Shown: positions 1 to 31,599 of the stretch, piece after piece
Layout: the number at the start of each line of letters is the position of its first letter
Numbering within the stretch: position 1 is the first letter of the stretch
Virus record (IMG/VR): IMGVR_UViG_3300020450_000061
Location: 1 to 31,599 of that record
Origin: a virus
Taxonomy: Duplodnaviria > Caudoviricetes
Length of the DNA: 31,599 nt
Strand: one strand, 5' to 3'
Translations under genes and position numbers: made by a program
The notes under the pieces: generated by a model
Told to the model about the DNA's origin: nothing
Database searches by the model: none
What the model saw: the letters and a program-made list of their open reading frames with translations, nothing else

Positions 1-90
1 TATTGGTGGTCTTGCAGTTATAATACCTCCTCTTATAGTTGTACTAGGTACGTTAGCAAGCTCCATAGGTACGCTTATTGGCGTTTTTAC
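1..90. repeat. Terminal direct repeat, copy 1 (circular-assembly overlap)
   Basis: 1-90 matches 31510-31599 except G14 vs A31523; the last 76 bp are identical. Confidence 0.95.
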
Positions 91-1237
91 TTCTTTAAAT
101 ATTGTAACTGGTGGATTATTAATAGCATTAGGTCTTTTAGTAACTGCTTTTACAACAATAGCTAAGCAAAAAGTATTAACAGACACAATAGCAAATCTTA
201 ACAAAGAGCTAGAAGAAAATAAAAAGCTAGTAAAGGAAGTAGCTGAAGAAAATGAAAAAGGCGTACCAGCTGTTTTAAAATTAGAAAAAGCTGAGCGAGA
301 ATTATTAAAAACCGAGTTAAAGCTACTTAAAGCGCAACAAGACAAAGAGCAAGGGCTTATAGCAAATCTTTTAGGTATTGAGTCAGAAGAATATAAAAGA
401 CTTTCAAAACAAATTCAGATAACTGAAAACAAAATAATAGGTCTTGACAATGTAATAGGTCTTTACGAAGAATCTCTAAAAAGCAATAATAAAACAACAA
501 AAAAAGCTGTACAAAATAATAAGCAAGTAGCTGAGTCTTTTAAAAAGGTAAAAGACGAAGTAACTTTTGCAAAAGATGCTTTTAGTGAAGTTTTGGGTAG
601 GACTCAAGAACTATCTACTGCATTTAAAGAGGCTTTTCCAAAACCAGAAGAAATTTTTGACCCAAATACCGTAGCTGTCATTGATGAACATTTTGCGGAT
701 ATTGAAGAAGATTTAATGGCGTTTACTCAAAAGACTAGAGAGCAAATGCAAAAAGCAGCCGAGCAAACTAATTTTCTTGCCGATGCAGTGGGTAGCTCTT
801 TAATAAATGCCTTTACCTCTTTAGCTCAAGGAGGTGACTTTTTTAAATCTTTGATACAAAGTCTTAAAAAATTAGCTATTCAGTTAGCGGCAACTGCGGC
901 AGCCGCTGCCATTTTAAACATACTTCTACCAGCTTTCGGTGGTAGCGGAGCTTTGGCTAAAGGCGGTATAGAGGGTTTTAAAAATATTTTTGGGCGTTTA
1001 TCTGGTGGCGCTGTCCCTTTTGCTAACGGAGGTATCGTATCTACTCCTACTCTGGGCTTAGTGGGTGAGGCATCAACTAGAAACAATCCAGAGGTCATAG
1101 CACCATTAAATAAATTAAAAGGCATGATAGGGCAAGGCTCACAAAAAGTAGAGGTAGGCGGTGAATTTAGGCTGCAAGGTCAAGACTTAGTAGTAGCTTT
1201 GCAAAGAGCAAATAAAAATCGTAGTAGATTACTGTAA
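1..1237 (+). CDS. Tail tape measure protein, C-terminal part (continues from 30671 across the junction; about 691 aa in total)
   Basis: Frame is open from base 2 and in frame with track ORF 593..1237. Ala/Gly/Leu-rich helical sequence ending in the typical TMP motif FANGGIV..PTLGLVGEA..NPEVIAPL. Confidence 0.9.
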   Translation, partial: IGGLAVIIPPLIVVLGTLASSIGTLIGVFTSLNIVTGGLLIALGLLVTAFTTIAKQKVLTDTIANLNKELEENKKLVKEVAEENEKGVPAVLKLEKAERELLKTELKLLKAQQDKEQGLIANLLGIESEEYKRLSKQIQITENKIIGLDNVIGLYEESLKSNNKTTKKAVQNNKQVAESFKKVKDEVTFAKDAFSEVLGRTQELSTAFKEAFPKPEEIFDPNTVAVIDEHFADIEEDLMAFTQKTREQMQKAAEQTNFLADAVGSSLINAFTSLAQGGDFFKSLIQSLKKLAIQLAATAAAAAILNILLPAFGGSGALAKGGIEGFKNIFGRLSGGAVPFANGGIVSTPTLGLVGEASTRNNPEVIAPLNKLKGMIGQGSQKVEVGGEFRLQGQDLVVALQRANKNRSRLL

Positions 1238-3348
1238 TGGCTTACGAGGTAAAATTTGAGTTATTTTTCTCAGACGTAGAAAACAATAAATTCAAAATCG
1301 AAATATTAGAAAAAGATTTTGTATTAGATCGTTTTGGGACTGGCGTACAACCTACTCAGCTTATTGGTACTAGCAATCCAGCTATAATAGAATGGGATGC
1401 AGACGATGACATTTACTCGCCTATAATTGGCTCTAGATGTATTTTAAACTTTTTTGTTACCGACTCAAACACTTATGACGACTTTTTTAAAGCTGGTGAG
1501 AGACAGTATAAGGTAAAAGTATTACAATATGAATCTTATCAGAAAAACTGGGAAGATGAAGAACTAAAATACGAGCAAATAAATCAGAATTGGGATGCTA
1601 AACTAGGAGCTGAGATTTTTTATGAGCCTATCTGGGAGGGGTTTATTGTGAATGACGGATATAGAGAGGCTGTTATTTCAGCTCCTTTTGAGTTAAAATT
1701 AGAGGCTATTGACGGATTGGGTACTCTAGATACTTTTGACGTACCATTTCCCTCTGACAATACAAGCTCAAAACAATCATTATTTTTTTACTTAAAAGAA
1801 ATACTTAAGCTGACTGGTCATGAATTTGATATTTACATAAACAACGACATAAGAAAAACTGGAGGAGCGACTAATGATACGATATTTCATGACATAGAAG
1901 TCAATAGATATATCTTTTCAAACAACAATCTAATTTTAAGAAACGCCAAAGAATCATTAAAAGAAATTTTAAAAGTTACAAATAGTAGAATCTTTCAGTC
2001 TTTTGCTCACTGGTACGTTATAAATAACTCTAGTATTATAGACAATAGAGTAGACCAAGGAACTTACGGAGCTAGTGGAGCTGACATAGCTAACGAAACC
2101 GCTCAGCCTACGCCAGCTAATTTATACAGCGCACCTCTTATAGAGATAGTAGGAGAATCGGTAATGTATGTAGACGGAAACTATGTGCTTACTGTTCTAA
2201 GCTCACAAAATCAGCCAGTAGCTTATCAGTGGACAAGACCAGATAGTAGCACTGTTTCTCAAACTATTGGGACTGCAAACTTTGGCGAGCTATCTACTGG
2301 TATATTAACACTTAGCAATAACTCTGATGTTTACCAGCTTACAGCAACTGACTCAGATGGCAATACTCATAGTGACAATTTCATTTTAAATGTACAAGAT
2401 GCACCTATACAAAATGAAACACAAAGCGGAGGCGCTACAACTGGAATAACTTATTTTCAAATCAATTTAGGTGTGACTGACTCTGTAAGTAACGCCTATG
2501 TTTCAACAAAAAATATTATAATAACTTATGCAGCTGGTGAAGTTGGAAATTCTTTTACCTCGACTTTTAATGTAGTATCAAATAACGGAGAATTCACAAG
2601 CGTTAATAATATTACTTCAGTAGAAACTACAATAGGAACAGCTACAAAAACTTTAGTAGGTAACATAATAAGAGTAACTATAAGCGGTACACTTGTTACT
2701 GGTGGTCATGTTGGTAATGTAGTAGTAAGAGGCTCAGCTGATACTAGAAGATTTACACACACTTATAGCCTCAATGTAAGCGGTCTTACAAATATTAGTT
2801 TATCTACTGCAAATTTAGTAGCCTCTAAATCTGAAGGCGAAAGCTATACTCTTACTAGAACTTTATCAACTTCTAGCGGTTTTGAATTTAAAGGAGCAAT
2901 AGGCTCAGCAGCTGTAATCTCAGCAATACAAAATACTGGTCTAGCTGATAATATTACAATTACCAAAAACTCAGATACTAGCGCTACGCTTACAATTACT
3001 GGCACTATGGGAGTAACAAACGAGTCAGCAACTGTGACGCTTTCTGGTAGTGCTATAAGCAATACTCCAGCAACTTCTGTAACCGCTTCTCCTAGCGCCT
3101 TAGATTTAGCTAATAATTCTGGCTTTGTTGATTTAACAGTTACAGCAAATGGTAATTTTTCAGTAGGTGCGGACAGACCGTTTTTATCTTTCGTGCCTAG
3201 CACTGGGGTAAGCGGTACTCAAAATATCAGAGTAAGATTCTCAGCAAATCAGAGAGTATCAACTCGATCAAATACTATTAACTTTTTTCCGAGAGCTAGT
3301 ACTTCTGTAATAGGTCAAGTCTCGGTAACTCAAGACGGAAGAGCATAA
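1237..3348 (+). CDS. Tail tip/hub-region structural protein with Ig-like domains and a C-terminal BACON-like domain
   Basis: Follows the TMP with a TAATG overlap. The C-terminal half is Thr/Ser/Gly/Val-rich and beta-like, with an Ig/PKD-like YQW...YQLTATDSDG segment. It ends LTVTANGNFSV..FLSFVPSTG..RSNTI..VSVTQDG, resembling BACON. Confidence 0.7.
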   Translation: MAYEVKFELFFSDVENNKFKIEILEKDFVLDRFGTGVQPTQLIGTSNPAIIEWDADDDIYSPIIGSRCILNFFVTDSNTYDDFFKAGERQYKVKVLQYESYQKNWEDEELKYEQINQNWDAKLGAEIFYEPIWEGFIVNDGYREAVISAPFELKLEAIDGLGTLDTFDVPFPSDNTSSKQSLFFYLKEILKLTGHEFDIYINNDIRKTGGATNDTIFHDIEVNRYIFSNNNLILRNAKESLKEILKVTNSRIFQSFAHWYVINNSSIIDNRVDQGTYGASGADIANETAQPTPANLYSAPLIEIVGESVMYVDGNYVLTVLSSQNQPVAYQWTRPDSSTVSQTIGTANFGELSTGILTLSNNSDVYQLTATDSDGNTHSDNFILNVQDAPIQNETQSGGATTGITYFQINLGVTDSVSNAYVSTKNIIITYAAGEVGNSFTSTFNVVSNNGEFTSVNNITSVETTIGTATKTLVGNIIRVTISGTLVTGGHVGNVVVRGSADTRRFTHTYSLNVSGLTNISLSTANLVASKSEGESYTLTRTLSTSSGFEFKGAIGSAAVISAIQNTGLADNITITKNSDTSATLTITGTMGVTNESATVTLSGSAISNTPATSVTASPSALDLANNSGFVDLTVTANGNFSVGADRPFLSFVPSTGVSGTQNIRVRFSANQRVSTRSNTINFFPRASTSVIGQVSVTQDGRA

Positions 3349-4589
3349 TGGGACTTATACAAAACTATATTAAAGATTTTTTAATTACTACCGAAGTAGA
3401 AAACATAAGCTATAAAATTTTTGATTTTGATGGCGTTTACAAGTCGACTGAGGAAGAAAACGTATTATTCAGCTGTCCAGAGAATCTGATACCACTAGAC
3501 AGATCGCTAGTTAAAAGATATGAAAAGCCTCTAAAGGATGTAATATTTAAAAGTAATTTACAGCCATTAAATCACCTAAACGGTAATAGTCAATTTTTAT
3601 ATGGTACAGACGAATGGACTTTAGGCAGCGGCTCTGGTATAGCACAAACAGCGCCCACAATTATTGAAGCTACCGATTTTAACGTAAAGCCATTGTCTGG
3701 CAATAATTACCTACAAGCAAATGGCACTGGCTTAACTAGCCTACTTATAAAATCTGATCTTACTACTTTAAGGCAAGGCTTTCCAATAGAAATCGCTTTT
3801 TCTTATAACGTACAAAAAAATATAGGCTCATTGTCTGGTAAATATTCAATAGGCGTATTTTGTCAATTAGATACAAGCGGAAACGGTACGCCAGATTTAA
3901 TGTATGATTTTGAGAGTAATGAGTTTGTAACTTTTGTAGACGATGGCAACGGTAACGCTACAAAAAAATTCCAAGTAGAAAATAATATAATAGACAAATG
4001 GGTAGGATTTAGAAAAACTTTAGAACCATTCCAAGCCTCAGCTGGTAGTACAGACCCTAGAATATCGGTAGGTATGAATTTTCCAAATAATCTAGCTTTG
4101 GGTGATCTTACTCATATAGATAATTTTACAATAGCTGAAAAATTTGACGTTAACATTTCTAAGATGAAAAGCGTAAGACGACAGTTTTCTTATCTAGGAG
4201 GGTTTACTGGAGTGCATGAGACAGAAAGTATATTTAGCAATGAGCTTTCAGATGATAATAATTTTGTCGGACAGATAGAAAGCTCTTATGAGAGAGCCAG
4301 AGAGACCGTTTTAAAATCTTTAGAGCAAATTACTACTCAACAAATATTAAACGACAATAGAGACTTCCTAACAAAGTATGAGGGCGTATTTAGAAACGTA
4401 GATATAAGAAATTTAGGACTTCATAATAAATTATGGATAAATTTCGGAGGTGACAGCCTACAAGAAGAAAAGTCTGGCTACCTAGATTCAATGAAATTCG
4501 ATGTTAAAAATGCTACTTATGAAATTAGGATGCACTTACCAAACCAAGACAATGACGCCCTATCTACATTTAAGTCAATAGCCGAATAG
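3348..4589 (+). CDS. Tail-associated structural protein, possibly with an internal carbohydrate-binding-like domain
   Basis: 413-aa ORF translationally coupled to the preceding gene; last gene before a terminator. Position suggests the tail tip. Confidence 0.6.
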   Translation: MGLIQNYIKDFLITTEVENISYKIFDFDGVYKSTEEENVLFSCPENLIPLDRSLVKRYEKPLKDVIFKSNLQPLNHLNGNSQFLYGTDEWTLGSGSGIAQTAPTIIEATDFNVKPLSGNNYLQANGTGLTSLLIKSDLTTLRQGFPIEIAFSYNVQKNIGSLSGKYSIGVFCQLDTSGNGTPDLMYDFESNEFVTFVDDGNGNATKKFQVENNIIDKWVGFRKTLEPFQASAGSTDPRISVGMNFPNNLALGDLTHIDNFTIAEKFDVNISKMKSVRRQFSYLGGFTGVHETESIFSNELSDDNNFVGQIESSYERARETVLKSLEQITTQQILNDNRDFLTKYEGVFRNVDIRNLGLHNKLWINFGGDSLQEEKSGYLDSMKFDVKNATYEIRMHLPNQDNDALSTFKSIAE

Positions 4590-4611
4590 GTAAACTGATT
4601 TTTGTTTGCTT

Positions 4612-4646
4612 TCCCCAAAGGAATTTATTCTGGAGGGGATTTTTTT
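4612..4646 (+). terminator. Rho-independent terminator ending the tail operon
   Basis: TCCCC..GAAT-TT-ATTC..GGGGA imperfect hairpin followed by a T run. Confidence 0.7.
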
Positions 4647-4665
4647 AAAATTTTCTTTAAATAAT

Positions 4666-4696
4666 TTTGGTATATTAAAACTTTTTTTTAAATTTG
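4666..4696 (+). promoter_or_regulatory. Bacteroidota sigma-A-type promoter (early P1)
   Basis: TTTG (4666-4669), 19-bp spacer, TAAATTTG (4689-4696); matches the TTTG/TAnnTTTG consensus. Confidence 0.75.
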
Positions 4697-4718
4697 ATAC
4701 ATATTAAAAACTAAAACT

Positions 4719-5045
4719 ATGGCAATACAAAAATATAATGTAAGAGTAAAGTACCCTTATATAGCTATCGTAAATTCTAAATCATATAGCTGGAGAGGTA
4801 ACAAGAGACCTAGTGAATGGGTTATTCATAAATTCACTAGAAACGGAATCATTTTAGATAAGTGGGGTAATGCTAAAAACTATTTTACAATTACTTCAGA
4901 TTTTAAAAAAGCTATTTCTAATGTTAGAAACTGGTATTTTCCAAATCTAAAAGCTACTGGATGGACTGACAAAAAACAGTATAAGACAATCAAAGGCGAG
5001 TCTGAGATTGACTTACTCCTTAGAATTAAATCTGAATATATATGA
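4719..5045 (+). CDS. Hypothetical basic early protein (108 aa)
   Basis: First ORF after P1, with leader AACTAAAACT-ATG. No motif recognised. Confidence 0.7.
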   Translation: MAIQKYNVRVKYPYIAIVNSKSYSWRGNKRPSEWVIHKFTRNGIILDKWGNAKNYFTITSDFKKAISNVRNWYFPNLKATGWTDKKQYKTIKGESEIDLLLRIKSEYI

Positions 5046-5125
5046 AAACAATAACTAAAATCTTTTGCGCCTTATTCTTTGTAATGACGGTATTACAATT
5101 TATAAGAGGCATACTAATAAACTAA
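5042..5125 (+). CDS. Small hydrophobic peptide MKTITKIFCALFFVMTVLQFIRGILIN (27 aa, not in ORF track)
   Basis: ATGA overlap with the upstream stop; fills the gap to the next gene; one TM-like segment. Confidence 0.55.
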   Translation: MKTITKIFCALFFVMTVLQFIRGILIN

Positions 5126-5128
5126 ACA

Positions 5129-5353
5129 ATGATTATAAACGTACAAGAAATTTTTAAAAACGAATTAAAGCGTTTGGGTCTTAATAAAAAAGATGTAGCC
5201 GATCAGCTGGGTATAACCTACCCAGCTCTGGCTGCAAAGATCAAAAACGTAGATAACTTTAAATTCAGTGAACTCAGAAAGTTAGCTGATCTTAATATTA
5301 ACTTAAAACTCGATATATACTATGACACCAGATTTCGCTCAGAAGATGTTTAA
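5129..5353 (+). CDS. XRE/Cro-like helix-turn-helix regulator
   Basis: LKRLGLNKKDVADQLGITYPALAAKIK...FSELRKLA fits an XRE HTH pattern. Confidence 0.8.
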   Translation: MIINVQEIFKNELKRLGLNKKDVADQLGITYPALAAKIKNVDNFKFSELRKLADLNINLKLDIYYDTRFRSEDV

Positions 5354-5756
5354 GGTTTTCCATGAACTGGAAACTTTAACAAGAGATAAAACTAATCCAT
5401 ATTATAAAAGTAATTACGCTGACATAAATAGCGTTTTAGGACAGATAAAACCAGTATTAAAAAAATATGGTTTCTACATTGTGCAACCTATTATAAATGA
5501 TAGGGTATGCACCTTTTTAAGAGATGAAACTGGTAACAGTTTTCCAGAAATGCCAAAAAATGCTAAAGAACTCAATGAAGTTTCTGAATTTCATGGTATA
5601 AAAATAGAAAGTAATGAGCCACAAAAAAAAGGCTCAGAGATTACTTTTTACAGAAGATTCGCCCTTATTTCTTTTTTTGGATTAGAGAGTAAAGACGATG
5701 ACGCTAATGCAACAGTCAAAAACAATAATTATAATAATCAAAATTTCCCAATATGA
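5322..5756 (+). CDS. erf: ERF-family single-strand annealing protein
   Basis: NPYYKSNYADINSVL and QKKGSEITFYRRFALISFFGL..DDD match the ERF signature. Confidence 0.85.
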   Translation: MTPDFAQKMFKVFHELETLTRDKTNPYYKSNYADINSVLGQIKPVLKKYGFYIVQPIINDRVCTFLRDETGNSFPEMPKNAKELNEVSEFHGIKIESNEPQKKGSEITFYRRFALISFFGLESKDDDANATVKNNNYNNQNFPI

Positions 5757-5974
5757 CACAATTTGAACAAAAACCAAACACATTCGTTTTATTTGTAAAT
5801 GACAAAAAAGCGGACAATCAACCAGATTTTACTGGTAAAATAAAAACTGAAAACGGTAAGGAGCTTAAGCTAGCTTGCTGGAAAAAAACTTCTAAAAATG
5901 GAGTGACCTACTTAAGTGGAGTAGTAAATGAATTTGATGACAAGAGCGTCAAATCAGACGGATTACCTTTTTAA
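5753..5974 (+). CDS. DUF736-like putative ssDNA-binding protein
   Basis: LFVNDKK..NQPDFTG..LACWKKTSKNG..YLSG pattern, SSB-like C-terminal DGLPF tail, adjacent to ERF. Confidence 0.7.
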   Translation: MTQFEQKPNTFVLFVNDKKADNQPDFTGKIKTENGKELKLACWKKTSKNGVTYLSGVVNEFDDKSVKSDGLPF

Positions 5975-5980
5975 TTAACT

Positions 5981-6010
5981 GGCGGCTCCCCTGGGTCGCC
6001 TTAAATTTTT
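5981..6010 (+). terminator. GC-rich hairpin (terminator, attenuator or processing site)
   Basis: GGCGGCTC-CCCT-GGGTCGCC stem with two G:U pairs, followed by TTAAATTTTT. Confidence 0.5.
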
Positions 6011-6014
6011 TACC

Positions 6015-6245
6015 ATGGCAATAAAATCAATTATAGATAAAGTAGAAGAAACTAGCCCAGAATTTATTGAGGCTACTAGAATATTTTTTAAAGCTGAGCT
6101 AGATAAAAAAAACAAGATGCTAAAAGAATGTCAAGAAGATTTAGAAATAGTAAAAGACGCTAATCGCTATTTAAATTCTAAATACAAAAAACTAAAAAAC
6201 AAATATTATAAACTCATTAATGAAAAGCAAAATGAAAAAGATTAA
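6015..6245 (+). CDS. Hypothetical coiled-coil protein
   Basis: 76-aa ORF, K/E-rich heptad-like C-terminus. Confidence 0.65.
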   Translation: MAIKSIIDKVEETSPEFIEATRIFFKAELDKKNKMLKECQEDLEIVKDANRYLNSKYKKLKNKYYKLINEKQNEKD

Positions 6246-6993
6246 GGAGTCAAATAGTAAATATCATAGGAATAAAATTATTTCTGGCTCTGGTCTAAAG
6301 ACTATTTACGATCAGTCTATTTATTACTTTTTAAAAGAAAAAAGGACAGAGACTGACGCTATGAGGTTTGGCACTGCGGTACATACTTTACTGCTAGAAG
6401 GTAGAGAAAAATTTAGAAATGATTATTTTTTTATGCCTAAACTAGATCAAAGACTCAAAAAAAATAAAGAGCTGATAATTGAGTACAAAGAAAAAAGTCA
6501 AGGTAAAGTAATCTGGGACACTGTAAAAGGTAGAGAATTTTATTACATATATCAAAATTTTATTTCTTACCCTTTGGCTCTGAATTACACTACTGGCATT
6601 GTAGAGCTTTCTCATTATGATAATTTTAAAGATTGCAGCGTAAAAGTTAGACCAGATTGCTACGAGCCTAATAACTGGGTCGCTGATGTTAAAACTAGCC
6701 GAGACATAACTCAAAGGTCTTTTAGATCAGAGATAAGGCGTAGACATTATGATCTGCAAGCTACATTTTACTGCGATGTATTAGGCATTGACCCTAAAAA
6801 TTTTAGATTTATTGCTGTTAGAAATGTCTACCCTTTTGATTGCGAGGTTTACAGCCTTAATGAAGATATGATTTCTTCTGGTCGTTATAAGTACAATATA
6901 GCCCTAAATCAATGGAAAGACTATATAAAGACTGGTAATGTGACCAGTTTCTATTCAGAAAACCGTAACAAGGATGGCTCAATAATATTATGA
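6220..6993 (+). CDS. RecE/exonuclease VIII-like PD-(D/E)XK nuclease (DUF3799-like); start may be ATG 6232
   Basis: YH..ISGSGLK, AMRFGTAVHTLLLE, KVRPD, DVKT and YDLQATFY motifs. Confidence 0.85.
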   Translation: MKSKMKKIKESNSKYHRNKIISGSGLKTIYDQSIYYFLKEKRTETDAMRFGTAVHTLLLEGREKFRNDYFFMPKLDQRLKKNKELIIEYKEKSQGKVIWDTVKGREFYYIYQNFISYPLALNYTTGIVELSHYDNFKDCSVKVRPDCYEPNNWVADVKTSRDITQRSFRSEIRRRHYDLQATFYCDVLGIDPKNFRFIAVRNVYPFDCEVYSLNEDMISSGRYKYNIALNQWKDYIKTGNVTSFYSENRNKDGSIIL

Positions 6994-7655
6994 TACATTT
7001 AAGACCCTATCACATAAGACGACTCATAGAGGCTGATTTAGGTATTACAATAAACACTAAATCTAGAAGGCGTGACTTAGTTGAGGCTAGACATATTTAC
7101 TGCAAAATAGCTAAAAAACATACGAGTTTTTCTTTGCAGAAAATAGGTAGAGAAATAAAAAGAGATCATACCAGCGTACTACATTCAATAAAAAGGGCTG
7201 ACGAATTTTTGTCAGTAGATATAGACTTTAGTAATAAATATCATAACTTAGAAGATAAATTTTTTGAATTGAGCGCTAATAACTTTGCAAGGTTTTTAAC
7301 TAAAGAAGATAAGCTACAAAATGCAGTGATGCAATATTTTAAGCTAAAACACCCAAAGGCTTTTGTCATACACTGCCCTAATGAGGGTAAGCGTACACCT
7401 TTTGAGCGCTATAAATTTAAATATTTAGGCGGTTTTTCTGGTGTGCCAGATATATTATGCTTTGATAATCGTGGCGGATATTCTGGACTCGCTATTGAAC
7501 TAAAAGTAGGATATAATAAACCTACTGACAATCAGAAGGCTTGTCTTGAAAAGTTAGAAGATAAAAACTGGCTCGCTACATGGGTAAATAATTTTGACGA
7601 TGCAGCTGAAATTATAGATAATTATTTTGATTTTAAAATAGATTTAAATGTATAA
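6990..7655 (+). CDS. Fusion of DnaA domain IV-like HTH and VRR-NUC nuclease
   Basis: N-terminus: SRRRDLVEARHI..SLQKIG..RDHTSVLHS. C-terminus: EDKLQ..HCPNEG..GVPDIL..IELKVGYNKPTDNQ. Confidence 0.8.
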   Translation: MIHLRPYHIRRLIEADLGITINTKSRRRDLVEARHIYCKIAKKHTSFSLQKIGREIKRDHTSVLHSIKRADEFLSVDIDFSNKYHNLEDKFFELSANNFARFLTKEDKLQNAVMQYFKLKHPKAFVIHCPNEGKRTPFERYKFKYLGGFSGVPDILCFDNRGGYSGLAIELKVGYNKPTDNQKACLEKLEDKNWLATWVNNFDDAAEIIDNYFDFKIDLNV

Positions 7656-7902
7656 CGAATATAAAAAGGTCTATTACAACGAGGTCAATCAAAAGGCATG
7701 GCGTACAAACCATACTGACGTAGATAAAAATTTAAATTTTGAGTATGTCGGAAATATGACAGAGGCTGAGTACGAGCTTTTAATAGAGACTTTATTTGAA
7801 TTATATGAAACTAATGAAATAAGTCTTAAGGCTTTTAATAGAATTTTTGGAGATATTAGAACTTTTTGCGACTACATAAAAAAACTCGTAGAAAACGCCT
7901 AA
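7648..7902 (+). CDS. Hypothetical protein
   Basis: 84-aa ORF overlapping the upstream gene in the replication operon. Confidence 0.65.
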   Translation: MYNEYKKVYYNEVNQKAWRTNHTDVDKNLNFEYVGNMTEAEYELLIETLFELYETNEISLKAFNRIFGDIRTFCDYIKKLVENA

Positions 7903-7905
7903 CAA

Positions 7906-8583
7906 ATGAAACCTACATATTACGCTATTTTACCAGCGGAGGTAAGATATTCTAAAGACTTGTCGCCTAGCGCTAAGATTCTTTATGCCGAAATAAGTGC
8001 GCTAACAAATAAGAGCGGTAAATGTTATGCGCAAAACTGTTATTTTGCTGAGTTATATAATGCAAAAAAAGGGACTGTAAGTCGATGGATTTCACAACTA
8101 GAAAAACATAAATTTATAAAAATCAAAGTTATAAGAAACAAAAATAAACAAGTAACTAAGCGTTACATTTTTGTTAATACCTACCTTAAAAAAATCACAT
8201 ACCCTATGTTAAAAAAAGCTAAGGATAATATTAATATAGATAATAATACTATAAAAAAGAATACTACTGCCGCTTTTTGCTCTCAAGTTTTAAATTCTTA
8301 TAGCCATATTATAGAATTATTTCCAGAGGCTAACCGCCCAAAAAATGAGAAACAGAAAAACGACTGGCTACAAATTATAAAACTATGTAAGACAAAAGAT
8401 AAAATTAACACCAGACAGTTGTATTACATTTTACAAAAAGTAAGATCAGATGAATTTTGGAGCGAAAATTTCTTATCCTTGCTTACCCTTAGAAAATCTA
8501 AGAATGGCGTTAGAAAGCTAGATAGGTTTCTAGCAAAGTTTAAAGACAAAAATTTTGATTTAATTTATGAATCCAGTAACTGA
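7906..8583 (+). CDS. Phage replication initiator / replisome organizer with N-terminal HTH
   Basis: YYAILPAEVRY..LSPSAKILYAEISAL..CYAQNCYFAELY..TVSRWISQL is typical of phage HTH initiators; lies upstream of the helicase. Confidence 0.75.
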   Translation: MKPTYYAILPAEVRYSKDLSPSAKILYAEISALTNKSGKCYAQNCYFAELYNAKKGTVSRWISQLEKHKFIKIKVIRNKNKQVTKRYIFVNTYLKKITYPMLKKAKDNINIDNNTIKKNTTAAFCSQVLNSYSHIIELFPEANRPKNEKQKNDWLQIIKLCKTKDKINTRQLYYILQKVRSDEFWSENFLSLLTLRKSKNGVRKLDRFLAKFKDKNFDLIYESSN

Positions 8584-9013
8584 AAAGATCACCTCTGAAA
8601 TAGAATTAGCTGTTTTAAAAGCCTTAAAACCGTATGGCGATTTTAAAAAGTCAGACGATAAGTTTTCTACTTATGATCTTTTTGGCACTACAAGCGGTGA
8701 AAAAACACTAATAGAAATAAAAAACAGAAGTACTGAGTACGATTATTGGTATATAGAAAAAGCAAAAATTGACAGACTTGTAGCCTTTAAAAATAAAGCT
8801 AAATATGAGTTAAGGATTTATCTTTGCATGGTCGTAGAAAACAAAGCCTATTTCTATAACGCTAATGAGATTGCAAAATGTCAAGTAAAAGAAGTTTATA
8901 TAAACAATTACACAAATGAAGAATTAAATATTTCAAAAATTATGCCTAAAAAATCAATAAGAAAACTATATTGCTTTCCCAAAAATATTTATAAAACTAA
9001 AATTCTAATATGA
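8567..9013 (+). CDS. Putative PD-(D/E)XK nuclease
   Basis: YDL..LIEIKNR..IEKAK pattern. Confidence 0.6.
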   Translation: MNPVTEKITSEIELAVLKALKPYGDFKKSDDKFSTYDLFGTTSGEKTLIEIKNRSTEYDYWYIEKAKIDRLVAFKNKAKYELRIYLCMVVENKAYFYNANEIAKCQVKEVYINNYTNEELNISKIMPKKSIRKLYCFPKNIYKTKILI

Positions 9014-10683
9014 TACAAGACTTTAACGACATAGGTATTTATCCTAAGTCAAACTCACCGAATCAAAAATTAAAATGTCCTAAATGTTCAGACCAGCGCA
9101 AAAATAAAAACGACAAGAGTTTAAGTATTAACTTATCAGAAGGTCTTTATAATTGTCATCACTGCGGCTGGGCTGGTAATGTAAAATTCAAAAATAAAAA
9201 AGAGTTTATAAAGCCAGTAATTACTAAAAGTAAGCTAGGCTATAAAACAAAAAAATGGTTTTCAGAAAGAGGTATATCTGAGGCTACGATTGTAAACTGG
9301 CAAATTACTGAAAGTACTGAATTTTTTCCCCAGATAAATGATAAAAGAAAAGCTATAAACTTTAATTACTATCGTAATAAAGAGCTAATAAATGTAAAAT
9401 ACAGAGACGGAGAAAAGAATTTTAAGTTAGTCTCTGGAGCTGAGCTAATATTTTACGGTCTCGATAATATTGCAAACTCTGACAGAGCGTATATTGTCGA
9501 GGGTGAAATGGATGCGCTTAGCCTTTATGAAGCTGGTATTTATTCCGTTGTTTCAGTGCCTAATGGAGCGTCAAAAGGTAATCAACGCCTCGACTATTTA
9601 GACAACTGTTTTAGCTATTTTAAAGATAAAAAAGAGATTATCCTTTGCACTGATAACGATAATGCTGGGCTTAATTTAAGAAATGAGCTAGCAAGAAGGT
9701 TAGGTAAATATCGCTGTAAGTATATTGAGTTTAACAATTACAAAGATGCTAACGAGGTCTTAACAAAAAAAGGCGCTGAAAGTCTTAGAAATATTCTACA
9801 ACAAGCAAAATCTTTTCCCTTAGAAGGCGTAATAAATATCAATGATATATGGGACAATGTTTTACTCTTTAATGAAAAAGGTATAACTAATTATTCAATA
9901 GGTCTTAACGATTCTAATAATTATTTTAATGTTTCTTTCGGAGAATGGAGCGTAGTTACTGGCATACCTAACAGCGGTAAATCAGATGTTTTCGATCAAA
10001 TAGCAGTCAATTTAGCTCTTAGTCATGGTTTTAGGACAGCTTTTTTTGCTCCAGAGTCTTTTCCATACGAAGGACATATAAAAAGAATAGCTAACAAACT
10101 AAATAAAAAAAATTGTACTAGCGCTGACTTAGAAAACACTAAAAATTTTATAGAAGATCACTTCTATTTTATTAAGATAGACTTAGAAAATTTGACCCTT
10201 AAGTCAATACTAGAAAAATTTAAAGAGCTTGTATTTCAAAAAGGCGTTAATATTTTAGTTATTGACCCTTGGAATATGTTAGACCATTCCGCTCAGAGAG
10301 ATTTTACCTATATAGGCGCTATGCTTTCTCAAATTACTCAATTTGTTCAGCAAACTAATACACATTTATTTTTAATAGCTCACCCTAGAAAAATGGAAGT
10401 AGACAATCAAGCCTATAAAGTACCGACTCCGTATGATATTTCTGGCAGCTCAGACTTTTTTAATAAGGCTTACAACTGTATTACTGTTTATAGGAAGCTA
10501 GGAGAGATTACTAAATACGGAACGGATGCAGTTGAGATTCATATTCAGAAAGTAAAACGTAAAGAAAATGGTCAACAAGGTACTTTTATGATAGCTCCAG
10601 ACTTTAAAAATGGTGGCTATTATTGTTCTATTGACAAAGAAAAACAAAGACTAACTAGCGTAAACGATAATCTACCTTTTTAA
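9010..10683 (+). CDS. Bifunctional DNA primase-helicase (T7 gp4/Twinkle-like)
   Basis: CPKC..CHHC zinc finger, TOPRIM (IVEGEMDALS, DND, KDANE), Walker A GIPNSGKS, Walker B ILVIDPW, IAHPRK and DISGS motifs. Confidence 0.93.
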   Translation: MIQDFNDIGIYPKSNSPNQKLKCPKCSDQRKNKNDKSLSINLSEGLYNCHHCGWAGNVKFKNKKEFIKPVITKSKLGYKTKKWFSERGISEATIVNWQITESTEFFPQINDKRKAINFNYYRNKELINVKYRDGEKNFKLVSGAELIFYGLDNIANSDRAYIVEGEMDALSLYEAGIYSVVSVPNGASKGNQRLDYLDNCFSYFKDKKEIILCTDNDNAGLNLRNELARRLGKYRCKYIEFNNYKDANEVLTKKGAESLRNILQQAKSFPLEGVININDIWDNVLLFNEKGITNYSIGLNDSNNYFNVSFGEWSVVTGIPNSGKSDVFDQIAVNLALSHGFRTAFFAPESFPYEGHIKRIANKLNKKNCTSADLENTKNFIEDHFYFIKIDLENLTLKSILEKFKELVFQKGVNILVIDPWNMLDHSAQRDFTYIGAMLSQITQFVQQTNTHLFLIAHPRKMEVDNQAYKVPTPYDISGSSDFFNKAYNCITVYRKLGEITKYGTDAVEIHIQKVKRKENGQQGTFMIAPDFKNGGYYCSIDKEKQRLTSVNDNLPF

Positions 10684-10685
10684 TT

Positions 10686-10904
10686 ATGACAGAACTACAT
10701 TACAAGGCTTTTAAATGGGCTATGGACAATAACATAAGAATTTATCCAAAGGTAAAAGGTAAAAACTTTGTGCTTATATTAGAGCGTGAAGGTAGGCAAG
10801 AGACCTCTGGCAAAGAATACTCTAAAAAAGATTACCAAGACATAATCTGGGAATTTTATCTAACTTTGTATCAACAAAACAAAGACAGTAAAAAAGGTGA
10901 TTGA
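10686..10904 (+). CDS. Hypothetical protein
   Basis: 72-aa ORF directly after the primase-helicase. Confidence 0.65.
   Translation: MTELHYKAFKWAMDNNIRIYPKVKGKNFVLILEREGRQETSGKEYSKKDYQDIIWEFYLTLYQQNKDSKKGD
10861..10868 (+). promoter_or_regulatory. -7 promoter element upstream of the packaging genes
   Basis: TAACTTTG(TA). Confidence 0.5.
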
Positions 10905-11031
10905 AATAAAAATTTATCCGATTATGGGCTTTTGCATAGGTATAGAGTATTTAGATGCTTTCCAAGTAGAAACTATGAAGTCAATAGACATTTATTTCGG
11001 TATCTTTGGAGTCTCTTTTAGATGGATATAA
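10897..11031 (+). CDS. Small hypothetical protein MIEIKIYPIMGFCIGIEY...GVSFRWI (44 aa, GTG start, not in ORF track)
   Basis: Fills the gap; its TAA overlaps ATG 11031 of the next gene (TAATG coupling). Confidence 0.6.
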   Translation: MIEIKIYPIMGFCIGIEYLDAFQVETMKSIDIYFGIFGVSFRWI

Positions 11032-11387
11032 TGGCTTACGACCGAAAAGAATTAGAAAAAAAAGCACTAGCTGCAATAAAGGAACATAAATTAATGTTTG
11101 TTGAGCATATAGTCGCTTTTTTGCCATGTGGTAAAACTACATTTTACGAACTTAAACTGAACGAATCGAACTCTATAAAAAAAGCAATAGAGAAAATGAG
11201 AATAAGTAAAAAAACTAAAATGTTATCTAAATGGATTGATTCAGAAATTCCTAGCCTCCAGATTGCAGCTATGAAAATAATTAGCGAAGAATATGAGGCT
11301 CATAGACTCAATGGCACTAGGCAAGAAATAAAACACGAAGGCGGTATAAAGTCAACTCTTATTGAATGGAAGCCAGCCAAAAAGTAG
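11031..11387 (+). CDS. terS: Terminase small subunit (probable start 11031 rather than 11022)
   Basis: Small helical protein directly upstream of and overlapping TerL; HTH-like CGKTTFYE; C-terminal RQEIKHEG. Confidence 0.7.
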   Translation: MAYDRKELEKKALAAIKEHKLMFVEHIVAFLPCGKTTFYELKLNESNSIKKAIEKMRISKKTKMLSKWIDSEIPSLQIAAMKIISEEYEAHRLNGTRQEIKHEGGIKSTLIEWKPAKK

Positions 11388-12550
11388 ATCAGTTTTGCAA
11401 TCGTCAATTTTATGATCTTATTGAGTCTGACTCTAGATATTTTGTAAGTCAAGGCGGTACTCGATCTGGTAAGACCTACGCCATTTGCCAGTATATAATC
11501 TATTTACTTACAACAAGACAAGACCCAATAGTAGTAGATGTAATAAGAAAAACACTACCAGCACTAAAAGCCTCTATAATGAGAGACTTTTTTTCTATTG
11601 CTGAGTCTACTGGAGTTTACTTTGATGGATTGCACAACAAAGCTGAAAACACATTTCACTATGGAAAACACTTAGTACGTTTTCTCTCCATAGATCAGCC
11701 GCAAAAAATAAGAGGCTCTAAAAGAAACATAGCTGTTTTAAACGAAGGTAATGAGCTAGATAAAGAAGATTTAATACAAGTGGCTTTTAGATGTAGCGAG
11801 AAGATCATAATAGACTTTAATCCTTCTGACCCTATTCACTGGATTTATGAAGATATTATACCTCGTGAAGATTGTCAGACTGTTATAACAACTTACAAAG
11901 ACAATAATTTTTTATCACCAGAGATCATTAAAGAAATAGAGCGTATGAAAGACAGAGACCCCGACTACTGGCGAGTCTATGGCGAGGGTCAGAGAGCTGT
12001 ATATTCTAACAGACAGATTTTTAATAATTGGCAATTTATACCTCATAAAGATTTTCCAGAAGTAGACTTACAGTCAGAAGCTGTAATTGGCTTAGACTTC
12101 GGATTTTCCGTAGATAGTGCGGCAGCTTGTATTGTATTTAAAAAAAACAATAGGCTATATGTCCATGAAATATTGTATCAAACTGGTATGACTAACCAAG
12201 ACATAGCTAATTTTTTCAAAGAAAATAACTACGATAGGATTCTTACTTTCTATGACAGTGCTGAGCCAAAGTCTGGGGAAGAACTCAGACGCATGGGTAT
12301 TTTTGCTAAGGCAGCTATTAAAGGTCAAGGGTCTATAAATGCTGGAATAAGCCTTTTAAAAGAATTTGACATTTTTGTTTCTCAAGAGTCAAAGAATTTT
12401 GCTAAAGAATATGCTGGCTATTATTGGGAGCAACTCAAAGACGGTACAATCATTAATAAGCCAAAAGATCGCTTAAATCATTTGATGGACAGCCTTAGAT
12501 ATTGCACCTATTCACAATACTCAAAGCGGTCAGATTTTTTTGTAATTTAA
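11366..12550 (+). CDS. terL: Terminase large subunit (PBSX-like)
   Basis: Walker A QGGTRSGKT, Walker B VLNEG, DFNP, nuclease GLDFGF, DSAEPK and NHLMDSLRY. Confidence 0.95.
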   Translation: MEASQKVDQFCNRQFYDLIESDSRYFVSQGGTRSGKTYAICQYIIYLLTTRQDPIVVDVIRKTLPALKASIMRDFFSIAESTGVYFDGLHNKAENTFHYGKHLVRFLSIDQPQKIRGSKRNIAVLNEGNELDKEDLIQVAFRCSEKIIIDFNPSDPIHWIYEDIIPREDCQTVITTYKDNNFLSPEIIKEIERMKDRDPDYWRVYGEGQRAVYSNRQIFNNWQFIPHKDFPEVDLQSEAVIGLDFGFSVDSAAACIVFKKNNRLYVHEILYQTGMTNQDIANFFKENNYDRILTFYDSAEPKSGEELRRMGIFAKAAIKGQGSINAGISLLKEFDIFVSQESKNFAKEYAGYYWEQLKDGTIINKPKDRLNHLMDSLRYCTYSQYSKRSDFFVI

Positions 12551-12554
12551 TTAG

Positions 12555-12562
12555 TATTTTTG
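12555..12562 (+). promoter_or_regulatory. -7 promoter element upstream of the portal
   Basis: TATTTTTG(TAAAAA). Confidence 0.6.
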
Positions 12563-12577
12563 TAAAAATATTTTTTA

Positions 12578-14902
12578 ATGGCTAACTTATTCGACAGATT
12601 CAGAAACTTACTGAAAAAAAACAGTCAATCAACTAACATAGCCTTCAATAGAGCTATTTATAACTTTCTAGGTCAGACGCTTATTACTTCTGAAGATAAT
12701 GACGAGAGCTACATTAATAAAGGCTATCGTTTTAACTCTACCGTTTACTCGATTGTAAACTTAATTACTAAGGCAGCCTCGACAGTACCTTTTCAAGTTT
12801 ATGAAGTACAAAACAGCAACGAATTAAAAAGATATAAGGCTCTTACTTCTGGAGATTATGGAAACCTAACAAATTACAGAGCTAACCTAAGTCTTAAAAA
12901 TGCTCTAGTAGAATTACAAGACACTGAGCTGCATGAGCTTTTAGAAAGACCAAATCCAGCTCAATCATACGCTAGCTTTTTGACAGAGATCATAGCTTTC
13001 GGAAAACTTACTGGCAATCGTTATATTTATGGGATTGCACCAGAGACTGGTGGCAACGCTGGTAAATATGGAGAGCTTTACGTTTTGCCAAGTCAAACAA
13101 TAGAGATACATTCTGGCGGTCTTATGAAACCAGTCAATCACTACACAATGGAGTATAACGGTACTTATAAAATGTTAGCTGAAGATGTTTGCCATATTAA
13201 AGACTTTAATCCTTTAGCTGACGGAACTGGGAGCAATCTATATGGTATGTCACCTCTTAAGGCTGGTCTTAGAAGTATGGATGCTAACAATGAAGCACTT
13301 ACTACTGGCGTTAGATATTTACAAAATCAAACCGCTAGAGGTGTGCTTATGTCTGAGGAGGGTGATCTAAACGAAGTACAAGCCAGACAACTTAAAGAAA
13401 AATTTAAAAAGCAATATCAAGGAAGTAACAACGCTGGTGATGTTATTATAACACCAAAAAAATTAAGCTGGGTAAACTTTGGTCTTAATGCAGCTGACTT
13501 ATCGCTCATTGAGCAATACAATACAACTATAAAAGACCTTTGCAATATTTATAATGTCCCAGCTGTCTTACTTAATAATGTAGAGTCAGCTACTTACAAC
13601 AATATAAAAGAAGCTCGGAAGATGCTTTACACAAATGCAGTAATTCCAGAGCTTTATAAAATTAGAGATGAACTCAATAGATGGCTAGCTCCTAAATTTG
13701 GTGATAAGTTATTTATAGACTTTGATACTTCTGTAATACCAGAGCTGCAAGAAGAAAGCGAAAAAATCGTAACTCAGATGGCTCAAAGTTGGTGGCTTAC
13801 TCCTAACGAGAAACGTATGGCTATGAGCTACGGTAAGGATGAAGAAAACTCTGAAATGGATGACTACTATGTTCCAGCAAATTTACTGCCTATTGGTAAT
13901 TCAGATATGCCAGATATGACTCCAGACCCTATTAAAGAAGATAGCACTAAAAAAAGGCTAGTAGCTGGTATGAATGATACTTTTACCACAATAGCTGAGG
14001 CTAGAGCTAGAGCTAGTGAAATATCTAACGGAGCTAGTAACGATTATCATGAACATACTTTTGACGGTAATACTGTTTATATGCCTTTTGAAACTCATGA
14101 GGAATGGGAGGCAGCTAAAGAGGGTAGGCTAGATGAGTTTTACGGAGAAATGGACTCTGATAAGTTTACTTATGATTTCGAGCGTGACGATCATTATTAC
14201 GATGAAGATTCAGAGTATGACGATGACGATGACACAGATAGAGTTAATGTTAATGATATTATACAAAAAGCTCCAGAAATATCGCAAAGAATGGAGACTA
14301 CGCTTAGAAACAAAGTAAAAGACCATAACGACAAATACGGAGACAAACCAGCTAAGAGAGCTACTTATTCTATGCTTGCTAGAAGTTTTGTCAGAGGTGT
14401 AGGAGCTTATAGAACGAATCCCAGCTCTGTTAGACCTAATGTAAACAATGAGCAACAGTGGGCGCTAGGGCGAGTCAATGGGCTGTTATACGCTTTAAGG
14501 ACTGGTAGGTTTAGACGTAGGGCTTACGACACTGACCTACTTCCAGAGGCGCACCCATTAAGCTCAAAAAAAAACAAGAATGAGAGCTATGACGATTATC
14601 CGCAAGGCGCAACCAATAACGCTAAAAGAATGTTAGGCTGGAGAGAAAAATATGGTCGTAGCGTAGTGCAAGGAGGTACTCCAGTAGGCTGGCGTAGAGC
14701 TAATCAAATCGCAAACAGAGAGCCGCTTAGTTTATCAACTGTAAAAAGGGTCAATAGTTTTTTAGCAAGACATAAAGAAAATGCTAAAATAGACCCTAAG
14801 TATAAAGACGAACCTTGGAGAGATAAGGGATATGTAGCTTATAATCTTTGGGGAGGCGCTGCTATGGTTTCATGGGCTAAGCGTATTTCAGAGAATGAGT
14901 AG
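12578..14902 (+). CDS. HK97-type portal protein with a C-terminal extension of about 330 aa
   Basis: LLERPNP, LTGNRY, HIKDFNP..YGMSPL, ICNIYNVP-like and WWLTPNEKR..PANL portal motifs in aa 1-440; extra domains follow. Confidence 0.92.
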   Translation: MANLFDRFRNLLKKNSQSTNIAFNRAIYNFLGQTLITSEDNDESYINKGYRFNSTVYSIVNLITKAASTVPFQVYEVQNSNELKRYKALTSGDYGNLTNYRANLSLKNALVELQDTELHELLERPNPAQSYASFLTEIIAFGKLTGNRYIYGIAPETGGNAGKYGELYVLPSQTIEIHSGGLMKPVNHYTMEYNGTYKMLAEDVCHIKDFNPLADGTGSNLYGMSPLKAGLRSMDANNEALTTGVRYLQNQTARGVLMSEEGDLNEVQARQLKEKFKKQYQGSNNAGDVIITPKKLSWVNFGLNAADLSLIEQYNTTIKDLCNIYNVPAVLLNNVESATYNNIKEARKMLYTNAVIPELYKIRDELNRWLAPKFGDKLFIDFDTSVIPELQEESEKIVTQMAQSWWLTPNEKRMAMSYGKDEENSEMDDYYVPANLLPIGNSDMPDMTPDPIKEDSTKKRLVAGMNDTFTTIAEARARASEISNGASNDYHEHTFDGNTVYMPFETHEEWEAAKEGRLDEFYGEMDSDKFTYDFERDDHYYDEDSEYDDDDDTDRVNVNDIIQKAPEISQRMETTLRNKVKDHNDKYGDKPAKRATYSMLARSFVRGVGAYRTNPSSVRPNVNNEQQWALGRVNGLLYALRTGRFRRRAYDTDLLPEAHPLSSKKNKNESYDDYPQGATNNAKRMLGWREKYGRSVVQGGTPVGWRRANQIANREPLSLSTVKRVNSFLARHKENAKIDPKYKDEPWRDKGYVAYNLWGGAAMVSWAKRISENE

Positions 14903-15752
14903 TTTTCAAGGTGACAAATATATAAGAGCCTACACAAAGCAGCTGCTTAAAGGTGAGACTAGCGAAGTAAGACGCTTAAAAAGATTTTATCAAACAGAGT
15001 ACAATAAGGCAGTAGAAGTATTTCTTCTGTCTGGTAAGACAAATAATTTTATTGATTTATTTAAAAAAAACGACTATGATAAAATTTACGAGTCTATTTA
15101 CGTTAATATTGGTCTTAGATTTGCTAATTGGTATGCTGACAATATTACTAGATTCATAAAAAAAGAATTAGACAAAAACGATTTTAAAGATACATGGGAA
15201 AGACAATTTGCAAGCGAGGGAGAAAGGATTGCAGCGGTGAGGGTTGTAACTGTACAAGGAACTGCGAAAAAGGAGCTAGAGAAAACTTTACAGCGTCTTA
15301 TGACAGATGCAGACTTCCAGAGTCGTGGTGCTGTCGAAAAAGGGCGCATACTGAGGCAGCGATTTAATAAGCTAGGAACTTTTCAATCTGAAAGGATAGT
15401 AAGAACTGAGGCTACTAATGCAGCAAACTTAGGAGTCATGCAGTCAGCGACAGATATATACGGCAAAAGCAATCTTCAGAAAGAATGGATTACTTCTTTA
15501 GATGGAAGGGAAAGAGAGGCTCATGCAGCCGCTAATGGTCAGATAGTAGATTTTAATGATAAATTTAAAGTAGGTGGTGAAGATTTAGACAGAGCTGGAG
15601 ACCCATCTGGCTCGGCTGGTAATGTTATTAACTGTCGATGTGCTATTGCTCCATTTCCAAAGCCAGATTCTGACACTATAAGACCTCTGAATCAAATCGC
15701 TGTCGGTGTAGCACAATCTCAACTCATAAAACCTATACTAAATGAAAATTAA
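14895..15752 (+). CDS. Minor head protein (MuF / SPP1 gp7 family)
   Basis: RIVRTE, KEWITSLDGREREAH..NGQ and GNVINCRC motifs. Confidence 0.9.
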   Translation: MSSFQGDKYIRAYTKQLLKGETSEVRRLKRFYQTEYNKAVEVFLLSGKTNNFIDLFKKNDYDKIYESIYVNIGLRFANWYADNITRFIKKELDKNDFKDTWERQFASEGERIAAVRVVTVQGTAKKELEKTLQRLMTDADFQSRGAVEKGRILRQRFNKLGTFQSERIVRTEATNAANLGVMQSATDIYGKSNLQKEWITSLDGREREAHAAANGQIVDFNDKFKVGGEDLDRAGDPSGSAGNVINCRCAIAPFPKPDSDTIRPLNQIAVGVAQSQLIKPILNEN

Positions 15753-15760
15753 TATCTTTG
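15753..15760 (+). promoter_or_regulatory. -7 promoter element 4 nt before the protease ATG
   Basis: TATCTTTG-TACT-ATG. Confidence 0.55.
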
Positions 15761-15764
15761 TACT

Positions 15765-16454
15765 ATGAACACAATTTTATATAAGCAGTCGCCTATGGGC
15801 GAACTATTAGACGCTGACGAAAAAGCTGGCGTAATCAAAGGCTATGCAAGCGTCTTTGACAATATAGACTCTGATAATGACATAATCAGAAAAGGGTCTT
15901 ATAGAAAAACAATTACAGAAAATGGGCAAAGAGTAAAATATTTATATCAGCATGATATGGATAAGCCTCTAGGAAAAATGTCCTTACTTGAAGAAGACGA
16001 CAAAGGTCTTATCTTTGAGTCTAAAGTAGCTAAGACGACACTAGGTAAAGATGTAATCGAGCTTATAAAGTCTGGAGTTATAACAGAAAATTCAGTAGGC
16101 ATATTGCCTATACAAAAAGAAATGGTAGACGGTGTAAGAAATATTACTGAAGTAAAACTATACGAGATTTCAGCGGTAACACTTGCAGCAAATGACCAAG
16201 CGGTTATTATGGATGTCAAAGGTAACTACGACAAAGATAAAATACTTAGCCGCTACGATAATATGGCAAAGCTAATTCGTAAAGGTAATATATCAGATGA
16301 ATTAGGTTTTGCTTTAGAAGCCGAGATACTGAAGCTAAAATCACTATTTCAAAAAATCACTACTCAGCCAGCTGATATTAAAGTTACTGAGCCAGTTGAG
16401 GTAAAGAATGACGTTAGCGAGATGTATCAATATTTATTTAATAAGTTAAAATAA
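15765..16454 (+). CDS. HK97-family prohead maturation protease
   Basis: IKGYASVFDNID, LYQHD..PLG, SVG and LYEISAVTLAAN motifs. Confidence 0.93.
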   Translation: MNTILYKQSPMGELLDADEKAGVIKGYASVFDNIDSDNDIIRKGSYRKTITENGQRVKYLYQHDMDKPLGKMSLLEEDDKGLIFESKVAKTTLGKDVIELIKSGVITENSVGILPIQKEMVDGVRNITEVKLYEISAVTLAANDQAVIMDVKGNYDKDKILSRYDNMAKLIRKGNISDELGFALEAEILKLKSLFQKITTQPADIKVTEPVEVKNDVSEMYQYLFNKLK

Positions 16455-16461
16455 TTTAAAA

Positions 16462-17679
16462 ATGACAGAACAAGAAAAAACTCATTTAGATCAGCTGGGG
16501 AATCTTGTAGACGAAAAAATAGAAAAAGCGTCAAAGGCATCTTTAGAAAATGCTAAAGGTGAATTTGAAACTTCTTTAAAGTCTGAGATTTCTAATCTGA
16601 CCAACGAGTATAACGAAAAATTCGAAGCAGCTCAAAAAAGAATGGACTCCTTGGAAATAGAATCTAAAAAGACAATGGCTGGGACTACTCCTAAATCATT
16701 TAAAGCGTCTCTAGAGGCAGCTTTAAAAGACGGTGCTATTGACTCTTTAGTAAAAGGTAACACTAACGCTGCTAAATTTGAGCTTAAGTCTAGCGATATG
16801 ACTATGGCTAATACATTTACTGGTGTTATTGCTGGAGAGACTATTGTCCCAGATATTAAATTTGACCCTTCAAGAGCTGTGCATATCCGTAGTTTAATTC
16901 CTAACGGTACTACTGACGCTCAGACTATACGTTTTCCAAAAGAAAGCGCATATACTGACAATGCAGCTGCGACAGCTCAAGGCTCAGCTCTAGGACAGTC
17001 TGACTTTGATTTAACAGCGACTTCTGTAAACGTAGAGAAAATCGGTACGTTTATGAAGATTACTGAAGAAATGCTAGCCGACACACCTCAACTTTCTAGC
17101 TATTTATCAGCTAGAGTACCTTCAAAAGTTTTAGCTATTGAAGATAACCAAATTATGAGCGGTGATGGCTCAAGCCCTAATATGTCTGGGCTTTTTACAG
17201 ATGGAACTGCCTTTACAACCTCTAGCGGAGGTCTTTTTTATCAGTCAGTTGAATCAGCAAACGAGTACGATGTGCTAATCACAGCTTTAAACCAGCTTGC
17301 ACTTCTAAATTATACAGCTGATAGCATTTTATTAAATCCTACTGACTTTCATAAAATAGTTTTATTGAAGTCTACTGCTAACGAATATCTTAAAAATCAA
17401 GTTATTCAAGGTATTCAGCCAGCAATTATGGGCGTGCCAGTAACTATTAATACAGCTATTCCAGCTGGTAAGTTTTTAGTTGGACAGCTTTCAGTAGCTA
17501 CTCAGTTATGGATTAGAGACGGTCTTGGAATCGAATTTTCTAGGGAAGATTCCGATAATTTCCAGAAGTCTTTCGTTACAGTCCGCGCTTTAGAGAGAGC
17601 CGCACTTACAACGTATTTACCTAATGCGATTGTACAAGGCACATTCTCAAGTGCTAAGACAGCCTTAGAGACTCCATAA
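16462..17679 (+). CDS. Major capsid protein (HK97 fold, with N-terminal delta/scaffold region)
   Basis: Coiled-coil N-terminus of about 110 aa; KITEEMLAD, EDNQIMSGDG, LLNPTDF, IMGVPV and VTVRALER motifs; follows the protease. Confidence 0.95.
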   Translation: MTEQEKTHLDQLGNLVDEKIEKASKASLENAKGEFETSLKSEISNLTNEYNEKFEAAQKRMDSLEIESKKTMAGTTPKSFKASLEAALKDGAIDSLVKGNTNAAKFELKSSDMTMANTFTGVIAGETIVPDIKFDPSRAVHIRSLIPNGTTDAQTIRFPKESAYTDNAAATAQGSALGQSDFDLTATSVNVEKIGTFMKITEEMLADTPQLSSYLSARVPSKVLAIEDNQIMSGDGSSPNMSGLFTDGTAFTTSSGGLFYQSVESANEYDVLITALNQLALLNYTADSILLNPTDFHKIVLLKSTANEYLKNQVIQGIQPAIMGVPVTINTAIPAGKFLVGQLSVATQLWIRDGLGIEFSREDSDNFQKSFVTVRALERAALTTYLPNAIVQGTFSSAKTALETP

Positions 17680-17704
17680 TAAGAGAATCTATTGACTAAT
17701 GACT

Positions 17705-17733
17705 AAGGGTGATCTTTATTGATTACCCTTTTT
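17705..17733 (+). terminator. Rho-independent terminator after the capsid gene
   Basis: AAGGGTGATC-loop-GATTACCCTT followed by TTT. Confidence 0.85.
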
Positions 17734-17775
17734 CTTGTGCTAAAAACAAAAAAAATTAAAAAAAACTTTAAATAA

Positions 17776-17807
17776 TTTGTGTATATTTAAAAAATAGTTT
17801 AAATTTA
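17776..17807 (+). promoter_or_regulatory. Early-type promoter P2, related to P1
   Basis: TTTG, 20-bp spacer, TAAATTTA; 17766-17807 matches 4655-4696 at 33/42 positions without gaps. Confidence 0.65.
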
Positions 17808-17841
17808 CAAAGTAAAACAATAACAACTAAAACTTAATAAA

Positions 17842-18147
17842 ATGAAAATACAAATTACAAAACTAGAAAATCAAGTATTAAAAGCAATTCAAAATTTTAC
17901 AGCTGAAGACTTTAGCTCAGATTCTGCTGCTTGGTGTAATGTTCATGAAATAGACATTGACTCAAGACAATTAAGAGCTTTAATAACTACTTTATCTCAA
18001 AAAGGTATATTGACTCTAATTGATGATGAAGGTTATGGCGATGGCTCTTATGTAGAAATTAACGAAAACTTCTATGAGTTAACTGGCAATTTTACAAGTG
18101 CTGGTAGTCCAGAGTTTAAATACATAAATTTAGAAGTAAATAAATAA
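17842..18147 (+). CDS. Hypothetical protein, possible winged HTH
   Basis: ITKLENQVLKAI..DSRQLRALITTLSQKGIL resembles a wHTH. Confidence 0.65.
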   Translation: MKIQITKLENQVLKAIQNFTAEDFSSDSAAWCNVHEIDIDSRQLRALITTLSQKGILTLIDDEGYGDGSYVEINENFYELTGNFTSAGSPEFKYINLEVNK

Positions 18148-18164
18148 CAACCTAAACTTAAATT

Positions 18165-18416
18165 ATGAGAATATTAATCACAAAAGAAACTTACTCTGGT
18201 TTAAATGGCGAACTTTATAAGCTGACTGGAAAAGATGTAATTGTAGCACCTCATTTAAAATACCCAAAAGAGGGTAATCAGATTTGGAATTATGAAATAT
18301 TAATAGATGGAAAGAGGCAATACTTAACAAAAGGTCATTTAACAAGAGTGAAAAAAGACTTTTGGAAACATTACCAAAAACAGTCTTGGACAAGAGTATG
18401 GAAATACGAAAAATAA
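18165..18416 (+). CDS. Hypothetical protein
   Basis: 83-aa ORF with the shared leader motif. Confidence 0.65.
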   Translation: MRILITKETYSGLNGELYKLTGKDVIVAPHLKYPKEGNQIWNYEILIDGKRQYLTKGHLTRVKKDFWKHYQKQSWTRVWKYEK

Positions 18417-18431
18417 ATAACAACTAAAACG

Positions 18432-18454
18432 GAGGGCTGAAAAGCCCTCTTATT
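18432..18454 (+). terminator. Hairpin with GAAA tetraloop (weak terminator or processing site)
   Basis: GAGGGCT-GAAA-AGCCCTC followed by TTATT. Confidence 0.6.
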
Positions 18455-18473
18455 GTATAACTAAAATTATCTT

Positions 18474-18614
18474 ATGAGAAAATATGTACTACTTGAAATC
18501 AAATCACACAAATCGTCACTTAAAAATTTCTTAAATTTTTTCTGGTTTTTCTCCAGAGACGTAATCGTATTTTTATTTTGCTTTGCCATAGCTGCATTGA
18601 TGTTTTTATCTTAG
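18474..18614 (+). CDS. Small membrane protein MRKYVLLEIK...FCFAIAALMFLS (46 aa, not in ORF track)
   Basis: ATG with AACTAAAATT leader; hydrophobic C-terminus; stop lies 2 nt before the next ATG. Confidence 0.6.
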   Translation: MRKYVLLEIKSHKSSLKNFLNFFWFFSRDVIVFLFCFAIAALMFLS

Positions 18615-18616
18615 CT

Positions 18617-18760
18617 ATGGAAAAGAATATTCAAATCTTTCTAGTATTATTTTTTATAGCGTGGGCTTTTAGAATGGTATATAGATTTAACGCCTTATAC
18701 GATTGTATTTTTATGTTACTAATTTCAATAGCGATTTACAACAATGGCAAAACAGACTGA
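18617..18760 (+). CDS. Small two-TM membrane protein MEKNIQIFLVLFF... (47 aa)
   Basis: ATG inside track ORF 18578..18760; two hydrophobic segments. Confidence 0.6.
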   Translation: MEKNIQIFLVLFFIAWAFRMVYRFNALYDCIFMLLISIAIYNNGKTD

Positions 18761-18860
18761 CAAAAGGAAAGACACTTTTAAAAAAAGTATGAAAAAAATA
18801 GACGATAGTATAAAAAAAATCGTTAAATTAAATAACTTATTGAACTCAATAAGTAAATAA
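18744..18860 (+). CDS. Small basic peptide MAKQTDKRKDTFKK...NSISK (38 aa, not in ORF track)
   Basis: Overlaps the previous gene and ends just before the U-rich 3' region and terminator. Confidence 0.5.
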   Translation: MAKQTDKRKDTFKKSMKKIDDSIKKIVKLNNLLNSISK

Positions 18861-18893
18861 TTTTTTCATTTCATTTGTTTTAGATGTTTATCT

Positions 18894-18922
18894 AGCCCTC
18901 AGACCCCACTGAGGGTTTTTTT
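18894..18922 (+). terminator. Rho-independent terminator closing the island
   Basis: AGCCCTCAG-ACCCCA-CTGAGGGTT followed by a T run. Confidence 0.85.
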
Positions 18923-18946
18923 GTACCTTAGTATAAACCTAATGAG

Positions 18947-19318
18947 GTGGATAATAATTTGAGAGGCTGTTTAGCTGAGTACAGTTTTGCAGTCGAATGT
19001 TTAAGAAGAGGTTATAATATTAGCTTTCCTTTATTAGATTCATGTGTTTATGATTGTATTGTAGACACTGGCAAAAAACTAATTAAGGTACAAGTAAAAT
19101 CTACGACTAAAACACCAGACACCTATCATACGACAGTAGCTTGTAGAATATCAAACGCTAAAGTCAGCTACACTTTAGATCGTGTTGACTACTTTGCTGT
19201 CTGGGTAGATTACTTTAATGGATTCTTTATATTTAAAAATTTAGGAAATATGAAATCAATAAGATTATCCAAAAAAGGGAAACATAAAAATAAATTTAAT
19301 AACTTTGTATTTGAATAA
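18947..19318 (+). CDS. PD-(D/E)XK endonuclease of the group I intron-associated (I-Ssp6803I-like) type, free-standing
   Basis: G..AE..GYNISFP..YDCIVD..KVQVKS..Y...VDYFAV pattern. Confidence 0.8.
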   Translation: MDNNLRGCLAEYSFAVECLRRGYNISFPLLDSCVYDCIVDTGKKLIKVQVKSTTKTPDTYHTTVACRISNAKVSYTLDRVDYFAVWVDYFNGFFIFKNLGNMKSIRLSKKGKHKNKFNNFVFE

Positions 19319-19378
19319 CACTTTATTCGACAGAGTTTTAGTTGTAAGCGTTGTAATTTATTTATGACGCTTTTTTTT
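19300..19378 (+). ncRNA. Candidate small RNA of about 65 nt (promoter, U-rich seed, terminator)
   Basis: TAACTTTG at 19300-19307, no ORF, seed AGTTTTAGTTGT complementary to early leaders, terminator at 19346-19378. Hypothetical. Confidence 0.4.
19346..19378 (+). terminator. Rho-independent terminator
   Basis: AAGCGTTGTAA-TTTAT-TTATGACGCTT followed by a T run. Confidence 0.8.
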
Positions 19379-19385
19379 ATCTTTG
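19378..19385 (+). promoter_or_regulatory. -7 promoter element for the head-tail joining genes
   Basis: TATCTTTG(TAAAAA). Confidence 0.6.
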
Positions 19386-19401
19386 TAAAAATATTTACAT
19401 T

Positions 19402-19611
19402 ATGAAAATACTTATAAAAAAATCTGTTATCTCTGGTCATGATGGCTGGCGTAATGAAGGTGAAATCTATGAACTAGATCAAAAGACTGCTAATCACTAC
19501 ATAGCAAAAGGCATAGGCGTAAAAGCTGAAAGTCATAAAGAGGAGAAAGCTCCTAAAGAAACTAAAGAACATAAAGGCACTAAAAAAAGAAAAACAAAAA
19601 AATCTAAATAA
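19402..19611 (+). CDS. Small Lys-rich head-associated protein
   Basis: GEIYEL..A..YIAKG motif with a K-rich tail; this type usually lies between the capsid and connector genes. Confidence 0.65.
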   Translation: MKILIKKSVISGHDGWRNEGEIYELDQKTANHYIAKGIGVKAESHKEEKAPKETKEHKGTKKRKTKKSK

Positions 19612-20168
19612 TGGCATACTATAAAAATCAATATTTTAGCGAAGTGCCTAACGACTTTTATAGTCAGATTAAAATAAATTCTACTACTGGCAGCGAGATA
19701 GTAACGACACAAAACGCCAAAGATTTTATCAGAGTCGATTCTTCCGATGACGATACTATTATAGGTCAAATGATTACAGAAGCTCGCATTTACATAGAAA
19801 ACTATCTGACTAAAGATATTGTAGCTAAGACTCGTACTTATTATTTACCTTTTGCAAATGAGCGTTTTAATTTACCATTTGCGCCTATTGCCTCAATCAC
19901 TTCTGTCACAGTAGACGGTAGCAGCGCTACTTACGAGGTAAAAGGTCTAGACAATGAAATTATAGAGCTAAACGAGTTACCAGCGCAAGAAATAAAAGTA
20001 AATTATACTACCTCTGGAGTAGATGACAGCCTTTTAAAGCAAGCCATATTAAGAATGGTGGCTACCTTTTACGATAATAGAGCTGAATTTGTATCTGGTC
20101 AGACAGTAAATGAAATTCCGATGACAGTAAAATCAATTCTCTCTGGTATGAAAACTATGTATATTTAA
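19611..20168 (+). CDS. Head-tail connector (HK97 gp6 / SPP1 gp15-like)
   Basis: AKDFIRVDSSDDD..AR.YIENY..LKQAILRMVATFYDNR. Confidence 0.88.
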   Translation: MAYYKNQYFSEVPNDFYSQIKINSTTGSEIVTTQNAKDFIRVDSSDDDTIIGQMITEARIYIENYLTKDIVAKTRTYYLPFANERFNLPFAPIASITSVTVDGSSATYEVKGLDNEIIELNELPAQEIKVNYTTSGVDDSLLKQAILRMVATFYDNRAEFVSGQTVNEIPMTVKSILSGMKTMYI

Positions 20169-20494
20169 TGGATGCTGGTAAATTAGATACTAGAGTAGAG
20201 GTAAAAAGACTGACAAAAAGCTCTGATAATTTTGGTGGTACTACCTCTACGGTAGCTGTTAACTCTACAATATGGGCTAATAAAAAAGAAGTAAAAGGCG
20301 AGATAGTCTCAGAGAATGGTAAAAGACAGCAATATTTAGAGATTGTACTTACTGTAAGAAAGAAAACAGCTACGAACATACTAAAAGGTGATCTGTTAAA
20401 AATTTCTGGAGTCTCTGGCGACTATCGTATTAGCGAAATGTTTGACTCGGTGCATAAATATTTTACAACCATAAAAGCGGTTAAAATTGGTTAA
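20168..20494 (+). CDS. Head closure / head-tail adaptor (SPP1 gp16-like)
   Basis: MDAGKLDTRV..DNFGG..IWA motif and synteny. Confidence 0.85.
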   Translation: MDAGKLDTRVEVKRLTKSSDNFGGTTSTVAVNSTIWANKKEVKGEIVSENGKRQQYLEIVLTVRKKTATNILKGDLLKISGVSGDYRISEMFDSVHKYFTTIKAVKIG

Positions 20495-20939
20495 TATTAA
20501 AATAAATAAAACAGACCTAAAAAAACTAGAAAACAAACTAGAAGATTTAAGGCGTATTTCTGAAAAAGAATTATCAAAAGAAGTAGGTCAAACAGTGGCT
20601 CTAAGCTCTAGGCGTATGAAGCAAAATGTCGTAGTAGACTTAGGAACTTTAAAGCAAAGTATAGTCTTTGGTAGGACTGGAGGTAAATTTGATAGTCAAG
20701 GCTTTGTAAAAGCAAAAGCAAAATACGCTCCTTATGTAGAATTTGGTACTGGTAGGCTTGTTAATCTTAAAGATATGCAAGAGCTAGGCATACCAGACAG
20801 CTACGCAGCACAATTCAAAGGGCGTGGCATAAAAGAAGTAAATCTACCAGCTAGACCTTTTTTCTTTTCTTCTGTAAGAATAGAATTTAGAAAAATGCTT
20901 GACAGAGTAAATGATAAATTAAAAAGACTAACCAGATGA
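20487..20939 (+). CDS. HK97 gp10-like tail completion protein
   Basis: VDLGTLKQSI, YAPYVEFGT and ARPFF motifs. Confidence 0.85.
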   Translation: MVNIKINKTDLKKLENKLEDLRRISEKELSKEVGQTVALSSRRMKQNVVVDLGTLKQSIVFGRTGGKFDSQGFVKAKAKYAPYVEFGTGRLVNLKDMQELGIPDSYAAQFKGRGIKEVNLPARPFFFSSVRIEFRKMLDRVNDKLKRLTR

Positions 20940-21373
20940 CAGAGGCTTTACATTTTATAAGAAAAGCTATCATTGATAGGCTTACAAACGCTATAACAAT
21001 AGATTCGGAAGCAGTGCCAGTATTTAATAGAGTACCTAGCGATACTTCTGAGCCTTATATAAAAGTAAGCTCAGTAAGTAATAACGAAATAGATCAAAAT
21101 AAAACCAGTTTCAATTCTGAATGTATTACAAGAATAGAAGTCGTAAATTCCTTTACTTCAGACGATGGCGGTGAGCTGCAAACAAATCAAATCGTCTCAG
21201 AGGTGTTAAGACTTATAAGAACTCGCAGCGCTGGCTATTATGATCTAAGCAGCGATAATTTTAGAGTCTATACTTGCGAGAATGAAAATACAACCTATTT
21301 TGAAGAAGATTTACCAGATAAAACTTATTTTAGAGCTGTAATAGAAATATCAAACAGAGTAGAAAAACTATAA
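20936..21373 (+). CDS. Tail terminator-like protein (DUF3168-like)
   Basis: VPVFNRVP...PYI motif and synteny after gp10. Confidence 0.7.
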   Translation: MTEALHFIRKAIIDRLTNAITIDSEAVPVFNRVPSDTSEPYIKVSSVSNNEIDQNKTSFNSECITRIEVVNSFTSDDGGELQTNQIVSEVLRLIRTRSAGYYDLSSDNFRVYTCENENTTYFEEDLPDKTYFRAVIEISNRVEKL

Positions 21374-21375
21374 TT

Positions 21376-21756
21376 ATGGAAGATTTAAAATATTTTAAAA
21401 TTAGCGAATTTGATTGCCCTAGCGGTGAAGCTCCAGCTAGCGAGTTTATGAATCCAGATTTTATAAAAAAACTAAATAGCGCTAGACATAGTGCTGGAGT
21501 AGAGTTTAAAATAAATTCTGGTGTAAGGTCTCCAGAACATAACGAGTCTATCGGTGGAACAGAAAACTCAAGTCATTTATCCACAACAAAAGGAGGCGCT
21601 TGTGCTGCGGATATATCGGCAAAAGATTCTGTCTCAAGGTTTAAAATTTTAAAAGCTCTTATAGATCATAAGTTCCATAGAATAGGGATTCATGACTCAT
21701 TCATACATGTAGATTTGGATTTAAATAAATCTGGAGGCGTTTGCTGGCTTTATTAA
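21376..21756 (+). CDS. Endolysin, peptidase M15 family (Zn-dependent)
   Basis: YFKISEFDCP, INSGVRSPEHN, SSH..AADI and FIHVD motifs. Confidence 0.9.
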   Translation: MEDLKYFKISEFDCPSGEAPASEFMNPDFIKKLNSARHSAGVEFKINSGVRSPEHNESIGGTENSSHLSTTKGGACAADISAKDSVSRFKILKALIDHKFHRIGIHDSFIHVDLDLNKSGGVCWLY

Positions 21757-21781
21757 AATTTTGGCAGTCAATAAAAAATAA

Positions 21782-22171
21782 ATGTTAAAGATATTACTTA
21801 ATTTACTTGGAAAAGGAGAAAACGGAAGGTCTAACATAGGAGGGCTAGCTTTAGATATAAGAGAGGCTATAAAAGGCAAGGAGCTAGACCCTCAAAGACT
21901 CATAGAGTTACAAAGTGAAATAAATAAGCTAGAGGCTCAACATAGAAGTATGTTTGTCGCTGGTGCTAGACCTTTTATTTTATGGGTTTGCGGTTTTGCT
22001 TTGGCGTGGAATTTTGTTTTACACCCTTTTGTAAATTATTTTGCGGTGCAAATGGGTTACCCTTCAGTGCCGCCATTGTTAGATATGAGCGAGTTATATC
22101 CTATCATTATGGCTCTTTTAGGTCTAGGAGGGTATAGAACCTACGAAAAATTAAAAGATAAAACTAGATAA
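21782..22171 (+). CDS. Holin (3TM / GTA-holin-like)
   Basis: SMFVAGARPFILWVCG..LLGLGGYRTYEK; adjacent to the endolysin. Confidence 0.85.
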   Translation: MLKILLNLLGKGENGRSNIGGLALDIREAIKGKELDPQRLIELQSEINKLEAQHRSMFVAGARPFILWVCGFALAWNFVLHPFVNYFAVQMGYPSVPPLLDMSELYPIIMALLGLGGYRTYEKLKDKTR

Positions 22172-22260
22172 TGGGCAAGTCATTAAATAGGAGAGGTAAA
22201 TATAGTCATTGTACTAGGGCGCAAAAAAACGGTAGAAATAAACCAGCTAAAAAAAACTAA
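22171..22260 (+). CDS. Small basic peptide MGKSLNRRGKYSHCTRAQKNGRNKPAKKN (29 aa, not in ORF track)
   Basis: TAATG overlap with the holin; its stop abuts the next ATG. Confidence 0.55.
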   Translation: MGKSLNRRGKYSHCTRAQKNGRNKPAKKN

Positions 22261-22545
22261 ATGGCTACAAAACAACTATATAGCGCAAATCATTTCCATA
22301 GGCTTAGTTTTGGTAATTTTGGTTTTAGACTGCTTGACGAAAATGGTACTACTTCTACTACTGGAGGAGAAGATTTTTGCACTATACACTGCCTTAAAAA
22401 TGCAGTAGTTTCTCTGACAAGTAATATAAGCAATGGAGACAGCTCTATTACAAATTTAGATTTAAAAGAAGGTCATATAATCTACGGAGATTTTACCAGT
22501 ATTTCGATTACCTCTGGAACTGTTATTTGTTATTTGCATAGATAA
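22261..22545 (+). CDS. Hypothetical, probably virion-associated beta protein
   Basis: 94 aa, ends IYGDFTSISITSGTVICY; precedes the fibre genes. Confidence 0.6.
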   Translation: MATKQLYSANHFHRLSFGNFGFRLLDENGTTSTTGGEDFCTIHCLKNAVVSLTSNISNGDSSITNLDLKEGHIIYGDFTSISITSGTVICYLHR

Positions 22546-22688
22546 TGTCTTTAGGTAGTGGCAATAGCTTTTCAAAATCAACTAAAACGGTCTCTAGTGT
22601 TAGGCGTATAATTAATAAAATACTAAACGAGCTTTGGGATTTTAGAAATATAAATTGGGAGTCAGATACAGCGAACTGGGATGACTAA
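22545..22688 (+). CDS. Small protein MSLGSGNS...WDFRNINWESDTANWDD (47 aa, not in ORF track)
   Basis: TAATG coupling; W-x6-W-x6-W C-terminus. Confidence 0.6.
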   Translation: MSLGSGNSFSKSTKTVSSVRRIINKILNELWDFRNINWESDTANWDD

Positions 22689-22695
22689 AAATTAG

Positions 22696-22703
22696 TAAAT
22701 TTG
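22696..22703 (+). promoter_or_regulatory. -7 promoter element upstream of the fibre gene
   Basis: TAAATTTG(TAAAAAA); the same GTAAATTTGTAAAAAAT occurs at 24385. Confidence 0.65.
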
Positions 22704-22717
22704 TAAAAAATTAAAAT

Positions 22718-24388
22718 ATGGGTACTTCGCTTACTGGTAACAAAATAAAAGACACATATAAAAGTTTAATAAAAGTAACTGACAACTTAGAGGCTAGTAC
22801 TTCTGGAAAACAACTATCAGACGGTAATGGTAACGATTTTGGGCTTTTTGTTGACACCGATGGAGTAGTAGGAATCGGAGCGGCTGCTAATTTTTCTCTA
22901 GACATATCTTCAAAGACAGACGGAGTAGCTTTGCCAATCGGTACGACAGCAAACAGAGCAACTGGCTCAGCTGGGATTATAAGATATAACAGCACACTTT
23001 CAAAACTAGAATATTTTGACAGCTCTTACCAGCAAATAGCCTCAGAGTCTTATGTATCTACTCAAATAAATAATCTTATAGATAGTGCGCCTAGCACCCT
23101 AGATACCCTAAATGAGATAGCCCAAGCTCTAAATGATGACGCTGATTTCTATACAACTATCACAAATTTAATAGATAAAAAGCAAAATAAAATCGAGCCT
23201 CATTCAGCGACAGCGCAAACTTTTACAGTCACAGTAGCCAGTAAGACCTCAGCACATAGATATAATGGTAGTGGCTCAAGTAACGCATTTGTTATTGATG
23301 GCGTGCAAGCTCCTTACATAACGATTACCGCTGGTAATACCTACAAATTTGACCAGTCTGACTCAAGTAATTCTGGACACCCATTAGCTTTTTATTACGA
23401 GGCTGATAAAACAACTTCATATAGCTCTGGAGTCACTACGGTAGGGACAGCTGGTAGCTCTGGAGCTTATACTCAGATTATAGCTACGGATTCTACGCCT
23501 ACTGTGTTACATTATCAATGCACTAATCATGGTTTTATGGGCAATAGTGTAAACTTTGATACTCGTAATTTAACTGGTTTTGATACAGACGATCTAACAG
23601 AAGGGACAAACTTATATTATACAGATACTAGATTTGACACTAGACTAGGTAATAAGTCTATAGGCGATCTGTCAGATGTCAATTTAACTGGAGTAGCAAA
23701 CAATAAAATATTAAAATACGATTCCAGTACTTCTAAATTTATAATTGCTGACGATGCCTCAGCCTCTGGAGGTGATAATTACGACCTAAACGCTACGACA
23801 GATGGCTCTAATGTAGATTTAAATTTAACTTCTACTTCTGGCTCTGATAACTCAGTAGTGCAGCTTACAGCTGGGTCTAATATTACACTTACTAGAAACA
23901 GCGCTAATGAAGTTACGATAGCTGCCTCTAGTGGAGGCGGTGGAGGCTCTACGACTCTTGTAGTAGAAACTTTTAGCGGTGACAATTCTGACACAACTTT
24001 TACTATGTCTAATACTATTGCAAGTGAGAATAATTTGCAAATTTATATAGACGGTGTATATCAGTCTAAAAGTACTTACTCGACTTCTGGTCAAGTTATT
24101 ACATTTTCGACAGCTCCAGCAACTGGGACAAATAACATAGAGGTTACTCATGCAGTAGCTTTAGGAGGTACTCCAAATATAGAAATAGATACATTTAGCG
24201 GTAATAATTCTACGACAGCTTTTACGCTATCTACTGAGCCAGCTACAAAAAATCATTTACAGATTTATATAGATGGCGTTTACCAGTCTAAGTCTAATTA
24301 TAGTACTAGCGGCACTACTTTGACTTTTACAACTGCTCCAGCTACTGGGTCTAGTAATATTGAAGTAACTCATATAAAACTTTCGTAA
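22718..24388 (+). CDS. Mosaic tail fibre / virion fibre protein
   Basis: APSTLDTLNEIAQAL fibre motif, TDDLTEGTNLYYT, DLSDV, a cupredoxin-like segment and two C-terminal repeats. Confidence 0.8.
   Translation: MGTSLTGNKIKDTYKSLIKVTDNLEASTSGKQLSDGNGNDFGLFVDTDGVVGIGAAANFSLDISSKTDGVALPIGTTANRATGSAGIIRYNSTLSKLEYFDSSYQQIASESYVSTQINNLIDSAPSTLDTLNEIAQALNDDADFYTTITNLIDKKQNKIEPHSATAQTFTVTVASKTSAHRYNGSGSSNAFVIDGVQAPYITITAGNTYKFDQSDSSNSGHPLAFYYEADKTTSYSSGVTTVGTAGSSGAYTQIIATDSTPTVLHYQCTNHGFMGNSVNFDTRNLTGFDTDDLTEGTNLYYTDTRFDTRLGNKSIGDLSDVNLTGVANNKILKYDSSTSKFIIADDASASGGDNYDLNATTDGSNVDLNLTSTSGSDNSVVQLTAGSNITLTRNSANEVTIAASSGGGGGSTTLVVETFSGDNSDTTFTMSNTIASENNLQIYIDGVYQSKSTYSTSGQVITFSTAPATGTNNIEVTHAVALGGTPNIEIDTFSGNNSTTAFTLSTEPATKNHLQIYIDGVYQSKSNYSTSGTTLTFTTAPATGSSNIEVTHIKLS
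23966..24373 (+). repeat. Tandem duplication of a domain of about 62 aa in the fibre
   Basis: TFSG.NS.T.FT.S...LQIYIDGVYQSKS.YSTSG...TF.TAPATG..NIEVTH at about 23966-24151 and 24188-24373. Confidence 0.9.
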
Positions 24389-24393
24389 ATTTG
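24386..24393 (+). promoter_or_regulatory. -7 promoter element
   Basis: TAAATTTG(TAAAAAA). Confidence 0.6.
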
Positions 24394-24408
24394 TAAAAAA
24401 TATAAGAT

Positions 24409-24792
24409 ATGGCAATAACAAAAGTAACTGGAGACGTAATAGCTGACAACGCTATCGACCATGATCAGCTCGCTAATAGATATACTGCAAGCGTTTCAAT
24501 AACTTCAGCCTCCACAATAACAATAGATACTTCTAGCGGTGACGTATTTACTTGGACAGCTGGACACACCGCAGCGGTCTCATTTACAAATGTAAAAGTA
24601 GGCTCTACTTGTACTTTAGTAATTACTGGAGGGTCTGGCTCTTACGGTATTAGTTTTTCAAATATAAATGGCTCTAGTGGGTCATTTAGAAAAATCTCTG
24701 GCACTTATAGCGACACTGTAAAAAATCTTATAGAATTTAAATTTGTATCAACCTCAGAGGCATTTTATCAAATCTCTCAAGAAGCAACCTAA
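24409..24792 (+). CDS. Short virion/fibre-associated protein
   Basis: MAITKVT N-terminus, Thr/Ser-rich beta sequence. Confidence 0.65.
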   Translation: MAITKVTGDVIADNAIDHDQLANRYTASVSITSASTITIDTSSGDVFTWTAGHTAAVSFTNVKVGSTCTLVITGGSGSYGISFSNINGSSGSFRKISGTYSDTVKNLIEFKFVSTSEAFYQISQEAT

Positions 24793-24796
24793 AAAT

Positions 24797-25282
24797 ATGT
24801 ACGCACAAAATAAAAACGGAAAAATAAGAATTTATCAATCAGCACCCAGCGAATTTTCTGGAAGTCAAAAAGAATATGTCTCTGGATTTGACCAGTTATC
24901 TAGTAAAGATCAAAAGGCTGAGGGTCTTTTCCCTTTAGTGTTACCAGAAGGCTACGATTCAAGGATTCATAATTTAGGTAAAATATCTTTTGACTCTGTA
25001 AATAGTCGATTTAAATACTCTATGAGCGACAAAACTTGGGCAAAAACTTTAGCCGAATTAAAAGCAGATAAAATAGCAAATCTAAAACATAGCGCAAAAT
25101 CAGAATTTAAAGAGAAATACGACTGGTATTTTATTAGAACACTAAGAGACCCTTCTAAGGCTGTCCCAGAAGATATTAAAACAGCTGCAAACGATTTAGC
25201 GGCTTTAGTAGACCAAAAAGAAAAAGACATAAATAATTTAAAGTCAAAGAGTAAAGTTATTTTATTTGACATAACATTATAA
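24797..25282 (+). CDS. Putative tail fibre assembly chaperone (probable ATG start 24797)
   Basis: LAELKADKIANLK..YDWYFIR..VPEDIK helical pattern; lies between fibre genes. Confidence 0.6.
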   Translation: MYAQNKNGKIRIYQSAPSEFSGSQKEYVSGFDQLSSKDQKAEGLFPLVLPEGYDSRIHNLGKISFDSVNSRFKYSMSDKTWAKTLAELKADKIANLKHSAKSEFKEKYDWYFIRTLRDPSKAVPEDIKTAANDLAALVDQKEKDINNLKSKSKVILFDITL

Positions 25283-25291
25283 ATTTTAAGT

Positions 25292-28200
25292 ATGGCTCTA
25301 AATAAAAAGCTATTTAATACAGCTGGCGAAGATTCTTTTTCACCTAGCGAGCATTTTCAGACAGTTTTATATGAAGGCACTGGCTCAACTCAAAAAGTTG
25401 GGTCTTATATAAATGAAGGAGCGCAATTTGATTCTGGTAATACTTCTTATATAAATTTAAATTCTTTAGATTTTCCAGTTAATGATTTTACTGTTTCGGT
25501 TTGGGTTAAATTATTTACGGTATCTTCTTCGTCTGGCTATGATATGATTTTGACAACTGCTAAGCAAAATAGTGGAGGGTACTTTTATTTAACTTTTGAT
25601 AATAATGTTTTAACTTATTACGAAACTGGTGCTGGGGGTAGTGTGACTTCTAGTACAACCGTTAGTGCTAATCAATGGTATCATGTAGTTTTAACTAAAA
25701 GCTCTTCAGATGGCGTAAAATTATATTTAGATAATGTTTCAGTAGGCTCAAATAGTGGCTATACTTCCAACAATACAGCAAATACAACCTCTGGCGGTCT
25801 TAATACTATTGGTTGGTATAATACTGGTAGCTCAACTACTGCCTCTTTTGATGGCTTAATGGATCAATTTCGTATTTTTTCCAAAGCGCTTTCTACTTCA
25901 GAAATATCTACACTTTATAGCGAAACTTACAGCTCTACTTCCAAGTCGGTTACAGATATTTTTGGAGATAGATCAGCAATAGCATTATATCAATTTGAAA
26001 ACTCTGCAAAAGATACTGGAGGCGCTTCTGGTTATTATGGTGAGGGTGCTATTTTTAATGGTAGTAGTAGTCATATAGATATACCCTCTCCAATACCTTA
26101 CACTAATACTGATTTTAGTTTTACTGGCTGGTTTTATTTAAATTCCTCATTTGGCAGTGGTTTTAAAACTATTATTGGTGCTGGTGACAAGACCACTGGC
26201 GAAGGGATTATAAGACTTCTAATTAGATATAGTAGCTCAAATAATTATACAATTGAGCCAGTTAGAGCCTTTAGTGGTAATTCATATTATACAGCTACCT
26301 CTAATTACACTGCACAAACAATAAACGAAAAAACTTGGTTTCATATTGTATATACTTATACAGCATCTTCAAAATCAGCAAATATTTATTTAAATGGCAG
26401 CCTAGCTTCATCAACAAATTTGACGACTACCTCGACAGATGCTACTAACTCTGGGGTATTAGCTTTAGGTCAATATAGGGATTCAAGTAGTGGTTACTGG
26501 GATGGCAAAATGGATGAAGTTAGAATTTATTCAGACGTTTTAACTTCTACCGAAATAGGATATATATACAATAATACAACCGCATCAATACCGTCAGACA
26601 ATTTAGAGGCTTATTATAAATTTGAAGGTAATGCTCAAGACGAGCAGCAACAATATGACGGAACTTCTACAGATGTAATTTATAGATATGATGGCACTGC
26701 AAGTAATGTTACTTTTCAAGGTGCCTTGAAATTTAAACCAGATTGGATATGGTTGAAGAATTATGACCTAGCTGATGCTCACATGGTTTACGATTCTGTT
26801 AGAGGCGCTTTAAATGTAATATATACACATTCAAACGATCAGCAATATACAGACTCTGGCTCATTGACTTCTTTTGATTCAAATGGTTTTACTTTAGGTA
26901 GTTATACTGGGGTAAATCGTAATGATTATTCGTTTGTCTCATGGGTTTGGAGGTGCGGAGGAGCGCCTACTGCAACAAATACAAATAGTAGTGGTGCTAT
27001 GACTGCAAATAGTGTAAGTATTGATGGTACTTTACAAAGCTCTTATACTCCAAGCGGCTCACCGAATATTTATCCAGACAAAATGAGTATAAATACTAAG
27101 GCTGGTTTTTCTATTGTAAAATATACAGCAGGAAGTTCAAAAGATTATACACAAGCTGTTGGTCACGGATTAGATTCTGCACCAAAAATGATTATCCAAA
27201 AAAGAATAAGTACTGCAAGTTCAGCTTGGTACATAATATTTACTGCGATAGACAATTCAGTAGATTATATGTCATTTGATACTAATCCTAAAAATGATAT
27301 GTCTGGAAGTGATTCTGGTTTTACAATAGGAACTGATGGATTTAGTGATTGGTGGGGTAGTAATTACAACATAATAAATTATTGTTTTCACGATGTAACG
27401 GGTTATCAAAAAATAGGCACATATACTGGAAATGGAGATTCAATAGGTGCAATAGTCCAGACAGACTTTGAAGTTGGATGGCTTTTAATAAAACAAACTT
27501 CTGGCAGTGGTAACCACTGGGTAATAAAAGATAACAAAAGAAGTAGAACAAATCCAAGACAAGAAATACTTAAAGCAAATAAGAGTGATGCTGAAAATAC
27601 TGGTGCTGACGTAGATTTTTTAACTAACGGATTCCAAATAAAATCAGCATCTAATGAAGTAAATGGCGACACTGAAACATATTTATATTGGGCAATAGCT
27701 ACTGACCCTTCAACTGCCGCTACTCCTACTGTTACAAAGTCTTTTGATGTTGTTACTTATGATGGTAATGGTAGTACTCAAGACATAGAATCGGACATTT
27801 CACCAGATTTTATCTGGATTTTTACAACAAGCCATTCAAACTATTCCAATCCTATGTTTGATTCAGTAAGAGGTAAAGATGACCCTCAAGCTGTTTATTC
27901 GGATAGAGATTTAGCTCAGTCAAACGATGGACTGACTGCCTTTAATGATAAAGGTTTTAGTATAGATAACTCTGGTAATGTTAACGCTAGTGGTAAAAGT
28001 TTTGTAGCTTATTTATGGAGTGCTGGTAGTCATGAAGGTAATTTACCTACTTCAAACACAGATGGAAACGTTAAAAGTACTATAAGCGTTAACGCTGCCG
28101 CTGGTTTCTCTATATCTAGAGTGCTTTGCCCTTCTAGTGAACAAGATTTTAACTGGGGTCATGGTCTTGGAGTCAAGCCAGATATGGTACTTATGAAAAA

Positions 28201-28753
28201 ACTTAATAGCACTGGTAACTGGTTTTTCTGGCATAAAGATTTAACAGCTGAACAAAATTATCTTTATTTAAATTCTAGTTTAAATGAAGGAGGTTTAACG
28301 CAAGACGCTAGAATATGGGGAAATCAAACATTTACCTCAACAACTGTTAGCACCAGATCAAATTATACATTTTCAAACGATGACGATGTTATTTGTTATA
28401 GTTGGGCTGAAATTTCTGGATATTCATCAATAGGGTCTTATACTGGGAATGGTAATTCAACTGGTACTATTGTTTATACGACAGATGACGGAACTTCAAG
28501 CGGGAATAATGGATTTAAACCTAGATTTTTACTTTTAAAATGTATTAATTCAAGTGGCACTAATTGGAGAATAATAGATAGTATGAGAGATAAAACAAAT
28601 ACGAGATCAAATTACTTAAATGCTGATACAGATGGTCAAGAAGAAACTGCATACGATCAAGTGGATTTCTTAGATAATGGCTTTCAACTTAGAACTACTG
28701 ACACTTCAATTAATGGTAACGGTAATACTATGATATATTATGCAGTAAAATAA
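25292..28753 (+). CDS. Large adhesin / receptor-binding protein with two LamG (ConA-like) domains and two copies of a repeated beta domain (DUF7483-like)
   Basis: FTVSVWVK..NQWYHVVLT..LYLD..GLMDQFRIFSKALS and FSFTGWF..WFHIVYT..IYLNG..GKMDEVRIYS; twice Y.G.G..PD.IW..DSVRG..AGFSI..GHGL..YTGNG..DFL.NGFQ. Confidence 0.85.
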   Translation: MALNKKLFNTAGEDSFSPSEHFQTVLYEGTGSTQKVGSYINEGAQFDSGNTSYINLNSLDFPVNDFTVSVWVKLFTVSSSSGYDMILTTAKQNSGGYFYLTFDNNVLTYYETGAGGSVTSSTTVSANQWYHVVLTKSSSDGVKLYLDNVSVGSNSGYTSNNTANTTSGGLNTIGWYNTGSSTTASFDGLMDQFRIFSKALSTSEISTLYSETYSSTSKSVTDIFGDRSAIALYQFENSAKDTGGASGYYGEGAIFNGSSSHIDIPSPIPYTNTDFSFTGWFYLNSSFGSGFKTIIGAGDKTTGEGIIRLLIRYSSSNNYTIEPVRAFSGNSYYTATSNYTAQTINEKTWFHIVYTYTASSKSANIYLNGSLASSTNLTTTSTDATNSGVLALGQYRDSSSGYWDGKMDEVRIYSDVLTSTEIGYIYNNTTASIPSDNLEAYYKFEGNAQDEQQQYDGTSTDVIYRYDGTASNVTFQGALKFKPDWIWLKNYDLADAHMVYDSVRGALNVIYTHSNDQQYTDSGSLTSFDSNGFTLGSYTGVNRNDYSFVSWVWRCGGAPTATNTNSSGAMTANSVSIDGTLQSSYTPSGSPNIYPDKMSINTKAGFSIVKYTAGSSKDYTQAVGHGLDSAPKMIIQKRISTASSAWYIIFTAIDNSVDYMSFDTNPKNDMSGSDSGFTIGTDGFSDWWGSNYNIINYCFHDVTGYQKIGTYTGNGDSIGAIVQTDFEVGWLLIKQTSGSGNHWVIKDNKRSRTNPRQEILKANKSDAENTGADVDFLTNGFQIKSASNEVNGDTETYLYWAIATDPSTAATPTVTKSFDVVTYDGNGSTQDIESDISPDFIWIFTTSHSNYSNPMFDSVRGKDDPQAVYSDRDLAQSNDGLTAFNDKGFSIDNSGNVNASGKSFVAYLWSAGSHEGNLPTSNTDGNVKSTISVNAAAGFSISRVLCPSSEQDFNWGHGLGVKPDMVLMKKLNSTGNWFFWHKDLTAEQNYLYLNSSLNEGGLTQDARIWGNQTFTSTTVSTRSNYTFSNDDDVICYSWAEISGYSSIGSYTGNGNSTGTIVYTTDDGTSSGNNGFKPRFLLLKCINSSGTNWRIIDSMRDKTNTRSNYLNADTDGQEETAYDQVDFLDNGFQLRTTDTSINGNGNTMIYYAVK

Positions 28754-28896
28754 TGGAAGATTTAAGAACAATAGGATTAACGATTTTGGCGCTTTTAATA
28801 AGTATGGGTGACGTTATGCCAGTGCTACAAATTATAAGTCTATTGTCCGCTAGTGTTTATTCGATTATAGGTATTGTGAAACGATTAAAGAAGTGA
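28753..28896 (+). CDS. Small two-TM holin-like protein MEDLRTIGLTIL...IVKRLKK (47 aa, not in ORF track)
   Basis: TAATG coupling; two hydrophobic segments and a basic C-terminus. Confidence 0.65.
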   Translation: MEDLRTIGLTILALLISMGDVMPVLQIISLLSASVYSIIGIVKRLKK

Positions 28897-28900
28897 GATT

Positions 28901-29317
28901 ATGAATTTACCAAAAAATGGCGCAGCTCGTGACATAAGACATTTTAGCGGTTCAGTTTTTGTCTTTGTGCTAATAGTAGTTATACTATTTTATTTGACAA
29001 AATATACCATTCCAAAAGAAAATTCAGCTATTGTAAATACTCTAATCGGTATGGTAGCCAGCTCAGTGGCTATGGTCATTTCAAGTATTACTGGTCAGAA
29101 AAAAGATGAAGAAAGACAGCTTAAAGAGCAAATAGAAAAAAAGGATATGCAAATAGATTTTCTAGTAAGAGAAAAAGACAGACTAGAAGGAATGATAATA
29201 GACCTACAAAAGCAAATCCTAGAAAATTACGACAACACTTTAGATCGAGTTTTACTTTCAGAGAGTCTGAAGTATGATCTAAAAAATAACCCTCCTAAAA
29301 ACAAAAAAAATGATTGA
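28901..29317 (+). CDS. Membrane protein with two TM segments and a coiled coil (possibly lysis-related)
   Basis: Hydrophobic aa 17-32 and 45-63 followed by a heptad-like charged region. Confidence 0.65.
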   Translation: MNLPKNGAARDIRHFSGSVFVFVLIVVILFYLTKYTIPKENSAIVNTLIGMVASSVAMVISSITGQKKDEERQLKEQIEKKDMQIDFLVREKDRLEGMIIDLQKQILENYDNTLDRVLLSESLKYDLKNNPPKNKKND

Positions 29318-29465
29318 CTTTTTTAATAACATAAAACAGAAAATAAAAAGCTATGTAATTGTCAACTGGTTAAGCGATAGTATCTTTGATAAGGGTAAAA
29401 TTATCTTTATGGGAGTAGTATTATTCTTTTTACTTGTTAAGATAATCCATGCTATTGTAACGTAA
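29310..29465 (+). CDS. Small membrane protein MIDFFNNIKQ...IIHAIVT (51 aa, not in ORF track)
   Basis: Overlaps the previous stop; C-terminal TM segment. Confidence 0.55.
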   Translation: MIDFFNNIKQKIKSYVIVNWLSDSIFDKGKIIFMGVVLFFLLVKIIHAIVT

Positions 29466-29485
29466 AAACAAAAAAATATATTCAC

Positions 29486-29493
29486 TATATTTG
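29486..29493 (+). promoter_or_regulatory. -7 promoter element upstream of the major tail gene
   Basis: TATATTTG(TA). Confidence 0.6.
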
Positions 29494-29515
29494 TATTAAA
29501 TTTAAAATATAAAAA

Positions 29516-29926
29516 ATGCCTACGACTGGAGTATTTAACGGAACAAATTTATTATTAAAGGTAGAAGGTGCAACGCTTGGACATACTACAAGCTGTACTT
29601 TGAGCTTATCAAATGATTTACCAGAAGCAACTAGCAAAGATAGCAGCGGCTTTCAAGAAGTGATCGCTGGAGTTATGAGCGGTGAAATTTCTTTTGAAGG
29701 TCTTGTAGCTTATGACGATGCTAGTAATGCAGTGGAAATGGCTGATTTTCTTTTAGCTAGAACTCAGATCACTTGCGTTTTTGGTACTGCGCTGACTTCT
29801 GATGAGATTTATACTGCTGAAGGATTCTTAAATAGCGTAGAAATGAGCGCTGAGTCAGAATCCCCAGTAACATACAGCGGCTCAATTACGCTTACTGGTG
29901 CAATCACTAAGTCTACAAATCCTTAA
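29516..29926 (+). CDS. Major tail (tube) protein, TP901-1-like
   Basis: NGTNLLL..TSCTLS..EATSKDSSGFQEVIAG..ISFEGL..TYSGSITLTG; precedes the chaperone and TMP. Confidence 0.88.
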   Translation: MPTTGVFNGTNLLLKVEGATLGHTTSCTLSLSNDLPEATSKDSSGFQEVIAGVMSGEISFEGLVAYDDASNAVEMADFLLARTQITCVFGTALTSDEIYTAEGFLNSVEMSAESESPVTYSGSITLTGAITKSTNP

Positions 29927-29942
29927 TAAGATATAAAACATT

Positions 29943-30314
29943 ATGGCAAACAAAAAAAGAGGGTATTACACCTTAAATATTGGTGGGCGTAAAAGAACGC
30001 TACACTTCTCCATGAACTTTTGGAGCGCATTTACTGAACAATTAGAATTACCGCTAGACAAAATAGGTACTATTTTTGAAGGCGGTATTTCTATTAATGG
30101 TATTAGAGCTTTAATTTATGCTGGATTACTTGCATACGATCAAGAGGAAGGCAACGAAATAGATTACAATGTTTACAAGGTCGGCTCATGGTTAGATGAA
30201 GTCGATGCTAGCGAATTAGAAAAAATTACTAATACAATGCTAGAATCTAAAATTCTAGGCAACGATCTTAACGTAGGCATAAAAAGAAACTCTGAATCTG
30301 AGGGAAAGAAGTAG
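29943..30314 (+). CDS. Tail assembly chaperone (gpG-like)
   Basis: Between the tube and TMP genes; ends EGKK at the slippery site. Confidence 0.85.
   Translation: MANKKRGYYTLNIGGRKRTLHFSMNFWSAFTEQLELPLDKIGTIFEGGISINGIRALIYAGLLAYDQEEGNEIDYNVYKVGSWLDEVDASELEKITNTMLESKILGNDLNVGIKRNSESEGKK
30302..30308 (+). promoter_or_regulatory. -1 programmed frameshift site G GGA AAG
   Basis: Same heptamer as lambda G/GT, in the correct phase; the -1 frame is open to 30643. Confidence 0.9.
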
Positions 30315-30643
30315 CCGACTCCCTAACTTGGGAAATAATACTAGATTATTACATAGGGCAAGTCGGCATAGACCCAGATAATTTTTGGCGATATACTTGG
30401 GCTGAAAATCAGAGGCTAGGCGAATCTTATACTATAAAACAGAATCTAAGCTGGGAGCGTATGAGGTATTTAGCAACTATGATACATAATGTAAATGTCA
30501 CCAAAAGGCAAAATATGCTAAAGCCTCAGAATCTTTTTAGCCTACCTCAAGACAATCTTAAAAGAATTATAAAGCCTAAAAGCACAAAAGAGCAATTTTT
30601 ACAATTTAAAAAGGTTTGTGAAGATGCTGGCATAGAATTTTAA
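30308..30643 (+). CDS. gpT part of the frameshifted chaperone (gpGT about 233 aa)
   Basis: -1 frame reads EVADSLTWEIILDYYIGQVGIDPDNFWRYTWAE... and joins track ORF 30461..30643; PxxFWxxTxxE is typical of gpT. Confidence 0.85.
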   Translation, partial: EVADSLTWEIILDYYIGQVGIDPDNFWRYTWAENQRLGESYTIKQNLSWERMRYLATMIHNVNVTKRQNMLKPQNLFSLPQDNLKRIIKPKSTKEQFLQFKKVCEDAGIEF

Positions 30644-30658
30644 CAAGACTATTTTTTG

Positions 30659-30666
30659 TAATTTTG
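30659..30666 (+). promoter_or_regulatory. -7 promoter element 4 nt before the TMP ATG
   Basis: TAATTTTG-TGAC-ATG. Confidence 0.5.
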
Positions 30667-30670
30667 TGAC

Positions 30671-31599
30671 ATGGCAAATATATTAGAAGTAATTTTAAAA
30701 GGTGACGCTAAACACCTAAACACCTCACTAGGTAAGGCTAGTAGAAATCTTAAAAATTTTGGCGACAGAGCTACTAACTTAGGAAAAAATTTAACTCTAA
30801 AACTTTCAGCTCCCTTAGCACTTGTAGGCGGTAAAGCTCTTAGCTCAGCTATGAACTTCCAGAAATTGCAAACTCAGTTAGATGTACTTACTGGAAGCGC
30901 TGAAGCTGGTGCTGTCGCATTTCAGAAGCTCGTTAAATTTTCAGCTGGGACACCTTTCCAGCTTGACGAACTAGTAAGAGCTAATAATACACTTATGGGC
31001 TTTGGTGTAAGTGCTGAAGATGCTTTTAAACACTTACAATCTATTGGAGATATTGCAGCTGTTTCTGGCGGTGACCTTCAAGGTATTTCAGTTGCTTTTG
31101 GTCAAGTAGCCGCAGCTGGTAGACTTATGGGTCAAGACTTACTCCAGCTTATAAACAACGGTGTGCCTATTATACAAATGCTAGCCGAGTCTATGGGAGT
31201 AGCAGAATCAAAAATTAAAGATATGGTTTCTGAGGGCGCTGTTACTTTTCCAGTGCTTATAAAGGCTTTTGAAGAAGCAACTGGCGCTGGTGGTAAATTT
31301 GAGGGTGGTATGGAAAAGCTCTCGCAAACTTTGGGAGGTGTATTTTCTACATTAAAAGATAATTTGAATATAGCTTTTGCTGAATTAGGAAAAGAGATTG
31401 TAAATACTTTTGACCTTACCAATAACGCTAATGATTTTATAGATTTTATTAGAAATCTTACTGAGAGTTTTAAAAATTTAGAGCCTAGTACCAAGAAAAT
31501 TATTATCGGTATTGGTGGTCTTACAGTTATAATACCTCCTCTTATAGTTGTACTAGGTACGTTAGCAAGCTCCATAGGTACGCTTATTGGCGTTTTTAC
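30671..31599 (+). CDS. Tail tape measure protein, N-terminal part (missing from the ORF track because it runs off the end)
   Basis: MANILEVILKGDAK..VLTGSAE..FSAGTPFQL..IGDIAA..FGQVAAAGRLMGQDLLQL..GVPI tape-measure domain; in frame with 2-1237 through the repeat. Confidence 0.92.
   Translation, partial: MANILEVILKGDAKHLNTSLGKASRNLKNFGDRATNLGKNLTLKLSAPLALVGGKALSSAMNFQKLQTQLDVLTGSAEAGAVAFQKLVKFSAGTPFQLDELVRANNTLMGFGVSAEDAFKHLQSIGDIAAVSGGDLQGISVAFGQVAAAGRLMGQDLLQLINNGVPIIQMLAESMGVAESKIKDMVSEGAVTFPVLIKAFEEATGAGGKFEGGMEKLSQTLGGVFSTLKDNLNIAFAELGKEIVNTFDLTNNANDFIDFIRNLTESFKNLEPSTKKIIIGIGGLTVIIPPLIVVLGTLASSIGTLIGVF
31510..31599. repeat. Terminal direct repeat, copy 2
   Basis: 89/90 identical to 1-90. 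Confidence 0.95.

Follow-up and report, generated by a model that had tools for sequence, protein, structure and literature searches.

Antisense RNAs of the CopA/RNAI type control the replication of plasmids, and with it their copy number; like OOP of phage lambda and sar of phage P22, they lie on the strand opposite the target gene and share long complementarity with it. In type I toxin-antitoxin systems, the main target of the antitoxin RNA is the adjacent small hydrophobic toxin gene. For C4 of phage P1, RNA and target are specific to each phage, as they are in the element described here. According to the accessible sections of a review of phage small RNAs, OOP, aQ (a cis antisense RNA) and sar exert antisense control on phage developmental genes (PMC12197685). 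The phage small RNAs covered in these sections are mostly those of temperate Proteobacteria phages, with lysogeny genes or host mRNAs as targets, and none aimed at a phage's own primase-helicase is described there. PreS of phage lambda, also covered, is a phage small RNA acting in trans on a DNA-replication gene; it is Hfq-dependent, targets the host dnaN and favours replication (PMC12197685). As far as the available text of the respective reports goes, C4 of the temperate phage-plasmids likewise controls genes of its own phage by pairing, its target being the immI-region antirepressor (PMC8201110), and StxS (compare lambda PR'-tR') is a short terminated RNA of the late region that gained regulatory pairing, arising as a by-product of Q antitermination and targeting rpoS and stx1AB (PMC7547250). 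Outside phages, GibS of Bacteroides thetaiotaomicron represses by start-region pairing with no obvious Hfq, in a phylum that does without Shine-Dalgarno pairing, as stated in the part of its description at hand (PMC7366714).

The element lies in a virus record of 31,599 bases, rated 100% complete, which was analyzed over its full length and is called the window below. It is a predicted small RNA of 67 nt (19312..19378, plus strand; 55-109 nt in relatives), placed by a promoter-like box and a terminator. Like GibS, it would be trans-encoded and AT-rich, with a single-stranded 5' seed and pairing at initiation regions, but GibS, in the same partial account, is chromosomal and has metabolic targets and a conserved seed, whereas the RNA predicted here is phage-encoded, would act on replication genes of the phage itself, and has a seed that changes with each clade (PMC7366714). 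In contrast to PreS, the RNA is predicted to act on phage genes and to repress them. In contrast to C4, its targets are 10-14 kb distant, it matches no Rfam family, and an integrase was found in none of the five complete genomes tested. Unlike the cis-antisense RNAs, the element is on the same strand as its targets, 0.9-14.6 kb away from them; its longest perfect match is 12 nt, and 10-25 imperfect pairs would be formed with several genes. A 46-aa hydrophobic gene does covary with the seed, which recalls the type I antitoxins, yet the strongest conserved target is the primase-helicase gene. Our search of mainly open-access literature found no prior description of the element.

The early and replication block of the window encodes an Erf-like annealing protein, an SSB, exonuclease VIII, a replication initiator and the primase-helicase. 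Other modules comprise terminase, capsid and tail genes, and the capsid gene is followed by a variable island. An integrase was found in none of five complete genomes (the window and four complete relatives; control 14 of 14), and no partition gene turned up among those window proteins that were scanned. Cultured phages are related only distantly: the nuclease gene matched 3 records at 35% identity or less, and the best primase match was 37%. The best primase matches (32-37%) are mostly to phages of Cellulophaga, Tenacibaculum and Flavobacterium and, together with the promoter motifs, suggest a Bacteroidota host. A GTDB search for the host returned five loci, two with 51% capsid identity in one Saprospiraceae MAG, one in an archaeal MAG, taken as misbinned, and two distant ones. 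The two contigs from the Saprospiraceae MAG (L282 and L283) are a weak hint at a Bacteroidota host. One relative (G011) carries the same genes twice in its record, apparently as a repeated stretch, probably due to assembly overlap.

The promoter-like box is located at the end of a PD-(D/E)XK endonuclease gene (PDDEXK_5; 18947..19318, plus strand; Pfam PF11645, E=8e-14), which adjoins the element in 100 of 119 sequences (118 IMG/VR loci and the window). Its last codons (N-N-F-V) hold the -7 box TAACTTTG (19300..19307, plus strand), which matches the Bacteroidota sigma-A consensus TAnnTTTG. The Flavobacterium box occupies -12 to -5 in the part of the source consulted, so that the start site is predicted at 19312 (PMC9723704). 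The preliminary description had seen an ORF-free stretch after the box. On the plus strand, only 19319-19401 lacks a gene; the box itself, like the initial 7 bases of the predicted RNA, belongs to the nuclease gene. The box codons are synonymously frozen. In an alignment of 54 nuclease proteins, AAT was used in 49/49, AAC in 50/52 and TTT in 54/54 cases, while in the rest of the gene only 25% of Asn codons are AAC. Synonymous variation is seen at 33 other conserved columns (majority codon 0.25-0.93). The octamer TAACTTTG is present in 47 of 56 distinct versions of the element, and the final G of the box is kept in 50 of them, with the encoded residue varying between A, V, D and E. By these measures, the candidate promoter box is under selection at the DNA level. 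Exceptions are few. One genome (G015) has no nuclease gene at the corresponding position; there (L058:10805-10937), island and nuclease gene are both absent between the capsid gene and the 69-aa gene. The in-frame box is missing in 2 of 75 later loci (L356 and L407), where the nuclease 3' end is still followed by a GU-rich stretch, a terminator and the downstream box.

An alternative is that the active seed is carried by the nuclease mRNA at its 3' end, be it intact or processed, or that pairing activates or processes the targets rather than repressing them, the frozen box having some other purpose. A candidate -7 box for the nuclease gene does lie upstream of it (18919-18926), and the gene shares the terminator. 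However, the frozen octamer fits the promoter consensus, and in the two versions in which the protein changes from N-N-F to D-R-F, the consensus is retained as TAGATTTG. Together with the positions of pairing discussed below, this makes the alternative quite unlikely in our estimate, and we continue with the reading that the box drives a short RNA of its own.

All 100 loci with a scorable nuclease 3' end have a terminator behind the gene, giving 56 distinct box-to-terminator versions that share the layout and have very different seeds. In the window, an intrinsic terminator hairpin with U-tract (19346..19378, stem 19346-19372, plus strand), already noted in the preliminary description, was recovered by a terminator scan and folds stably (z ~ -3). 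The seed (19332..19345, plus strand) lies directly 5' of the stem, with an opening cost of about 1.3 kcal/mol. The -7 box of the next gene (69 aa, starting at 19402) follows at 19378..19385 (plus strand), overlapping the U-tract at its end; in 56/56 versions, a TAnnTTT box directly adjoins this tract. With the downstream gene supplied with its own box, the short RNA would not be a late-operon leader, unlike StxS. Internal G:U pairs occur in the terminator stems, at least one in 44 of 46, in tandem in 20 (window:19346-19385). A search of the window against Rfam gave no match at gathering score; of 5 weak matches in 18700-19600, none overlapped 19300-19378.

No conserved reading frame was found on either strand of the 56 versions. 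A closed plus strand ORF was absent in 49 of them, and the remainder had 11 codons or fewer. It could still be argued that the stretch is the leader of a small minus strand gene, or a remnant of one, and for this reason looks leader-like on the other strand. A minus strand ATG is indeed present in the free region of 36/56 versions, as would be expected if the seed covers target start codons. However, 20/56 versions lack one, the frame lengths scatter from 1 to 94 codons, a minus strand TAnnTTTG box exists in only 5/56, and the fold was better on the plus strand in 43/43 distinct terminator stems. We regard a minus strand gene as hardly credible, and treat the stretch as the seed of a plus strand RNA.

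Within the window, the exact reverse complement of seed positions 19334-19345 lies at 17823-17834, and the seed has further matches at 4709-4718, 18420-18430, 18459-18468 (one G:U) and 22579. These sites had been listed in the preliminary description, and all of its coordinates, including those of box and seed, are correct. An 11-mer occurs in 3 copies against 0.06 expected (0/100 shuffles had as many). The pattern AACTAAAAYT occurs 5 times against 1.16 expected (0/100 shuffles), once as the seed itself on the minus strand and four times on the plus strand (4709, 8995, 17825, 18459), each just upstream of a start codon. As both patterns were chosen with the data at hand, the weight rests on the comparative tests.

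The strongest site in the window genome is 17823..17835 (plus strand), in the leader of the first island gene (17842). At -14.0 kcal/mol it is the best genome-wide, and 1/100 shuffled seeds pair as well at island starts. The leader of the 46-aa hydrophobic island gene (ATG at 18474) has two plus strand sites, a covarying one at 18420..18430, 5' of a GC hairpin and 54-44 nt upstream of the ATG, and a second one at 18459..18468 (-15 to -6), for which net pairing is weak with accessibility (-3.1). The site of the first early gene (4719) at 4709..4718 (plus strand) abuts the ATG and is not strictly conserved. A site that the preliminary description had missed, 8995..9006 (plus strand), covers -15 to -4 of gene 9010-10683 (PHROG 239 primase/helicase) with 12 bp including one G:U, and proved to be the best-conserved target. 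The second target, the start of the Erf-like ssDNA-annealing gene (5322-5756), is matched at 5299..5311 (plus strand), which is -23 to -11 of the gene. When 23 start regions were ranked by net energy with the cost of opening included, the first four were 17842 (-10.9 kcal/mol), 4719 (-8.6), Erf (-6.8) and primase (-5.5). Duplexes are AU-rich and modest, and the primase site ranks 3 of 46 starts in the window and 10-11 in two relatives (G016 and G001).

In most relatives, the island terminator is likewise preceded by a GU-rich stretch, suggesting that anti-leader-like composition is general ahead of terminators. We therefore compared the pairing of each seed with targets of its own genome to pairing with the targets of other clades, in a double-centred test with permutation, and put another 3' UTR of like composition, that of the island's own terminator (S2), through the identical test. 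Pairing was scored by RNAduplex, a contiguous-helix score and opening energies. Against whole islands, seeds paired at -11.4 kcal/mol with their own and -8.8 kcal/mol with other islands (75 loci, 30 clades; 0/20,000 permutations), and own-genome preference was absent for two control stretches (p=0.64 and 0.31).

Scans of 18 genomes showed that unrelated seeds each match the primase-helicase start of their own genome, for example with 18 bp in G006 and with 12 bp across the start codon in G014; in three genomes (G011, G012 and G017), the duplex is split around the ATG. In the first 12 clades, the own primase start ranked first in 10. New loci were fetched after the hypothesis had been formed, yielding 75 sequences with both genes, 73 of them usable and 57 distinct. 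Five loci (four clades) were left out because they begin inside the primase gene; the result is also significant with them kept. For 11 new clades, pairing with the own primase start averaged -13.7 against -9.3 with others, and the own start ranked first in 8 (0/50,000 permutations). For all 23 clades, the values were -14.5 and -8.8 kcal/mol, with first rank in 15 (0/50,000). S2 showed no preference for primase starts in the new clades (p=0.70) or in all clades (p=0.57). Grouping into 16 coarser clades leaves the seed preference intact. If clades are cut at 70% identity, just 3 remain, all of which rank first without reaching significance, so that deep independence is limited.

The effect is confined to the initiation region. 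Among ten 66-base windows along the primase locus, one (-45..+20) shows it, and the next best is nominal (122/5,000). Cognate pairing is densest over -15 to +3. In the part of a study of F. johnsoniae available, adenines at -3, -6, -12 and -13 promote initiation (PMC6847099), and the dense zone spans the adenine positions -12/-13, -6 and -3 of the primase start. This location, where pairing represses, speaks against the alternative of activation or processing of the targets, and together with the precedent of GibS it points to repression as the likely mode.

In order to tell RNA pairing from a DNA motif, we counted wobble-type exchanges. Cognate alignments had 14 of the G:U type and 3 of the A.C type; the corresponding non-cognate numbers were 218 and 148, which amounts to a trend (p=0.076). 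The lack of significance would suit the explanation that there is no regulatory RNA at all, and that a GU-rich pre-terminator stretch mirrors A/C-rich leaders by composition or represents a DNA-level motif. The similar stretch before the island terminator in most relatives can be added in its favour, and so can the first island leader, for which the own-genome preference was also seen with S2 at fine clade level (4/20,000) and was lost at coarse clade level (p=0.11). However, S2 shows nothing against primase or recombinase starts, the seed shows no signal at terminase, portal, protease and capsid starts or in the flanking windows, and seeds without common sequence between clades each match their own target. 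An apparent avoidance of capsid starts by the seed was rejected, as the control behaves alike. The gene-family, primase-start and window tests largely refute the compositional explanation, which we consider very improbable, and we retain the interpretation as a pairing RNA.

The preliminary description had proposed that one RNA could silence the entire early regulon. This was not borne out. Among 38 gene families, each present in at least 5 clades, only primase-helicase and Erf (0/5,000 each) and the replication initiator (p=0.0004) passed correction, leaving 35 families without signal; exonuclease (0.044) and holin (0.023) were nominal only. With the S2 control, none of the 38 families passed. 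The initiator (7906..8583, plus strand; PHROG replication initiation protein) failed in 8 new clades (p=0.54) and was rejected as a general target, its start region being a target in some clades only. The exonuclease start appears to be a weak target, reaching p=0.0015 over 20 clades and p=0.019 over the 10 clades added later. For recombinase starts, with Erf-like, Sak-like and a third PHROG type grouped, own-genome preference was clear in 16 clades (0/20,000) and recurred in 6 new clades (p=0.02), and S2 showed none. The idea that the three recombinase types are unrelated was rejected, because blastp links them at E 1e-8 to 1e-13. Depending on the clade, the slot after the HTH gene (window 5322-5756; G008, G013, G022, G031) is occupied by an Erf-like gene, a Sak-like gene or PHROG 11717. 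Position and blastp links suggest that the latter, a family of unknown function, is an ssDNA-annealing protein.

The preliminary description had also stressed targets behind two early promoters. These are the strongest sites in the window genome, but they are cognate-specific only among close relatives. At 18420, the site covaries with the seed in the close clade, a seed with GTTTTAGTTGT going with T in the site and one with GTTTTGGTTGT with C, and in a third state seed and site are each one base shorter. The set comprises 11 distinct seed-site pairs; one relative pairs via G:U, and one more locus has no site. This site is outside the usual ribosome footprint and 5' of a hairpin, which counts towards activation or processing rather than repression. 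The 46-aa hydrophobic island gene, which has no family match, covaries with the seed in 21 clades (0/20,000) and in 4 coarse clades (p=0.04). Four close relatives share the longer seed, and in three of them (G001, G003 and G004) the counterpart of 4709 has an A.G mismatch; it pairs poorly in distant clades, where the search pattern found only 10 promoters in 9 genomes. Outside the close clade, targeting of the first early leader was rejected as a conserved function. Within the clade of the window, leaders of variable early-island genes are additionally complementary to the seed.

The variable early island (window:17680-18917) is situated between the capsid and nuclease genes and has its own -33/-7 promoter. 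Its front genes swap freely between relatives, and the last three (46 aa hydrophobic, 47 aa hydrophobic and 38 aa) are kept in many clades. No Pfam or PHROG match was obtained where scanned, and the island genes may be regarded as candidates for exclusion or host-takeover membrane proteins. The island 3' end (window:18860-18893) is complementary to the island 5' leader, with own-genome preference across 30 fine clades (4/20,000) but not 10 coarse ones; possibly, the island mRNA pairs 5' to 3' end, or a second small RNA is made here. Short-loop GC-rich hairpins (window:18431-18450, and the islands of L005, L006, L013, L062 and L064) follow stretches of the AACAACC or AACTAACC type. They recur between island genes and, in some clades, ahead of the HTH gene, and are possibly processing or stabilising elements or shuffling cassettes.

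Promoter structure bears on the timing of the predicted RNA. Of the early island promoter candidates, 37/56 have a TTG 19-21 bases before the box (-33; chance 0.067), as against 0/56 RNA promoters and 0/56 downstream late promoters. This groups the RNA promoter with the late promoters and indirectly suggests late timing. An early-to-late switch, as earlier envisaged, is compatible with such a promoter, but its conserved targets would be the primase-helicase and recombinase starts.

Plasmids commonly keep their initiators under antisense control. The same RNA with the same targets could be made throughout infection from a host-recognised promoter, capping replication proteins for copy-number control, a carrier state or superinfection exclusion, with no late switch. 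The box is a perfect host sigma-A consensus, as given in the excerpt of the promoter study used above (PMC9723704), and seed and target are clade-specific, like immunity-type RNAs. However, neither an integrase (in 0/5 complete genomes) nor a partition gene (among the window proteins scanned) was found, and the promoter has no -33, as in late promoters. We judge expression throughout infection unlikely, and prefer late expression.

Taken together, the comparison of relatives bore out a good part of the preliminary description. The arrangement of promoter box, seed and terminator recurs in 56 versions, and seed and target change together. Conserved layout, own-genome pairing and seed-target covariation favour its small-RNA reading, but the target set is different. 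The element is likely a family-wide trans-acting phage small RNA, aimed mainly at the starts of the phage's own primase-helicase and recombinase genes. The exposed stretch changes in step with the own primase-helicase start, and hence the predicted RNA likely dampens phage DNA replication by pairing. We find it fairly probable, going by sequence comparison, that box and terminator, about 70 bases apart, yield a small RNA that pairs with primase-helicase and recombinase starts and blocks their translation, probably late. The box in the nuclease 3' end would drive a short RNA ended by the terminator. Its seed would pair with the A-rich stretch near -15 to -11 of target starts, and often with the AUG itself, and would there shut out a ribosome that does without Shine-Dalgarno pairing. 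Synthesis of primase-helicase and recombinase would stop while packaging proceeds.

The shut-off of replication proteins in lytic phages is usually put down to transcription. More tentatively, and with slightly less confidence than doubt, we propose that in a widespread lineage of lytic Bacteroidota phages, a single late small RNA may serve as a replication-to-packaging switch, its seed being rewritten in each clade and tracking the target starts despite recombinase swaps, and that it may also exclude co-infecting kin. The element would then be a post-transcriptional answer to replication shut-off in a phylum without Shine-Dalgarno pairing. The more than 20 natural seed-target pairs would show which positions of Bacteroidota start regions are worth blocking, and could double as cross-clade controls for reporter tests.
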